Below, piece after piece: positions 1-64,000 of a stretch of 64,000 bases of DNA. Both the position numbers and the translations under genes were made by a program. Numbering within the stretch: position 1 is the stretch's first letter; each line of letters begins with the position of its first letter. The notes below the pieces were generated by a model. The model was given only the letters and a program-made list of their open reading frames with translations, ran no database searches and was not told the origin of the DNA. Source of the stretch: a virus; the IMG/VR virus record IMGVR_UViG_3300017830_000039. The stretch is one strand, 5' to 3'.

Positions 1-842
1 ACAGTTTCGTCCTCTGACGCGTCCGTCGTCTTCGTGCGCCCCAGCCTGAGACCCATGCTCGGGATACCATCCGGCCAGTCCTTCACCGCGGTTAACGGTT
101 CCATGCGTAGGATCTGTCCGTGCATCAGGTTCGAGATCTCGGAGCGTCGGCGGCCGCCTGATGCGAACATGACAGCGAGCAAGGCTCGATCCCTGAGCGC
201 CCGCAACCGAATGGCTTCGACCTCTGCTTCCGTATCGCTGACCAGGCCGCAGCGGCTATCGAGATGATCGAGGAGCTCTTCAATCAGATGGATGTCGACG
301 GCCTTCCGTGACTTTCGGCGCCGCGGCCGATTGGCAGCTCTGACAGCCGCCCGGAAGGTCTTCGTCACTTCGGGGCTGGTGAATGGATGATCCACGGACT
401 TCCATTTGCAGAGCGAACGCCAGGTCGAGATGCGACGCTCGACCGTTGCCGGCGCGTGTGGCCCGGACGACCGCAGGTAGCCGCCAGCCTCCAGGGACTG
501 CCGCACATGGTCGGGCATTCCGTGCGCCGGATCGATCGCTTTTTGATCTTCGTCCCAGACATGATGCGCAATGAACCTCAAGGCGATCTGCTTGGTCGGC
601 GGCCAGGGCAGGGGAGTTCCGTCGCAAGCCATGGACCAGGCTTCCAGATAGGCCAGGTCCGACCGTGTGGCCCTCAGCGTGTTCTCTCCGATACCCTGTC
701 TGAGAAGATGCGCGAGCGTCTCGCTGTCTTCGCGGGTGAGCGCTGCATCCAGGGACACGGGATCCAGGAGGTCGGTCCCGTCGGTCCTTAACCGCGGTGA
801 AACCTCGTCCTGCATTCGGTCGTTCTTGGGTGTCATGCTCAT
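1..842 (-). CDS. Tyrosine recombinase/integrase of the type found next to repABC modules (partial, runs off window start)
   Basis: Not in the ORF track because it has no stop in the window. Hand translation from ATG 842: MSMTPKND...GIGENTLRATRSDLAYLEAW...LPWPP...PHAPATVERRISTW...RDRALLAVMFASGGRRRSEI...LGRTKT, containing the catalytic Arg and Lys motifs. Starts 8 nt after the repC stop. Confidence 0.9.
   Translation of the reverse strand, partial: MSMTPKNDRMQDEVSPRLRTDGTDLLDPVSLDAALTREDSETLAHLLRQGIGENTLRATRSDLAYLEAWSMACDGTPLPWPPTKQIALRFIAHHVWDEDQKAIDPAHGMPDHVRQSLEAGGYLRSSGPHAPATVERRISTWRSLCKWKSVDHPFTSPEVTKTFRAAVRAANRPRRRKSRKAVDIHLIEELLDHLDSRCGLVSDTEAEVEAIRLRALRDRALLAVMFASGGRRRSEISNLMHGQILRMEPLTAVKDWPDGIPSMGLRLGRTKTTDASEDET
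82..95. promoter_or_regulatory. parS-like palindrome TTCACCGCGGTTAA
   Basis: Exact reverse complement of the 788-801 copy; shares the ACCGCGGT core with 1342-1359 and 2247-2266. Confidence 0.6.
788..801. promoter_or_regulatory. parS-like palindrome TTAACCGCGGTGAA
   Basis: Near-perfect 14-bp palindrome just downstream of repC, inside the recombinase 5' end. Confidence 0.65.
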
Positions 843-850
843 GGCATCGA

Positions 851-2059
851 TTATCTCAGCATTTCGTAATCACACAAGGCGTCCTTGGGATTGCGGTAGA
901 TCTGGCTATTGGCCACGAATTCCCCGCGCATGTATCTGGAGACCATCGCGCTGAAATAGACGTTGGGCTTCACAAGCTCATGGACCTTCCCTGAGAAGTA
1001 ATCGAGAGCCTTGATCAGGTGGGCCCACCCCATCACCCTCAGCCCCTTCAGGAGCACGTCTTGTGTCAGTCCGCACTGCTGCATGATGTGGTAGAGTATT
1101 CTTTGCATCTGCTCCTCCGTCCGTGGAGGGTTCGGGTATTCCTGTCTGAGCATCCCGGTCCGATCCCAGATGTTCCCGATCTCCATTGCGTCGAACTGAT
1201 GATCAGGGTGAATGTCCTTTTCTTTTTTTTGAGACTCTTTTGGGTGGGACTCTGAGTGCCGGACAGTTTGTCTGGTATCGACGGACTCCTGGCATGGCCT
1301 GATATCGAGATCCGCGTCGGTTTCCCGAGGTGTCATGCGCTCCATCACCGCGGTGATGGCCTCCTCGATGGCCCGGAGCTCGGGGAGGGTGATGCTCACC
1401 CGGCGCATCTTGTTCCGGATGTCCCTGGCCAGATCGATGAGCCTCGTGCAGGCGCCGATACCGGCCTCGGCCAGCGCCCGCTTCAGGCAGGTCAGCTTCG
1501 CGCTGATCCGGCAACGGATGCTGTCGAGGAGCTCACATCGCTCGCGCTCCATGTCCATCATGTCTCGCAGTTCGTCGGCCTTGGCAATGAGGGGCGTCAG
1601 GTCGATCCCGTAGGCATCGACGATGACCCCCTTCACGCGGACGGGAAACCTGCGGCCGTTCCCGGACAGGCGGCGCTGGATCAGCCCGGCCTTCTCGAGG
1701 CGAACCTCCGCCCGCCGGACTGTACGCTCCTCCATGTGGTTCGTTCGACGGCAGACCTCTTCGACGCTCATGAAGGAGATGTTGAGGGTTCCGATCGAGA
1801 GGGCGCCCTTGGGCAGGACGGTCAGGTGGGTATGGAGAACGGACAGATCCCTGGAGGTCAGCTTGAGGGCCTTCCGATTGGCTTTGACCAGATCATGCAG
1901 GTCGTATCGCCGGATCGGCTGCATGCAGTGCGCCGTGTCCTCGTCTTCATGCCTGGGAGGCTCTTGTCCGGGGTGGCCATTCATGCCGTCGGGCATGCCT
2001 TCAGGGCGTGCAGCATCCTCATGCGCGCACGGGTCTTCCGTGGTCATGTCATGTGTCAT
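851..2059 (-). CDS. repC: Plasmid replication initiator RepC
   Basis: HTH region (LSVLHTHL...ERTVRRAEVRLEKAGLI), SGNGRRF and AYGIDLTPL motifs; third gene of the repA-repB-repC cassette. Start codon uncertain. Confidence 0.88.
   Translation of the reverse strand: MTHDMTTEDPCAHEDAARPEGMPDGMNGHPGQEPPRHEDEDTAHCMQPIRRYDLHDLVKANRKALKLTSRDLSVLHTHLTVLPKGALSIGTLNISFMSVEEVCRRTNHMEERTVRRAEVRLEKAGLIQRRLSGNGRRFPVRVKGVIVDAYGIDLTPLIAKADELRDMMDMERERCELLDSIRCRISAKLTCLKRALAEAGIGACTRLIDLARDIRNKMRRVSITLPELRAIEEAITAVMERMTPRETDADLDIRPCQESVDTRQTVRHSESHPKESQKKEKDIHPDHQFDAMEIGNIWDRTGMLRQEYPNPPRTEEQMQRILYHIMQQCGLTQDVLLKGLRVMGWAHLIKALDYFSGKVHELVKPNVYFSAMVSRYMRGEFVANSQIYRNPKDALCDYEMLR
1205..1290. other. Putative oriV inside repC (A/T-rich patch with GANTC sites)
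   Basis: T-rich run 1218-1241 and GACTC at 1233, 1248 and 1284. repABC origins are known to lie in an AT-rich, GANTC-containing part of repC. Confidence 0.45.
1342..1359. promoter_or_regulatory. parS-like palindrome CCATCACCGCGGTGATGG within repC
   Basis: Perfect 18-bp palindrome with the same core. Confidence 0.5.
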
Positions 2060-2139
2060 TCAGTTTTCAGAAGACAAAATTCGACCGTTCACCGAAAACC
2101 GGTGTTGAAAGTGATTCGGAAAAGGGCTACACAGAATTT

Positions 2140-2194
2140 GCTACAAGACTGGTGAGGCCCTTCGAGACTTCGGTTTCGGGGGGTCTTCTCTTTT
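2140..2194 (+). ncRNA. repABC counter-transcribed RNA (ctRNA, incompatibility determinant)
   Basis: Lies in the repB-repC spacer, antisense to repC. Promoter TTGAAA(2105)GTGATTCG...TACACA(2128) resembles the conserved TTGACAGTGATTCG ctRNA promoter. UUCG-capped hairpin 2154-2187 followed by a U-tract. Ends are estimates. Confidence 0.75.
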
Positions 2195-2246
2195 GTCCGT
2201 TCTGCTCCTCTCTCTCGTGGTGGGCTCAAGGCCCTTGGTTTTTCAC

Positions 2247-2266
2247 AATGTCACCGCGGTGACATT
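2247..2266. promoter_or_regulatory. parS centromere-like site AATGTCACCGCGGTGACATT
   Basis: Perfect 20-bp palindrome between repB and repC. Confidence 0.75.
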
Positions 2267-2291
2267 CATTTTATCGTTTAATATCAGTTGT

Positions 2292-3251
2292 TTAATTTTC
2301 CTCCTGTTCTGACTTCCATTTGCCTGCGAGGTCCTCGAGATACTTCTGAACGTCGTCCAGGAGGTCATCGGGGAGGGTGTGGTCCATCTTGACAACCAAT
2401 TGCCGCGGCTTGCGCGTCGCGGACAGGGCACCGTCGAGATAGACTGTCTTGGAACTCTGGACTGGCGTCTTGCGGGCCGGCTTGGGGAGGGAGGCACCCG
2501 TCCTGAGCTGGTCGTTCAGCGCATCGAACCGATCGACGCTGTCGAGGGATTGATCGACAAGGCCAGGGATCTCATCCTTTGGGACACCTGACTTTCGGAT
2601 CAGCTCAGCGAGACCCTCCCAGCGGCGACGGCCGATACCCCGTGCCGGCCCAATGGCGAGGACAACCTCCTCTCCGACATCTTTGTATACGGTGACCATC
2701 ATAGTGATCAGGGACCGGCTGACATTCAGGAACTCTCCGATCGCGTCATGGGTCAGATCGGATCCCAAGGCTTGTGATGCCGCTCGCGCCTTTTCGATGA
2801 AGCTCGTATCGAGGCGTTCGTTGTTCTCCACGCCCTGGAGGACGAAAGCCTCCTGATCCGAAAGCTTGCGGACGAAAGCCTTGATCGTGGGCTGCCCGAG
2901 GGCGCGGATCGCTGCAAGGCGCCGACGCCCCACGACGATCTCGTAGGGTTTGTCGCTCTGAACGATCCGAACGATAATCGGGATTTCCTGGCCCCGCTCC
3001 CGGATGTTCTCGATCAGGCTCTCGAGGTCCTCCTTGACGTCGATGCGGTCCTGGATCTTCGAATCCTGGATCTGATCGGTCGAGATCTCCTGATAGGTCC
3101 GCTCCGTGCCACCCTGAGCCGCGGTCCTGATATACTTGTCGCTGGCCGGCCCTGCCTTGACCAGCGGCTGGCGGCGCACACCCGTTCGAGCCGACTTCGT
3201 GCCGTCACCCTTAGGTTTCTCGCCTCCCGTATCGAAGACAGAGCGCGCCAT
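2292..3251 (-). CDS. repB: Plasmid partitioning protein RepB (ParB family)
   Basis: GQEIPIIVR, YEIVVGRRRLAA and EN-x-ER-x-D-x-SFIE motifs; stop/start overlap with repA. Confidence 0.93.
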   Translation of the reverse strand: MARSVFDTGGEKPKGDGTKSARTGVRRQPLVKAGPASDKYIRTAAQGGTERTYQEISTDQIQDSKIQDRIDVKEDLESLIENIRERGQEIPIIVRIVQSDKPYEIVVGRRRLAAIRALGQPTIKAFVRKLSDQEAFVLQGVENNERLDTSFIEKARAASQALGSDLTHDAIGEFLNVSRSLITMMVTVYKDVGEEVVLAIGPARGIGRRRWEGLAELIRKSGVPKDEIPGLVDQSLDSVDRFDALNDQLRTGASLPKPARKTPVQSSKTVYLDGALSATRKPRQLVVKMDHTLPDDLLDDVQKYLEDLAGKWKSEQEEN

Positions 3252-4546
3252 CAGGCGGCCTCCTCGTCACTCGCGAGACGCCCTCTGGACGTCATGATCT
3301 CGGTTTCGATTTCCAGGGCGATGCCATGGAGGCTCTCGAAGATCCTGTCATAGGTCTTACGCGTGAAGCTTGAGGGATCCACTTCGAGTAGTGGGTTCAT
3401 CGTGTTCCCCGCATCGGCAATCGCCGTGGAGCTCAGGAAGTCCGTAGTCATCATCGCTTCCCCTAGCGTGTTCCGCAGGAAGGCAGCCAACTGCAACTGA
3501 GCGGAGTCGTTCGGCGAATACCGTGTCAGCAGAAGCCGGATGAAGTCGTAGCGATGCGCCATATCCTTGTCCTCGCCCTCGATCTGATCCAGCGTGTTCG
3601 CGGCCAGCTGCAGGAACTTCACCAGGCTCACGACGTCCAGCATGCCGGCCGAGAGCGGGATAAGCATGGAGTTCGCCGCATAGAGTGTTGCGATCACCGC
3701 GAAGGACATGTGCGGAGGCGTGTCGAACAGGATCACGTCATAGCTGTCTTCGACCACCTGGAGGGAGTCAGCGATTCTCGAGTAGAAGGGACGACCATCC
3801 CGTGCCGCACGGGCCGTTTCGTATTCGAACTCCGTCAGGTTCAAAGATCCTGGGATGATATCGATGTTCGGGAAGTATGTTGCCTGGACCGCTTCCGTAA
3901 TGGGGATCCGTGGACGGCCGTGCTCCAGATCTTCATCATCCTCGTATTTGATAACGTCGTAGATGGAGGGAAGGTTATCGAGATCGGCGTGAACGTCGAA
4001 GAGGTCCGAACAACTTGCCTGCGGGTCAAGGTCCAGGAGCAGCACCTTAAAGCCTCGCGCGGCGAGAAACTGTGCGAGGTTGGACGCCGAGCTTGACTTG
4101 CCGACGCCGCCTTTAAGGTTATAAATCAATAGCTTAGAGGTCTTTTCACCTTCCATCTTTCCGGGCCAGTGCTCAAGTGGAATCTTCCCGGCATCGAAAA
4201 GCTTCTGCTGAATGATGTGGATATCTTCGAGCGAGTAGGTCTTCCGGTTTCCGGGCTCCATGACGCCCTCGGGCAGGCCCTCCATCGTTTTCAGGTGGTG
4301 CCGGAGGGTGTTGTACTTCATGCGGAAGCACAGATCCGCCATCTCACGGATCGTGAACCGGCGGAGGGGCTGATCGGATTTGCGTTTGTCCGGGGAAAGT
4401 AGGCGTTCCTGTTGTGCGGCCAAGGCCTCGCCGAGCTCGTCGCTCAGGTTCCACAGGTATTCAGACCCAAGAATTTCCATACTGCTCTGTCCTTGGTTTT
4501 CATTATTTTTACCAAGGTGTATATCAGCGTACCTGCGCACGTCCAC
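3251..4546 (-). CDS. repA: Plasmid partitioning ATPase RepA (ParA family)
   Basis: Deviant Walker A NLKGGVGKSS, DLDPQAS and FDTPP motifs; N-terminal HTH. Start codon uncertain. Confidence 0.95.
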   Translation of the reverse strand: MDVRRYADIHLGKNNENQGQSSMEILGSEYLWNLSDELGEALAAQQERLLSPDKRKSDQPLRRFTIREMADLCFRMKYNTLRHHLKTMEGLPEGVMEPGNRKTYSLEDIHIIQQKLFDAGKIPLEHWPGKMEGEKTSKLLIYNLKGGVGKSSSASNLAQFLAARGFKVLLLDLDPQASCSDLFDVHADLDNLPSIYDVIKYEDDEDLEHGRPRIPITEAVQATYFPNIDIIPGSLNLTEFEYETARAARDGRPFYSRIADSLQVVEDSYDVILFDTPPHMSFAVIATLYAANSMLIPLSAGMLDVVSLVKFLQLAANTLDQIEGEDKDMAHRYDFIRLLLTRYSPNDSAQLQLAAFLRNTLGEAMMTTDFLSSTAIADAGNTMNPLLEVDPSSFTRKTYDRIFESLHGIALEIETEIMTSRGRLASDEEAA

Positions 4547-4770
4547 AGAAAGCTGACGAGGGCCAGTGATGTTCAGAAGGTGCTGTTTGGGTGATGGCCG
4601 TCATTCATGCTGACGAAAGATCAAGGAAACAAGGGTTTTTCAGACAATATATGGTGTGCGCGTGTCGGTCCAGCACCACGGAATTTTCCCGGACAAAGTT
4701 ATCCACGGAACCATCCACAGCATGTCTGAGGCGGTTCTGACCGGGAATCGCAGGCGAATCCTGCCCCGGT

Positions 4771-4911
4771 TCAGGGCTCGAGAGCATCATCCTCATCGGT
4801 ACCGGTGTCGTTCTCGAAGGACAGCGTGAGCGGCGGGTAGACGGTCACGAAACCATCCTCTTCCAGCAACTCCTCCGGGATCGGGGCGGGGCAGGGGGGC
4901 TGCGTCACCAT
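4771..4911 (-). CDS. Small acidic hypothetical protein (46 aa)
   Basis: Hand translation MVTQPPCPAPIPEELLEEDGFVTVYPPLTLSFENDTGTDEDDALEP; ATG overlaps the TGA of the upstream gene (TGATG). Confidence 0.5.
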   Translation of the reverse strand: MVTQPPCPAPIPEELLEEDGFVTVYPPLTLSFENDTGTDEDDALEP

Positions 4912-5261
4912 CACATATGGATCATGGCGCTCTCGATGCGCTCATGCTCCCGCTGCTCCTGTGCTCCCCGCTCACATGCCTCTTCCCAGGCGGTGTAATA
5001 GTCCTCTAGCATTGGATGCGGGCACCGTGTGTAGGCGTCGGCTTCGATCAGGTCGCGGATCGTTTCGAGGACTTCCTCGGTGACGTCCTCGGCCGAGATC
5101 AGTCGACCCTTGTCATCCAGGGTGATCTTCATCGCGGAGACGGCATCCTCATCCTCGGTAAACTGACCTGCAGCCTCCTGGATGTCCTGGCAGGGGCTTT
5201 CGAAGATCCCTGCACCGTACTTCTCGCTATGGAAGCGAACGTAGAATTCGGTCTTTGCCAT
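4911..5261 (-). CDS. Hypothetical protein
   Basis: MAKTEFYVRF start with purine-rich RBS (GGGAAGAGGA); typical codon usage. Confidence 0.7.
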   Translation of the reverse strand: MAKTEFYVRFHSEKYGAGIFESPCQDIQEAAGQFTEDEDAVSAMKITLDDKGRLISAEDVTEEVLETIRDLIEADAYTRCPHPMLEDYYTAWEEACERGAQEQREHERIESAMIHM

Positions 5262-5322
5262 TCCTCTTCCCTTTTCGGCTTTCGCAAGCCAGGGGCGCCG
5301 CGGCGCCCCGGGCATTTGTTGG

Positions 5323-5511
5323 TTACATCGACGGGAGCACGTTACATGCCGCATCGATCTGACGCGGGATCAGGGATCCGGGCACCAGCTTGCTGCCCAC
5401 GCGGACCTGGGCGCGCCCTTGGTCGTCCCGGCCGGCAAACTCGCCCTGTGCCGAGATCTTCCCGGCGACCTGAACGGTGGCCATGGTTCCAATCTGAGGA
5501 TCTTGCGTCAT
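5323..5511 (-). CDS. Small hypothetical protein
   Basis: 62-aa ORF with GGAG RBS, fills the gap in a minus-strand gene run. Confidence 0.55.
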   Translation of the reverse strand: MTQDPQIGTMATVQVAGKISAQGEFAGRDDQGRAQVRVGSKLVPGSLIPRQIDAACNVLPSM

Positions 5512-5542
5512 CGATGTCTCCCTTTTTCGATGTGATGCGGTA

Positions 5543-5803
5543 TCAGCGCAGGCCCACGGCCTCTTCGTACATCTCGCGCTCGGCGTTCTCGTTGTCGCGC
5601 TTGTCAGCTTCCTTCGCGCGCTCCTTGATGACGTGGTTGACCCATTTCAGGTCATACCCGGCGCCCTTGATCTCGGCATTGAGCTCCTTCTCCTGCTCGG
5701 CGATGTCCTTCTTCTCATCCGCCAGGCGCTCGCGGCGCTCGATGAACTGCAGGAGCTGCCCTGCTTCGATGCGGGTGCTGCCACCCTCGTAGTCGTCTGC
5801 CAT
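5543..5803 (-). CDS. gapR: GapR/DUF2312 nucleoid-associated protein
   Basis: QLLQFIERRERLADEKKDIAEQEKELNAEIKGAGYD...IK-x-R...EREMYEEAVG matches the DUF2312 pattern; GGAGG RBS. Confidence 0.88.
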   Translation of the reverse strand: MADDYEGGSTRIEAGQLLQFIERRERLADEKKDIAEQEKELNAEIKGAGYDLKWVNHVIKERAKEADKRDNENAEREMYEEAVGLR

Positions 5804-5899
5804 GTTCGGCCTCCAGTGTTGTCGATGAGCCTAGAGTATGTCTGCGAAAAACGGGATTCTACGGTTTCGCGCAGATTTTCCACGGAGAAGTGCAATTCC

Positions 5900-6709
5900 T
5901 CATGTCGGCGCGAGATCGACATCCGCCTCCAAGACCTCGCCCTTCAGGTGGGCCTCGGTCAGGGCAGGGAGCTGCAGGGCGATCTCTGCTGCCCGGCGAT
6001 CGATCTCAGGTGCCTTCTCGGGCGTCGCGAGGGATGTGGTGAAGGCCATGAAGCTGTCCATCTCGATCGATCCCGCGCCCTGCTCATGGGCCCATTCCGC
6101 GAGCATGACCTGGCGTGCCATGCGGCGGGCCCGGATGTCCACGGAAGGCACCTCGGCCAGGATCGCCTCGATGGAGGGCGGCGAGACCGGTCTCTGGAAG
6201 CTCAGCGTCACGCCGCATCCGGCCGGACGCCCGTGGGGATCGCGAGACAGGATACGCTCATAGGTCCGCCTGCGCGTGGCCCAGTCTTCCTCGGTGACAT
6301 CGTCAGGACGGTCCGTGCCATCCCAATAGGAGAAGTCTTCCGCACCGGGCAGGGACAGAAGGTCCGTGAACCAGGCACTGTGCTCCGTGAAGGAGAGCAG
6401 GACGGCATGGGTCCCATCCTCGCAGATCACCACGTCGAAGCTGGTATCCACCTCCGGGTCGCGGGTGTTGCTGCGGCCGATCTCGAGGATCCGTTCCTGG
6501 ACCTCTCCATAGGCGCGGGACAGGTGGTTTCCAGCAGGGTCTGCATCGAACAACAATGCGCGGTCATGGTGATCCGTTGCGATGCGCGCGACCGCGCGCG
6601 CCAGGAGCTGCCCGGCGCGGCGCGCCATCAGGGGGCGCAGCCCGTGCAACTGGTTGATGACATCGCCCATGGTGCCCGGCATGCGGATGCCGTAGATCGA
6701 CTTGCTCAT
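5900..6709 (-). CDS. Hypothetical protein
   Basis: 269-aa ORF, natural composition, co-oriented with neighbours. Confidence 0.7.
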   Translation of the reverse strand: MSKSIYGIRMPGTMGDVINQLHGLRPLMARRAGQLLARAVARIATDHHDRALLFDADPAGNHLSRAYGEVQERILEIGRSNTRDPEVDTSFDVVICEDGTHAVLLSFTEHSAWFTDLLSLPGAEDFSYWDGTDRPDDVTEEDWATRRRTYERILSRDPHGRPAGCGVTLSFQRPVSPPSIEAILAEVPSVDIRARRMARQVMLAEWAHEQGAGSIEMDSFMAFTTSLATPEKAPEIDRRAAEIALQLPALTEAHLKGEVLEADVDLAPT

Positions 6710-6788
6710 TCGTGACTGCCTTCCGGTATCGGCCCAAGGTCCATGCGCCGTTTCGCGGCAGTATCCGGGTGGCTGTCGAAAAACCCAA

Positions 6789-8177
6789 TCAGAGGCTTTC
6801 GAGATAGGCGATCAGAGCGTCTCGATCGGCCTTGGAAAGGGCTGAGAAACCATCCCTGGCAGTCTCCGCCTCGCCGCCATGCCAGAGGATCGCTTCCGTC
6901 AGGTTGCGGGCGCGTCCATCATGGAGAAAGGTCTGAAACCCTTCGACTTCATGGGTGCGGCCGACACCCCAGAGCGGAGCCGTGCGCCACTCCGAGCCCG
7001 ACGCGTTGCCTTCGGCATAACCATCGGCGAGCCCGGGCCCCATGTCATGGAGCAGAAGATCCGTATAGGGCTGGATCTCCCGCCCGGCGAGATAGGCCCG
7101 CGGGGCGTCCGCGGTCGTGGTCCAGGACCGCTCATGACAGGATTGGCACCCGATCTCATCGAAGATGCGGCCACCTGCGCGGGTCTCGGGCGTCTCTCCG
7201 GGGCGCGCCGGCGGCGCCAGGCCCGCGACATAGTCGGTCATCGCGTACGGCACGAAAGGGCTTGCCTCGATATCGGGCTCGGTTTCGGAGGCCCTGGTGC
7301 AGCTGATGTCCTCGACGCAATCTCCGAACTGATCGGGTTAGGCTTCCGAAGACAGGCCCATATCGACGGAGAGAGCGGCGGTGATCCGGTCGAAAAGCGT
7401 GGCGGTTCCACCCTTCCAGCCGAAACGGCCGATCTCACCCGATGGAAGGCGCCGGGCGGTGCCCGAGATCCCGTCGCCGTCGAGGTCGTCGGGATCCTCA
7501 TTGGCTAGGATGTCCGCGTCGCTGATCGCTTCGAGAAGGCCAAGGCCCGCCAGGGGAGGGGAGGTGCGCTGGGAGAAGACTTCGCCGCTGATCGGTGGCC
7601 CCAGGCGGTCGGTCAAAGAGTGCGCCGGCGCGCGGAGCTCGACGACGGTGCCGTCCTCCAGAACCACGTCCTCGTACGTCCAGCCCAGGTCGATCCGCGC
7701 TTCGGGCCGATACCCGTCGATCGCGATGTCCTGGATCTGATCTCCGAATTGCGGGTGAGGCGACTGGCTGCCGTCTTCATTGCGGATGCCGGTCAGGATC
7801 GCGATCCCGGTGGGCGTGGGCGGAAGGAAGCCGCGGCTCGCGCTCACCATGTCCAGACGGTCGACGGGATGGGACCGCCCAGCGCCCTGGTGGCAGGAGA
7901 CACAGGAAAATCCGTTGTAGAGTGGCCCGACACCATCGGTGAGGTTCAGCCGTGTCTCGACCGGGCTCTGGAACCAGGCCTGTGAGAACGTGCCCGTCCC
8001 GATATGGAAGTCAAACCTCTCCTCGAAGGACATGCCATCGATCGGCGTCGAAAAGGCGTCCGAACCGGCAACATGCGAAAGGTCGGATCTGTCGATATCC
8101 CGTTCCTGCGCCAGGACAATCGTCCCGGCCAGCATCACGACAGGGAAGGTGAGGATGATGGGGTGCGGCCATCTCAT
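6789..8177 (-). pseudogene. Di-heme oxidoreductase family (DUF1111-like) gene interrupted by one in-frame TAA at 7338-7340
   Basis: ORFs 7338-8177 and 6789-7253 are in the same frame (...DMGLSSEA*PDQFGDCVEDISC...). Signal peptide, CVSCH and CQSCH heme motifs, GRFGWK, YTDLLLHDMG, WRTAPLWG and FLHDGRAR motifs. Confidence 0.85.
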
Positions 8178-8944
8178 GGGACATCCATCCAGTCTGTGGG
8201 GGCGAGGGCAGAGGCACCGAAAGGCGCTAGGACCGAGGCGATGAACCGGGCGATGCCGGTCTCCCCGATGCCGAACAGGTCGAAGCCCGGATCCTCGCTT
8301 GAGACACCCCAGTTTGCGCCCAGTTCGTCGCTCTCCAGCAGCGCGTTGAAAGAGATGTCCTCAACGAGGATGGACCCCGATCCATCGGTGACCGTCAGGC
8401 CTTTTGCATCGATGCCAGCACGCAGGATGCATCCTGTCTCCGCCGGCGTTTCCCGCAGGTAGATGCCCGTCACGAGTGCGGAGAGGACGTATCCCTCGGG
8501 ATCCTCGAGATTTACGTCGCCGAGGATGAAAGCGATGTCGCGCGCCTCGCCAGTACAGCCCGGGACCCGATCGACGATCGGGTCGAAGGGTTCCGATGAA
8601 CCCAGTAGGGCATAGAGATTGCCGTACTCCAGCCTGGCTTCCGGTGTCTCGAGGACGCCGAAGAGCCCGAAGATCTCAAGCCCTCCCTCCCGCATGCTCT
8701 CGAGGGCCATACCGCCTGATTCAAGAGTGCCGCTCGGAAATTCGGCAGCGAACCCGCCCCGCACGGAGATCTCCCCCTTGTCGTCCCGGGCCCCGGGCAG
8801 CAGCCTGAACTCCGAGAACGTCCCGCTGTCGACATAGGCACCGAAAAGCGCCTTGAGGCGATCCGAAGGATCGGATGGTGCCGCATCTGCAAGGGATTGC
8901 GACGCGAGGATGCACAGGGCGGCCGCGATCCAGGTGTGGCGCAT
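8174..8944 (-). CDS. Secreted hypothetical protein
   Basis: MRHTWIAAALCILASQSLA signal peptide; start overlaps the upstream stop. Confidence 0.7.
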   Translation of the reverse strand: MRHTWIAAALCILASQSLADAAPSDPSDRLKALFGAYVDSGTFSEFRLLPGARDDKGEISVRGGFAAEFPSGTLESGGMALESMREGGLEIFGLFGVLETPEARLEYGNLYALLGSSEPFDPIVDRVPGCTGEARDIAFILGDVNLEDPEGYVLSALVTGIYLRETPAETGCILRAGIDAKGLTVTDGSGSILVEDISFNALLESDELGANWGVSSEDPGFDLFGIGETGIARFIASVLAPFGASALAPTDWMDVP

Positions 8945-9339
8945 CAGACGGCCATCCTCTCGGCCAGGGCGATGGCGTCGGGTTTCTGGATGATCCGGGT
9001 CATGCCCGGCGTATCGGTGTCGACGACTTCCCAGGCGCCGAGGTCGCGCCGCAGCGCACCGTCCATCGCATCGTTCCTGGTCGAGACCATGAAGGTGAAA
9101 AAGACCGGCTCGTAAACCCCGCTGAGCGCATGAAAGGCCTCGAGTGCCAGGGCCTGGATGTTCGCGGCGACCTCTTCCGTGAGCTTGAGGCTCAGCCTGT
9201 AGGATCCGTCGACGATGCAATTGCCCGCATCATCGAGATCACCCTCGTCGAGGGCCTCGACCGGATAGGCCGGATGCACGTGAACCGTGAAGTCGCACAT
9301 GCCTGCCGCATACCGCGAGACTGATTTAAAAGTTGCCAT
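8944..9339 (-). CDS. Hypothetical protein
   Basis: 131-aa ORF with GGGAG RBS. Confidence 0.7.
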   Translation of the reverse strand: MATFKSVSRYAAGMCDFTVHVHPAYPVEALDEGDLDDAGNCIVDGSYRLSLKLTEEVAANIQALALEAFHALSGVYEPVFFTFMVSTRNDAMDGALRRDLGAWEVVDTDTPGMTRIIQKPDAIALAERMAV

Positions 9340-9369
9340 GAAACCGCTCCCTTTTCGTTTTTCGCACGC

Positions 9370-10116
9370 CTATGCCAGCGCGTCCTCCGTCCGCCGGTGA
9401 TCGTCATACCGCTCCTGCATCCAGGCGACCGCCCGGGCCGCCGCATCCGGGCAGAATTCGATGCCCAGCGCCCGTCGGCCGCTCTTCATTGCCGCAACGA
9501 GGGTCGAGCCCGATCCCGCGAAGGGGTCGAGGACGAGCTCACCGGGGGCCGAAGAGTTCTCGATCATCACCCGAAGCAGGTCGATCGGCTTCTGGGTCGG
9601 GTGGATCGCGCCCTTTGGGCGACTGAAGGGCAGGTGCTGGGTGGTCCCGCCATTGTTGATGTCGCGGGCCTTCCCCTTCCACAGATAGAGGATGTATTCC
9701 GTGTCTTTCATGTAATACCGGGTCCGGGAGGGGCTCTCCTTTTTCCAGTTCAGCAGTTCGTGGACCTTCCAGCCCGCCTTCACGAAGGCATTCCTGGCCA
9801 GGAAGATGTTCTTGCTGTCAGCCATGACATAGGCATCGCAATCGGTGCGGCAGGCCGACATGAGCGGCCCTGGCATGACGGACCAGGGCGTGATCTTCAT
9901 CAGGGTGCCGCTGTTGTCGTAATTCTCGGCCGAGAACTTTCCGCTCATCGAGGCGGAGTTCCGACCGCCGCTGGTCAGCTTGTAGGGCGGGTCGGTGACG
10001 AGGAGGTCGGCACGGCCATCGACGCCATCCAGATCGGACATCAGCTCGATGCTGTCGCCGACGAGGAGCGTCATGGGGCCGATCCGGTACTCCGGAAATG
10101 TTCCGACCAGCTGCAC
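9370..10116 (-). CDS. Orphan N6/N4 DNA methyltransferase (beta class)
   Basis: TDPPY catalytic motif, HPTQKP and DPFAGSGST SAM-binding motif in beta order; no adjacent restriction enzyme recognised. Confidence 0.93.
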   Translation of the reverse strand: MQLVGTFPEYRIGPMTLLVGDSIELMSDLDGVDGRADLLVTDPPYKLTSGGRNSASMSGKFSAENYDNSGTLMKITPWSVMPGPLMSACRTDCDAYVMADSKNIFLARNAFVKAGWKVHELLNWKKESPSRTRYYMKDTEYILYLWKGKARDINNGGTTQHLPFSRPKGAIHPTQKPIDLLRVMIENSSAPGELVLDPFAGSGSTLVAAMKSGRRALGIEFCPDAAARAVAWMQERYDDHRRTEDALA

Positions 10117-10119
10117 GGA

Positions 10120-10350
10120 TCAGACCTCGGGCCTGCCGGAGAGGAAATCGCAATCCTTCAGGGCGAACTCGCGCTCGGCGCCCTTGTCGACATCCCAGGC
10201 GCGCATCAGCCAGCCGGGTTCGGGATGCCATTCGGTGGTGCCGAACCGGAAGGAGATCGGAACGATGCGGCGCTGGGCGATCACGCCGCGCCAGTTCCGG
10301 TAGGTGATTTCACAGGGAGCTCCCAGCTTTCCCTTCGTTTCGCAAGTCAT
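10120..10350 (-). CDS. Small stand-alone WYL-like domain protein
   Basis: ITYRNWRG...RRIVPISFRFGTTEWHPEPGWLMRAWDVDKGAEREFAL resembles the phage-type WYL domain. Confidence 0.72.
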   Translation of the reverse strand: MTCETKGKLGAPCEITYRNWRGVIAQRRIVPISFRFGTTEWHPEPGWLMRAWDVDKGAEREFALKDCDFLSGRPEV

Positions 10351-10360
10351 GGGCAATCCT

Positions 10361-10705
10361 TCAGTGGAGGGTGAAATCTTCGGGGGTTCGGCAGCCGGCC
10401 TCGTGGCGCGCCAGGCCGATCTCGATGAACTGAGCGAGATCCACGGCAAATTCGCGGGTCATCTGCAGCCTGACGGATCCATAGTTATGCACGCGCAGGC
10501 GCATTTCCTGCGTGATCGGCGCGCAGTCCGGTGCAACCCCGATATCGATCAATGTCGCGATGACCATTGCAGAGCCGATATCGAGGCCGATCATCGCCAC
10601 TTCGCCATCGGCGGGGAAGCCGCGAAGGGCCTCGAGCGTCCTTTCGACCATCTCCCGGATGAGCATTTCGTCCTGGGCGGTCTCTGCGTTGAAGAGAAAT
10701 GCCAT
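10361..10705 (-). CDS. Hypothetical protein
   Basis: 114-aa ORF tightly packed after dut. Confidence 0.65.
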   Translation of the reverse strand: MAFLFNAETAQDEMLIREMVERTLEALRGFPADGEVAMIGLDIGSAMVIATLIDIGVAPDCAPITQEMRLRVHNYGSVRLQMTREFAVDLAQFIEIGLARHEAGCRTPEDFTLH

Positions 10706-10712
10706 GGCGCAC

Positions 10713-11177
10713 CTACCGTCCCGTGCCGCCGAAGCCGACGGTGCCGCGGTGGCTTTCGCCCAGGGTGTCTGCGAGCTCGGCGCGGAAGCCGCAGACGGGT
10801 GCGACGATCATCTGCGCGATGCGATCGCCGTGATGGATCGTGTAAGGCTCGGCTCCGATCAGCGTCAGGAGCACCTTCAAAGGGCCCTTGTAGTCGCTGT
10901 CGATCGTGCCGGGCGTGTTGAGGACCGTGACCCCGTGCTTCAGGGCAAGACCCGACCGGGGACGGATCTGGATCTCGAAGCCCTCGGGGATATCCATCCG
11001 TAGGCCGGTATCGAACAGGTAGCGCTCCAGAGGACGAAGCGTCACGCCGGCCTCGAGCACCGCGCCGCGGTCACTCCGGATGACGGCAGTCAGATCGGCG
11101 CCGGCCGATCCGGACGTCGCCAGCTTCGGAAGGCGGGCATCGGGATCCGTCTTGAGAACCTTCAATGTCGGGACCAT
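10713..11177 (-). CDS. dut: Trimeric dUTPase
   Basis: SAGADL, QIRPRSGLA, NTPGTIDSDYKG, GDRIAQM and RG-x-x-GFGGTG motifs. Confidence 0.96.
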   Translation of the reverse strand: MVPTLKVLKTDPDARLPKLATSGSAGADLTAVIRSDRGAVLEAGVTLRPLERYLFDTGLRMDIPEGFEIQIRPRSGLALKHGVTVLNTPGTIDSDYKGPLKVLLTLIGAEPYTIHHGDRIAQMIVAPVCGFRAELADTLGESHRGTVGFGGTGR

Positions 11178-11202
11178 GACGATCTCCTTTTTCGCAAATT
11201 CT

Positions 11203-12210
11203 TCAGGCTGAGGTCAGTGTGCCCTGCTCGAAAGCCCGGCGTGCCAGGTGCATCTGGTATTCCATGTCCCGCCTGCGGTTCTCGGGGGAGAGGTCCTCAT
11301 CGAGGACCCGGCAGGCGACCCAGAGCGCCTCGAGACGATCGTCGTTCAGCTTGAGGATGCGGTCCGCGATGCTGACATCCCGTGTCGCACCCATGTGCAG
11401 GCCGCAGAATTTCTTGAGGATCAGGAAGCCGCCATTCCGACCGGCAACGGCGAACTCGCAAGGAAACTCCTCCATGTCCAGAATACTTGTCGGCGCATCG
11501 ACATAGACGGACAGCGCCTCCGCACAGGCATTGCGCACCACATCGGGGTCGTTCTCGACCGTGTGGCGCCAGTCCGCGTCATGGCCGGAATCCATCGGGG
11601 GCAGGCCGCGCATTCGCCCCGTGCGGTTCCAGCCCATGTTCATCCGGATATCCCAGGCGATATGGCTCCAGGGGCCTTGCGGGTCGACATACATCAGATG
11701 CCGGCAGATCTCGCTGGCCATGCCTTCGCGATCCATCGGGGGAAAGGCGTAGGGCACCTCGGGATCTTCGGAGAGGGCGCGGATATAGGGGGAACGTGCA
11801 TCGAGGATCGCCGCGAGCCCGAGTGCGCTTTGGCGATCGAGGTTCCCCGGTCCCGGCAGTTCGGCGGGCGTATCGATATCCGAGATGCCGCCGCCATAGC
11901 GCGGATTGGTGCGGCATGCTTCCGCGAAGGCATCCCAGGGCAGGGAGACGATGTCGGCAAAACGGAACATCACCTGGACGCTCTTGACGGGCAGGTCGGA
12001 GTAGAGGCCATCGAACACCACGCATGAATTGTCGTTATCGAGCACGACGATCCCTGCGCGCGCGCCGTCTGCCATACGATCATCGGCGTGGTCGGCGATC
12101 AGGACGGTGAAGCTGCGATCCACATCCCCGCTGGATGCGAACCGGATATCCTCGAGGTTTCCCTCGGTGTAGGTGTAAGGCCCCCGTTTCAATCGCCGTC
12201 CGTCGCTCAT
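11203..12210 (-). CDS. Hypothetical protein
   Basis: 335-aa ORF with GGAG RBS; no recognised motif. Confidence 0.72.
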   Translation of the reverse strand: MSDGRRLKRGPYTYTEGNLEDIRFASSGDVDRSFTVLIADHADDRMADGARAGIVVLDNDNSCVVFDGLYSDLPVKSVQVMFRFADIVSLPWDAFAEACRTNPRYGGGISDIDTPAELPGPGNLDRQSALGLAAILDARSPYIRALSEDPEVPYAFPPMDREGMASEICRHLMYVDPQGPWSHIAWDIRMNMGWNRTGRMRGLPPMDSGHDADWRHTVENDPDVVRNACAEALSVYVDAPTSILDMEEFPCEFAVAGRNGGFLILKKFCGLHMGATRDVSIADRILKLNDDRLEALWVACRVLDEDLSPENRRRDMEYQMHLARRAFEQGTLTSA

Positions 12211-12384
12211 GGTCGTCTCCGTTCCGTTTGACAGACGATAGGAGTTCGGAATCCCCGATGGGAAGGTCGCGGACTATTTTTTTCGCAGTTTTCCACAGTC
12301 TTGTCTGGACCGGCGAAGCCGGCAATCGATCCAGTGGATCGATTGAGGGGAAGACAGGCGAAGCCTTGTCTCGCGATTTCCTGG

Positions 12385-12413
12385 TTGCTCCGATCCCGGC
12401 TGGATTCTATCCT
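12385..12413 (+). promoter_or_regulatory. Sigma70-type promoter for the tRNA-like RNA
   Basis: TTGCTC-N17-TATCCT; predicted +1 falls at about 12420, the first base of the acceptor-like stem. Confidence 0.6.
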
Positions 12414-12419
12414 TTTTCG

Positions 12420-12548
12420 CGCTCCGGCCGTCTTGCGGCGGGAAAGGCAGGGCTGAAACAGGCCCGGTAGGTCGAGCTGCTCCGTACGCGGGGCAGGGTG
12501 GGGCAACCCTCCAGGCCGAAGCGGGTTCAACTCCCGCCTGGAGCGACC
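12420..12548 (+). ncRNA. tRNA-like RNA (129 nt) with expanded variable region; not a canonical tRNA
   Basis: Acceptor stem CGCTCCGG/CTGGAGCG, T arm GCGGG-TTCAACT-CCCGC, D-like arm GTCT/AGGC, anticodon-like stem GGGCT/GGCCC with a 6-nt loop, two extra hairpins (UACG and GCAA loops), 3' end ACC. Confidence 0.75.
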
Positions 12549-12593
12549 TTGCGAAAAACATGCTTGCGCGCAGGTTTTTCGTGTGTCATTGCT

Positions 12594-12990
12594 GAGACGT
12601 CCTTCGGGACTATGGGCATAAAGGCGCTCACAATAGACGTTCTGGACCGGGGGGCGGTACCCCGCGGCTCCACCATATCTGCACCGGAAGGTCGGCGCGC
12701 GGGACAACGGTCGGACACCCAGCGCTGGAAAGGACCCTTCTTCCGATACAAGGCGGTGCAGATATGATGGGGCCGAAATAGGATCGACAGGCGTTCAAAA
12801 GGGTCAGCTTTGCTTCGGTGAGATACCACCGTTATCGGTTCGCAAAAGCTAGTTGCAAACACCAACGAAGCTCCGCGCGCCCTCGCTGCGTAAGCAGTAG
12901 GGTCACGCACCCGGAACCTCGGTTCCAGAAGTCCATGCGCTTAGCCGCGTATGGCGGGGTTCGCCGGCACCTGGCAACAGAAGCCGGCAC
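12594..12990 (+). ncRNA. ssrA: Two-piece (circularly permuted) tmRNA, tag ANTNEAPRALAA
   Basis: Acceptor piece ends CGGCTCC-A-CCA (12665-12675) after a T arm with GGCGGTA loop. Coding piece starts GGGGCCG (12769), giving a G3:U70 pair. TAGTT precedes resume codon GCA (12855); tag ORF ends TAA at 12893. 3' segment GGCGGGGTTCGCCGGCACCTGGCAACAGAAGCCGGC is alphaproteobacterial-type. Outer ends approximate. Confidence 0.93.
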
Positions 12991-13117
12991 CCGATTCCAT
13001 TGGGTGCATCTCTTCCGTTGGGCGCTCGCTGACGCTCGCTTGCAACAGAAGGTCGTGTATTCCCACATGTTCGAACACATGATCCACAACCTCGCGTCAC
13101 AGTGAAAATGGCATGTA

Positions 13118-13146
13118 TTGCGAAAAACAAAGAAACCGGCTAAACT
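13118..13146 (+). promoter_or_regulatory. Sigma70-type promoter
   Basis: TTGCGA-N17-TAAACT, 44 nt upstream of the ATG at 13191. Confidence 0.6.
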
Positions 13147-13190
13147 GATCGGCAATCCGGAGTTAAGTGCTCCAAGAAACGAGGTACACC

Positions 13191-13439
13191 ATGCGCAAGA
13201 CCCTGATGCTGTCCGCAATCGCTGCGACCCTTGCGGGTCCGAGCCTGGCTGATGACAGCGAGATATCCAACGTCCTCATGATCGACACGTCGAACGGCGA
13301 TTGCATGATCGCCGATGGCACCGGAGAGGTCGTTCTCGTGAGCGGCAGCTGCGACAACTATGCCGACGGTTGGGATGACGATGACGTCAAGGAAGACGCC
13401 ATCTTCTCACAGCCCGACGAGTCGTCCCCGACCAGTTGA
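13191..13439 (+). CDS. Small secreted acidic protein
   Basis: MRKTLMLSAIAATLAGPSLA signal peptide; GAGG RBS. Confidence 0.7.
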   Translation: MRKTLMLSAIAATLAGPSLADDSEISNVLMIDTSNGDCMIADGTGEVVLVSGSCDNYADGWDDDDVKEDAIFSQPDESSPTS

Positions 13440-13503
13440 GCCATGACGTACCGGGCGCTGTAGCATGGCGCTCGGATCCACTGACCCGGAAGGGAGGTTG
13501 CCC

Positions 13504-13746
13504 ATGGCGCTTTCCAAGATGAAAGGGCGTGCGCGCCGGCGGATGAACCTTGCCCGCATGAAGGCGAAGGCGCGTCGGATCTACCCCCACGACAAGAAGG
13601 CCCGCTCCGCAAATCACCTTGCGACCTGCTCCTGCTATGCTTGCGGGAACCCGCGGCGCCACTTCGGAGAGCTGACGATGCAGGAGCGACGCGCTCGCGA
13701 TCGGGCCGATCAGGAAATGGACAGCTCCGCATTCATGGAAATCTGA
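13504..13746 (+). CDS. Small basic Cys-cluster protein
   Basis: GGGAGG RBS; Arg/Lys-rich N-terminus and an H-x3-CSC-x2-CGNPRR motif. Confidence 0.72.
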   Translation: MALSKMKGRARRRMNLARMKAKARRIYPHDKKARSANHLATCSCYACGNPRRHFGELTMQERRARDRADQEMDSSAFMEI

Positions 13747-13873
13747 TCCAGCCATACGCCTTGCAAATCGTTTTCGCAAGGTACATGTTGAACCCGACGA
13801 CGATCCGACGGTCCAAATGTGGCTGTCCGAATGCGCGATCCCGTCTCCCAATCCAGAGATCAGGAGAGCTGCA

Positions 13874-14284
13874 ATGCAGATCATCGAGACCGTGCGCTTT
13901 GAGGGCGGCGAAGACAGCAACATCATCAACCGCTTCCATATGCTGGAGGGGTGGACGGGCATGTATGAGCGCGAGGAGGACGATCCCGTCCGTCGTGCCT
14001 TCCGCAAGATCCGGGGCAACATGCCGTCCCTGGAAGACATCCGCTTCGTCCTCGAGGAATCCGCTCGCATCGCCGTGGGCCTGGCTGAGACGGCAGAGAC
14101 CGCAACATGCCCGTTTCCGGAGATCCCGGGGCGAGGCGCCAGCGTCGAGGAGGATTGGCGCAACGGGCTGCGCGAGCAACCGGGTCGCATCCTGCGCGAG
14201 ATCGAGACGATCAATGACCTCTTCGAAGATGCGCTGGGCGTGACTGTCTTCCGGAAGGAAGAAGAGGCGGTACCGGAGCCGTGA
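13874..14284 (+). CDS. Hypothetical protein
   Basis: AGGAG RBS before MQIIETVRF. Confidence 0.68.
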   Translation: MQIIETVRFEGGEDSNIINRFHMLEGWTGMYEREEDDPVRRAFRKIRGNMPSLEDIRFVLEESARIAVGLAETAETATCPFPEIPGRGASVEEDWRNGLREQPGRILREIETINDLFEDALGVTVFRKEEEAVPEP

Positions 14285-14478
14285 TGCCATGCCGGCCTCC
14301 CCGCGGCCGGCGAAAACCCACCATTGTCCACATATGATTTTCCAAATCTTTGTATTTTCGCAACGTGCGATGGTATTTGCGAAAAATCCAATCCACGGAG
14401 ATTGCGACGGAACACGAGGCTCTTAGGTCCCGTGAACAACAATGCTGCAAGTGCAGCAAGCCACTACGGAGAACATCA

Positions 14479-15132
14479 ATGAAGACAACGTCCAAGATCG
14501 TCCTGGGCATCGCAATGGCGGCCACCGCCTTCACCAGCCTGGCCGGCATGGTCCATGCGAACGAGCACGAAGTGATGCTGAGCTACGACAAGCTCATGAT
14601 CGACGTCGAAGGCGCCGGTGAATTCGAAGGCCATGGCGTGACCCTGCAGAGCCGCGGCATCTACGACAACGGCCTGCGCTTCGATCTGTCGGCGACGAAT
14701 GGCGATATCGACGGCCTGGACGACGTGACCTTCGGCGAGCTCGATGTCCGCTACATGCCCGGAAGCTTCGGCGTTGCTGGCACCTATGCCGGTGTCGACG
14801 GCGGTGAAGACGTCTTCGGCGTCGGCGTCGCGGCCGAATACATGGTCGGTGGCGTGGAGGCTTATGGCACCCTGACCTCCGATGTCGACAACTTCCTGGA
14901 AGACTTCGCCCTGGAGATCGGCGGCCGCTACGACGTCTCGCCCAACGTGACCTTGATCGGCGAGTTCAACGACAGCTGGGTGGACGGCGAAGACACCGCT
15001 GCAACGGTCGAGATGAGCGCGCGCTACTCGCTGGTGAACAACACCTTCGTGCAGGCTGGCGTCGGCACCACCGTGGGCTCCTCGGATGCCTCCCTGGACA
15101 TCTACAGCCTGGGTCTCGGCCTGAACTTCTAA
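14479..15132 (+). CDS. Outer-membrane beta-barrel (porin-like) protein
   Basis: Signal peptide, alternating amphipathic beta strands, C-terminal YSLGLGLNF; GGAG RBS; strong codon bias. Confidence 0.8.
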   Translation: MKTTSKIVLGIAMAATAFTSLAGMVHANEHEVMLSYDKLMIDVEGAGEFEGHGVTLQSRGIYDNGLRFDLSATNGDIDGLDDVTFGELDVRYMPGSFGVAGTYAGVDGGEDVFGVGVAAEYMVGGVEAYGTLTSDVDNFLEDFALEIGGRYDVSPNVTLIGEFNDSWVDGEDTAATVEMSARYSLVNNTFVQAGVGTTVGSSDASLDIYSLGLGLNF

Positions 15133-15152
15133 GCCAAGGCAATCAGAATGTG

Positions 15153-15185
15153 GAAAAGGAGGGCATGCGCCCTCCTTTTCTTTTT
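15153..15185 (+). terminator. Rho-independent terminator
   Basis: GAAAAGGAGGGC-ATGC-GCCCTCCTTTTC followed by TTTTT. Confidence 0.85.
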
Positions 15186-15251
15186 CCGGGAAACTTGTAA
15201 ATTCGCAAGGCTCCGCATTTATTGATGGAAACGATTGACGGAGAGATATTC

Positions 15252-17063
15252 ATGAAGGACCTGACCGGCACAGCCGCTCGCACGTCCATCCGCGGACGCA
15301 TCTGGGATCTCCAGGCTCCCGTCCCCGCCATCCAGCGCGATCTCGAGCGCCGGGGCCTGGCCCGGCCCGTGGCGTCGATCCTTTCGGCCCGCGGCATCGG
15401 TGCGGATGAGCTGGATGCCTATCTCCAACCCAAGATCCGGGACTCGCTGCCCGACCCCTCCCGTTTCAAGGATATGGATGCCGGCGTCGCCCATGTCGCA
15501 GATGACATGCAGGCGGGGCGCACCATCAAGATCTGGTCCGACTACGATTGCGATGGGGTCACCTCCGCCGCGGTCCTGAAGCGCTTTTTCCGTATCGTCG
15601 GCTTCGGCGAGGTCGATGTGCGCATCCCCGACCGCATCACGGAAGGCTACGGGCCCAATGCGAACGGCATGCGCGAAGTGAAGGCGGAAGGGGCGGACAC
15701 GGTCTGCATCCTGGACGCTGGCATCGTCGCCTTCGAAGCGCTGGAGGCGGCACGCGATGTCGATCTAAAGGTCGTCGTCATCGACCACCACGCCGCAGAG
15801 GAAACCCTCCCGCCTGCCGCGGCCGTCATCAACGCCAACCGCCTCGACGAGGCGCCCGGCTACGGACATCTCTGCGCCGCCGGGATGGTCTTCGAATTCT
15901 GCGTCGGTCTGGCGCGCGAACTGAACCGCCGCGGCTGGTTCGACGGACAGGAGGGGCGCCCCGCGCGTCCGCCCCAGGATCTGATCATGGGCCTTCTCGA
16001 CATCGTCGCGCTGGGCACGGTCGCCGATGTCGTGCCGCTGACCACCCTGAACCGGGCCTTCGTGGCGCGGGGTCTCGAATATCTCGAGAAGCGCGAAAAT
16101 CCTGGCTTGCGTCAGCTCGCCCTGGTCTCGGGCAAGAAACCCTCGGAGAAGATGACCTCCAAGGACCTCGGATGGAAGTTCGGGCCACGGATCAATGCCG
16201 GCGGCCGGATCGACGATGCGATGATCGGCGTTCGCCTTCTGACGACGGATGACGAGGCGGAGGCAGCCAAGCTCGCGCGCCAGCTCGACGAGATCAACGC
16301 CAAGAGAAAATCGATCGAGGAGAAGGTCACCGAACCCGCCATCGAGCAGTTCCATGACCGGACGCCCGGTGTCGACCGCAAGATTGCGATCGCCGTGGTC
16401 GAGGATGCCCATGAGGGTGTCGTCGGCATCTCCGCGGGGCGCGTGAAGGAAGCCTATGATTGCCCCGCCATCGTCCTGGCCAAGGACCATGAGGGCAACC
16501 TCAAGGGATCCGCGCGATCGGTGAAAGGGTTCGATATCGGACACGCCATCATCGATGCGCGCAATGCCGGCCTCATCCTGAAAGGCGGTGGCCACGGTAT
16601 GGCCGGGGGTCTCACGCTCGCGCCCGAGCAGCTGGACGCCTTCGAGGCGTTCATGAATGCCGAGATCGAGAAGTCGGACTATTTCCGCGACGGCCTCGCG
16701 ACCGAGGTCGACGTGATCCTGAAGCCCCATGAGCTGACCGTCGATCTGATCGACGCCTTCGATCGGATGGAGCCCTTCGGCACGGCGAACCCCGCGCCGC
16801 GGGTCGTCCTGGAAGGAGCCGAGGTGCGCGACATCCGGATTCTGAAGGAGAAGCACCTGAAGGTCACCCTGGTGGCCGGCAAGGGCACGGTCGATGGGTT
16901 GATATGGGGTGCGGTCGGATCCCAGATGGGGGATTTCCTGCAGGAATCGATCGGCCACAAGATCGACGTCTACGGTGAGCCGGGGATCAACGAATTCCGC
17001 GGGAACCGCAGCGCGCAGATGGTCATCGACGATGTGCGCGAGCACGAAGGCAGCCTCCTGTGA
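15252..17063 (+). CDS. recJ: ssDNA exonuclease RecJ
   Basis: SDYDCDG, DHH, ALGTVADVV, GPRINAGGR, GSARS and GGH-x-MA-x-G (DHHA1) motifs. Confidence 0.96.
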   Translation: MKDLTGTAARTSIRGRIWDLQAPVPAIQRDLERRGLARPVASILSARGIGADELDAYLQPKIRDSLPDPSRFKDMDAGVAHVADDMQAGRTIKIWSDYDCDGVTSAAVLKRFFRIVGFGEVDVRIPDRITEGYGPNANGMREVKAEGADTVCILDAGIVAFEALEAARDVDLKVVVIDHHAAEETLPPAAAVINANRLDEAPGYGHLCAAGMVFEFCVGLARELNRRGWFDGQEGRPARPPQDLIMGLLDIVALGTVADVVPLTTLNRAFVARGLEYLEKRENPGLRQLALVSGKKPSEKMTSKDLGWKFGPRINAGGRIDDAMIGVRLLTTDDEAEAAKLARQLDEINAKRKSIEEKVTEPAIEQFHDRTPGVDRKIAIAVVEDAHEGVVGISAGRVKEAYDCPAIVLAKDHEGNLKGSARSVKGFDIGHAIIDARNAGLILKGGGHGMAGGLTLAPEQLDAFEAFMNAEIEKSDYFRDGLATEVDVILKPHELTVDLIDAFDRMEPFGTANPAPRVVLEGAEVRDIRILKEKHLKVTLVAGKGTVDGLIWGAVGSQMGDFLQESIGHKIDVYGEPGINEFRGNRSAQMVIDDVREHEGSLL

Positions 17064-17386
17064 TCCTGAAGGCGCCGGCTCTCGGGATGATCTGGGCCTA
17101 CCAGAACTTCATCTCGCCCCGGAAGGGATATCGGTGCGCGCATAGCGTAGTTCATGGCGGCACCGGATGTTCCGGCCTCGCCAAGCATCGCATCCGCGAC
17201 GTGGGTGTGCTGGCGGCCATCCCGGATATTCGCCAGCGATTCAGAGACTGCTCGGCGGCGGCCGCGGAGCGACGGGCGTCAGGTGGCGACGCGGGGCGTC
17301 GCCAGGGGAACCGTTCCGGTAGGCGGTCGTGCTCCGTTCTGGAGATGTTCGAGGATCTGGATGGATGTGATGGCTGCGGAGGGTGA
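17060..17386 (+). CDS. yidD: YidD-like membrane protein insertion efficiency factor
   Basis: IWAYQNFISP-x-KG-x-RC...CS-x5-RI-x3-G...RF-x-x-C matches the YidD/DUF37 pattern; overlaps the recJ stop. Confidence 0.72.
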   Translation: MILKAPALGMIWAYQNFISPRKGYRCAHSVVHGGTGCSGLAKHRIRDVGVLAAIPDIRQRFRDCSAAAAERRASGGDAGRRQGNRSGRRSCSVLEMFEDLDGCDGCGG

Positions 17387-17577
17387 GATTGATGAATGCC
17401 CTCATGAGGGAGGCCATCCTGAAGAAATGCACCAGCGCGGCTGAACGGGCACGGACCGAGGCCGCCATCAGGATCGCCTTCGAGGCCGGTCAGAAGGCGA
17501 CCAGGGCCGAATTCCATGCGGCCTTCCGCGTCCTGGGGTTGGCCACGCTCGACGACATCCCTGCCGAGGAGGGTTGA
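17383..17577 (+). CDS. Small hypothetical protein
   Basis: Overlaps upstream stop; 64 aa, helical. Confidence 0.55.
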   Translation: MRLMNALMREAILKKCTSAAERARTEAAIRIAFEAGQKATRAEFHAAFRVLGLATLDDIPAEEG

Positions 17578-17581
17578 TATC

Positions 17582-18091
17582 ATGACACTCGGGATCAAGC
17601 CTCTCCCCTGGGAGAAGGCCTCAAAGACCCATTTCGAGAACGGCCACTGCCATGGGTGTGAGGAGGAGATCGCCTTCGTCGGGAAGTGGGATTTCTACCG
17701 TATCTATCCGGTCTCGGATGGAAAGTGGCGCTGGGTCCGCCAGTTCCGTGGATCCTATATCGACGGCAACAGGGCAGGGGAGACCGAGCCGACCTCGGCC
17801 GAGGAAGCGAAGGCCGCAGCCTGGCGCAACTGGGCCGCCTATCTCTCGCCTTTCCTCGACGCCACATCCACGGATGATCTTCTGGGCAAGGCGACCAGGT
17901 TCGAGATCAAGCCTGGCATCGAGGTCGTCCATCGCGGCGACGATCGCTGGGCGATCAGCGACGGGACGGCGGTCTACAACCGGTTTGAAGAATGGGAGTG
18001 GGAGCCGATGCCCTCCTCGCGGGACGAGGATTTCTTCGCCCGCGCCCGGTATTCCAGGGATGAGGCGATCCGCATCGCGGGCACGCTCTGA
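17582..18091 (+). CDS. Hypothetical protein
   Basis: GGAGG RBS before MTLGIKPLPW; Trp-rich. Confidence 0.68.
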   Translation: MTLGIKPLPWEKASKTHFENGHCHGCEEEIAFVGKWDFYRIYPVSDGKWRWVRQFRGSYIDGNRAGETEPTSAEEAKAAAWRNWAAYLSPFLDATSTDDLLGKATRFEIKPGIEVVHRGDDRWAISDGTAVYNRFEEWEWEPMPSSRDEDFFARARYSRDEAIRIAGTL

Positions 18092-19207
18092 TCAGAGCTG
18101 CATGAGGTCCAGGAAGTCGGTCTGCTCCATCTGACCGGGTTGCGGCACCTCGAGACCAGACATGCTCACTCCAAGAAGACGGATGCCCGTGCGGAACGGG
18201 TGGACACCCTCGAGAAGGGATGAGGCGATCTCGCGAATGCGGTCCGGGTCCCGCGTCGGCGCCGTGATCGTCTGGCGCCGTGTGATCTGTTCGAAATCCG
18301 AGAACTTGACCTTCAGCGTCACGGTCCGGCCCTGGACATCCTTCTGCAAGCAGCGATCGACCACCTTCTCGACGATCGGATCGAGCTGGTCCCGGGCGCT
18401 CTCCAGATCATGGAGATCTTCCATGAAGGTCTCCTCGGCCCCGACGGACTTTCGGGTCCGGTCCGGGTTGACCGGCCGGGGATCGATGCCGCGCGAGATG
18501 TCGTGGTAGTGCTGCGCTGACGATCCGAAACGCTGCCCGAGCCATTCCAGGGATTTCTCCCGCAGATCTGCGCCGGTCTCGATGCCCAGGCCGTGCATCT
18601 TCCTCTCGGTCACGGGCCCCACGCCATTGAACCGGCCGACGGGGAGGGAGGCCACGAAATCCGGCCCCCGATGGGGCGGGATCACCGTGAGGCCATTGGG
18701 CTTGTCCTGATCCGAGGCGAGTTTGGCCAGGAACTTGTTGTAGCTGACCCCGGCCGAGGCGGTGAGACCGGTCACCTCCAGGATGCCGGCACGGATCTGC
18801 TTCGCGATCTCCGTCGCCGGGGTTCCGTCAGCGCAGGCTTCCGTGACATCGAGATAGGCTTCGTCAAGCGAGAGGGGCTCGATCAGGTCGGTATATCGGC
18901 CGAACACCGGGTGGATCTGCCCGGAGACCGCACGATAGACCTCGAAGCGGGGCTTTGCGAAGATGAGCTCGGGACATTTTCTCTGCGCTGTCACCGAGGG
19001 CATCGCGGATCTCACCCCGAAGGTGCGGGCCTCGTAGGAGGCCGCGGCCACGACGCCCCGGGCCCGGGACGATCCCACAGCCACGGGCTTGCCGCGCAGC
19101 TCGGGATGGTCGCGCTGCTCCACGGAGGCGAAGAACGCATCCATGTCCACGTGGATGATGCGCCGAACACCGAGAAACGATGTCGGATCAGGATGAAGCG
19201 TCGTCAT
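18092..19207 (-). CDS. dinB: DNA polymerase IV
   Basis: IIHVDMDAFFASVEQRD, AASYEAR-x-FGVRSAM, SLDEAYLD, SAGVSYNKFLAKLASD-x-x-KP motifs. Confidence 0.96.
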   Translation of the reverse strand: MTTLHPDPTSFLGVRRIIHVDMDAFFASVEQRDHPELRGKPVAVGSSRARGVVAAASYEARTFGVRSAMPSVTAQRKCPELIFAKPRFEVYRAVSGQIHPVFGRYTDLIEPLSLDEAYLDVTEACADGTPATEIAKQIRAGILEVTGLTASAGVSYNKFLAKLASDQDKPNGLTVIPPHRGPDFVASLPVGRFNGVGPVTERKMHGLGIETGADLREKSLEWLGQRFGSSAQHYHDISRGIDPRPVNPDRTRKSVGAEETFMEDLHDLESARDQLDPIVEKVVDRCLQKDVQGRTVTLKVKFSDFEQITRRQTITAPTRDPDRIREIASSLLEGVHPFRTGIRLLGVSMSGLEVPQPGQMEQTDFLDLMQL

Positions 19208-19466
19208 CCGTTGATGATATGCCTTTGGCTACGTCTTTTCGAGGTCCGTCCCGCATATGGAGGGGCAGGCCCGACTGCTCCGGGAGATCCATGCGACGCC
19301 AGCTGTATTTGGCCTCCCCGATCTTCGGGTATCGCTTCGAGAAGACCCATTCCTCCGCGCCGCAGCTGCAATACCGCTTCATCGCGTTCAGCGGGTCACG
19401 CACCCATCGATGGATCTGAAGCCTGTCATGCAGAGCTTTCCAAAACGGCTTCTTGCCGGCTATTGA

Positions 19467-20165
19467 TCAATGGCCGATCTTCCAGGGCATCAGGACGACC
19501 GGCGGGATCTCACCCTCGAACTGGCTCGCATCGATGCAGGACGGATCGACGCCAGCGCCTTCCGCCATGCGCCCCATGAGCATCTCGTTCATGGTCTCGG
19601 GCGTGTAGGAGGAGTTGGCCGCCAGGGCCGCCTCGGGCAGGCAGCTCGGCTGGTAGCCGCAGGAAGCCCACTGGTTGAAGCCGCCGGCCCCAAGGAAGTG
19701 GGAGGCATATCCGACACCGCCGGGCGTCAGCGGAACGCCATTTGCGGAGCTGTTGTAGTCGGCATTGATGATGCTGAGGTTCTGTTCGGTGAAGCGCGAG
19801 AGGGCATTGACCTGCGCGGCCTGGTTGTTGAGGAACTCCATCCGGGAGTTCACGCCGTCGAGGCCCGTCCAGGTCACGCCTTCCCATTCTCCGGGGCCGT
19901 ACATGTCGGTGCCCACGGGGCGCGAGTTCGGAGAGATGTAACCCAGATCCTGCAGCGTGCCGTAGGTGAACTGGAACGCTCCGGAGGCCGTGGATTCCTG
20001 CAGGGCGTTCGTCACATCCCAACGCCCACCGCCTTCGCCGCCGACAACCATCTCGGCATATTCCGTGCCCGTGCCGGTGCCGCCGCCGCCCGAGCAGGAA
20101 GCGATGGCCTGGGCGGGCATCAGGGAGAGGACGGCAAGCGCCGCAGTTATCTTTTTCGCAACCAT
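19467..20165 (-). CDS. Secreted lysozyme-like/transglycosylase-fold protein
   Basis: Signal peptide; candidate catalytic Glu (VGGEG), STASGAFQFTYGT and YASHFLGAGG motifs. Confidence 0.65.
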   Translation of the reverse strand: MVAKKITAALAVLSLMPAQAIASCSGGGGTGTGTEYAEMVVGGEGGGRWDVTNALQESTASGAFQFTYGTLQDLGYISPNSRPVGTDMYGPGEWEGVTWTGLDGVNSRMEFLNNQAAQVNALSRFTEQNLSIINADYNSSANGVPLTPGGVGYASHFLGAGGFNQWASCGYQPSCLPEAALAANSSYTPETMNEMLMGRMAEGAGVDPSCIDASQFEGEIPPVVLMPWKIGH

Positions 20166-20189
20166 TCCAGTTTCCAGTCTTTCGTTTGC

Positions 20190-20897
20190 TTACTCCAGGA
20201 TCTTGGTCTCGAACCCGGCACCGTTGTGAGTGATGAGGGCGGCCGCCTTGCGGTCGCTCAGGTTGAAGAGGAAGGGGCGGTCCAGAAAGGCGCCGTTCGT
20301 GACGATCTCTCCCTCTGCGTCGAAGACGTAGTAGGGCTGCGTCTGGGCAACCGTGTATTCCGGCCCATCGAGCCAGGCGAAGCGCTCGGGCATCTCGTCG
20401 CCGAAGAGATCCACGTTCGCGACACGGATGTCGTAGGTCCGCAAGGTGGTCATCCAGGGTGCAATCTCGAGGATCCTGGCCCTGTCTTCCTCGGTGCCCG
20501 AATAGAATTCGAGCTGCTCGAACGTGTCGAAATAGGGCAGCAGCGCAAAGCCGGTCCAGTTGAAATAGATGCCATTGGCATCGATGACGGTCCCGTTACT
20601 CACCAGCGTCGGCGCTTCGCCATACTGGTAGGCCACCTCGGCCAGTTCGCCATCGGCGGCAACATCGACGATCGAGAAGAGACAGCCGGCGATCGTGCAG
20701 TCTTCGGAATAGCTGACCATCGCCTCCAGAGATCCGTCCTGGTCGATGTCGGCGATCTCGTAGGTCGCAGCCGTGCCTGCCGTCAATTCATTGACGGTGG
20801 ACTGCAGGACGATCTCGGCATCCTGGGCGTGAAGAGGGGCCGCGCCGAGAAGGGCGCCTGCGGCCAGAACGAGGCCTGCGGATCGAATAGGGGTCAT
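20190..20897 (-). CDS. Secreted hypothetical protein
   Basis: Signal peptide ending LHA; DIDQDG-x-x-E...C-x3-GC motif and a second D-x-x-GD-x-x-x-E copy. Confidence 0.72.
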   Translation of the reverse strand: MTPIRSAGLVLAAGALLGAAPLHAQDAEIVLQSTVNELTAGTAATYEIADIDQDGSLEAMVSYSEDCTIAGCLFSIVDVAADGELAEVAYQYGEAPTLVSNGTVIDANGIYFNWTGFALLPYFDTFEQLEFYSGTEEDRARILEIAPWMTTLRTYDIRVANVDLFGDEMPERFAWLDGPEYTVAQTQPYYVFDAEGEIVTNGAFLDRPFLFNLSDRKAAALITHNGAGFETKILE

Positions 20898-20983
20898 CGT
20901 TGTCTCCAGAGAAAGCTTTCCGAAATTATAGATGACAGCCGTTTTTTCGCAAACAGTCATGCACAGTATTCTTCTCAAGATCT

Positions 20984-22051
20984 TCAGGGGCTCAGTGTGT
21001 CGTCGTCCTCGAACGGAACCTCTTCCGCATCGAAGAGCCTCGCGTAGTCCTCTGCAAGGCGCTCCTCATCTCCACCAAGCATGGCCTTCACCATCGGATG
21101 GACATTCGCCGCCATGTCCTTGGCCATCTGCCTGGGATCACGTTCCTCCGCATCCAGACCGGCCGGGATCAGCCCGTCGCGGCGCCGGGCCACCGTGTCG
21201 CGCAGCTCGGGATCCATGGCCTCCCAGACAGCGTCCGCGATCCGTATCGGGTCGCAGCCATAGAGGCCGACCGCGCCAGGTTGCATCGGGTTGAACTCGA
21301 TCACCTCGATCGGATCCGTGGCCGGATCGCTTCCGATGACCGCGATATCGATGCAGAGGTGACGCGTTTCGGACGCATCGGCGATGCGCTGGGCGAGCTC
21401 CGTCATGCGGCGCGTTCCTTCGGGACAGAACCGCGCCTCCCGCGATTGCGGGGTGGCATAGTGCAGGTCTTCGATATCGAAACCGGTCTCACCCTGGATC
21501 CAGCTCCGGGACATCGGTGTCAGGTGCCAGGCCACGGGAGACTGGGTCACGACCTTGCCGTTCATCACCAGGAAGCGACGCTCATACTGCATGTCGATGG
21601 CCTCCTGGACCATCAGGCAGTCCTCGCGGTCGATGAAGGAATAGACGATCCCGTCCATCTCCTCGTGGAAGCTCTGGCCGCAATCGATCCGGCCTGTGAA
21701 GTGCTTCTGACGCGTCGACTTCAGGAAGGCATCCCTGCCTTCCGCGTGAAGACGCTCGACTTCACGGCGCGCGCCGTCGAGATCTGTGACGATGAAGGAT
21801 CGGGTCAGGGCATCCCGGAAGGCCGGATCGTTCCAGTAGGGCAGGCCGGGCGGGGCGAGGACATTGGCATCGTGATACTCGTTGCGCTTGCCGCGGCCGA
21901 GAAAGAGGCCGTCCTTCGGCGCCGGCGCATCCCCGGGGACCAGGGTCAGGCCCTTCCCGAACGTGTCGTATAGCGCCTTGTAGAGAGCAGCGTCCTCGAG
22001 GCGTTCTTCGGGGTCCGTGGTGTCGGTCAGTCGGTAGTAAAGGTGCGTCAT
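20984..22051 (-). CDS. ATP-grasp domain protein (DUF4343/R2K-like)
   Basis: FLKS-x-x-KH, VQE-x-I-x-MQYE-x-RF, CIDIA and VIEFNP...GLYGCD motifs. Confidence 0.72.
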   Translation of the reverse strand: MTHLYYRLTDTTDPEERLEDAALYKALYDTFGKGLTLVPGDAPAPKDGLFLGRGKRNEYHDANVLAPPGLPYWNDPAFRDALTRSFIVTDLDGARREVERLHAEGRDAFLKSTRQKHFTGRIDCGQSFHEEMDGIVYSFIDREDCLMVQEAIDMQYERRFLVMNGKVVTQSPVAWHLTPMSRSWIQGETGFDIEDLHYATPQSREARFCPEGTRRMTELAQRIADASETRHLCIDIAVIGSDPATDPIEVIEFNPMQPGAVGLYGCDPIRIADAVWEAMDPELRDTVARRRDGLIPAGLDAEERDPRQMAKDMAANVHPMVKAMLGGDEERLAEDYARLFDAEEVPFEDDDTLSP

Positions 22052-22086
22052 GATATGTCCTGTCTTGGATATCTCGGAGGGGGAGA

Positions 22087-23205
22087 TCACGGCTCGGGCG
22101 ACGATGTATCCCGTGCGAAAATCTCATTCATCTTTTTCTCGGAAGGGCACTCCATCATGTCGCCGCCAGGCAATCTGACACCGTGGAAGGTCAGCGGATA
22201 CCGCATGAAGGGTGTTCCGTATTGGGAGAAGGACAGCACGCCCTGGCTGCGGGCCTCGAAGGATGCGCCATCTTCGAAGGAGAGCCGGAGCCGGCCTTCC
22301 ATCGCGCCCGGATAGACGTTGCGGCCAATGACCTCCATGTCCTGGTAGTTGCCCTTGCCTTCGACGATCGGTGCAAGCTTGACGAGGTTCTTCTCGATGA
22401 AGCTCGCGCAGATCGCATCCGCCTCTTCGCCCGCGAGGCGGGACATGATCTCCGGGGCGTCGGGCTTCACGATATAGCGCTCCCGGCCCACCTGCCGATC
22501 GATGGTCAAGACGGCCTCGAGCTTCTGGCGAATATACGGATCCGCGCGCCCCTTGCCGATATCCCTGGCGTAGTCGTAGACCGAGAAGCGCCCCTTGCCT
22601 TCATGTGCCTCCTGGGCTGCCATGAACCGCGACAGGATCGCCTCATGCCGCTCCCGAAGAGACGCGGCCAGTCCATCCCTGGCCTCCCGGGTGATGGCCT
22701 GAAGCTCACCCAGGACCGCTGCCATCGCGCTGCGCGACGCAGCCGGCGCGGAATAGCGCTCCGTTGCGGATTGAGGTCGGGCGGCCGGACGTTTCTTGAC
22801 CGCGATTTCCTTGGATCGCTTCACCATGTCGAGGACCTCGCCGGCCTCTGCGAGAACCGCGCGAATGGCGCGCCCCGCTTCGGTATCCCCGATGGCTGCG
22901 CCCCGGCGGGTCATCTTCGCGATGGTGTTGGTCTGCGGTGGTCCTGAGATCTCATAGAGTGCCGTGCGCTCTTCCTCGGAGCAGCCCTTGAGGTAGTCCC
23001 GGTTCCAGGAGAACGGCTTCTGGGCGCTGGCGCTCCAGGCGTAGTCCAGCGCGCGTGACACGGTCTCCTTTGCTCGGCCGAAGCGGGCGTTGGCGATCTC
23101 GCCAGCCGAAAGCCCCGCGTCCAGTTCCGCGATTGCGGCCGTGAACTGCTCCTGCTTCCGGGGAGACAGAGCGCTGAGGAGGATGGGAAAACGGTCGTGT
23201 GGCAT
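22087..23205 (-). CDS. Hypothetical protein
   Basis: 372-aa ORF with GGAG RBS. Confidence 0.75.
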   Translation of the reverse strand: MPHDRFPILLSALSPRKQEQFTAAIAELDAGLSAGEIANARFGRAKETVSRALDYAWSASAQKPFSWNRDYLKGCSEEERTALYEISGPPQTNTIAKMTRRGAAIGDTEAGRAIRAVLAEAGEVLDMVKRSKEIAVKKRPAARPQSATERYSAPAASRSAMAAVLGELQAITREARDGLAASLRERHEAILSRFMAAQEAHEGKGRFSVYDYARDIGKGRADPYIRQKLEAVLTIDRQVGRERYIVKPDAPEIMSRLAGEEADAICASFIEKNLVKLAPIVEGKGNYQDMEVIGRNVYPGAMEGRLRLSFEDGASFEARSQGVLSFSQYGTPFMRYPLTFHGVRLPGGDMMECPSEKKMNEIFARDTSSPEP

Positions 23206-23255
23206 GGGATCTCCGTGATCTTCCCGGAAATCCTATGCGTGACGTCTGAAAATGA

Positions 23256-23278
23256 GAAAGGCCCCCGCGGGGCCTTTC
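23256..23278 (-). terminator. Terminator hairpin after the 23306-25246 gene
   Basis: GAAAGGCCCC-CGC-GGGGCCTTTC. Confidence 0.6.
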
Positions 23279-23305
23279 CAGTGTCGTTCCTGATCCGCGC
23301 GGATA

Positions 23306-25246
23306 TCAGATGAGCGCTTCCTGCTTGTTGTCTTCCGCCATGGCGTCGCGATACTCCTTGTAGTCGCGCCAGCTGTTGACCAGGGTCTTCAGGACCTCCT
23401 TGCGGGGGACCCGTACACGCTGATTGGACTTCGCTGTCCGCTGCCCGACGATCTTCGTGCGCGCCGTCAGGATCGGATCGCGGGCCTGGAGGTTCTCGCC
23501 TGTCTTCAGACCTTCCAGGAAATCCTCGGCCAGGTCGGGACGATCCCGACGGACGTGGTAGATCAGGTAGGTCATGATCCCTGCGGATCCGACGATCTTC
23601 ATAGCACGCGCCTTGGGATAGGCGGTCGCCATATCGGGATGTTTCTCGATGGTCGAGCGGATCTCGGAGGCTGTGGGACTAATCCCGGTGGAGAAGATCT
23701 CGATTCCGACATCCTCCTTCCACTGCAGGCGCGCGGCCGCGGCGAGGACCCGGTCATCCGCGTCCGTGCCGGATCTGATGCGCATCTTCTTGGTATGCGC
23801 ATCGAAGGTCGCGAAGGCCGCCTCGGGGATGTTCTTGGCGATCGGAACCTCGATCGGCATGTCGGCCTCGATACAGCCGTGAAGGCGGTGCTGGCCGTTG
23901 AGAAGGCGAACGCCTTTCTCCCGTGCGTCCTTGGCATCGGGATCGCCCGTGAAGCAGATCGGCTGAGCGTTCAGCATCCAGCTCCCGGCGATGATGTCCT
24001 TGGCGATGCTGTGCTTGTGGTCGTCCGAGAGGGCCCGGTTATCCCTGTTCAGGCGCAGATACTCCTGTGCCTTCTCAGGGGTCACCGTGCGCATCTGGAT
24101 CCGCTCGTCGCCACTGTCTTCCTCGTTGGCCTTGATCAACGTCTCCGCCAGCTCTCCCGAGAAGTCATCCGCGGCTTCTTCCGTGTCGTACTTGCCGTTC
24201 TTCAGGCCGGGATATCCGTCGACAATGGGAAGCCCCAGGTTCTCCGGCGCAAGCTCGGCCACCTTCTTGCGATTGGCGCGATGCCGCTTTGCCTTACCGA
24301 AGTCGGGGGTCCAGAAGTATTCCTCCTGCTTTTCACCCAGGCGGTTGCCGTCGCCATCTTCCTCGTTCTTCCGCCAGATGCAGAAATCGTTGAAGGCAAG
24401 GATCGAGATCGCCAGGATCTGGTCGATACTCATGCCCGTATGCTCGCGATCGTTCTCGCGGGCGACCTGCTGCTTGCGATGCTCCGCCTTGAGCTGGTTG
24501 GCCAGCATGCGCACGGGGCAGGGGAGACGGTAGCTGTCGATGTCGCGAAGTCCGGCGAGGAATTCCCGCAGCTCTTCACGTTTTCCGGCCTTGACCGCCA
24601 TGAAGGACAGGACCGGCCGGGGCGTAGAGTGCAGGAGGGAGCCGCGCGACCCTTCGGAGACGGAGACCGCTTCCATGAGTTCGGGATTGCCCTCGAGCAC
24701 CTGATCGAAGCGCGACCAGGAGATCTTCGAGGCGTCCTTGCCCAGGAGTCCGTTCTCGATCCGGATCAGCTTGGTCATCGTGCGCTGGAGCGAGCCTGCG
24801 AAATTGAAGCCGCGGCTCTCCAGGACGCCGGTATAGGTCCTGCGGCGGTGCTGGTCGATCGTGTGCAGCGTATCGGACCGCACGTTGCGCGCGACGACGG
24901 TCCGGAAGCTCTCGCCGCTCATGACGCAAGCCTCGAGGCGCGCGATGCCGTCGATCAGCTTACCATCGGGATCGAAGATGATGGGCATCCCGTTCAGGAT
25001 CCAGGCGCCGGACTTCATGATCTCGGCGTAGCCGCTGACGGTCTTCAGATCGCCTGCGATCCGCGGCTCACCCTTCTTGAATTTCTTGGTTTCCAGCCGT
25101 TCGGATCGTTCGGTGGATGTGTCGAGATACTTCGCGGCGACGTCCGGTGTGATGGTCTCGATCTTGAACTTGACCGGCTTCTCGCTTGGTGAAGAGGTAG
25201 CCTCGGTCTCTTGTATCTGACGTTCTGCTCTCTTGGCGGACGACAT
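23306..25246 (-). CDS. Protein with two tandem ParB/Srx-like (DGQHR-related) modules
   Basis: Repeat 1: TITPDVAAKYL...GAWILNGMPIIFD...LIDGIARL. Repeat 2: TVTPEKAQEYL...NR...GSWMLNAQPICF...LLNGQHRL. GAGG RBS before MSSAKRA. Confidence 0.72.
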   Translation of the reverse strand: MSSAKRAERQIQETEATSSPSEKPVKFKIETITPDVAAKYLDTSTERSERLETKKFKKGEPRIAGDLKTVSGYAEIMKSGAWILNGMPIIFDPDGKLIDGIARLEACVMSGESFRTVVARNVRSDTLHTIDQHRRRTYTGVLESRGFNFAGSLQRTMTKLIRIENGLLGKDASKISWSRFDQVLEGNPELMEAVSVSEGSRGSLLHSTPRPVLSFMAVKAGKREELREFLAGLRDIDSYRLPCPVRMLANQLKAEHRKQQVARENDREHTGMSIDQILAISILAFNDFCIWRKNEEDGDGNRLGEKQEEYFWTPDFGKAKRHRANRKKVAELAPENLGLPIVDGYPGLKNGKYDTEEAADDFSGELAETLIKANEEDSGDERIQMRTVTPEKAQEYLRLNRDNRALSDDHKHSIAKDIIAGSWMLNAQPICFTGDPDAKDAREKGVRLLNGQHRLHGCIEADMPIEVPIAKNIPEAAFATFDAHTKKMRIRSGTDADDRVLAAAARLQWKEDVGIEIFSTGISPTASEIRSTIEKHPDMATAYPKARAMKIVGSAGIMTYLIYHVRRDRPDLAEDFLEGLKTGENLQARDPILTARTKIVGQRTAKSNQRVRVPRKEVLKTLVNSWRDYKEYRDAMAEDNKQEALI

Positions 25247-25617
25247 ATATGACCTCGTTTTAGAAGGCCCCTCTTGCGGGGCGGGATGTGTGTGTATGAT
25301 CCGACGAAACGGCCCTTCGGACCATGTGTTCGGAATGCGGCCATTATGTGTGAAAAAAAATAGGAATGTCAAACGTGACCCGAAGATTTTCGGATGCGAA
25401 TTTCAAGTCAATCCCATAATTTTTCTGTGGCTATCACATAGAAAGTGCGCTTTCCCCTTGAATCAAGGGGTGTTCTTCGGTGTTGCGGCCATGCGCGCGT
25501 TGTTGCCTGCGGGTTCTCCACAGGCTCTCGACCCCATCTCGTTGGGATTTTCACGACCGGTTCATACTCTTCTCGGTAAGTCGAAAAACGGGGCGAACGC
25601 CCTCTCAGGAGATGCCC

Positions 25618-28600
25618 ATGCCCCTCAAGGTGAACATCAAGCGCAAGGATGCGAAATTCAAGGGCGACAAGCCGCGATACAATGCCGTGGTGTCTGGCCC
25701 CCGCGAGACCTTCACCCCTGCCCTGTGCCGTGCGCTGGAGATCCAGGGCCTGGCGCCGATGATGGATGAGGGTGGCCTGGTCGTCTGGAGCTCTATGCCC
25801 CAGATCGGGGGTCCGCCGTTCTACCTGGCACATCTTCTAGCGCATAAGCACAATGCGATGATCCATCCGAACTGCCGCCGTCAGGCCGTGGAGGTCGTCT
25901 CCAAACGGGAGGCGCGGGACGGGATCGACCACATCCTGGGGGCCCAGGGCGCCCTGCCCGCGGGGCGCATGGCGCTGCAGGTCATTGCGTCGAAAACCGA
26001 CTTCGCCGTGAACTGCGACGAGAACGACGATCAGCGTCGCGAATTTCTCGAAGCGGCCGGCTGGCTGCCCATCAAGAACATGAATCCGCGGATCGCTGAA
26101 AAACTGGGCACTCAGCCCTATCGCACGCGGGATCCGTTCATCGCCTCGAACCTGGAGCCGTTCATGTCTCCGGGAGCGAAAAAGCTGATGAAGGAAAAGA
26201 TCGCCGCGGCCGGCAAGTTCATCCGGGATTCCAAGAGCCACACGGCCGAGGGGGCCATGGATGTGCCGGCACCCGAGGGTCTCGGCTTTTTCCCGTTTCA
26301 GCGCAAGGGGATCACCATGGCGGTGGAATCCCCTGGTGGGGCGCTGATCGCGGACGATATGGGGCTCGGTAAAAGCTTGCCGCTTGACGCAAGAGTTCTG
26401 ACACCGGCAGGCTGGACTACGATGGGTGAGATCAGACTTGGCGATGAAGTCATCGGTTCCAGCGGTAAGCCAACCAAGGTCACGGGTGTCTATCCACAAG
26501 GGGATCTCGAGATCTTCCGCGTCACCTTTTCGGATGGCGCGACCGTCGAGTGCTGCGACCAGCATCTCTGGGCTGTAAACACGCCGGTGCGGAAGCGCCG
26601 CGGTAATCCTTGGCAGGTCAAACCGCTCAGTGAGATTCGTGCAGATCTTCACGATGCAGCCGGGAACCGGAAGCACTACATTCCAATGGTTTCACCTGTA
26701 GAATTTGACGAAAAAGCCCTGCCAATCGATCCCTACATTCTTGGCGTTCTTTTGGGGGACGGGGGTATCAAGTCGCATTGCGTCCGCATCTCATCCGTGG
26801 ATGAGCAGATCCTCGATCATGTAAGAGCAGCCCTCCCTGAAAGCCTCTCACTCCGCCATGTAACGAACTGCGACTACGCAATCTCCTCGGAAAGAGCCGG
26901 CGCGCCGAATGAAATCCGGCGGGCACTCGCTGATATGGGGCTGGCCGGGCTCGGCAGTGACGACAAGTTCGTGCCGAACGAATACTTGGTCTCGTCGGTG
27001 AGGCAACGGGTTTCGCTTCTGCAGGGCCTCATGGACACAGACGGCTTCATCTCGAAAACTGGTACTGTCCAGTTCTCCTCGAACTCACGCAAGCTATCGG
27101 ATCACGTATCAGAGATCGTGATGTCTCTCGGAGGGTGCGCGCGTCGCAGCTCCAAGGTGAGCGCAAGCGGCAAGGATCACCACTTCGTCACGATCTCGAT
27201 GCCAAATGGCATTTGTCCGTTCCGCCTTCAGCGGAAAGTCGATCGACATGAGGATAGAGTGAAATATCACCCTGCGCGCGGTTTCGCATCAGTAGAAGCC
27301 GTGGGCGTAAAAGCCGCTCAGTGCATCCGTGTTGCAGCTGACGACCACCTCTTTGTGACCGACGACTACATCCTGACCCACAACACGATGCAGGGCATCG
27401 GCGTCATCAACGCCCTGCCCGAAGCGAAGCGTATCTTGGTGATCAGCCAGGCCAACATGCGCATCAAGTGGGGCCAGGAAATCGAGAAGTGGAAGATCGA
27501 TCCAGAGCAGACCGTGGGTGTCGCCGAGAGCTCGAACTTCCCCGAGACCGATGTCTGCGTCATCAACTACGACATTCTCTCCAAGAACCTCGACGCCATG
27601 CATGCGGTCGAATGGGACCTCATCATCTGCGATGAGGCCCACAACATGAAGAACCCCGAGGCCCAGCGGACCCAGGCGGTTCTTGGTGACCTCCTCGATG
27701 CCGACGGAGCAAAGCCGCTTCCGCTCGCAAAGGGTGGCAAGGTGGTTCACCTCACCGGGACACCCAAGCCCAACCGGATCGACGAGCTCTGGCCGCTGAT
27801 TTCCTCAACGCGCCCCGACATCTGGGGTTCGGGCCCGGAGGACTTCCAGATCTTCCGCAACCGCTACTGCCCGCCGGTGCTGATCAAGAAGAAGATGCCG
27901 TCGAAGTTCAAGGGGCGGGAAGGGCGCGAGATCATCATCCCGATGCCCGGCAAGCCGATCCGCGAGACCGAGCTGCACCTGCGCCTGCGCGGCTCGGGTT
28001 CCTTTGTGCGTCGCATGAAGCGCGACAACCCTGACCTGCCGCCCAAGTTCCGCACGCCCCTCGACATCCCCGTGCGGCTGTCGAAGGAGGAGAAGGAAGC
28101 GCTGCGCAGCGTCGAATTCGATCTTCAGGAAATGCTGGCCAAGACCCGCGGTGGGGCCGTCCGCGAAGGTGAGACCACCCTGGCCGGGGCGGTGATCAGC
28201 CAGATCACGAAGATGAACCCGGACACGCCGGCCTTCCACGAGATGGCGCGGGTCCGCCGCAACCTCGGTCTGATCAAGGCGCCCCACTGCGCAAAGTTCA
28301 TCCTCGACGAACTGGAGGCAGAAAAGGAGTTCGCGCCGGAGAACCGGACCAAGACCGTGGTCTTCGCCCACCACAAGGATGTCATCAAGGTCATCCATGC
28401 CGAGGCCGAGAAGCGCATGAAGGGCGCCTTCCTTGTCTATGACGGCTCCGTGGGCTCTGCGAAAAAGAAACAGGACCTCGTCGACAGGTTCCAGACCGAC
28501 GACAAGATCCGCGGGATGATCATCTCGCTCTCGGGCAACTCGGGAATCACCCTGACCCAGTCGGCGCGGATGCGTGTGGTCGAGCCGGACTGGTCTCCGT

Positions 28601-28908
28601 CCAACATGATCCAGATCGAGGATCGCATCTGGCGCATCGGTCAGGAGAAGAACGTCGATATCGGCTACATGTCGGTCGCAGGCACGCTTGATGCGCGCAT
28701 CGGGATGGCGATTGCGGCCAAAATGGAAACAGACGAGCGCAGTATCAATTCGATATCCTTCCAGCATAAAGCCCCTAGCCAAATGGTTAGGGAAAATGTA
28801 AATGACGGATCAAGTTCGGTTCCGGTGGGGGAGCGGGACGAGGTGACCAACGAGAATGATGGAGAGAAGGAGCGGGAGGCTCAGACCGCCTTGCCGCTCT
28901 TCGAGTGA
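25618..28908 (+). CDS. SNF2/SWI2-family helicase containing an intein
   Basis: ADDMGLGK/T Walker A split by the intein; CDEAH, LTGTP, VVFAHH, GITLT and QIEDRIWRIGQ motifs; AGGAG RBS. Confidence 0.93.
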   Translation: MPLKVNIKRKDAKFKGDKPRYNAVVSGPRETFTPALCRALEIQGLAPMMDEGGLVVWSSMPQIGGPPFYLAHLLAHKHNAMIHPNCRRQAVEVVSKREARDGIDHILGAQGALPAGRMALQVIASKTDFAVNCDENDDQRREFLEAAGWLPIKNMNPRIAEKLGTQPYRTRDPFIASNLEPFMSPGAKKLMKEKIAAAGKFIRDSKSHTAEGAMDVPAPEGLGFFPFQRKGITMAVESPGGALIADDMGLGKSLPLDARVLTPAGWTTMGEIRLGDEVIGSSGKPTKVTGVYPQGDLEIFRVTFSDGATVECCDQHLWAVNTPVRKRRGNPWQVKPLSEIRADLHDAAGNRKHYIPMVSPVEFDEKALPIDPYILGVLLGDGGIKSHCVRISSVDEQILDHVRAALPESLSLRHVTNCDYAISSERAGAPNEIRRALADMGLAGLGSDDKFVPNEYLVSSVRQRVSLLQGLMDTDGFISKTGTVQFSSNSRKLSDHVSEIVMSLGGCARRSSKVSASGKDHHFVTISMPNGICPFRLQRKVDRHEDRVKYHPARGFASVEAVGVKAAQCIRVAADDHLFVTDDYILTHNTMQGIGVINALPEAKRILVISQANMRIKWGQEIEKWKIDPEQTVGVAESSNFPETDVCVINYDILSKNLDAMHAVEWDLIICDEAHNMKNPEAQRTQAVLGDLLDADGAKPLPLAKGGKVVHLTGTPKPNRIDELWPLISSTRPDIWGSGPEDFQIFRNRYCPPVLIKKKMPSKFKGREGREIIIPMPGKPIRETELHLRLRGSGSFVRRMKRDNPDLPPKFRTPLDIPVRLSKEEKEALRSVEFDLQEMLAKTRGGAVREGETTLAGAVISQITKMNPDTPAFHEMARVRRNLGLIKAPHCAKFILDELEAEKEFAPENRTKTVVFAHHKDVIKVIHAEAEKRMKGAFLVYDGSVGSAKKKQDLVDRFQTDDKIRGMIISLSGNSGITLTQSARMRVVEPDWSPSNMIQIEDRIWRIGQEKNVDIGYMSVAGTLDARIGMAIAAKMETDERSINSISFQHKAPSQMVRENVNDGSSSVPVGERDEVTNENDGEKEREAQTALPLFE
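26374..27384 (+). mobile_element. 337-aa intein with LAGLIDADG homing endonuclease
   Basis: GLGK|SLPLDARV...CCDQHLW...LGVLLGDG...LQGLMDTDG...AQCIRV...YILTHN|TMQ. Codon usage is visibly more AT-rich than the flanks. Confidence 0.95.
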
Positions 28909-28912
28909 CAGT

Positions 28913-29458
28913 ATGATGAAGACGACCATGGCGATTGCGGATGACCTCGAGTTCGAGGACATCGAAGACGGATACATGACCTTGGGCCCCCTGAAGGGGA
29001 AAACCCTTTCCGAGGTCGAGCGAAAAATGAAAAAACATGGAGTTTTCGCATTCAGCCAGGACTGCACTGTCATGCAGGACGTCCGCGGCGGCGGGGATCT
29101 TCACCTGACGGTCATCTCCGATGTGGTCACCGGTTATCTTCTCGACGAAGACAATGCCGAGGCGCCCAGCAGTGATGTCGAAGCCTTCTTCCTCGACCTT
29201 CTGGGGCCCGATGAGGAAGTCATCCTCGAGGGCAGCTATCCCGATGGCTGTGGTGGCATGATCATCAACCAGGCCCGCTACCGCAGAGTCGGCGTCGAGG
29301 TGCTCGCGGATATCGATCGCAACCGTTTCGATGCGGAAGGGAAGCGCACTGAGCTCTGTTCGATCATCGATCTGCACGAGCATGAGATTGCAGCACATTC
29401 GGCCTGCAGCGGCAACGTGGTCTGTCTCGGAAGCTTCCGCAGGCAAAGGGCGGCATAA
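28913..29458 (+). CDS. Hypothetical protein
   Basis: Packed between the helicase and the next gene; start uncertain (28913 or 28928). Confidence 0.68.
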   Translation: MMKTTMAIADDLEFEDIEDGYMTLGPLKGKTLSEVERKMKKHGVFAFSQDCTVMQDVRGGGDLHLTVISDVVTGYLLDEDNAEAPSSDVEAFFLDLLGPDEEVILEGSYPDGCGGMIINQARYRRVGVEVLADIDRNRFDAEGKRTELCSIIDLHEHEIAAHSACSGNVVCLGSFRRQRAA

Positions 29459-29461
29459 CCC

Positions 29462-30985
29462 ATGTTCGACGGCTTCAGATCCATCGAAGATGCCCTGCAT
29501 ATCCTTGCAGGTCGCCTCAAGGGCGCTGAGATCGCGCGCCGGATGCAAGCCGTCAAGGAAATCAAGGCCCGGCTTGATCCGCCGGCCCAGAAGCATGGCA
29601 TCGAAAAACTCCGTGGCCTGGCCGAGACCATCTTCGGCCAGGACGAAGAGCTCTACGAGCTGAAGCCCGGCGCCGACTTCGTGGAGGCGCTGTCAGGGAT
29701 CGCACATGAGGCGCAAGCAGGGCCGGACAAGCAGGCCTACAGGGATCTCCTGGGCGAGTTCATCCATGATCTCGGTCTTCTCGGTGCTGTTGCGAAAAAC
29801 ACGGCAACACGAGAAACGGCAAGACAGCCCGAGGCGTACGCGGACATCGATGTCGACCCGGCAGGCCCGTCTGCCGCGGACCCGGATCTTGCGGAGAACC
29901 CGTTCCCTCCCTCCGAAAACCCGGCGGCCTTCCTTGAGGACGATTCGACAGCCGTGTCGGCGCCGGAGATGGAAGCGGAATCACCGGAGTATCAAAATGA
30001 TACAGCGGCAAATGTGGCAGGACGCCAGAATGCCGCCACAGCAAGGCCTGAACAATCAGACGCAACCGCCACAGATGTGACACCCTCGCCTTCCTCGGTT
30101 TCCGGTTCGGAAACGGTGGAAGAGGCGACCTGGGATCCGCTCGAGGATTATGCGGGAACACCGATCGTGACCGGCTGGGAAGGTGCTTCTGGTTCTGGCG
30201 GTGCGCGCATTGCCTCAGGCGAGTTGATGAAGCTGCCAGGGATCCTGCCGCCACCGCCTGCAGGCGGATCCGGCGCCACATACGCCCAATGGCTCGAAGG
30301 CGAGATCTGGCACCCGTTCAGCTTCACCTTGAAACTTCACCTGGGCGAATATGACAGTGCCGACGACCTGATCGAGATGCTCTCGGAATTCCATGCGCTC
30401 CCCGAAGCCGCTTGCCAGACATATGGGGCAAGGAGTCCTGCCGATCCCGAAGCCTCTCGCGAGACGGCGATGCAAATCTTCCATGCGGGCAAGGATCTCG
30501 GATTCCAGGGTCATACGGTCGACATGGCTGCCCGCGAGCTCTCCAGGGCGGTGATGCGCCATTTCGAGGAGCGTGAACCCCGCGGCGCGGAGTTCCTGAC
30601 ACGGGTGGGGGTCGACATGCGCTGCGACCCGCAGCTTGCCATCATCCTGGCCAAGGCCCTCGACATCGAGAAGTTCTTCATCGAGACCGGACCGCGCGGG
30701 GCAGGGGAAGGCCGCATGCACGACATCCGCGGATCGATCGGCTCCGATTGCCGGCTCGACGTCCCCCATGTCCTCGACCGGGCCGTCTTCCTGCATTTCA
30801 CGTCCGGAGTCGCCCTGGCCGACAGCATCGTCGAGACGGTGACCGAACTGCGTCATGCGCAGCTGTGCCGGCATCTCGGCCGGGAGATCACGACCGCGGA
30901 GTTCGATACGGCCTTCGCCCGGGACTGGTTCCTCGAGCTCGACGAGTTCGACTTCGATCAGGAGCGTAGCCCGATGCCGGCCTGA
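29462..30985 (+). CDS. Hypothetical protein with a central low-complexity acidic linker
   Basis: 507-aa ORF starting 3 nt after the upstream stop. Confidence 0.72.
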   Translation: MFDGFRSIEDALHILAGRLKGAEIARRMQAVKEIKARLDPPAQKHGIEKLRGLAETIFGQDEELYELKPGADFVEALSGIAHEAQAGPDKQAYRDLLGEFIHDLGLLGAVAKNTATRETARQPEAYADIDVDPAGPSAADPDLAENPFPPSENPAAFLEDDSTAVSAPEMEAESPEYQNDTAANVAGRQNAATARPEQSDATATDVTPSPSSVSGSETVEEATWDPLEDYAGTPIVTGWEGASGSGGARIASGELMKLPGILPPPPAGGSGATYAQWLEGEIWHPFSFTLKLHLGEYDSADDLIEMLSEFHALPEAACQTYGARSPADPEASRETAMQIFHAGKDLGFQGHTVDMAARELSRAVMRHFEEREPRGAEFLTRVGVDMRCDPQLAIILAKALDIEKFFIETGPRGAGEGRMHDIRGSIGSDCRLDVPHVLDRAVFLHFTSGVALADSIVETVTELRHAQLCRHLGREITTAEFDTAFARDWFLELDEFDFDQERSPMPA

Positions 30986-31095
30986 CCGGGCCCCGACTGC
31001 CGATTTTCAGCGTCCAAAGGTAGACGTAGAGAGATCAGGCATAAATATTGCGAAAAAGCGTGCCGTAAACACGACCTACAAGGAAAACAGACCAC

Positions 31096-33675
31096 ATGCC
31101 AAAGTCCGTCGTCATTTGCGAAAAAGCCAGTCAGGCGAAAGACATCAAGACCGCCCTCGGATCGAAATACGGCCCCGTCCTACCGGCCCGGGGTCACATC
31201 CTGACCCTGAAGGAGCCCGACGAGATCCGCGACGACTGGAAGGAGTGGAGCGCCGAGCTGCTCTGGCCGGGCCAGTTCTACCCCAAGAAGCCGGTGAAGG
31301 ATACGCAATCGCTGCTGAGCGACATCCGTCGCGCGATCGCCGATGCGGACCAGGTCATCATCGCCACCGACTGCGACCGCGAAGGTCAGCTGATCGGCGA
31401 CGAGATCCTCGATTACCTCCAGTATGACGGCCGCGTCATGCGCGCGATGTTTACGGCACAGGATCCGAAATCTCTTCGGGCCGCCTTCGCCAATCTGGAT
31501 CCCAACGAGAAATGGCGTGGCCGCTACATGGCGGGGCAAGCCCGAGAGCAGGCCGATCAGACCACGAACCTGTCGTTGACGCGAACCGCCACAGTGGCGC
31601 TGAAGGCGCCTGGCGGAAGGGGCGCGATCGGGATCGGCCGTGTGAAATCACCCGTGCTGGGCATCGTCTGCAAGCGGGAGCTGGAGATCCAGGATTTCAA
31701 GCCGCAGGACATGTTCGAGATCGATGCCACGACCGAGGTTGCCGATGGCGCGTTCCAGCTGACCTGTGCCAAGCTGCCGGCTTCCCTGGTCAAGGAAGCC
31801 GAGGCCGAGGCCGACGATGTCGAGGAAGACGACCTGGCCGATGGCGAGGAAGCCCTGGCAGCCGCGGACCCACTCCGCGGGAAGATCATGGATCGCCGGA
31901 TCGCCGAAGGCGTGGCCGCCGCCGCGAAGGGCCACAAGGGTCCGATCTCCGCCAAGTTCGAGAAGAAGCGCCAGGGTCCGCCCAAGCTCTTCGATCTCTC
32001 GGCCATGCAGGCGGCCTGTTCGTCACGCTTCGGCTGGTCGGGTGAACAGACCCTCAACGTGGCCCAGTCGCTCTACGCCTCTCCCCATCACATCCTGACC
32101 TACCCGCGCGGCGAGGCCCAGTACCTTCCCGAGAACGACATTCCGAACGTGCCGCAGCTCGTCTCGGCCCTGCTGCGGGTAGATGCGTTCGGCGGCCATG
32201 CCGACCTCCTGGCCAAGCCCCAGGTGCGCAAGGGCAAGTCGGGGCACTTCTCCGACAAGGCGCTGGAAGGGTTCTCGCACTACGCCGTGATCCCAAATAT
32301 CAACGCGCCCCAGCCGTTCCACCAGGTCTGGCCGAAGTTGAACGCCGATCAGCGCAAGCTCTTCGATCTCGTGTCGAAGCAATACCTCGCCGCCATGGCG
32401 CCGGACTTCGAATACCGCCAGACCACCGTGGAGACCAAGGTGCCCTGGAAGGGGCATGAGTGGTCCTTCCGGAATTCCGGCCGCGTGCCCCTCGTTCTCG
32501 GTTGGAAGGAAATCCTCGGATCGGGCGGCCCGCAGGCCGGCAATGACGACTTCCCGCAGATGAAGAATGGCGAGAGCGCAGAGATCGTCGATGCCAAACT
32601 CCGGACCGTGACCACGCGCCCGCCGGCGCGGTACACGGAAGGTGCGCTGATCAAGGTCATGAAGGAGGCCTGGCGCCTGGTCGACGATCCCAAGAAGAAG
32701 GCTCGCCTGAAGGAAGCAACCGGGATCGGTACCGCGGCGACCCGGGGCGACGTGCTCGCAGGTCTCTTCAAGCAGGGCCAGCTCACCAAGGCCGGCAAGA
32801 GCATCAAGCCGACACCTGGCGGTCTGCAGCTCTACAAGACCCTGGTCGAGGCCTGCCCGAACGTGGTCGATCCCGGCCGGACGGCCGTCTGGGAGACGAT
32901 CTTCGACATGGTCGAGGCGGGCAAGATGACCGCGCAGGACGCCGTCACCCGGATCAACGACATGACGGTAAAGGAGATCGAGAAGATCCGCGCCGCCACG
33001 GTGAAGATCGAGATCGGCGGGAAATCCAAGCCGACGACCAAGATGGTCCAGGCTGCGAAAAAGATTGCCGAGCGCAAGGATATGAAGCTGCCAGCGGGCG
33101 TGATCTCCGACAGCGCCAAGTGCCGCGCCTTCCTCGACGAGCATCTGGGCAACCGCCCCAAGAATGAGGATGGCTCTTCGGCGCCCTATCCGCCGTCGGA
33201 GAGGCAGATCGCCATGGCCGAGAGCCTGGCCGAACGGACCGGCAGCGACATTCCCGAGGAGGCGATGACGTCTTCCAAGGAGCTGAGCGCCTGGATCGAC
33301 AAGGCCATGAAGAAGGCACCGCCACGGCCGCCATCCGAAAAGCAGCTCGCCCTGGCCGAGCGTCTCGCCGAAGAGCGGGGCATCGAGCTCACCGAGAAGA
33401 TGACGAAGGACATGAAGGCCTGCTCGGCATTCATCGACGAGCATATGGGCGGCGGAAAAGGCAAGGGTGCTAAGGGTGGTGCCAGGGGCAGCCGGAAGGG
33501 GTCGGGCGGCATGGCCGGACGGCCGCCGTCGGAGAAGCAGGTCGCCCTGGCCGACAAGCTGGCCTCGGAAAACGGGATCGACCTGCCCGACGAGGCCCGC
33601 AACGACATGAAGGAATGCTCTGCCTTCATCGACGAGTACATGGGCAAGTCGCGCAGCGAGATGAGCCCGGGCTGA
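31096..33675 (+). CDS. topB: Type IA DNA topoisomerase (Topo III-like) with four C-terminal repeats
   Basis: ICEK-x-SQA, ATDCDREG, GRVKSP, TYPR (catalytic Tyr), H-x-AVIP and GIGTAATR motifs. Confidence 0.92.
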   Translation: MPKSVVICEKASQAKDIKTALGSKYGPVLPARGHILTLKEPDEIRDDWKEWSAELLWPGQFYPKKPVKDTQSLLSDIRRAIADADQVIIATDCDREGQLIGDEILDYLQYDGRVMRAMFTAQDPKSLRAAFANLDPNEKWRGRYMAGQAREQADQTTNLSLTRTATVALKAPGGRGAIGIGRVKSPVLGIVCKRELEIQDFKPQDMFEIDATTEVADGAFQLTCAKLPASLVKEAEAEADDVEEDDLADGEEALAAADPLRGKIMDRRIAEGVAAAAKGHKGPISAKFEKKRQGPPKLFDLSAMQAACSSRFGWSGEQTLNVAQSLYASPHHILTYPRGEAQYLPENDIPNVPQLVSALLRVDAFGGHADLLAKPQVRKGKSGHFSDKALEGFSHYAVIPNINAPQPFHQVWPKLNADQRKLFDLVSKQYLAAMAPDFEYRQTTVETKVPWKGHEWSFRNSGRVPLVLGWKEILGSGGPQAGNDDFPQMKNGESAEIVDAKLRTVTTRPPARYTEGALIKVMKEAWRLVDDPKKKARLKEATGIGTAATRGDVLAGLFKQGQLTKAGKSIKPTPGGLQLYKTLVEACPNVVDPGRTAVWETIFDMVEAGKMTAQDAVTRINDMTVKEIEKIRAATVKIEIGGKSKPTTKMVQAAKKIAERKDMKLPAGVISDSAKCRAFLDEHLGNRPKNEDGSSAPYPPSERQIAMAESLAERTGSDIPEEAMTSSKELSAWIDKAMKKAPPRPPSEKQLALAERLAEERGIELTEKMTKDMKACSAFIDEHMGGGKGKGAKGGARGSRKGSGGMAGRPPSEKQVALADKLASENGIDLPDEARNDMKECSAFIDEYMGKSRSEMSPG

Positions 33676-33700
33676 GGCCCTGCATGATCCAGAACGCATT

Positions 33701-33730
33701 CAGGCCCCGCAAGTGGGGCCTGTTTCGTTT
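33701..33730 (+). terminator. Rho-independent terminator
   Basis: CAGGCCCC-GCAAGT-GGGGCCTG followed by TTTCGTTT. Confidence 0.7.
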
Positions 33731-33741
33731 GTCGGGGGTAT

Positions 33742-33945
33742 TCAGAGTTCGGCGAGCTCGCGGCGCAACACGGCCAGGCGCGCCTTTAGGACCGTGTGAT
33801 CCTCGATATAACGGGCAGCCTCGTGAATCCCCTGGATCTCGCGCTGGAGGACGAAACGGGTCCATCCGCGATGCAGGCGGGCGCGCAGGCGGTCGGCGAA
33901 GCCGGCGTGGGGCAGGGGAGATGCATGGAGTGCGTGATCGGACAT
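33742..33945 (-). CDS. Small hypothetical protein
   Basis: 67-aa helical ORF with GAGG RBS. Confidence 0.55.
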   Translation of the reverse strand: MSDHALHASPLPHAGFADRLRARLHRGWTRFVLQREIQGIHEAARYIEDHTVLKARLAVLRRELAEL

Positions 33946-34203
33946 GGTGACCTCATGGGAGAAAAGATATGCGTTGATTTTCGCAGAAGATAATCCTGTG
34001 CCGAGGGGAGGAGAACGGACAGTTGGGTATGGCGGCCTTGCAGATGCTGCAACGCAGCAAGATCAAGATATCCAGAGGATGAGACGCGAAATCACAATTT
34101 GCGAAAAACGCGACTTGCGGTTTTCGCAACGCTGGCCCATTTAGATCGTGTCGCCCCGAACATCCGGGGTTGGATATCGTGAACGCAAAACAAGGAATAC
34201 GAA

Positions 34204-35568
34204 ATGAGTGACCTCCAGAAGGCCTTTGACACCTCCCGTCGCAAGCTGAGCGGCTCCACTGCCGCCGTGCGTGGCAACCTGATCTTGCGGGCCACCGAAT
34301 TCACGGCTGACACCGTGAAGGGTGAGGTTCTCACCGGCAAGGCCGCCGGCACCGAGATCGAAGTGAAATATGCTGGTACGCTGGATCAGCAGAAGTACAC
34401 CAAGAAGTCGAGCAAGTCGTTCGTCGACACGACCAAGGGCGGCACCGTCCGCATCGAAGGCGTCACCGAAGGCAAGGACGGCGTCTACAACGCGCGCTGG
34501 ATGGTCTCCTTCAACGGCAAGCCCGTCGAGGGCAAGCACAACGTCATCCCCGATGCCGTCTGCAACTACGTCGACACCGGCCGCCGTGACAACGAAGACC
34601 GCCCGAAGGTCCGCGTCAACCAGCTGATGATCGATGCCGAGCAGCACGTGAAGAGCCTCGAGGACCTGCAGTCCGCCATCGAGAAGGGCTTCGCTGACGA
34701 AGGTGCGGTGACCCTGTTCGGCGCCGACAACGATGGCAACATCATCCAGGCTCCGTTCTACCTGTCCGGCAGCATCAATGACGGCAAGTGGGTTGCGAAC
34801 GACCCGGCAGAGCGTGCCGCCGAGACCATCGAGTCCTTCGGTGACGCGATCGAGCAGGTCAAGGAAGTCCTGGGCAATGGCGGTTTCTCCGTCGTGCCGA
34901 TGCGCGGCTTCTCCGTTGGCCCGACCACCGCTGAGATGGTCGAAGCCAGCATCGAGGAAGCAGCCGAGAAGGGCGTCCGTGCGCGCATCTCCACCATCGA
35001 CCCGCAGAACTGGGTGTGCCCGACCATCGGCATGCGTCTCCAGTCGGCCCTGAACCAGAAGGGCGACGACGCGCTCCCCGAGGGCACTGCAGATCGCCTG
35101 GAAGCGGCCTTTAAGTCCTACGCGGACAAGGAAGAGACCGGCATCTTCGAGAGCAAGGGCTGGCGCGGCCTGTCGAATGACACGCTGACCAAGTTCTTCG
35201 CATCGGCTGGTGTCGAGCTGAAGAAGCACCCGTCGACCGGCTGGACCGAGCAGGCCCTGCTCGAGGACAAGCTGGACGGCATGGATCGCGGCTTCATCGT
35301 CAAGGGCTTCCAGCTCAAGGCGACTGCACCTTACCCGGCGGTCGAAGCCTGTGCCGACGCGCGCGCAGCCTTCTACTCCGAGATGAAGGATGCGGCCGAG
35401 GCGGCTGTTGCCAACCTCCGCGCCGAAGCCGGCGCCAAGTCGGACGCACCGAAGGCAGCTACCGCAGAAGAGAAGGCCGCTCCGGCCGACGAACTGCCGG
35501 CGGATGAGGGCGACGCTCTCGACGATCTGCTGAACGACGTCGCAGACGACATGGAGCTGAACGGCTAA
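34204..35568 (+). CDS. Hypothetical protein, probably abundant, with acidic C-terminal tail
   Basis: Very strong C-ending codon bias; beta-rich N-terminus; ends DEGDALDDLLNDVADDMELNG; AAGGA RBS. Confidence 0.88.
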   Translation: MSDLQKAFDTSRRKLSGSTAAVRGNLILRATEFTADTVKGEVLTGKAAGTEIEVKYAGTLDQQKYTKKSSKSFVDTTKGGTVRIEGVTEGKDGVYNARWMVSFNGKPVEGKHNVIPDAVCNYVDTGRRDNEDRPKVRVNQLMIDAEQHVKSLEDLQSAIEKGFADEGAVTLFGADNDGNIIQAPFYLSGSINDGKWVANDPAERAAETIESFGDAIEQVKEVLGNGGFSVVPMRGFSVGPTTAEMVEASIEEAAEKGVRARISTIDPQNWVCPTIGMRLQSALNQKGDDALPEGTADRLEAAFKSYADKEETGIFESKGWRGLSNDTLTKFFASAGVELKKHPSTGWTEQALLEDKLDGMDRGFIVKGFQLKATAPYPAVEACADARAAFYSEMKDAAEAAVANLRAEAGAKSDAPKAATAEEKAAPADELPADEGDALDDLLNDVADDMELNG

Positions 35569-35590
35569 GCCGGCAGCACTTGCGAAAAAG

Positions 35591-35616
35591 AAAAGGGCCG
35601 ATTTTCAGGCCCTTTT
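35591..35616 (+). terminator. Terminator hairpin
   Basis: AAAAGGGCC-N8-GGCCCTTTT. Confidence 0.65.
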
Positions 35617-35755
35617 GCATTTCTGCCCCTCTCCGCCGCCTGGGCCCGTGTCGGCAAGGATCTCAGGAAATCCGCCCTTCAGTCGTTTGGAATTTTCGCA
35701 CGGCTGACAGAAATTGGGATCAAGACAGACAGGTATACGAGACGGGGATTCTCAC

Positions 35756-38700
35756 ATGGCAGAGACGAACACGACCGGGACGCAAGGCGTTCAAATGGTC
35801 AACTGGGTCACCTTCCCCAAGAAACAGGCTCTTCTGAAGCGCCTGATCGACGACAAGGGAAACCCGGGTCTCATCCTTCGCGTGGCCGATAACGAAGACG
35901 GGGCGCACGTTGCGAAAATGGCGCAGGACAGCGGCTTCAAGATGCGTGCCACGGGCAACGTGCTGACGATGATCTTCGAGCGCGGCAAGCCCATTCCCTT
36001 CAAGACCTCCCAGATCGCGGAAATGATCGGCGGGGATCTGACACGGGTGTCCCGTGACAAGCTGATGTCCAAGGACATGGTGATCAACCTGTTCAAGCGG
36101 GCACCGCGGACCGAAGCCCAGGCCGAAGAGCAGAAGCCAGAGGCCCCGGCAGAGGAGGCCCCGAAGGCCGAGGCCATCGTGCCTGACCCTGACAGCATGG
36201 AGACCCTTGGTCTCAACATGCGTGGCGAGGAAGTCATCCGCGACCGCCAGGGGCGCTTCTTCCGCCGCGTCGTCGAGGAAGACGGCACCCATCAGTTCAT
36301 CCACGAAGCCGAAGGTGGTCAGCCCGCCCTGTTTCTGCGGGCCCGCAAGCCCGAGGACCTGAACGGCATCGCCGCGGGTATCGTGCGCATGGCGCGCCGT
36401 GGCACGCTGCACCAGCGCGACTTCGACCGCATCCTCGATGCCGCGCTCGAAGAGGGTCCGGATGGCCGGCTTCACATGGACCGCGAAGACGCGTTCGACC
36501 TGCTGCGCGAACAGATCCTGCGCCAGATCACCAATGTCGCCATCGACAAGGACAACGACCGCTCGAGCTTCTTCCAGGCCCTGCGCCTGTCGGCCAATAC
36601 CGGCTATGTCATCTCCCGCCCCACCAATTCCGGCGAGGAATTGCGCCCGGGCGCCGCGATGCTGTCGCTGTTCCGCCGCCTCTCGCGCGGTCATGACCGC
36701 GTCGATTTCCGTGGCGCGCGCGATCTCGGCGTGGCCCTGCCGCGTCTGAGCTCCGAGGACGCCGCCCTTCAGGTGCAGGATTTCTCGGAAGTCTCCGCAA
36801 ACGGCATGACCGACTACGCGATGAACGTCCTGTCGCGCCGCCCGGCGGAAGGCAGCTCGATCTTCATCCTTCCCTCCGATGTTCCCGAAGAGCATTTCGA
36901 GCGCCTGCGCTCCGAGATCGGCCGCAACTACGGCCTCGAGGCCGTGGCCGAGGTGGCTTCCGGGGTTGCCGATGGTGTACGTGACGGCAGAACCTTCAAC
37001 ATGATCTTCGTGGGCGAACGTCGCCCCGAGGCCCTCGAGAGCCTGCCCCAGGCCGCACTGCGCTCCTTCGCCGTGGCAACCGATGACGATCTGGTGTCGC
37101 TCGAGCGCGAGATCGCACGGTCCCGCACCCAGATCCGCGACTTCAACCGCGGCGAAGTCGAGGTCAGCGAAGCCGACAAGGATGACGATCGCGAAGAGAA
37201 CGTCCGCCAGCGTCCCTACCAGCCCCTCTCGAAGGCGGGCGAGCCTTTCACCATGATCCCGCGCGCCCTGGAAGGTGCAACGACCAAGGCCTTGAACCGG
37301 GTGGCTCGGGATTCGGAGCCCTATGGTGGCGCCGATGCGATGGTGGCGCGTGCCATGGGTCGCTCCGTTGCCGATCTCGGCGAGATCCTGACGCCCGAGC
37401 AGGTCGACGCCGTCGCCCTGCGCATGAACGCCGCCGAGCGCGGTCGCGGTTTCCTCGAAGCCGACCAGACCGGCGTCGGCAAGGGCCGCACCATGGCTGC
37501 CATGGTCAAGGTCCACCTGCGCGAAAAGCCCAGCAATCGTTGCGTCTACGTGACCGAGTCCGCGGCGATCAACGTCCCCGACGTGCTGCGCGATATCAAG
37601 GCCGTGGATGGCCTGAAGGAAGTGAAAGTCCTGCTGCTGACCTCCGGTTCGGAGTTCGTCGACGTGACCGTAGATCCGGCGACCGGCAAGGAGATCCGCC
37701 GCGAGATCCTGTCGCCCAAGCCCAAGCAGCGCCGCGAGATCTACGAGGCTGGCGACTGGCCGGGGGATTACAACCTGGTCATCACGACCTACTCCCAGTT
37801 CAACGTCAAGGAAGACGCGCCCCAGGCGCAGTGGCTGGCCAATGTCGCCAATGAAGACACGCTCTTCGTTCTCGACGAGGCCCATAACGCCCTGAACCCG
37901 CGCTCCAACACGGGCCGCAACTTCCGCGAGGCGCAGAAGAACCTGCCGCCGCAGAACGTGGCCTACGCCACCGGCACGCCCGCAAGGAACCCTCAGGGCA
38001 TGGATCTCTATGAGCCGCTTCTGCCCCAGGGCGAGGCTGCGAACGTGGCGGGCATCCTGGAGAACATCGCCTCCGGCGGGGAAGTGGCCCAGGAAGCCTT
38101 CGCGACGATGCTTGCCGAAGACGGCGTCATGATCCGTCGCGACCACGACCTGTCGGCGACCGATTACCAGGTGCATCTGCCCGAAGACCAGAAGATGCTG
38201 GAATATCAGGACACGATGAACCGCTTCTCTCCCATCGTGGAAGGGATGATCGATGTCTCCACCCAGATCGGCGAGATCGTGGGTCGGGCCCAGGCCGTGC
38301 AGTTCCGCCAGATGGTCAATAACGGCATGGATGAGCGCCAGGCGCGGTCCATGACCAATGAGCTGTCCCAGTATTCGCTGGCGATCGGTGGCCCGCTGTC
38401 GAACCTCGCACGGATCATGATGAACGCGATCAAGGTCGATCAGGTCGTCGAGGCCGCGGTCAACGAGATGGATCAGGGCCGCAAGCCGCTGATCACCTTC
38501 CACTCCACGAACGCGGCGCTGCTCAACGAGGTCAGCCGTTACGAGGACGGCACCCGTCTGACGGAAGAAGAGCTCGCAGAGCTGCCGGAGATGACGATCC
38601 GCGACCAGATCCGCAGGATCCACAACGGCCTCTACAAGATGAAGATCGACGGTCAGACCCTCGATCCGCGTCAGAACAATTCCGAGGCGATGCGCGCCTA

Positions 38701-41470
38701 TCGCGATTTCGCGGCTGGCGCCCGTGGCCGAAAGTCGAAACCACTCGACACGCTCATGGCGGCCGAGCGTATGCGCGCGGCCCTGACCCAGATCGGCGAT
38801 GTCGAGGCGCGCGATGCCGTGGCAACCGATTTCGCGGCGCTCGAGGCACAGGTCCTGCCCGCGGGCGACCTGCGCAACCTGCTCGTGGCCTATGCAGGGC
38901 TGACCACCGTCTCCTATTTCGAGGCAGACGCCGCCGCCCAGGCCATGGAGGCCTTCGATGCGGCTGTTTCCGCAACTCCGGACGATACGTTCGACGAAGA
39001 GCAGATGGCGACCATCGAGATTGCCATCGACGAGTATCAGAATGCGGCCGGTCCGACAGAACGTCGGGCAGCGGTCGAAAGCCTGCGCGGGATCATCCGC
39101 GGGGTCGAGCTGCCGCGGGTCGTGCCCGCGGAGATCCGCGAGGACCTGGCCGCGCTCGAAGAGCGGGTCGATGCCCTCGGTGGCGATCGCGCGCAATACG
39201 ATGCGATCAACGAGGCCTTCGAGCGGATCGAAGCCCTGATCGAAGAGATCCCGGATCTTCCGGTGTCTCCGGTCGACGCGCTCGTGGAGCGTCTCGAGGC
39301 GAACAACATCCGCACCGGCGAGATCTCCGGGCGCACCCTGTGCTACCGCGAGGGCCGCATCCAGAAGCGCTCCGGCCGCAACCGCAAGGAAATCGTCGAC
39401 AGCTTCAATGGCGGCGATCTCGATGCGCTGCTCTACAACTCCGCCGGTGCCACCGGTGGATCCTACCATGCCGGCGCGACCTTCGCTGACCAGCGTCCGC
39501 GGACCCTCGTGGAATTCGAGGCGCCGATCGATATCATCAAGTATGTCCAGGCCCAGGGCCGCGGCAACCGCTACGACCAGGTGGCATCGCCGAAGGTCCT
39601 CTCGGTGATGACCGGCCTCACGCCCGAAATGCGCATCCTGCAGCAGCGCAACGGCAAGCTGCGCTCGCTGGGCGCCTCGGTCGACGGCAACCGGTCGCAC
39701 CCGCTCCTGCTCGACGATGTGCCGGACCTGCTCAACAAGGTGGGCGACGAAGCCACACGCAACGTGCTCCTGTCGGCACCGGCCCTGGCGCGCCGTCTCG
39801 GCTTCCCGAAATTCGCCGAGGAAGACATGCTCAATGTCGCCGAGGTCGATGGTGGAAACGATCAGGGATCCGGAGTTGCGAAATCCGGCCTCGACAGCCT
39901 TGCAAACAAGGTCCTGGCCCGCTCGATCATGCTGCCTGCCCACGAGCAGGACGACCTGATCCAGAGGATTCGGATGGAGTTCGACGTGCTCATCGAGGAG
40001 CTCGAGAGCCGCAACGCCAACCCGCTGCGTCCCAAGGAGTTCGGCGGCACGGTCGACATCCGCACCACGACCATCTTCTCGGGCCAGGAGCTCGAAGAGG
40101 GCGATCTGGACACCTCGGTCTTCCTCGCGCCGGTTTACATGTCCACGGGCGAACATGACCTGGGCGAAGATCCGGTTGCAGCCGAACGGCTGGTAACCAT
40201 GGTCGAGCGCGCCATCACGATGCATGGCTCCGATGGCCTGAAGCCCTATGCCGACCGTATCACGCAGAACCTCGCAGGCCTCCTGCGTCCTTACCTGCCG
40301 GCCGGCTACGACATGGATGTGGCGCTCGACAATCCGGCGGACATCCCGGGCCGCTTCGCCCGGGAGCACGGCAAGATCACCGATCTGGCCTGGGTCCTGG
40401 AGAACCTCCAGCCGGGCGTCTCCGTGCGCTTCCCTTCGGCCTCGGATCTCGACGGCATGAAGGCCCGCACGATCGTGGACCTGATCCCACCGAAGGATCC
40501 GGCCCATTACGACATGGCTTCCGCCTACAAGATCAAGACGATCTGCCCGGGTGACAGCAAGCCCGAGACGATCGCCGTGTCGCGGATCGTGCAGAACAAG
40601 ATGGAAGACATCCGCTTCCGTCCCGGCATCTCCGACGGGTTCAACGACGCCTATCTGCGCGAATTCTCTGAAGCCGCGCAGCTGCGTCAGCTGATGCCGG
40701 TCCAGATCCTGGGCGGCAACATCCTGCAGGCGATCACCACGGCGAACCAGCACGATCTGGGCACGATCTCGCTCTATCGGGACGCCCAGGGCCAGGTGAA
40801 CCGCGGGATCCTCGTCCACGACACCAAGATCGACATGACGATGCTGCCCGTTCCGCTGCCCAACGCCACGGTCGCGGCAGAGGTCGTGACCCAGTTCGCC
40901 AGGGCGACTGGTGACTACCGCCGCGGCGATGCGTCCAGCTACATGCGGATCTGGGGATCGATGGACCCGGACGCGAAGGGTCCCGGCCCGCGCGACCTGG
41001 CCGACATGATCATCCGCATGACCTCGCGGACGGTGAAGATCGACATGCAGCCCCTGCGGACGTCGAATAGGGAATTCTACCTGTCGCGCCCCGGCTTCTA
41101 CGAGGCGGTTCACGGCAAGCCGATGCCCGAGACGATCCCGGATCGGGCGTTCCGCAAGCCTGGCACGAACCACAAGTACCTCGCGGAGTTCCGTGTCGAC
41201 ACGCCGGAGGGCCGCGACCGTCTCTACCGCGTGATGCAGCATCTCGAAGGCGTTCCGATGATGACGGATGGCGCCCACCGTGACCTGGTCAACGAGACCA
41301 TGGAGCTGATCAACCGGGATGGTCCGCGCGGCCTCGAATGCGAGGGCGCACAGGTCAACTTCTTCGAGGAAGAGGCCGGAGACGATGTGGAAGACGCCGT
41401 CGAGGTGCGTGCCGAGACCGAAGAGGACCGTGCCGAATGGGCCAATGATCTCAGCGAAGTGGAATTCTGA
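35756..41470 (+). CDS. Strawberry-notch family helicase/NTPase (about 1904 aa)
   Basis: ADQTGVGKGRT, TTYSQ, LDEAHNA, YATGT, EISGR, AGATGGSYHA and VQAQGRGNRYDQV motifs. Confidence 0.88.
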   Translation: MAETNTTGTQGVQMVNWVTFPKKQALLKRLIDDKGNPGLILRVADNEDGAHVAKMAQDSGFKMRATGNVLTMIFERGKPIPFKTSQIAEMIGGDLTRVSRDKLMSKDMVINLFKRAPRTEAQAEEQKPEAPAEEAPKAEAIVPDPDSMETLGLNMRGEEVIRDRQGRFFRRVVEEDGTHQFIHEAEGGQPALFLRARKPEDLNGIAAGIVRMARRGTLHQRDFDRILDAALEEGPDGRLHMDREDAFDLLREQILRQITNVAIDKDNDRSSFFQALRLSANTGYVISRPTNSGEELRPGAAMLSLFRRLSRGHDRVDFRGARDLGVALPRLSSEDAALQVQDFSEVSANGMTDYAMNVLSRRPAEGSSIFILPSDVPEEHFERLRSEIGRNYGLEAVAEVASGVADGVRDGRTFNMIFVGERRPEALESLPQAALRSFAVATDDDLVSLEREIARSRTQIRDFNRGEVEVSEADKDDDREENVRQRPYQPLSKAGEPFTMIPRALEGATTKALNRVARDSEPYGGADAMVARAMGRSVADLGEILTPEQVDAVALRMNAAERGRGFLEADQTGVGKGRTMAAMVKVHLREKPSNRCVYVTESAAINVPDVLRDIKAVDGLKEVKVLLLTSGSEFVDVTVDPATGKEIRREILSPKPKQRREIYEAGDWPGDYNLVITTYSQFNVKEDAPQAQWLANVANEDTLFVLDEAHNALNPRSNTGRNFREAQKNLPPQNVAYATGTPARNPQGMDLYEPLLPQGEAANVAGILENIASGGEVAQEAFATMLAEDGVMIRRDHDLSATDYQVHLPEDQKMLEYQDTMNRFSPIVEGMIDVSTQIGEIVGRAQAVQFRQMVNNGMDERQARSMTNELSQYSLAIGGPLSNLARIMMNAIKVDQVVEAAVNEMDQGRKPLITFHSTNAALLNEVSRYEDGTRLTEEELAELPEMTIRDQIRRIHNGLYKMKIDGQTLDPRQNNSEAMRAYRDFAAGARGRKSKPLDTLMAAERMRAALTQIGDVEARDAVATDFAALEAQVLPAGDLRNLLVAYAGLTTVSYFEADAAAQAMEAFDAAVSATPDDTFDEEQMATIEIAIDEYQNAAGPTERRAAVESLRGIIRGVELPRVVPAEIREDLAALEERVDALGGDRAQYDAINEAFERIEALIEEIPDLPVSPVDALVERLEANNIRTGEISGRTLCYREGRIQKRSGRNRKEIVDSFNGGDLDALLYNSAGATGGSYHAGATFADQRPRTLVEFEAPIDIIKYVQAQGRGNRYDQVASPKVLSVMTGLTPEMRILQQRNGKLRSLGASVDGNRSHPLLLDDVPDLLNKVGDEATRNVLLSAPALARRLGFPKFAEEDMLNVAEVDGGNDQGSGVAKSGLDSLANKVLARSIMLPAHEQDDLIQRIRMEFDVLIEELESRNANPLRPKEFGGTVDIRTTTIFSGQELEEGDLDTSVFLAPVYMSTGEHDLGEDPVAAERLVTMVERAITMHGSDGLKPYADRITQNLAGLLRPYLPAGYDMDVALDNPADIPGRFAREHGKITDLAWVLENLQPGVSVRFPSASDLDGMKARTIVDLIPPKDPAHYDMASAYKIKTICPGDSKPETIAVSRIVQNKMEDIRFRPGISDGFNDAYLREFSEAAQLRQLMPVQILGGNILQAITTANQHDLGTISLYRDAQGQVNRGILVHDTKIDMTMLPVPLPNATVAAEVVTQFARATGDYRRGDASSYMRIWGSMDPDAKGPGPRDLADMIIRMTSRTVKIDMQPLRTSNREFYLSRPGFYEAVHGKPMPETIPDRAFRKPGTNHKYLAEFRVDTPEGRDRLYRVMQHLEGVPMMTDGAHRDLVNETMELINRDGPRGLECEGAQVNFFEEEAGDDVEDAVEVRAETEEDRAEWANDLSEVEF

Positions 41471-43659
41471 TGCCGATCAAGATCGAAACCATGTCGAAGG
41501 AAGAGGAGACCCGGGCCGCCGGGTACCTCTGGACCACGGAAAACGACCCGACATGGCTCCGCTACCAGGTGGATTTCACCAATGGCGCCATGAAGGGGTT
41601 CCACGTCTCGAAATGCGAAGGCAGCGTGCCGCGGGTGACGCCCTTCCTTTATGATTTCAACGCGCCCCGCATGGCACAGCTCTACCATGAGCAGGTCGCC
41701 ATGGCGGCTCTGGCCGATATCGGGAAGGAAACCCTGATCCGGTCCGGCGAGGAGATGGAAGAAAAGAGCGTGGCGAGCCAGGTGGGGGCATGGCAGGACT
41801 TCATGAGCGCCTTCGGCAACGAGGCGAAGAACAAGGTCGCAGACGACCTCATCTCTTCGCGCTTCATCACCTATGACAGCGAGATGTCCGTGCCTTCGGG
41901 GATCCTGCGGGTCGGAAAGCGCGGTGCGATTTCGATGCCGCGCGGCCGCAATTTCCGCGTCGGCGCCCGGATGTCGGGCTTCGATGCCGTGAAGATCGCA
42001 CGCTCCAAGGGGCTTCCCCCTAAGCTCAAGGTCGGCGCCATGGGCGATCCGGACCTCGAACAGGCACAGAAGGCCCTTGCCCATGTGGAGCGCCCCAGCT
42101 CCCATGCGGTGGCCTGGTATGGCACCCGGGAAGCGAAGAAAGGGCGGATCCGCATGCAGGCGGCCGCGTCGATGCCGATCCTCGCGGGCCTGATCGCCGA
42201 TCGCCAGTCCCTGGCCTCGGCCGTGGACGAGATGCGACCGATCCAGCCCATCCTGATGGAGACCACCGGTCTCGGGAAGGCCGGCGTGAAGCGGATCGGC
42301 AAGCTGACCAAGCCCGCCCCCGTCGGGCGGATCTTCGAGGCTGGCGAGCGGATCGAGGGCGAGGATGCGCTGGGCGTGAACCGTGCCCGTCACACCCAGA
42401 TCTCGGGTTCCGTGCCGATCGACATGGCCTTGCGGTATCTCTCCGACCTGCCGCCCGATCGGGCGCCGCAGGACGACGAGAGCTGGCTGAAGTTCAACGA
42501 TATCCTCTCGGCCGTGGCGATCCCGCTCTACAACGCGACATCGATCCCTGTTTCGAAGATCCTCGAAGCCTCCAAGGGCAACTGGATCCAGTTCCATGAA
42601 AGCCTGGCCCTGGCGGCGGATTTCGAACCGGAAGATTTCGACCGGCGCACCATGGCCCTGACGACCATCGACGCCCTGGAGGCGATCGAGCATTTCAACA
42701 GGACCGCGCTCCTGCCCCAAGCCCTGGCCTCGATCAAGGAGACTGAACAGCCCGAGCCGTTCGTGAGCCGTGAATTCGTCGTCTCGGGTCTCGAAGCCGC
42801 CACCGATCTGATCGTGGGCAAGGCGAAGAACGTGGCCGTCCTGATGATGGAGGTATCGCGCCGTTACGCATCGCGGATCCCGGCGATGATGGAGATCGAG
42901 GGCAAGACGATGCTCGAAGCCACCGATCGTTCCAGCACGCGCTTCGCGGCCTATGCCGAGAACGCCTATCCGACGCTGACCGGAAGCTTCACGGCCTCCA
43001 ATGGTCTCGTGGTCCGGCCACTCAAGGATGGCGCGGAGCTGCAGGAGGAATCCCGCAGGCTCGGACACTGTGTCGGATCCTACCAGTCGAAGGCCCGCCG
43101 GACGCAGTGCCACATCTATTCGGTGCAGAACCAGTCGGGATCAGAGAGCTTCTCGACCTTCGAGTTCGCCGGCGTGGATGGAGGCGATCCGCGCGCGGCC
43201 GCGGCCGGCCTGCGCAAGGTGCAGCACCGGGCAGCGCGCAATGGCACGCCGTCGGAAGACTGCGCAAAGGCCTACAAGGAATTCTTCGATGCCCTCAAGG
43301 GCGGCGCGATCGACGTCAACCTGGAGGAAATCCAGTCCTGGCGCGAATGGCTCCGCGAGAGCGGGATGGATGCCAGCGTGGCGCGGGCAACCCCGGCGAC
43401 GACCTGGAAGTCGGTCCTCGAGCTCGACTGGGAGAACAACGACGCGCGTCTGGATTACTGGCGTGAGTGGGGCGAGGTCCTCGGCGGGCGCGTTGCGAAA
43501 TCGCCGCATCCCGGCGTGGTCTACTCCGAGAAGAAGGCCCAGGAACTCGTCGGCGCCATGTCTCCGCGGGCCGCGGCCCTGATGATCGAGCAGGCCCGCC
43601 AGGCAAAGGCCCGGCGCGAGGCGGAAAAGGAACGTGAAGATGATCCGCAACCGATGTGA
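41470..43659 (+). CDS. PcfJ-like domain protein
   Basis: C-terminal VRPL...EL-x-EES-x-x-LGHCVGSY...C-x-IYSV...ST-x-E; start overlaps the helicase stop. Confidence 0.75.
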   Translation: MPIKIETMSKEEETRAAGYLWTTENDPTWLRYQVDFTNGAMKGFHVSKCEGSVPRVTPFLYDFNAPRMAQLYHEQVAMAALADIGKETLIRSGEEMEEKSVASQVGAWQDFMSAFGNEAKNKVADDLISSRFITYDSEMSVPSGILRVGKRGAISMPRGRNFRVGARMSGFDAVKIARSKGLPPKLKVGAMGDPDLEQAQKALAHVERPSSHAVAWYGTREAKKGRIRMQAAASMPILAGLIADRQSLASAVDEMRPIQPILMETTGLGKAGVKRIGKLTKPAPVGRIFEAGERIEGEDALGVNRARHTQISGSVPIDMALRYLSDLPPDRAPQDDESWLKFNDILSAVAIPLYNATSIPVSKILEASKGNWIQFHESLALAADFEPEDFDRRTMALTTIDALEAIEHFNRTALLPQALASIKETEQPEPFVSREFVVSGLEAATDLIVGKAKNVAVLMMEVSRRYASRIPAMMEIEGKTMLEATDRSSTRFAAYAENAYPTLTGSFTASNGLVVRPLKDGAELQEESRRLGHCVGSYQSKARRTQCHIYSVQNQSGSESFSTFEFAGVDGGDPRAAAAGLRKVQHRAARNGTPSEDCAKAYKEFFDALKGGAIDVNLEEIQSWREWLRESGMDASVARATPATTWKSVLELDWENNDARLDYWREWGEVLGGRVAKSPHPGVVYSEKKAQELVGAMSPRAAALMIEQARQAKARREAEKEREDDPQPM

Positions 43660-43689
43660 TGGCACACTGAAAATCCTGGAGACAAAGAC

Positions 43690-44004
43690 ATGCTGGTGAA
43701 TGGAAACTTGTTGATCGAACTGGAAGAGGGAGAGCGTGAGCTGCTGCATGATGCGCTCGACATCCTCAGTCCCGACAGCACCGAGGCCTCGGAGCGGCTG
43801 GAGATTCTGACCCAGACGATGCTCGACGCGACCCTCGAGCCGGGCAGCGTCGAGATGGAGTTCTCCGTGGAGGACATGGAGCTGGCCATCGCCGCCCTCG
43901 ACGTGGTCCAGCCGGACGATTTCGAGATGCAGGACCTGGCCGGGGAGATGGCCGAACGGTTCCGCAGCGTGCATCGCGACTGTGAGGATGTACCCGGAAT
44001 GTGA
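43690..44004 (+). CDS. Small acidic hypothetical protein
   Basis: GGAG RBS; very Asp/Glu-rich. Confidence 0.7.
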   Translation: MLVNGNLLIELEEGERELLHDALDILSPDSTEASERLEILTQTMLDATLEPGSVEMEFSVEDMELAIAALDVVQPDDFEMQDLAGEMAERFRSVHRDCEDVPGM

Positions 44005-44100
44005 TCCGAAGCGGCGTGCGAAAAAAAAGGCTTTTCGTTTTTCACAACGCTTCCCTACCTTCGATGAAGACAGCAACTGATCGAGAAATGGAGAAAATCG

Positions 44101-44700
44101 ATGGCTGAAGACAAGCAGGACAAGAAGTCCACCAACAAGAACATCCACACCTCCTACGTGGGCACCTTCAAGGCCGACAGCTTCGCTGTCGACGAGAAGG
44201 GCGTTGCCTCCGCGACGCTGGAAACCCCCGGCGGCGACAAGGTCGTGAAGGGCTACAACGACAACGCCAAGACCCTCGAGGATGCGGTCAAGGCCGGTGG
44301 CGAGATGATCGTCCGCGGCACGCTCCTGGGCGGCAACAAGAACCCGCACATGGGCATCTACGCCACGGGCCCTGAGCAGATCGCCGGTGTCGTGAGCAAG
44401 GTCCGCGACAACTTCGACAGCTTTGAGGCTGACGGCAAGCAGCCCTACGTCAACGCCTGGGTCGGCGTCGAGCGTGGCGACAACAAGATCTTCCGTGCCG
44501 TGGCCGCCTATGGCGACGACGCGCTGGCCCTGAAGGGCGTGAAGGAAGGCGATCGCCTGGACGTGCCCGCCCGCACCACGCACGAGAAGCGTGAAGTGAA
44601 GGGTGAGGAAAAGTGGGTCGAGATGTACCGCGTCACCGGCGCCGGCACCTTCGAGCCCGCACCCGAGAAGGCGGCCGACGAGGAAACTCCGGCTCCGTAA
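44101..44700 (+). CDS. Hypothetical two-domain beta-rich protein (C-terminal part OB/SSB-like)
   Basis: GGAG RBS, strong codon bias; YVNAWVGVE...AVAAYGDDALAL-x-x-VKEGDRL-x-V resembles an OB fold. Confidence 0.75.
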   Translation: MAEDKQDKKSTNKNIHTSYVGTFKADSFAVDEKGVASATLETPGGDKVVKGYNDNAKTLEDAVKAGGEMIVRGTLLGGNKNPHMGIYATGPEQIAGVVSKVRDNFDSFEADGKQPYVNAWVGVERGDNKIFRAVAAYGDDALALKGVKEGDRLDVPARTTHEKREVKGEEKWVEMYRVTGAGTFEPAPEKAADEETPAP

Positions 44701-44733
44701 GCCCGCGCAAGCGACTGCGCCAAGACACGGGAG

Positions 44734-44760
44734 AAGGCGCCTCAGGGCGCCTTTTTCTTT
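44734..44760 (+). terminator. Rho-independent terminator
   Basis: AAGGCGCC-TCAG-GGCGCCTT followed by a T-run. Confidence 0.75.
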
Positions 44761-44785
44761 TCCTACTCAGATCAGGGAGATCACC

Positions 44786-45445
44786 ATGATGTTCGGCTAC
44801 AAGCCCGCCGCCCGCCCGCAACCCGCTCCGATGCAGAACGCAGCCGGACATTTCGTCAAGGACAGCTTCCAGGACCTCGGTCGCAAGGGCGCCTCGGCGA
44901 CGCTGCGCACCCTGCGTGGTGATGTCACCGTCACGATGGAAATGCTGCACCGCAAGTCCGAGTTCAAGGCAGCCGCCCTGTCCGGTGCGAAAGTCAGCGC
45001 CTTCGGCGACATGAGCGAAGATCGCAGCACGATGAAGATCAGCTCGATGACGACCGAGGACGACCTGAAGCATATTCGCGGCACGCCGTTCGAGCAGGTC
45101 GCGCGCCAGGTCGAAGTGGACCGCATGCGCCTTACCGCTTTCAGCGGTCAGGTGAAGAAGGACTCCTACGATATGGACCGTCACGGTCGCTCCTCGATCA
45201 CTCTCGAGACGGCCGCCGGCCCCCTGAAGGTCGAGACATCGCGCCGCGACATCGCCCGCGATATTCGGGCCGCTTCCGAATCCGGTGGATCCTTCTCGAT
45301 TGCCGGGAGCCTTGCGGAAGGGCAGGGGCGTGTGAGCCTGGTTGCCCGCCGCGTCGGTGCCGCACCGGTGCTGGAAGTCGAAGATCCCTTCGCTGCCCAG
45401 AGCCTCGACAATGACAGGTCGGCTACGCCCGAACCCGCCATGTGA
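44786..45445 (+). CDS. Hypothetical protein with internal duplication
   Basis: GGGAG RBS; two copies of a KDS-x5-G-x-x-S-x-TL-x-T-x-x-G segment. Confidence 0.75.
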   Translation: MMFGYKPAARPQPAPMQNAAGHFVKDSFQDLGRKGASATLRTLRGDVTVTMEMLHRKSEFKAAALSGAKVSAFGDMSEDRSTMKISSMTTEDDLKHIRGTPFEQVARQVEVDRMRLTAFSGQVKKDSYDMDRHGRSSITLETAAGPLKVETSRRDIARDIRAASESGGSFSIAGSLAEGQGRVSLVARRVGAAPVLEVEDPFAAQSLDNDRSATPEPAM

Positions 45446-45598
45446 GCCTTGCGAAAAAGATTGGCCGCACGGCTCCGACGTGCTATTCAAAGGCCAACAA
45501 CACCCGCCCCGCCTCTCGACGATGCGCCTCTGGGCGGGTTTTTCGTTTCTCCCTCTCCTCACGTTTTCCTTGACTCTCCCAAGGGCTTTCAGAAATTA

Positions 45599-45613
45599 GA
45601 ACATAAGAAGAAC
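45599..45613 (+). promoter_or_regulatory. Alphaproteobacterial LexA (SOS) box
   Basis: GAAC-ATAAGAA-GAAC = GAAC-N7-GAAC, 17 nt before umuD; TTGACT at 45570. Confidence 0.85.
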
Positions 45614-45630
45614 ATTTGTAAGGAAGACGT

Positions 45631-46065
45631 ATGCCGGTTCACCCCGTGGAAACCCCTGTTATTGCCGAAGGTCACCCCGTGCGTCTGGTGACCATGCCGG
45701 TGAGCGCGGGCTTCCCGAGCCCGGCCGGCGATGACCTCGAAGACGAAATCGATCCGATCTCCTGGGTTGTCCGCAATCCGTCCTCGACCTTCTGGTGGCG
45801 TGTCGAGGGGCCCTGCCTGCAGGATGTCGGCATTCTCGATGGCGATCTGATCGCCGTGGACCGCTCCGCCCGGCGCCGCATCGGCCGCGCGGTTCTTGCC
45901 GTGGTCGACGGGGCGGTGACAGCGAAGATCCTGCGCCGCAAGGGCGATCGCTACTATCTGGCGCCGGCGAATTCGCAGGAGCGGTTCCCGGATATTGAAC
46001 TGACCGAGGACAGCGAGATCTGGGGTGTGATCGCCGGCGTCGTCCGGCAATATCCGATCGCATGA
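45631..46065 (+). CDS. umuD: UmuD-like S24 peptidase
   Basis: VSAGFPSPA cleavage region, RVEG-x-CL (Cys at the usual catalytic Ser position) and VDGAVTAK motif. Confidence 0.88.
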
Positions 46066-47333
46066 CGCGTCTTCCGATCGCGATCTCCGATTCCGCTAAC
46101 TTCTATGTCAGCGCGGAACGCATCTTCGACCCGACGCTCAAGGGCGTACCGGTCATCGTGCTCAGCAACAACGATGGCTGCGCCGTCGCCCGGTCGGACG
46201 AGGCCAAGGCGCTGGGCATCAAGATGGGAGATCCGCTGCACCTGATCCGCGACAAGGTCGAACGGCACGGGGTGAAGGTCTTCTCGTCGAACTACACGCT
46301 CTACGGCGACATCTCCCGGCGGGTCGTGGACGTCTATCGGGACTTCTCACCCGATGTGGAGGTCTATTCCATCGACGAATGCTTCCTCGACTTCCGCGGC
46401 TTCCAGGACCGGGAGGCCCATGCGAGAAACATGCGCAAGGCCGTCCTGCGCCGCATCGGCGTCCCCGTTCGTGTCGGCATCGGCCCGTCCAAGACCCTGT
46501 CGAAATGCGCCAATGAGCTCGCCAAGCGCAATCCGGTCTTTGGCGGGGTTCTCGACATGATGGACGAATGCGTGGCGGACTGGCTCCTGCCCAGGGTGCC
46601 GGTCGGCGACATCTGGGGGATCGGGCGGCGCACGGAGGCCAAGCTGCAGGCACTGGGTATCGGGACCGCGGCCGAGTTGCGCGACATGCCGCTGCGCCAG
46701 GCCCGGGGCCTCGGCACCGTAACCCTCGAGAGGACCGTCCTGGAGCTCCAGGGAGAGCCATGCCTCTCGATCGAGGAGGTGGAGCCACAGCGTAAAGGAA
46801 TGGCCGTGACGCGCTCCTCAGGCGCTCCCATGACCGATTTCGATACACTCTTCGAGGCGATCATGTCCCACGCTACAAGGGCGGCCGAGAAGCTGCGGCA
46901 GCATGGTCTGGTTGCCGGGACCCTGACCGTCTTCTTCCATACCAACCGCCACAAGCCGAAGCGTCCGCAATATGCCGGATCGCGCAGCACGCGTCTCGTG
47001 CCGATGACCAACGACACGCTCGAGATGGTCGCCGCCGCAAGGCGCTGCGCCCGCGCGGCCTTGCCGAAGATCGACGGTGGCTATGGCTTCACCAAGGCCG
47101 GGGTGATGCTCGACGACCTCATTGCGGAGGCCGACAGGCCACGCACGCTCTTCGAGGTCCCCAGGCCCAACGGGCCGCGGCTCATGGCGGCGCTCGATGC
47201 CGTCAATGACCGATACGGCAAGAAGACCATGGTGCTGGGAAGCGAGGGGCTGCGGCGCAGCTGGGCGATGCGGGCCGATCACCGGTCGCCGCGCTACACG
47301 ACACGTCTGAGCGACCTTCCAGTCGTGCGCTAG
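46062..47333 (+). CDS. umuC: UmuC-like Y-family polymerase
   Basis: [36 protein letters not shown] and W-x-MR-x4-SPRYTT motifs. Confidence 0.95.
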
Positions 47334-47373
47334 GGCGCGCGCAAATGAAAGGTCGTGCGTTAGGGCGCGCGCA
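47322..47373 (+). repeat. 22-bp direct repeat spanning the umuC stop
   Basis: GTCGTGCGCTAGGGCGCGCGCA (47322-47343) and GTCGTGCGTTAGGGCGCGCGCA (47352-47373): one mismatch, 8-nt spacer. Confidence 0.85.
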
Positions 47374-47393
47374 GGTCAGGGGGAGGGGAGAGG

Positions 47394-48041
47394 CTAGAAC
47401 GCGCGTTCGCAGACCAGGCGGCACATGTCGAGGTCGAAGAGATCAGAAGCGTTGCGCACACGGCTTTCCATGTCGATCCAGAACCCGTCCTCGCAGTCGA
47501 TCGCCTGCAGGGCCTGAACGACATTGTCAGGCCCGAGGCCGCCGGCATAGCCGAAGCGGACATCCTCATCGGCCGGTGGCCGGGGCCAACTCGCAGGCAG
47601 GACCCCGCGGCCGCCAGACGCGTCGAAGAGCCATTCGACACGGGCGTCTTCGGGAAAGCTGTGCCGGGTCTGGAGGATCACGCGGAACTCGCGCCCGTGA
47701 CGCTGTTCAAGGCGCGCCTTCCAGGCGCAGATCAGGTCGAGGTCGAACCGCTCCGAGGTGTTGACCTGGATCCGATCGAAAGTGTCCATCCTGTCGTCGA
47801 TATCGCTGCGGCCCTCGGAGACGATCTGACCCGACCAGCTGCCGCAGATATGGGCGGCCAGGGACAGATCGAGCCCTGCAAGGCCGTCGATCCAGCCCTG
47901 GGACGGATAGCGCGGCGTGCCCGTGCGGGAGCGGGAGAAGAGAATGCCGAATTCCACGGGGTGCTCTTCGGACAGATCGAGGAGAGCCTGATAGGGTGTC
48001 CGGTCATCGGCGCCGGTGAAGGTGATGAAGTCTGGATACAT
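47394..48041 (-). CDS. TrpF-like TIM-barrel protein
   Basis: LFDASGGRG, GYAGGLGPDNV and WIDMESRVR resemble the phosphate-binding end of PRA isomerase-type barrels. Confidence 0.6.
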   Translation of the reverse strand: MYPDFITFTGADDRTPYQALLDLSEEHPVEFGILFSRSRTGTPRYPSQGWIDGLAGLDLSLAAHICGSWSGQIVSEGRSDIDDRMDTFDRIQVNTSERFDLDLICAWKARLEQRHGREFRVILQTRHSFPEDARVEWLFDASGGRGVLPASWPRPPADEDVRFGYAGGLGPDNVVQALQAIDCEDGFWIDMESRVRNASDLFDLDMCRLVCERAF

Positions 48042-48144
48042 GCCGTGCTCCTCTCGTTTGAGGTGAGGTAGGTCGCGACATGCGAAAAAGATATGCCATA
48101 TCGGAATGAAGGGCGTCCTGTCCGTCCAAACCTGTGGATTTCCC

Positions 48145-48717
48145 TCAGCGGAAGAAACGACTGCAGCCGCTGACCTGGGTGCGTGCGTGATCCGTGAACC
48201 CGGTCGCCGTCAGGGCGATATCCTGCTCGGTAATGCCGCGGCCAGAAAGGTTGGCCATGATCTTGAAGCGCAGCTGGCCTGTCTCGGAGAGGGTCACGAG
48301 GCCGGTCTCGGTCTCTTCCGGTCCGATGATGAGATCGTCCAGCAGAGCGATCACGTCGACCTGCCGCCAGCCTTCCAAGTCCTCCATCATGACCACCACT
48401 TCGCGCCCCTCGGTCCAGGCGCGGGCCAGATCGGTATGCAGTGAAAGACGGAGATTGAACGGGCGCGCCGTGTCGAGAAGCGCCATGGCTGCACTGGTTC
48501 CGACGCAATCGACCTGGGCTACACGGGTGCCGTTCGGCATTCGGTAGAAGAGAATGGGCCCGGATTGCCGGTCTTCGATGATCCCCCAGGTCTCGGGTCC
48601 GGTCAGCCGGGCCTGGTCGTCCAGATGGGCGGAGGAGAGAGCCCGCAATCCGAAGATCGCGGCGATCATCGCGATGAGAACGATCAGTCTCACGACGTTC
48701 TCCGTTCGGACATGCAC
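48145..48717 (-). CDS. Membrane-anchored hypothetical protein
   Basis: N-terminal hydrophobic segment LIVLIAMIAAIFGL. Confidence 0.65.
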   Translation of the reverse strand: MHVRTENVVRLIVLIAMIAAIFGLRALSSAHLDDQARLTGPETWGIIEDRQSGPILFYRMPNGTRVAQVDCVGTSAAMALLDTARPFNLRLSLHTDLARAWTEGREVVVMMEDLEGWRQVDVIALLDDLIIGPEETETGLVTLSETGQLRFKIMANLSGRGITEQDIALTATGFTDHARTQVSGCSRFFR

Positions 48718-48866
48718 AAAGACGGGCGTCTCAAGGTGGGACTCCTGGATTTCGGGTCGGTCGACGGATCAGATGTAACGCAGAACAGAGATAGAAAACA
48801 CGCCAGCCCTGTATTTTCGCAAGATACCCCCATAATTCTACCGTGGCAAAACACCAGGAGATGAGA

Positions 48867-49379
48867 ATGGCCGATTTCTACACCGAGATGAGCATGGCAG
48901 TGGCGGGCACGCCGGAGGAACTCAAAGCCCTCAAGGACGTCTTCGATCTGTTCGAGGAACACGGCGACGAGCTGGACGGCTGGATCGATCAGGAGTTTCT
49001 TGATGCCGGCATGTCCATCAGCCTCGAACGGACCGATCTCTTCAAATCCATCGCCTCCGAGTCCGGCGGGACCATCGGCGTTGCGACCTCGATCGAGACA
49101 GATGGAGAGCAGTCCTACCTCTGGATCCGGCACGATGAGAGCGCCGATGTGGAGGCTGTGGCGCATATCCTGCAGGACTGGCTGGTCGAGACCGGGTCCG
49201 ACAAGGCACTGCAGTTCGAATGGGCCAATACGGCCAGCAAGCCCCGCCTCGATTCCTATGGCGGCGGTGCTGTCCATATCACCGCCGGCAACATCGACTG
49301 GATGAACACTTCGATGTGGCTCAGTGCCATGCGGCGGGACATGGAGGCGACGGTCGAGGGAGACGAGCCTGGCATGTGA
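48867..49379 (+). CDS. Hypothetical protein
   Basis: AGGAG RBS before MADFYTEMS. Confidence 0.75.
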   Translation: MADFYTEMSMAVAGTPEELKALKDVFDLFEEHGDELDGWIDQEFLDAGMSISLERTDLFKSIASESGGTIGVATSIETDGEQSYLWIRHDESADVEAVAHILQDWLVETGSDKALQFEWANTASKPRLDSYGGGAVHITAGNIDWMNTSMWLSAMRRDMEATVEGDEPGM

Positions 49380-49388
49380 CCCGGAAGG

Positions 49389-50150
49389 TCAGGCCGCGTC
49401 CCCCGGGCGCGGCCCCTTGCGGCCGCCGAAGAACTCGATGGCGCGGGCGATATCCGAAAAGGTAACGAGCTCGTCTTCGACGCCGAGATCTGCGTCCGTA
49501 CGGTGGTCGAGATACCGCTCCAGTTCCAGAAGGGGCTCGATGCTGCCGCAGGCGCCGACCGCCTTGAAGAACCGGTTCGCATCGGTGTCGTCGCTGATGG
49601 TCGGAGCTCCGGGCTTGTTCTTCGCCGCGCGCCGGGCCCAGGCCTTCACATGGCGCAGGATCCAGGGATCTGCGTCCCGCTTGCGCGCCTCCTCCATCCA
49701 ATCCAGGAAGCGCCGCTTCTCCGTTGTCTCGATGGCCCGGATGATGGCACGCCGGAACATGTGCAGCCTGGGGTCCTGCAGAAGCGTGGTGGCGGTCAGG
49801 ATCTCGCAGCTCGTCACGTCTCCCGCGGCGCTTACGAATGCCGCATGAATGCGGCGGGCGCGCCCGGGGCCGGCAAGCGCGAACAGATGGACGAGATCCC
49901 CATCGCGGGAATGGATCGGCCGCATGCCCGGGATCTCCAGTCGGTGGATGAGGCGTGTCCCGGTTTCCTTGGAGAGGCAATGGGCCAGCGCCAGGTCATC
50001 TTCGCCGATCGGGGAAAGGCGAACGGCACGGGCACCGGTGCGGGCCTCGCGGAGAAGGGCGGCCTCTACGACCTCCTGAAGAGGATTGTTTTTCGCATTG
50101 CGCCGGACGACGAAGACGGTGCCGGCGAACAGAAGGACGAGGAATGGCAA
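49389..50150 (-). CDS. Hypothetical protein
   Basis: 253-aa ORF with GGAGG RBS and hydrophobic N-terminus. Confidence 0.62.
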   Translation of the reverse strand: MPFLVLLFAGTVFVVRRNAKNNPLQEVVEAALLREARTGARAVRLSPIGEDDLALAHCLSKETGTRLIHRLEIPGMRPIHSRDGDLVHLFALAGPGRARRIHAAFVSAAGDVTSCEILTATTLLQDPRLHMFRRAIIRAIETTEKRRFLDWMEEARKRDADPWILRHVKAWARRAAKNKPGAPTISDDTDANRFFKAVGACGSIEPLLELERYLDHRTDADLGVEDELVTFSDIARAIEFFGGRKGPRPGDAA

Positions 50151-50367
50151 GGGAGGTTCCTTTCAATCGGACGGGGCTTGAGTTTAAATCGGTCGATCGG
50201 GGCTTCTGATGATCTATAAAACCGGTGCGCAGCATCAATGGCAAGCCTGCCACAATTCCAGCGTGTTTCTTATTCGCATCAGGGTATATCTGGATTTCCT
50301 GTTGAAAGTAGACCATATAATTTATGACAGACATTCTTGATCTTCTTTTTTCGACGTACGGAGTCCC

Positions 50368-51603
50368 ATGCGCGTCCTACACACGGCAGACTGGCATATC
50401 GGCCAGACATTGAACGGCTGGTCCAGGGACGTCGAGCATGAGGTCTGGCTCGCAGCCCTGGCGGATGTCGTCGCCGAAGAAGAGATCGACGTCCTCCTGG
50501 TGGCGGGTGATGTCTATGACGGCATCAACCCCTCCGGCGCGTCCCAGCGGCTGCTCTATCGCGCCCTGCGCCGGATGAAGGATCTGCGGCCGGGTTTGAC
50601 GACGATCATCACCTCCGGGAACCATGACCCCGCTGGGCGCCTCGAAGCGCCCAGCGCGATCCTGGAAAGCCTCGATGTCCATGTCGTGGCGAGTGTCCGC
50701 ATGGACGAAGACGGGATCGATGTGTCCCGGCACATGGTCCCCCTGGCCGATTCCGAGGGCACAATCCGGGCCTGGGTTTGCGCCATTCCCTTCCTGCGGG
50801 CGGCCGATCTTCCGGGGCTGACCTTCGCGTCGGAAGAAGCGGGGCGGGGCTCTCCCATCGTCGCCGCGGCGCGCCGGTTCCATCTCGAAATGGCCCGCAA
50901 GGCGCGGGATCATGCGGGCGACCTGCCCATCCTGGCCATGGGACATCTGCATTGCCATGGGGCGAGCGAGAGCGCCCAGGACGACATCAGCGCAGAGCGC
51001 CGCATCCTGATCGGCGGCGAGCACGCGCTTCCGGAGGACGTGTTCCCCGAGGCGTTCGATTACGTGGCGCTGGGCCATCTGCATCGCCCACAGACCCTCG
51101 GCAATGGACGGATCCGCTATTCAGGGTCCTGCTTTCCACTCTCGGCCGCGGAGATCGCCTACGATCATGGGGCGACGATCATCGATCTCTCCGACACCGA
51201 CCTCACCCCGCACCACAGGAGCATTCCGCGACCGGTTCAGATGATCCGTGTGCCGCAGACTGGACGGTTGACCCTCTCGGGTCTTGAGGAGGCCCTGGAC
51301 GATCTTGATCTGGACGCCGATCTCGATCCGGACCTGCGTCCCTTCGTCTATGTCAACCTGACGGCCGATGGTCCGGCCTCCGTGCTGATGAATGATGCTG
51401 AACGCCTGCTCGCAGGCTACCCGCTGCGCGTGGCAGGGCTTCGGGTCCGTCGCGATGAGGCGGCGCCCATCCTGCAGCCGGTTTCGCTGGCGGAGACCAC
51501 ACCGGAGGACCTGTTCCTCTCGGCATTCGAGCGGGTGAACGGCATGGCGCCCGAGCCCCGCCACGTCGCTGCGTTTCGCGAAGCCCTGATCGGAGAGGGC
51601 TGA
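50368..51603 (+). CDS. sbcD: Exonuclease SbcD
   Basis: HTADWHIG, AGDVYD, SGNHD, MGHL and YVALGHLH motifs. Confidence 0.95.
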   Translation: MRVLHTADWHIGQTLNGWSRDVEHEVWLAALADVVAEEEIDVLLVAGDVYDGINPSGASQRLLYRALRRMKDLRPGLTTIITSGNHDPAGRLEAPSAILESLDVHVVASVRMDEDGIDVSRHMVPLADSEGTIRAWVCAIPFLRAADLPGLTFASEEAGRGSPIVAAARRFHLEMARKARDHAGDLPILAMGHLHCHGASESAQDDISAERRILIGGEHALPEDVFPEAFDYVALGHLHRPQTLGNGRIRYSGSCFPLSAAEIAYDHGATIIDLSDTDLTPHHRSIPRPVQMIRVPQTGRLTLSGLEEALDDLDLDADLDPDLRPFVYVNLTADGPASVLMNDAERLLAGYPLRVAGLRVRRDEAAPILQPVSLAETTPEDLFLSAFERVNGMAPEPRHVAAFREALIGEG

Positions 51604-54600
51604 TGCAGATCCTGGCCATTCGCGGCGCCAACCTGGCAAGCCTCGCGGACACTTTCGAGATCGACCTCACCGAGGAGCCCCTGGCATCCGCCGGTCTCTT
51701 CGCCATCACCGGGGAAACCGGGGCCGGCAAGTCGACGATCCTCGACGCGATGTGTCTCGCGCTCTACGGAAGCTGTCCGCGCCTGAGCGGGGCCGGGGTC
51801 AATGACGACGTGCCGGACATTGCGGGAGAGGCGATCAAGTCGAGCGATCCGCGCGCCATCCTCCGGCGCGGCGCCTCCCAGGCCCACGCCGAAGTGGATT
51901 TCCTCGCGCCGAACGGATTGCGGTACCGGGCGAGCTGGACAGCGCGCCGGGCCCGCGGTCGGGCCGAGGGTCGGCTTCAGAACGTGGACAGGGCACTCAT
52001 CGACCTGGCGAGCGGTGCGGTGATGGAAAGCCAGATCAACGCGGTCCGCGAGCAGGTCACGGTCCTCACCGGACTGACCTATGACGAATTCCGCCGGACT
52101 GTCCTCCTGGCCCAGGGGGATTTCGATGCATTCCTGAGAGCCAATACCGCGGAGCGTGCCGCTCTTCTTGAAAAGGTCACGGGGACAGAGATCTACCGCG
52201 CCATTTCCCGGCGCATCTATGCGCGGCACGAGGAGGCGCGGTCTGCGCTTGAGACCCTTCAGATCAGGCGATCGGCCACATCCGCCCTACCGGACGAAGA
52301 GCGTCAGGCCCTGGGATCCGAGCAGTCCGGGTTGACGGAAGAGGGGGCCGATCTCGATCAGAGGATCGACGCCCTGGCGAAGAATGTCGCGGCTTTCGAA
52401 CGGGTGAAGGCGGGCGAAGCGCAGCTGGCGCGCGCCCGGACCGACCTCGATGCGGCCGAGGCGGCTCAAACCTCCGCGGAAGGAGACCGGTCCCGGCTTG
52501 GCGCCCTGGAGACGGCCCTGTCGCTCAGAACCGAACATCAGAGGCTCATCTCTGCCAAGGCCGTGCAGGACAAGTTTCTGATGGACAGGGATGCGCTGAC
52601 TGGCGCCAGGACCGCCAAATCCCAGGAGGTGACCAGCGCAGGCACGCGCGCGGCCGCCGCCCGACAGGCGATGGAGACGACGGAAGAGACATTCAAGGCG
52701 TTCGGTCCGCAATGGACGGAGGCCACGCGGCTCGACGGCCTGATCAAGTCGGCCGGACAGGAAGTGGAGACCGCGCGGTCCCGCCTGACGGCCGCCGAAG
52801 AGAAGCGGGATGGCGCGGAGCGCAACCTCAACGGAGAGATCGAGGCGGAGCAAGCCGCCCGCACGGACCATGAGGCCGCATTGGCGCAGCTCACCCGGGC
52901 TGCTGGGGCAGAAGACCTGGCGACCCGATGGGACGACTTGTACCCCCTCATGGATGAACGGGGGACTCTTCGACAGAGACAGGCGGATCTCAGGAAAGAC
53001 CGCGAGGTTCAGCTGAAGATCAAGTTGGACGGAGAGAAGGATCTGGAGGCCCTGACCGCGGAGGATACGAAGGACGTCTCCCGGATCCGCGAGATCGAGG
53101 CGAAGCTCGCGGCCTCCGAGACCCGCCGGGATGAGATCATGAAAGACGATCCCCGCAAGCGTCTCGAGAAGCTCTCCACCGGACGGCAGCACGTTATCGA
53201 TATGGCGCGCCATACCGGCACCGTCGATCAGGAAGCCGAGGTGACCCGCACTGCGCGCGCCGAGATCGCACGGCAAACGCAGATCTCGGGTGCCGCGCGG
53301 ACATCTCAGGAAGAGGCAAGCGCCAAGGCGACGCGCGCCGAGGCTGCGATCCAGGCCCTCCTTGCCCCGGTCGATCAGGCCGAGGCGGCGGCCTCCGATG
53401 TGGCGGCGCGCCTGAGGGGGACCCTGTCGCCGGGCTGCCCCTGTCCCGTCTGCGGATCCAAGGACCACCCTGTGGCCGCGGATGATGCGCTTCTTGCGAT
53501 CGCGCGCGACATGCGGGCCAGGCTCGATGCCGAACGTGCGACCCTCGCCGAGGCCACGAAGGACCGGGCGGCTGCCGATCGCGCGCGGGATGCCGCGGAA
53601 CTGGCCTGCAGGACACAGTCCGGCCTGGTCGATGCGTCCGAGACCCGCATGTCCGAAGCCTGTAGCTCTTTTTCGGACAGCCGCGCTCAGGCGGAAGCCC
53701 TCGGGCTCACGGGTTTGCCTCAAGCGGCAGCGGGTGCCGGTCCCTCGTTGAAGGACCTGCTGGGTCGCCTCGAGGGCCGGAAAAGGGAGATCGACACTCT
53801 CATCCGGGAATTGGACGACCTCACTGAACAGGTGAGCCGTGACGGAAAGACCATGTCATCCATCCGGCAAGGCCTGGACGCCCGGTCTGCCACGCGCGAT
53901 CAACTGAAGGCGCGCCTCGATGCGGCGGATCGCAAGATCGGCCTGGCTGATCAGGAAGTGCAGCAGATCGATACCCGCATCGATCGGATCGATCGCTCCC
54001 TCGAGGGCAGCCTGAGCGGTGTCAGGGTCACGCCTTCCGGCCTCGATGGCAATCCAGTCGAGCTGCGGGGCAAGCTCGAACGGATCGTGACCGCCTGGCG
54101 CGGTGAATGCGCCAAGAGGGACAAGGCGGACACCATCCTGCGGGCCTCCGCTCCAAAGATCAGCTCGGCACGCGCCACCTTGGATGCGTGCAAGGCGGAC
54201 GTCGTCTCGCTCGCGAGCGCGCTTTCGGAGCGCGAAGCCGGTTTGCGGGACCTGACCGGACAGCGGGGCGCGCTTCTCGAAGGCGAGGAGACCGAATCCC
54301 ACCGGTCACGGCACAATGCGCTGCGCCTGAGCGCGCAGGAGGCCCATCAGGCGCAGTCCGAGACCCTGTCCCGGGTGACCTCTGAGCTGAGCGCCCTTGA
54401 CGCCCGTCTGGGCGACTTGCTGAAGACGGAGACGCCGATCGGTGCCGAGCTCGATGCTGCGAAGGGTGATCTGACGGAGAAGCTGGCGACAGTCGGACTG
54501 TCCCTCGAGGCACTGCCGAAGCTGATCGCCGATGCAGCACGGGACCTCACCGGTCTCCGGGAGCGCCTCAGGAAGATCGACGAGGCGGTCATTGCGGGGA

Positions 54601-55337
54601 AATCCGCCCTGGCTGCGCGCGCGGCCGACTTGGAGGGGCTTCGAAAATCCCTGCCGGCAGAGGGATCCGAGGCCGATCTGCGCGCGGCACTGGAGACTTC
54701 CCGCAAGCGGCGCGACGACATCCGAGAGAGGCTCGGCGCGGTCGCGGAGATCCTCAAGGCCGACGATGCGCTGCGTGATACCCTCAAGGGGCTCGATGCG
54801 GAGATCGCCGCGGCGAAGGACGTGCGGGATACCTGGTCTGCCGTCAACGAGGCTGTGGGATCTCGTCAGGGCGGCAAGTTCGCCCAGATTGCCCAGAGTG
54901 TGACGCTTTCGCTCCTGGTGGATCGCGCGAATGCCCACCTGGCCGACTTGAAACCCAGATACCGCCTTGCCCAGGGTGGGGAGGATCTCTCCCTTCACAT
55001 CATCGACCGGGATATGGGTGACGAGATCCGCTCGACCAGGTCTCTGTCGGGCGGTGAACGCTTCCTGGTTTCCCTGGCCCTGGCTCTGGCCCTGTCCTCC
55101 CTGGGCGGGCAGGGCGGCCTGGCGGCGACTCTCTTCATCGACGAGGGGTTCGGATCCCTGGATGCCGACAGTCTCGATCTAGCCATGGATGCGCTCGACA
55201 GCCTTCAGGCCCAAGGCCGTACGGTGGGTGTCATCAGCCACGTAGATGCGATGAAGGAGCGGATTCCCGTGCAGATCCGTGTCACCCGGCGCGGGGCGGG
55301 CGCGAGTTCGGTCAGATTGGCCAGCGTCGCTGGGTAG
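51603..55337 (+). CDS. sbcC: SMC-like ATPase SbcC
   Basis: GETGAGKST, long coiled coil with CPVC zinc hook, LSGGERF and FIDEGFGSLD motifs. Confidence 0.96.
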   Translation: MQILAIRGANLASLADTFEIDLTEEPLASAGLFAITGETGAGKSTILDAMCLALYGSCPRLSGAGVNDDVPDIAGEAIKSSDPRAILRRGASQAHAEVDFLAPNGLRYRASWTARRARGRAEGRLQNVDRALIDLASGAVMESQINAVREQVTVLTGLTYDEFRRTVLLAQGDFDAFLRANTAERAALLEKVTGTEIYRAISRRIYARHEEARSALETLQIRRSATSALPDEERQALGSEQSGLTEEGADLDQRIDALAKNVAAFERVKAGEAQLARARTDLDAAEAAQTSAEGDRSRLGALETALSLRTEHQRLISAKAVQDKFLMDRDALTGARTAKSQEVTSAGTRAAAARQAMETTEETFKAFGPQWTEATRLDGLIKSAGQEVETARSRLTAAEEKRDGAERNLNGEIEAEQAARTDHEAALAQLTRAAGAEDLATRWDDLYPLMDERGTLRQRQADLRKDREVQLKIKLDGEKDLEALTAEDTKDVSRIREIEAKLAASETRRDEIMKDDPRKRLEKLSTGRQHVIDMARHTGTVDQEAEVTRTARAEIARQTQISGAARTSQEEASAKATRAEAAIQALLAPVDQAEAAASDVAARLRGTLSPGCPCPVCGSKDHPVAADDALLAIARDMRARLDAERATLAEATKDRAAADRARDAAELACRTQSGLVDASETRMSEACSSFSDSRAQAEALGLTGLPQAAAGAGPSLKDLLGRLEGRKREIDTLIRELDDLTEQVSRDGKTMSSIRQGLDARSATRDQLKARLDAADRKIGLADQEVQQIDTRIDRIDRSLEGSLSGVRVTPSGLDGNPVELRGKLERIVTAWRGECAKRDKADTILRASAPKISSARATLDACKADVVSLASALSEREAGLRDLTGQRGALLEGEETESHRSRHNALRLSAQEAHQAQSETLSRVTSELSALDARLGDLLKTETPIGAELDAAKGDLTEKLATVGLSLEALPKLIADAARDLTGLRERLRKIDEAVIAGKSALAARAADLEGLRKSLPAEGSEADLRAALETSRKRRDDIRERLGAVAEILKADDALRDTLKGLDAEIAAAKDVRDTWSAVNEAVGSRQGGKFAQIAQSVTLSLLVDRANAHLADLKPRYRLAQGGEDLSLHIIDRDMGDEIRSTRSLSGGERFLVSLALALALSSLGGQGGLAATLFIDEGFGSLDADSLDLAMDALDSLQAQGRTVGVISHVDAMKERIPVQIRVTRRGAGASSVRLASVAG

Positions 55338-55369
55338 AGCATATCAAAAACGGAAGAAAGATACCCAAT

Positions 55370-55957
55370 ATGAAGATCACGATGGACATCATCAGTGAAA
55401 GCGAGATGACCGATCGCGTCTCCAGAGTGGAGAATGGCGTGACGGTCTGGCATCATGAGCTGGCCTTCCCGCTTGCGCCGGTATCGTCGCAACCGCCCGA
55501 GGGTGAAACCGAGACACAGGTTCAGGCTGCCATGAGGATGCTCACGCCGAAGACCGATGGTCTCGGGCCGGACGGGGATTACCCGGAGTGTCGCGGAGAC
55601 TTCGCGATGGATGACGTCATCTGCGATACGCGCAGCTTCGATCTCCTGCTCTACTACCCGTTGGGCAACCCCGTCTGCCTGAGGGTCGAAGACATCGCAC
55701 CGGGGGCGTTCACGCCGAAGATGCTCTGCGAAATTGTGCGGGACGCCTACATCGAGATCTACAGGCTCGAGGAAAATGGTGCGGATATCCCCACATCCCA
55801 GGACATGCCGGGATCCGGGATCCTTCTGAACCGACCGTCAACTGACGGAATGTTCGGCATCTTCGGCCATGGGATCAGCGACCTGGTGATCGAGGTGATC
55901 ACCGTCGTGCGTGAAAGCGATGTCAACGTGATTGTCGATCTCGGGATCGGGTCCTGA
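55370..55957 (+). CDS. Hypothetical protein
   Basis: 195-aa acidic ORF. Confidence 0.65.
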   Translation: MKITMDIISESEMTDRVSRVENGVTVWHHELAFPLAPVSSQPPEGETETQVQAAMRMLTPKTDGLGPDGDYPECRGDFAMDDVICDTRSFDLLLYYPLGNPVCLRVEDIAPGAFTPKMLCEIVRDAYIEIYRLEENGADIPTSQDMPGSGILLNRPSTDGMFGIFGHGISDLVIEVITVVRESDVNVIVDLGIGS

Positions 55958-55965
55958 AAAGACGA

Positions 55966-56181
55966 TCAGGTGACGCCGATAATCATGGTGGCGAAGGTGC
56001 AGGCAAAACCCGCCAGCAGGCACGGCATCGTCATTCGTCCGTAGGCCTCAGCCATGTAGGCCAGGCCCTTGCGGTCCGCCGCCTTGGCCGGAACGCTGGA
56101 GACTCCGAAGCTCCTGTTGAAGATCCGGAAATACCCGATCGAAAGAAACGTGACGCCGAGTACGAGAAACGTGGTGCTCAT
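55966..56181 (-). CDS. Small membrane protein
   Basis: Two hydrophobic segments; GGGAG RBS. Confidence 0.6.
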   Translation of the reverse strand: MSTTFLVLGVTFLSIGYFRIFNRSFGVSSVPAKAADRKGLAYMAEAYGRMTMPCLLAGFACTFATMIIGVT

Positions 56182-56254
56182 GGCTCCCTCTCAAGAGAAT
56201 CGCGGCGCTTGGATAGGTGTGCAGAAGTTTGTCCGCAAGTGGTTTTTCGCAACA

Positions 56255-56731
56255 TCAACACCGGGAGGCCAGCGTCATCACCCATTGATCCTCGACCTGC
56301 TCGAGACCGTAGACCCGCACATTGGGGTTGAGCATGTTCCGGCGGTGGCCGGGCGAATCCATCCAGGCGGCCTGGACGCTCTCCCGATCGAAGCGGGCAC
56401 CCCAGGCGATGTTCTCGGCCAGGGTTCCGGTACATCCCTCATCGCGCAGGCGGTCCGCCGCACTGGACCCATCGGACCCCGTATGGTCGAAGAAGTCGTT
56501 CACGGCCATGTCCATGGCATGCCGGCGGGCAGCGCGGGACGCGCCGCGGGCGATGGTCAGCGGACCGAGGCCATTCTCGGCACGGTAATCGTTGATGTCC
56601 TTGCCGCTCACCGGAGGTGTGGGCGTGGTCGTGTCGCCGGCAGAGGATCCTCCGCCGGAGCCGCCCGATCCGCCACAGGCGGCCAGGGTGCAGAGCGCTG
56701 CGAAAACGACCGCGTATCTCATCTTCTTCAT
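56255..56731 (-). CDS. CAP/SCP-domain lipoprotein
   Basis: Lipobox LAAC; IN-x-YR, A-x-x-HA-x-DM, F-x-HTG, ENIA and WM-x-SPGHRRNML motifs. Confidence 0.88.
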   Translation of the reverse strand: MKKMRYAVVFAALCTLAACGGSGGSGGGSSAGDTTTPTPPVSGKDINDYRAENGLGPLTIARGASRAARRHAMDMAVNDFFDHTGSDGSSAADRLRDEGCTGTLAENIAWGARFDRESVQAAWMDSPGHRRNMLNPNVRVYGLEQVEDQWVMTLASRC

Positions 56732-56780
56732 GCCAGTCTCGTCTCGTTTCATGTGTGTTTCAGAATGTCTCGCGTTCGCC

Positions 56781-57275
56781 TCAGTCCATTTCGACCAGCT
56801 TGCCGTCGATCGGGACAGTCATTCGCCGCCGGTATGCCTCTTTGAGGCGATATCCGTATGAGCTTTTCCAGCCCATGAGGTGGACCTTTTCGAGGAACTT
56901 TCCGTGGCTGCGGATGGCCTCGATCTTCCACCGGTAGACCGGATCCAGCAGGGCCAGGGGAGATTGCCCATCGCCATCCCGGACGACCATGGGCAGCGAT
57001 CCCCGATAGACGTAGATCTCGTTTTTCGGGTCTTCCTGCAGAAGGTCGAACAGCTCCTGATCGGTGGTGATGAAGGGCGTTCCCGTGCTACGCTCGGCGA
57101 GGTTCTCCCTCTGGCGGTTCATGCGGGTCTCCACGAAGGCTTCCCCGCGGGGGAGGATCTGCATCGGCCAGCCAGGCGCGATGAACCCGTTCTCGGCGAG
57201 AATATCGAGTGTGCGTTCCTGGAGTGGCAGGCGGCCGGTGAGGAGGACGTTCTGTTGTGCGGGGGTCAGTTTCAT
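56781..57275 (-). CDS. Hypothetical protein
   Basis: GGAG RBS before MKLTPAQQ. Confidence 0.65.
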   Translation of the reverse strand: MKLTPAQQNVLLTGRLPLQERTLDILAENGFIAPGWPMQILPRGEAFVETRMNRQRENLAERSTGTPFITTDQELFDLLQEDPKNEIYVYRGSLPMVVRDGDGQSPLALLDPVYRWKIEAIRSHGKFLEKVHLMGWKSSYGYRLKEAYRRRMTVPIDGKLVEMD

Positions 57276-57285
57276 GTCGTCTCCG

Positions 57286-57504
57286 TCAATCCTCGAACGA
57301 GCAGCTGTCACGCCAGCTCGACCAGTCGCCGCGCTGGGCGATACATGCTTCCTGGAGCTCCAGCTTCATGCGTTCGACGTGCTGTCTTTCGCGATGCGCA
57401 TGCATTTCGCAATAGGAGAGGGGACCCATGAACGCGAGGATCATGAGAGCCTTTCCGACATAGCCTGCGGCCGTCTTCGCTTCGAACAGGGTTTCGATGC
57501 CCAT
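57286..57504 (-). CDS. Small hypothetical membrane protein
   Basis: 72-aa ORF with one hydrophobic stretch. Confidence 0.5.
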   Translation of the reverse strand: MGIETLFEAKTAAGYVGKALMILAFMGPLSYCEMHAHRERQHVERMKLELQEACIAQRGDWSSWRDSCSFED

Positions 57505-57731
57505 GGAACCGGTCTCCGTACTTCTTGGTTGTGACCTATGCGAGCCGTATTTTTTCGCAAGACCGGCCCCCTTTCGGGAAACCGGTTTTCATATTGGGGA
57601 GGGCTTTGTTACCAGGGCCGTCAAATCTGAAATCGGGCGTTCCGGGTCATGGATCAGGGCGTCAGTCTCGACATGCGCACCCGGGTCACGCGCCCGGGCG
57701 GGCGTGCTTGTGCATATTGAGAGGTTTACTC

Positions 57732-59372
57732 ATGACGGATGCCTCCACAGACATCGGCATCCCGGAACCCGAGGGTGCCAGCGAGGTCATCGACACCGAT
57801 TACGAGATCGGCCAGGACAACATCCAGGCGCAGGTCGGGCCCTTCGGACTGGATGTCCATAACCCTGTCTTTCTGATCTCCGGACTTTCGGTCGTGGCCT
57901 TCGTGTTCTTCACGCTGGCTCTTCCGGATCTGGCCGCGGGGATCTTCTCCGCGATGTTCGACTTCACGACCAAGAATTTCGACTGGTTTCTCCTGGGGGC
58001 CGCGGACATCGTCGTGATCTTCGCCCTCCTGCTGATCGTGACGCCCTACGGATCGGTCCGCCTCGGGGGCACCGATGCGACGCCGGATTACGGCTATCCC
58101 GCCTGGTTCGCGATGCTCTTCGCGGCCGGCATGGGGATCGGCCTGATGTTCTACGGCGTCTCCGAACCCCTGACGCATTTCTCGACGGCCTTCGGGGAGC
58201 TCGCAATCACCAACGACCTGCGCACTGACTGGGCGCCGCTGGGTGCCGCATCCGGAGATGAAGCGGGGTCCGTGCGCCTCGGCATGGCCGCGACGATCTT
58301 CCACTGGGCCCTGCATCCCTGGGCGATCTATGCGACGGTCGCGCTCGCCCTGGCGCTCTTCACCTACAATAAGGGATTGCCGCTGACGATCCGGTCCGCC
58401 TTCTACCCGATCCTGGGTGACAGGGTCTGGGGCTGGCCAGGCCATCTGATCGATGTGATCGCCGTCTTCGCGACCCTCTTCGGGCTGGCCACCTCACTGG
58501 GCTTCGGGGCAACCCAGGCCAATGCCGGGCTCAACGCGCTCTTCGGCATTCCAATGGGCACGACATCGGAGGTCATCCTGATCACCCTAATCACCGCGGT
58601 GGCGCTCATCTCGGTCTTGCGGGGTCTTGATGGCGGGGTGAAGATCCTCTCGGAAATCAACATGGGTCTCGCTGCCCTGCTTGCGGTCTTCGTTCTGATT
58701 GCCGGTCAGACGCTGTTTCTGATCACGTTCTTCTGGGACAGTCTTCTGGCCTACTTCACTTTCCTTCCGGCGCTCTCCAATCCGTTCGGTCGGGCGGACG
58801 TCAGCTTCAGCCAGGGCTGGACGGCCTTCTACTGGGCGTGGTGGATCAGCTGGTCGCCCTTCGTGGGGATGTTCATCGCCCGGGTCAGCCGCGGCCGCAC
58901 GGTACGGGAGTTCGTGACCTGCGTCCTTCTGATCCCGTCCTTCGTCTGCGTGGCCTGGATGTCGATCTTCGGTGGCGCTGCGATCCATCAGGTCCTGGCC
59001 GATGGCTACACGGCCGCCCAGGAAGCAGAGCTGCCACTGCAGCTCTTCCGGATGCTGGATGCGCTGCCCTTGGCGGGGATCACGTCCTTCATCGGCATCG
59101 TTCTGGTCATCGTCTTCTTCGTGACATCCTCGGATTCAGGCTCGCTTGTCATCGATACGATCACGGCGGGCGGCAAGATCGACGCGCCTGTTCCGCAGCG
59201 GGTCTTCTGGTGCATCTTCGAAGGGGCCGTGGCCATCGCGCTTCTCATCGGTGGCGGTCTGGCGGCGCTGCAATCCATGGTGATCTCCACCGGCCTGCTC
59301 TTCACGCTGGTCCTCCTGGCGATGTGCTGGTGCATCTTCCAGGGCCTGCGGAGTGAGCGCGCGGAGATCTGA
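57732..59372 (+). CDS. BCCT family (betaine/choline/carnitine) transporter
   Basis: WFAMLFAAGMGIGLMF, FHWALHPWAIY, WTAFYWAWWISWSPFVGMFIARVSRGRT and FFVTSSDS motifs. Confidence 0.95.
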   Translation: MTDASTDIGIPEPEGASEVIDTDYEIGQDNIQAQVGPFGLDVHNPVFLISGLSVVAFVFFTLALPDLAAGIFSAMFDFTTKNFDWFLLGAADIVVIFALLLIVTPYGSVRLGGTDATPDYGYPAWFAMLFAAGMGIGLMFYGVSEPLTHFSTAFGELAITNDLRTDWAPLGAASGDEAGSVRLGMAATIFHWALHPWAIYATVALALALFTYNKGLPLTIRSAFYPILGDRVWGWPGHLIDVIAVFATLFGLATSLGFGATQANAGLNALFGIPMGTTSEVILITLITAVALISVLRGLDGGVKILSEINMGLAALLAVFVLIAGQTLFLITFFWDSLLAYFTFLPALSNPFGRADVSFSQGWTAFYWAWWISWSPFVGMFIARVSRGRTVREFVTCVLLIPSFVCVAWMSIFGGAAIHQVLADGYTAAQEAELPLQLFRMLDALPLAGITSFIGIVLVIVFFVTSSDSGSLVIDTITAGGKIDAPVPQRVFWCIFEGAVAIALLIGGGLAALQSMVISTGLLFTLVLLAMCWCIFQGLRSERAEI

Positions 59373-59843
59373 GACCCATCCAGAGGCCAGGCGGGGTACC
59401 GCCTGGCACTCCTCGCCAGCCGATAAGTCGACGCTTAACCCGGTAAAACCCGGTGTTCGTGTCCAGATAAATTTGGAATGCCGAAAGGGGAGGGATCGCC
59501 GTGCTGTGCGAATCCGACCCGGGCCCGTCATCTTCGGGCCTCAAAGCATGTGCTGGCATACTGCCTCATGCGGGACTTCCTATATGGTATTGATCTGCGT
59601 TTTTCGCAAGCTCTGTTCTTCGATTTCTGGGCTTCTTGGGGGACTTTTTCCTGCTGTGATAGTCCTGCCATTCTGCGTTTGACGTGCTTGATTCTGCTCG
59701 CCTTGGTCTTCTTGCGGTCGTCGTTAATCTTTTCCGCTCCTGTCATCCGCCTTATTGAACGATGTTGCATAACCCTCCGATCGGGCTCCGCGCGAGGCAC
59801 CCGCGCCGCCTCTTCGATGCTCCGTGACGGCGACCGGCTCCGG

Positions 59844-60280
59844 ATTCTGTAACGCGGGAGATCCCCGAAGAGCTCTTCGGCGTGGTCGAGGCGCATTTCG
59901 TAACACAACAAACTCGCCACAAAACAGGAATTGCTTTTCAAAAGGGATGCGAAAACGCGATCGTTTAACATGCATTTTCCGATGATTCTGTAACGCATGG
60001 GCAGGGAAAAGCGGTCGTTTTCCGCATTTAATCCATTAAAATCAACGCTGTAACGGAAATTCGGCTCCGTTACGCCCTCTGTTGCGCTCTAAGGTGCTGA
60101 TTTTGCTAAGGAATATCTATCTATCTCTATATGTAACGTAAAATAATGAATGTCCACGTATATGCGCACGCCCAGGCAGGCGCACGCACATGCGCGCACG
60201 CACACACGCAAGGACATATATCTGAGCGTTACGCGTTACATATGCTAAGTATATGATTTCAAACGAAGGTTTTGTAACGC
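59844..60280. repeat. AT-rich region with about nine dispersed (T/C)GTAACG-type repeats in both orientations
   Basis: Copies at 59849, 59899 (variant), 59989, 60049, 60132 and 60273 forward; 60068, 60226 and 60233 reverse. GATTCTGTAACGC is exact at 59844 and 59984. Confidence 0.75.
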
Positions 60281-60434
60281 CTAGCGTTTCGCAACTTATT
60301 TCATGCGGATTTATCAAGCAAATTCAACGACTTGAGGCGCAACAGTGCAGCGCCTCAGTTAATCGCGCCTTCCGCCTTTCAGTCTTGCGAATTAGTCTCC
60401 ATCGGAAAAACCAGAAGGCAAGGATTCCTGCAGC

Positions 60435-61364
60435 ATGGACATCTCCAGGCGAGGTCATTTGACCCCATCCGAGAAGACACTCGTTTCTCAATCTCTCCAG
60501 ATCCACGTCCTCGACGCCATCGCGCGATCGGTGCATGACATGCCGGGCCGGCTGATGTTCCATGGCGGCACGTCGATCTCGACGGTCCACGGCTCACCGC
60601 GCTGGTCCGAGGATCTCGATTTCATGATCAACCCGGATATGTCCCGCGAGCTCGATGCCGTCCGCGGCGTCATCGAAGAGCATGCGGCCGAGCGGATCGC
60701 CGAGTTGACCCCGGGCGCAACCTTCGAGCTGATCGACAAGGGCAAGGCACGGGGGAAGGTCCGGGAGGCGGATCCCGGGACGGTGATGAGCTGGACAGGG
60801 CGCTGGTCGCACCCCCTGCGGATCGGTGTCGTGAAGATGAAGACGGAGTTCTACATCGCGGAGCCCGAGGCGGCCGCGCGGTACCGCACCGAGATGGCGA
60901 AACCCTCCGCCGTCGGCCTGAGGGCGCAGGACAGTATTCCGGCAGCAACCCTGCACACGATCTGGGCAGACAAGATCATGGCCATGTCCGCACGCCCCAC
61001 GATGAAGTGGCGCGACGTCTACGACATGGGCTATGTCATGAATCACATCGAGGACGTGACGACCGACGGTCTGTTCGAACGCCTGCAGGTCGCCTGCAAA
61101 TCCTATCGCAGCGATATGGGCGCCATCCATGCGGGCCTCGACCGGGATTATCTCGCGACCCTGGCCGACCGCTATGACGAATTCGAGGAAGACATGCGGT
61201 CCTGGCTGACCCCGGACGATTTCGTCTTTCACAGGCAGCAGGGACGCCTTGAGCAATATCACGATCTCTGTGTCTCCCAGATCGCCTATGCAAGGGAGAT
61301 GATCGCCGAGCGGGCGCCTGAGGTGGTCGAGGCCAACAGCGAGGATTACTCATGCGGATTCTGA
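60435..61364 (+). CDS. AbiEii-like nucleotidyltransferase (type IV toxin family)
   Basis: LMFHGGTS-x5-GSPRWSEDLDF and ADKI-x-A...KWRDVYDM motifs. Confidence 0.85.
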   Translation: MDISRRGHLTPSEKTLVSQSLQIHVLDAIARSVHDMPGRLMFHGGTSISTVHGSPRWSEDLDFMINPDMSRELDAVRGVIEEHAAERIAELTPGATFELIDKGKARGKVREADPGTVMSWTGRWSHPLRIGVVKMKTEFYIAEPEAAARYRTEMAKPSAVGLRAQDSIPAATLHTIWADKIMAMSARPTMKWRDVYDMGYVMNHIEDVTTDGLFERLQVACKSYRSDMGAIHAGLDRDYLATLADRYDEFEEDMRSWLTPDDFVFHRQQGRLEQYHDLCVSQIAYAREMIAERAPEVVEANSEDYSCGF

Positions 61365-61726
61365 CGGGAGGGCATGCGGTCTGGATGGGAGGGTGGTCTG
61401 GCCAGGTCCATCACCATCAGGACGTGATCGGACCCGAAGGCCTCGATCGCAAGGCCTCCGTGCTCGCCGTCCTACGCGATGCTGCCGCGGAACTCTCTCC
61501 CGGCACCTTCCTGCTTCCTCCGGCCCATGCCCTCGCCGATAGCCTGATCCATGGGGATCACCGCGTCATGCCGCCGGACGAGATCGATCCGGACTATCTC
61601 GAGAAGGATGAGCGTCAGACCCTGCGGGATGCGCTATCGGAGCTCGGATGCAGCGGCGAGGAGGCCGAGGCGTTGGCCTCGCCCTATGATGCCGTCCTTG
61701 GTGTCTCCCCTGATCCCAACCCGTAA
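61352..61726 (+). CDS. Hypothetical protein, possible partner of the AbiEii-like gene
   Basis: Overlaps the upstream gene by 13 nt; PAHALADS...PPDEID motif. Confidence 0.6.
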   Translation: MRILTGGHAVWMGGWSGQVHHHQDVIGPEGLDRKASVLAVLRDAAAELSPGTFLLPPAHALADSLIHGDHRVMPPDEIDPDYLEKDERQTLRDALSELGCSGEEAEALASPYDAVLGVSPDPNP

Positions 61727-61839
61727 GACGCGCTGACCCAGACGCCTCTGTTCCGCGAAATAATCCCGGTTTGTCTTGAAACGGGACGGATTTGCGCTGA
61801 CATTGCAGACAGTCTTTTTCGCAAGTGAGTATTCCGTCG

Positions 61840-62163
61840 ATGTCCACGCCCTACAGCTTCAATATTCGCATCACGGTCTCCAATGAGGAGGGCCATGAGG
61901 ATGTGATCTTCGAGGAGGCCGTCACGGTCGCCGACGAAGAGGACCTTCTGGGCACCAAGGTCGCTCGGGAATGGACCAAGGCGGCTGCCATGTCCGACGA
62001 GCGGGCGGATGACGGAACGGATTGGGATGTCGACATCGAATGTCTGTCGGTCATCGAGCCGATGTCGGGACGAACCGACTGGGAAGACGATATGCTTCCG
62101 CAGCGCGATGAGGTGACGGCCTTTCTCTCCGAGCAGCTGAACGCCATGGCTCCGGAAGGATGA
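61840..62163 (+). CDS. Small acidic hypothetical protein
   Basis: Coupled to the downstream gene by an ATGA overlap. Confidence 0.68.
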   Translation: MSTPYSFNIRITVSNEEGHEDVIFEEAVTVADEEDLLGTKVAREWTKAAAMSDERADDGTDWDVDIECLSVIEPMSGRTDWEDDMLPQRDEVTAFLSEQLNAMAPEG

Positions 62164-62711
62164 CGACGCGCACCTCACGGACCGACCCGCTCAGGCTGGA
62201 CTGCCTGCCGCTGGAGCGTGGAGTCCTTGCCATGACCATCTGTCCCGGCAAGGTCGGCCCGTCCATGAGCGGCACGGCCTGGAGGCGTGATCTCGAGGCG
62301 GACATGGAGCTGATCCGATCCGAGGGCGTCGCCGCGCTGGTGACGCTCATGGAGCCCGACGAGATGGCGCACTACCAGGTCGAGGGTCTTGGCGCATCGG
62401 CTGACAGGCGCGGCATCGCATGGCTTCACTTCCCGTTTCCCGACCGGGGGATCCCCGGAGACCATCAGCGGTCAGACTGGCGGAAAATCTCCGGCAGGAT
62501 CCATCAGGTCCTGAAGGGAGGCGAGACGGTGCTGATCCACTGCCTCGGTGGTCTGGGGCGGACGGGGACCGTCGCCTCCATGATCCTGCAGGACCTGGGG
62601 TCGGATGTATCGACCTCCATCGCCCGGCTCAGATCGGTTCGCGACGGAGCCGTGGAGACCGAGGGTCAGGAAGCCTTCCTTGACGGATATGCAGCATGGA
62701 GAGACGCATGA
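62160..62711 (+). CDS. Protein-tyrosine/dual-specificity phosphatase (CDKN3-like)
   Basis: IHCLGGLGRTG CX5R loop; CPGK...W-x-RDL-x-x-D N-terminal motif. Confidence 0.9.
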   Translation: MTTRTSRTDPLRLDCLPLERGVLAMTICPGKVGPSMSGTAWRRDLEADMELIRSEGVAALVTLMEPDEMAHYQVEGLGASADRRGIAWLHFPFPDRGIPGDHQRSDWRKISGRIHQVLKGGETVLIHCLGGLGRTGTVASMILQDLGSDVSTSIARLRSVRDGAVETEGQEAFLDGYAAWRDA

Positions 62712-63703
62712 TGACAGCGCGACAACGACCACCCGCATCCGGGTTGGTCACGTTCCTTTTTGCCGTCCTCCCTGTGGCGGCAATGGCCCAGGGCATCGAA
62801 GGAAGTCAGGTCCTTTCGGTAGGGCAGGCCGAAATCGGGTCTGTTCAGACAGGATCTGCACCGGCGCATTGCACCGGTACACTCCTTGCCCCCGATGTCG
62901 TGTTGACCGCCCTGGATTGCATCGACGACGCGGAAGAAGAGGCGCGACTGTCCTATATGCCGGGCATGAATATCGCGGCCGGTCCACAAGCGGCGACGCC
63001 ACACCCGCGTGAGTTTGCGGTTGCGCGCCTGGAGGGTGCGGATGCCGGGATCGGGCTGTTCCAGATCGGACGAATCGAAGGGCGGGATCTTCCGCCTTCG
63101 ATCGGCTGGCCGGAGGCCGAGAGCCAGGCGCAGGCCGGAGATCTTGTCGATGTCATCCATTACGCTGGCGCCGATGGCGCCGCACAGGTCAGGACGCAAT
63201 GCGTGTTGACGGGGTATGGCCTGGATACAGGATCGCTGTCCTGTTCCCTGCCTGACGCCGCCAAGGGCGCGCCGGTCCTGTACGACGGACAGGTCATCGG
63301 CGCGGTGACCGAACCACGCGATGTCGATGGCGCCGCCTTCGGCCGTCTGCCCGATGCGGACTTCACCCCCGAGAGACGGGATCTCGAAACCATCGCGCCA
63401 TTCGGGTCGGTGAACGTGCTCAATCTCTGCGATCAGGATGTACATCAGGGCCTCTTCTGGCTCGATGCAGATGGCAAGACCTGGATGGACCTGGCCCGTC
63501 GGGTCCCCGCCGGTGCGCGCATGTTCCTGCCGGTTGAAACCGTCGGGGATGCAATCTTCATCTATGGACGATCCGATGATGGAACCCGTGAATGGCGCGG
63601 TGACGACATCACGGTCCGGATCAAGGGCGTTGACCTGCCAATGCGCAAGCTCGACATGCCGCGGCCAACCGGCGATCTCACGATCGTCTACGACTGCGAA
63701 TAA
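62708..63703 (+). CDS. Secreted trypsin-like protein with degenerate catalytic residues and a C-terminal extra domain
   Basis: Signal peptide; HCTGTLLAPDVVLTALDC (His absent) and DAAKGAPV (Ser absent). Confidence 0.7.
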   Translation: MMTARQRPPASGLVTFLFAVLPVAAMAQGIEGSQVLSVGQAEIGSVQTGSAPAHCTGTLLAPDVVLTALDCIDDAEEEARLSYMPGMNIAAGPQAATPHPREFAVARLEGADAGIGLFQIGRIEGRDLPPSIGWPEAESQAQAGDLVDVIHYAGADGAAQVRTQCVLTGYGLDTGSLSCSLPDAAKGAPVLYDGQVIGAVTEPRDVDGAAFGRLPDADFTPERRDLETIAPFGSVNVLNLCDQDVHQGLFWLDADGKTWMDLARRVPAGARMFLPVETVGDAIFIYGRSDDGTREWRGDDITVRIKGVDLPMRKLDMPRPTGDLTIVYDCE

Positions 63704-63736
63704 TCGAAAGACACCCATAACGGTGAAAGGCAAAAC

Positions 63737-64000
63737 ATGACGGATCGTGGTTCCCGTATTCTGATTCCGAGCGTCGATCAGATCGTCGCCCTGCATGACC
63801 AGGTGGTCGCGCGGACCGGTGGCGCATCGGGCATCCGTTCCATCGAGGCGATTGCCGGCGCCTGGGGAAGGGCCGAGACCCGTCGGCACTATCAGGACGA
63901 TGTCGTGGCGATCGAACTTGCATCGACCCTGGGCGTCTCCATCGCCAAGGCCCATGGCTTCGTGGATGGCAACAAGCGGGCCGCCTATGGGGCCCTGAAC
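63737..64000 (+). CDS. doc: Fic/Doc (death-on-curing) family protein, partial
   Basis: Hand translation MTDRGSRILIPSVDQIVALHDQVV...GG-x-x-GIR...AKAHGFVDGNKRAAY; runs off window end; not in the ORF track. Confidence 0.88.
   Translation, partial: MTDRGSRILIPSVDQIVALHDQVVARTGGASGIRSIEAIAGAWGRAETRRHYQDDVVAIELASTLGVSIAKAHGFVDGNKRAAYGALN

Follow-up and report, generated by a model that had tools for sequence, protein, structure and literature searches.

tmRNA is nearly always the product of a single chromosomal gene, ssrA, and mobile copies are known mainly from phages. The canonical two-piece tmRNA of the alphaproteobacteria is reportedly the Caulobacter crescentus ssrA RNA treated by Keiler et al. 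in 2000. Two-piece genes are also found off the main chromosome, on replicons of 1.4–2.2 Mb in Paracoccus and on plasmid pBSY19_1 of Bosea. Roseophages DSS3_MAL1 and MD18 carry a tmRNA gene of 409 nt. Beyond these, ssrA is on record on phages, including the mycobacteriophage Bxz1 group and Bacillus phage G, and occasionally on plasmids (Hudson et al. 2014, PMC4131195). Second or third ssrA alleles are "sometimes on a plasmid" (Hudson, Lau and Williams 2014, PMC4131195).

The window analyzed here, a stretch of 64,000 nucleotides (64 kb) from IMG/VR record IMGVR_UViG_3300017830_000039, contains an ssrA gene that extends the known two-piece family. It is unusual in combining several traits: the repABC element that carries it is divergent and comes from a sponge microbiome, the tag is unique, and the RNA structure is clearly maintained. 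Like the canonical two-piece tmRNA, the window gene has the permuted order, a tRNA-like domain with G3:U70, an encoded CCA, PK1, the resume codon GCA and the tag skeleton AN-N-AP-ALAA. The window gene differs in adjoining repABC on a mobile element, in the length of its intervening segment (93 nt rather than roughly 20–30 nt), in a covariance-model score that is the lowest of 151 Rhodobacterales-type genes, and in changes at three constrained tag positions. It is held here, with moderate confidence, that a functional-looking two-piece ssrA of Rhodobacterales ancestry was captured by, and adapted to, a repABC-type mobile element of a sponge-associated alphaproteobacterium. The host of the element is probably a member of the Rhodobacteraceae.

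The gene shares with the Paracoccus and Bosea copies a location off the main chromosome, and with the secondary replicon of P. denitrificans the lack of smpB on the same replicon. However, the Paracoccus copies are ordinary and reside on chromid-sized replicons, whereas the window gene has diverged and lies among mobile-element and orphan genes. It resembles the phage-borne tmRNAs in having a non-canonical tag and in being, as proposed here, an accessory mobile ssrA that would rely on host SmpB. The likeness to the roseophage genes extends to Thr at tag position 3 and to length (405 versus 409 nt), but the window gene is only 53% identical to them, lies outside any tRNA array, and is on a repABC-type replicon in which no virion genes were recognized. 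The plasmid alleles of Hudson et al. are likewise extra mobile tmRNAs with a different tag, the extra status of the window gene being a proposal, but their host genomes are known, whereas the window tag and replicon lack a close relative. A preliminary description of the locus had interpreted it as a mobile second ssrA that uses host SmpB to alter ribosome rescue or proteolysis, and as the best candidate for an undescribed system. The mobile context, the expected dependence on host SmpB and a tag altered at three constrained positions stand. The claim of an undescribed system does not, since mobile ssrA is already known from phages (the roseophages among them), large secondary replicons and sometimes plasmids, as on the 709-kb plasmid of Bosea.

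The tmRNA gene, its tag and its lineage

The Rfam model RF01849 (alpha_tmRNA) matches positions 12560–12991 on the plus strand over its complete length (model positions 1–355), with 219.9 bits (E 2.4e-62) against a gathering score of 50 bits. ARAGORN calls a permuted tmRNA at 12580–12984 (+) with the tag ANTNEAPRALAA, the sole RNA gene called in the 64-kb window at default settings, and RF04321 (tmRNA_permuted) scores 129 bits at the same gene. Both of the scans that the preliminary description had suggested, ARAGORN and Rfam, thus call the complete two-piece permuted alphaproteobacterial tmRNA that it had read from the letters. Each position it gave, from the first hairpin to the stop codon, agrees with the sequence.

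The gene, taken as a single precursor (12560–12991, +), is circularly permuted; the acceptor piece with its CCA lies upstream of the start of the coding piece. In the sequence and the Rfam structure line, the acceptor piece (12595–12675, 5' end approximate) comprises a GUCC-UUCG-GGAC hairpin (12599–12610), the T arm (12648–12664), the 3' acceptor strand CGGCTCC (12665–12671), a discriminator A (12672) and the encoded CCA (12673–12675), all on the plus strand. It is followed by the 93-nt intervening segment (12676–12768, +), which folds with a long closing helix and is presumably excised in maturation. The coding piece (12769–12991, +) begins with the 5' acceptor strand GGGGCCG (12769–12775) and contains the PK1 region, the tag frame and the 3' helices. 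The tag reading frame called by ARAGORN (12855–12893, +) opens with the resume codon GCA at 12855, encodes ANTNEAPRALAA and ends with the stop codon TAA at 12891–12893.

GGGGCCG and CGGCUCC form a 7-bp acceptor stem with G3:U70. The T arm and the acceptor stem have zero mismatched pairs in the Rfam structure line, and only two non-canonical pairs are flagged across the full-length RF01849 match. The acceptor helix runs on into the long helix that closes the intervening segment, and the acceptor stem and intervening segment together fold with a z score of −4.18, none of 200 shuffles being as stable. The segment is ~70 nt longer than its chromosomal counterparts; the gene as a whole is 405 nt, compared to 330–340 nt for most chromosomal Rhodobacterales genes. 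Every sequence-level feature that defines the two-piece alphaproteobacterial tmRNA family is present in the window gene.

Conservation of pairing was scored against the 78 pairs of an RNAalifold consensus built from 30 chromosomal genes. The window RNA keeps 68 of the 78 intact, ten by double compensatory changes and two by one-sided changes. Ten pairs were scored as broken, four of them an artefact of the 3' boundary set by ARAGORN and three located in the intervening hairpin that is removed at maturation. The terminal hairpin, when read by eye rather than computed, looks intact and has extra compensatory changes. The compensatory pattern indicates that the tmRNA fold has been under selection along a long branch.

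The branch is long by several measures. Comparisons at the level of the order used 151 species genomes of the order containing Marinovum genome G001, which was reached through a RepC relative. The 150 chromosomal Rhodobacterales tmRNAs in this set score 226.7–321.8 bits with RF01849, and the window score of 219.9 bits is below all of them. The best BLAST matches among 401 genomes of the class are Rhodobacterales, with 68–73% identity in the coding piece. In alignments, the window gene is 67–76% identical to 30 Rhodobacterales tmRNAs, which are 72–98% identical among themselves (median 82%), and 60–68% identical to other alphaproteobacterial tmRNAs. Maximum-likelihood trees place it within the Rhodobacterales, in a small clade that includes G001, with support of 99/94 in a tree of 39 rows and 100/97 in a tree of 72 rows; in the latter the clade holds 10 rows. 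Its terminal branch is the longest in both trees (0.64 and 0.89, versus a median of ~0.1), and the chromosomal tmRNA of one genome, G017, has a similarly long branch of 0.86. By the AU test, a tree in which the gene branches outside every Rhodobacterales sampled is not rejected (p 0.45 and 0.13). The assignment of the window tmRNA to a strongly diverged Rhodobacterales type is robust.

The tag was compared to 63 chromosomal Rhodobacterales tags, with positional counts taken from the 51 that have twelve residues. In those 51, only D (45) or N (6) stands at position 3, the residue at position 5 is always R, K, N or H, and position 8 is confined to V, M, L or I. The remaining nine positions are near-invariant. 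ANTNEAPRALAA agrees at all nine, including the C-terminal ALAA, and departs non-conservatively at exactly positions 3, 5 and 8, where Asp/Asn is replaced by Thr, a basic residue by Glu and a hydrophobic residue by Arg. A degenerate pattern for ANTNEAPRALAA had no match in 185,579 species genomes, IMG/VR or JGI metagenome contigs. C-terminal ALAA is recognized by ClpX and ClpA (PMC3985003, review). Since the three changes fall outside this protease signal, they could affect recognition in other ways, for example by changing how an adaptor binds. Thr3 is seen as well in the tag ANTNAAPMEMAIAA of the DSS3_MAL1 and MD18 tmRNAs and in one IMG/VR contig. The roseophage genes are only 53% identical to the window gene and group apart from it, so Thr3 in the element and the roseophages would reflect either convergence or chance.

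The repABC element and the upstream region

The preliminary description assigned the locus to a mobile repABC replicon, and a RepA/RepB/RepC cassette is indeed present, ~8 kb from the tmRNA gene. The genes repA, repB and repC are in the expected operon order on the minus strand. repA (3251–4480) encodes a ParA-type partition ATPase that matches TIGR03453 over its full length with 317.7 bits (cut-off 348.45) and Pfam AAA_31 and CbiA. repB (2292–3251) encodes a ParB-type protein that matches TIGR03454 with 200.2 bits (cut-off 201.5) and Pfam ParB_N. The product of repC (851–2059), the replication initiator, passes the cut-off of Pfam RP-C (86.1 versus 24.4 bits) and matches NF040974 (RepABC_RepC) with 105.8 bits (cut-off 150). 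For all three proteins the best NCBIfam matches are repABC-specific models, near full length and below the equivalog cut-offs; the cassette is therefore a divergent one. repB and repC are separated by 232 nt, and no Rfam ctRNA family reaches its gathering score in the window. A tyrosine recombinase gene adjoins repC on the same strand (3–842) and is cut at the window edge; its product is 396 aa in locus L001.

Relatives of the replicon are distant. The nearest RepC among 5.8 billion proteins is 58% identical and is encoded on a 4.5-kb contig, and the next relatives, from Rhodobacteraceae plasmids, are at most 39% identical. On this basis the element is classed by sequence as a divergent repABC-type replicon without a sequenced close relative. 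A related replicon of a complete genome was considered as a proxy for the element and rejected, the RepC relatives being too distant. Near-identical DNA was found neither in PLSDB nor in phage records, and a search of 401 genomes of the family gave only matches of ~70% identity, in dinB and a ParB-like gene.

The window and ~25 kb of flanking sequence encode an N6/N4 DNA methylase, a dUTPase, a GapR-like protein, RecJ, DinB, an R2K ATP-grasp protein, a tandem ParB-like protein, an SNF2 helicase with a LAGLIDADG intein, a topoisomerase, a 1918-aa Strawberry-notch-type helicase, PcfJ, UmuDC and SbcCD. A BCCT transporter, AbiEii, Fic, NADAR and SRAP are also encoded, and orphan genes are numerous. 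As judged from sequence, this content is typical of mobile elements, in line with the mobility first proposed. No core genes were seen in ~90 kb of the element. No conjugation or phage structural genes were recognized with PHROGs, Pfam and two protein-atlas look-ups on flank genes.

Exact-protein matches of window genes come from the sponge metagenome assemblies ERZ23486321 and ERZ922799 in ENA (BioProject PRJNA320446) and from Logan run SRR10406138. PRJNA320446 is tied to Lamellodysidea (Dysideidae) sponges, whose microbiomes include Rhodobacteraceae genomes of ~2.5 Mb with 57–61% GC (PMC7313196). The GC content of the window is 62.5%. Two ENA assemblies, possibly derived from the same reads, share the part of the locus that bears the tmRNA gene with 100% identity, and a Logan contig of SRR10406138 carries the genes adjacent to it. 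A chimeric assembly was rejected on the recurrence of this linkage in the ENA assemblies, with the same caution about shared reads, and of the neighboring genes in the Logan run. Of the contigs that carry repC, the longest falls in the 50–200 kb class.

The element has a motif of its own. The 9-mer TTGCGAAAA, which resembles a −35 box, occurs 21 times in the window, where 0.23 copies are expected, and recurs in the flanking contigs of the element. Many of the copies precede a start codon and face it, and several are followed after 16–17 nt by a −10-like hexamer, for example TATAAT at the 20952 site. One copy (12549–12557, +) points at the tmRNA gene, three bases ahead of the Rfam match and ~42 nt ahead of the first tmRNA hairpin. 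The 142 kb of chromosomal tmRNA loci examined contain just 1 copy. A simple scan for consensus sequences turned up neither a sigma-70 promoter nor an intrinsic terminator. The position of the motif suggests that transcription of the tmRNA gene is part of the element's own program.

Upstream of the motif is a degenerate tRNA-like element (12461–12545, +; an earlier reading began at 12420) that has a good T arm and lacks a usable anticodon loop. The preliminary description had counted it as part of the system, a view that the analysis does not support. ARAGORN calls it solely at relaxed thresholds of 80–90%, as tRNA-??? with a defective anticodon loop; at defaults it calls zero tRNAs in the 64-kb window, and Rfam has no tRNA match at this position. 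The minimum-energy fold gives the proposed acceptor stem and T arm, and its stability is no better than that of shuffles (z −0.35). Since the tRNA-like element ends just before the motif, it need not belong to the tmRNA transcript. Its T arm agrees at 16 of 17 bases with the tRNA-Arg located ahead of the tmRNA in both roseophages, the only match among 60 tRNAs; beyond the T arm there is no convincing alignment with this tRNA-Arg. Possibly the tRNA-like element is the decayed remnant of a tRNA that once belonged to a tRNA–tmRNA module.

Copy number and alternative origins

Searches with tblastn and an HMM over the window and two flanking loci (~85 kb) detected no smpB, which extends the absence first noted for the window alone. 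The final search used six genuine SmpB sequences, and the HMM also contained two wrong-strand translations. With no smpB nearby, the tmRNA would have to use the SmpB of the host. As a rule ssrA is single-copy, in keeping with the premise of the preliminary description. Exactly one RF01849 match is present in 150 of the 151 Rhodobacterales species genomes, and none has two. A class-wide sample of 151 genomes, which includes one unpublished genome (G191) with a single ordinary match, has one genome, G262, with a true second ssrA; that second tmRNA scores 72.8 bits, has the tag ANDNSPVAMAA and is directly behind three tRNAs.

A search of 72,556 PLSDB records with a typical roseobacter tmRNA gave 14 matches. 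The full-length ones are only on replicons of at least 1.46 Mb (Paracoccus, Pseudorhodobacter, Methylobacterium and some mislabeled chromosomes) and on pBSY19_1 of Bosea sp. RAC05 (709 kb), which has a complete ssrA of 402 nt scoring 258.9 bits. The 1.73-Mb replicon of P. denitrificans has an ssrA with the canonical tag ANDNRAPVALAA and no smpB. The Paracoccus tmRNA gene is 331 nt and 84% identical to a typical roseobacter gene. Base rates alone do not favor a second copy, because there are no doubles among 151 Rhodobacterales genomes and sole copies are found on Paracoccus secondary replicons. On balance, the window ssrA is nonetheless probably an accessory copy. Counted towards this status were the mobile context without core genes, the element-specific motif, divergence together with a kept structure, the altered tag and the analogy with phage copies.

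It is possible, though rather unlikely, that the window ssrA is the only copy of its host and has moved to a secondary replicon (a chromid), which would make the element indispensable. The odd sequence would then reflect a fast-evolving or deep-branching symbiont lineage, as the AU test permits and as the equally long branch of the chromosomal G017 tmRNA illustrates. The scarcity of genomes with two ssrA genes fits such a move, as does P. denitrificans, in which ssrA lies on a secondary replicon that lacks smpB; in PLSDB, full-length Rhodobacterales-like tmRNAs are only on replicons of at least 1.46 Mb (Paracoccus, Pseudorhodobacter and mislabeled chromosomes). Yet chromid copies are ordinary, the Paracoccus gene being typical in identity, length and its ANDNRAPVALAA tag. 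A chromid of the Paracoccus type would be expected to have a lineage-typical ssrA and tag together with core genes, whereas the window tmRNA is atypical in score and tag. In ~90 kb of the element, mobile-element, anti-defense and orphan genes were seen and no core gene, and the longest contig with repC is in the 50–200 kb class. The window tag, moreover, violates three positions that are never so changed in the 51 twelve-residue chromosomal tags among the 63 examined.

A phage origin is a still weaker prospect. The element would be a phage-plasmid or a virus-like replicon, on which the tmRNA and the decayed tRNA are the remnant of a phage translation-support module that serves lytic growth and not plasmid maintenance. 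The genes of DSS3_MAL1 and MD18 do lie within a tRNA array and specify a tag with Thr3, the second tmRNA of G262 also comes after three tRNAs, and alpha-type tmRNAs on viral contigs commonly have non-canonical tags. The near-identity of the tRNA-like T arm to that of the phage tRNA-Arg before the phage tmRNA points the same way, as do phage-flavored genes (dUTPase, GapR-like, R2K ATP-grasp, PHROG-only families and the intein), and virion genes could hide among the long runs of orphan genes. Against this, PHROGs and Pfam recognized no capsid, portal, terminase or tail family among proteins sampled from ~90 kb, ARAGORN at defaults finds no tRNA in the window, and the tag pattern is absent from IMG/VR. 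Kinship with the roseophage tmRNAs was rejected at 53% identity; the window tmRNA groups with the chromosomal Rhodobacterales genes. Of the kinship, tRNA array and virion genes expected for the roseophage type, none was recognized.

That the tmRNA is a non-functional relic, be it a duplicate undergoing decay or a decoy attachment site for ssrA-targeting integrases, is very improbable: its covariance-model score is below that of every Rhodobacterales gene, the element has a tyrosine recombinase, and a Sulfitobacter repABC plasmid has a mere tmRNA 3'-end fragment adjoining repA, but G3:U70, the encoded CCA, the resume codon, the open tag frame with ALAA and the stop are all intact, ten compensatory double substitutions hold the helices, and the model match is full-length with only two non-canonical pairs flagged. 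The Sulfitobacter match was rejected as a gene, the fragment amounting to a BLAST match of 52–58 nt and a sub-threshold covariance-model match of 128 nt (45.7 bits).

Proposed role in ribosome rescue and protein fate

For an ssrA captured by the element and adapted to it, the following course seems plausible. A single precursor would be transcribed, probably under a promoter of the TTGCGAAAA type that belongs to the element, and the acceptor helix would assemble across the 93-nt intervening hairpin. If the Caulobacter paradigm applies, host RNase P and 3' processing enzymes would free a CCA-ended acceptor piece and a coding piece. The G3:U70 pair would lead to charging by the alanyl-tRNA synthetase of the host, and host SmpB and EF-Tu would deliver the RNA to stalled ribosomes. 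Translation would restart at GCA and add ANTNEAPRALAA, the ALAA end of which is expected to retain a protease signal of the ClpXP type. The gene would most likely act beside the chromosomal ssrA of the host, as phage-borne tmRNAs do. Cells with the element may then have extra rescue capacity, or the fate of their tagged proteins may be changed.

A more far-reaching idea is that mobile elements of the roseobacter group carry purposely re-designed tmRNA tags, or RNAs that compete with host tmRNA for SmpB. It is offered here as speculation with a low probability. A re-designed tag is suggested by the replacement of Asp/Asn3 by Thr, which would have arisen independently on a plasmid-type element and on roseophages, and by the charge reversal at position 5 and the Arg at position 8, which are additional on this element. 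If this were true, proteins rescued by the element's tmRNA would evade adaptor-assisted delivery to ClpXP or be delivered differently. In the competition alternative, the RNA of the element would rival host tmRNA for SmpB. Either variant could serve as a counter to host toxins or defenses that stall ribosomes, or could make the host dependent on the element.

A structurally maintained, plasmid-type copy of ssrA, with an element-specific motif and a tag changed only at three constrained positions, is a clean natural experiment. It bears on whether mobile elements re-program protein quality control. If the gene should be the only ssrA of its host, it would instead document a plasmid becoming indispensable.

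Tag residue and upstream element of the mobile tmRNA

The tag encoded by the element's tmRNA (window 12855-12893) carries threonine at position 3 (ANTN...), a residue shared with the tmRNAs of the roseophages DSS3_MAL1 and MD18 (L198 and L199, 2944-3352; Thr3 is also recorded at locus L105). The roseophage tmRNAs are otherwise unrelated to that of the element, despite the common residue. Thr3 is absent from all 63 chromosomal Rhodobacterales tags examined; therefore, its presence in the element and roseophage tags may reflect convergence among mobile tmRNA copies. A degenerate tRNA-like element lies upstream of the tmRNA at 12461-12545, recovered by ARAGORN with relaxed thresholds only; the preliminary description had placed it at 12420-12545. 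Its anticodon is not usable and its T arm is good, matching 16 of 17 bases in the T arm of the tRNA-Arg encoded ahead of the tmRNA in both roseophages.

tmRNA genes and a gene fragment on other replicons

A complete alpha-type tmRNA (258.9 bits, 402 nt) is present on the 709-kb plasmid pBSY19_1 of Bosea sp. RAC05 (NZ_CP016463.1; L200, 5815-6216), with the tag VNDNNAGYALAA according to ARAGORN. Genes for NAD synthase and nicotinate phosphoribosyltransferase are located nearby. A second, highly divergent two-piece tmRNA (72.8 bits; tag ANDNSPVAMAA) was found in one of 151 sampled alphaproteobacterial genomes, at G262:C5:288509-288849 (L194). It is immediately preceded by tRNA-Trp, tRNA-Met and tRNA-Pro, and together these genes form a prophage-like tRNA-tmRNA module. 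The repABC plasmid NZ_CP085168.1 of Sulfitobacter sp. DSM 110093 contains only a tmRNA 3'-end fragment (336151-336278; L129/L137), directly upstream of repA and approximately 6 kb from an integrase. The fragment was detected by BLAST (52-58 nt) and by the covariance model (45.7 bits, under the cut-off), and it looks like the attachment-site remnant of an ssrA-targeting element.

A recurrent 9-mer in the element

The 9-mer TTGCGAAAA occurs at 21 sites in the window, compared with 0.23 expected; examples are at 11189, 12549, 13118, 20944, 31048, 34099/34121, 57552 and 59601. Many copies face a start codon downstream, and a -10-like hexamer follows some of them after 16-17 nt. The motif is also found in the flanking contigs of the element, and chromosomal tmRNA loci are nearly devoid of it. 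TTGCGAAAA looks like the -35 box, or an operator, of promoters that belong to the element itself.

Gene content of the window and right flank

The window encodes a tandem ParB-like protein (phrog_5931; 23306-25372, minus strand) and, on the plus strand, a Strawberry-notch-type helicase of 1918 aa (35714-41470) and a PcfJ-like protein (41470-43659), a set typical of the anti-restriction or leading regions found in conjugative elements and phage-plasmids. Residues 511-568 of an SNF2-family helicase (25480-28908, plus strand) match Pfam LAGLIDADG_3, marking a LAGLIDADG-type insertion that interrupts the protein and agrees with the intein proposed in the preliminary description. Two long same-strand gene runs occupy the right flank (L131, 10799-19795; L196, 9681-16293), and no Pfam or PHROG family was found for approximately 16 of their genes. 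For one right-flank protein of 409 aa, a language model hinted weakly at an ADP-ribosyltransferase (ART-PolyVal / AcrIF11-like). These orphan runs may conceal the transfer or virion genes of the element.
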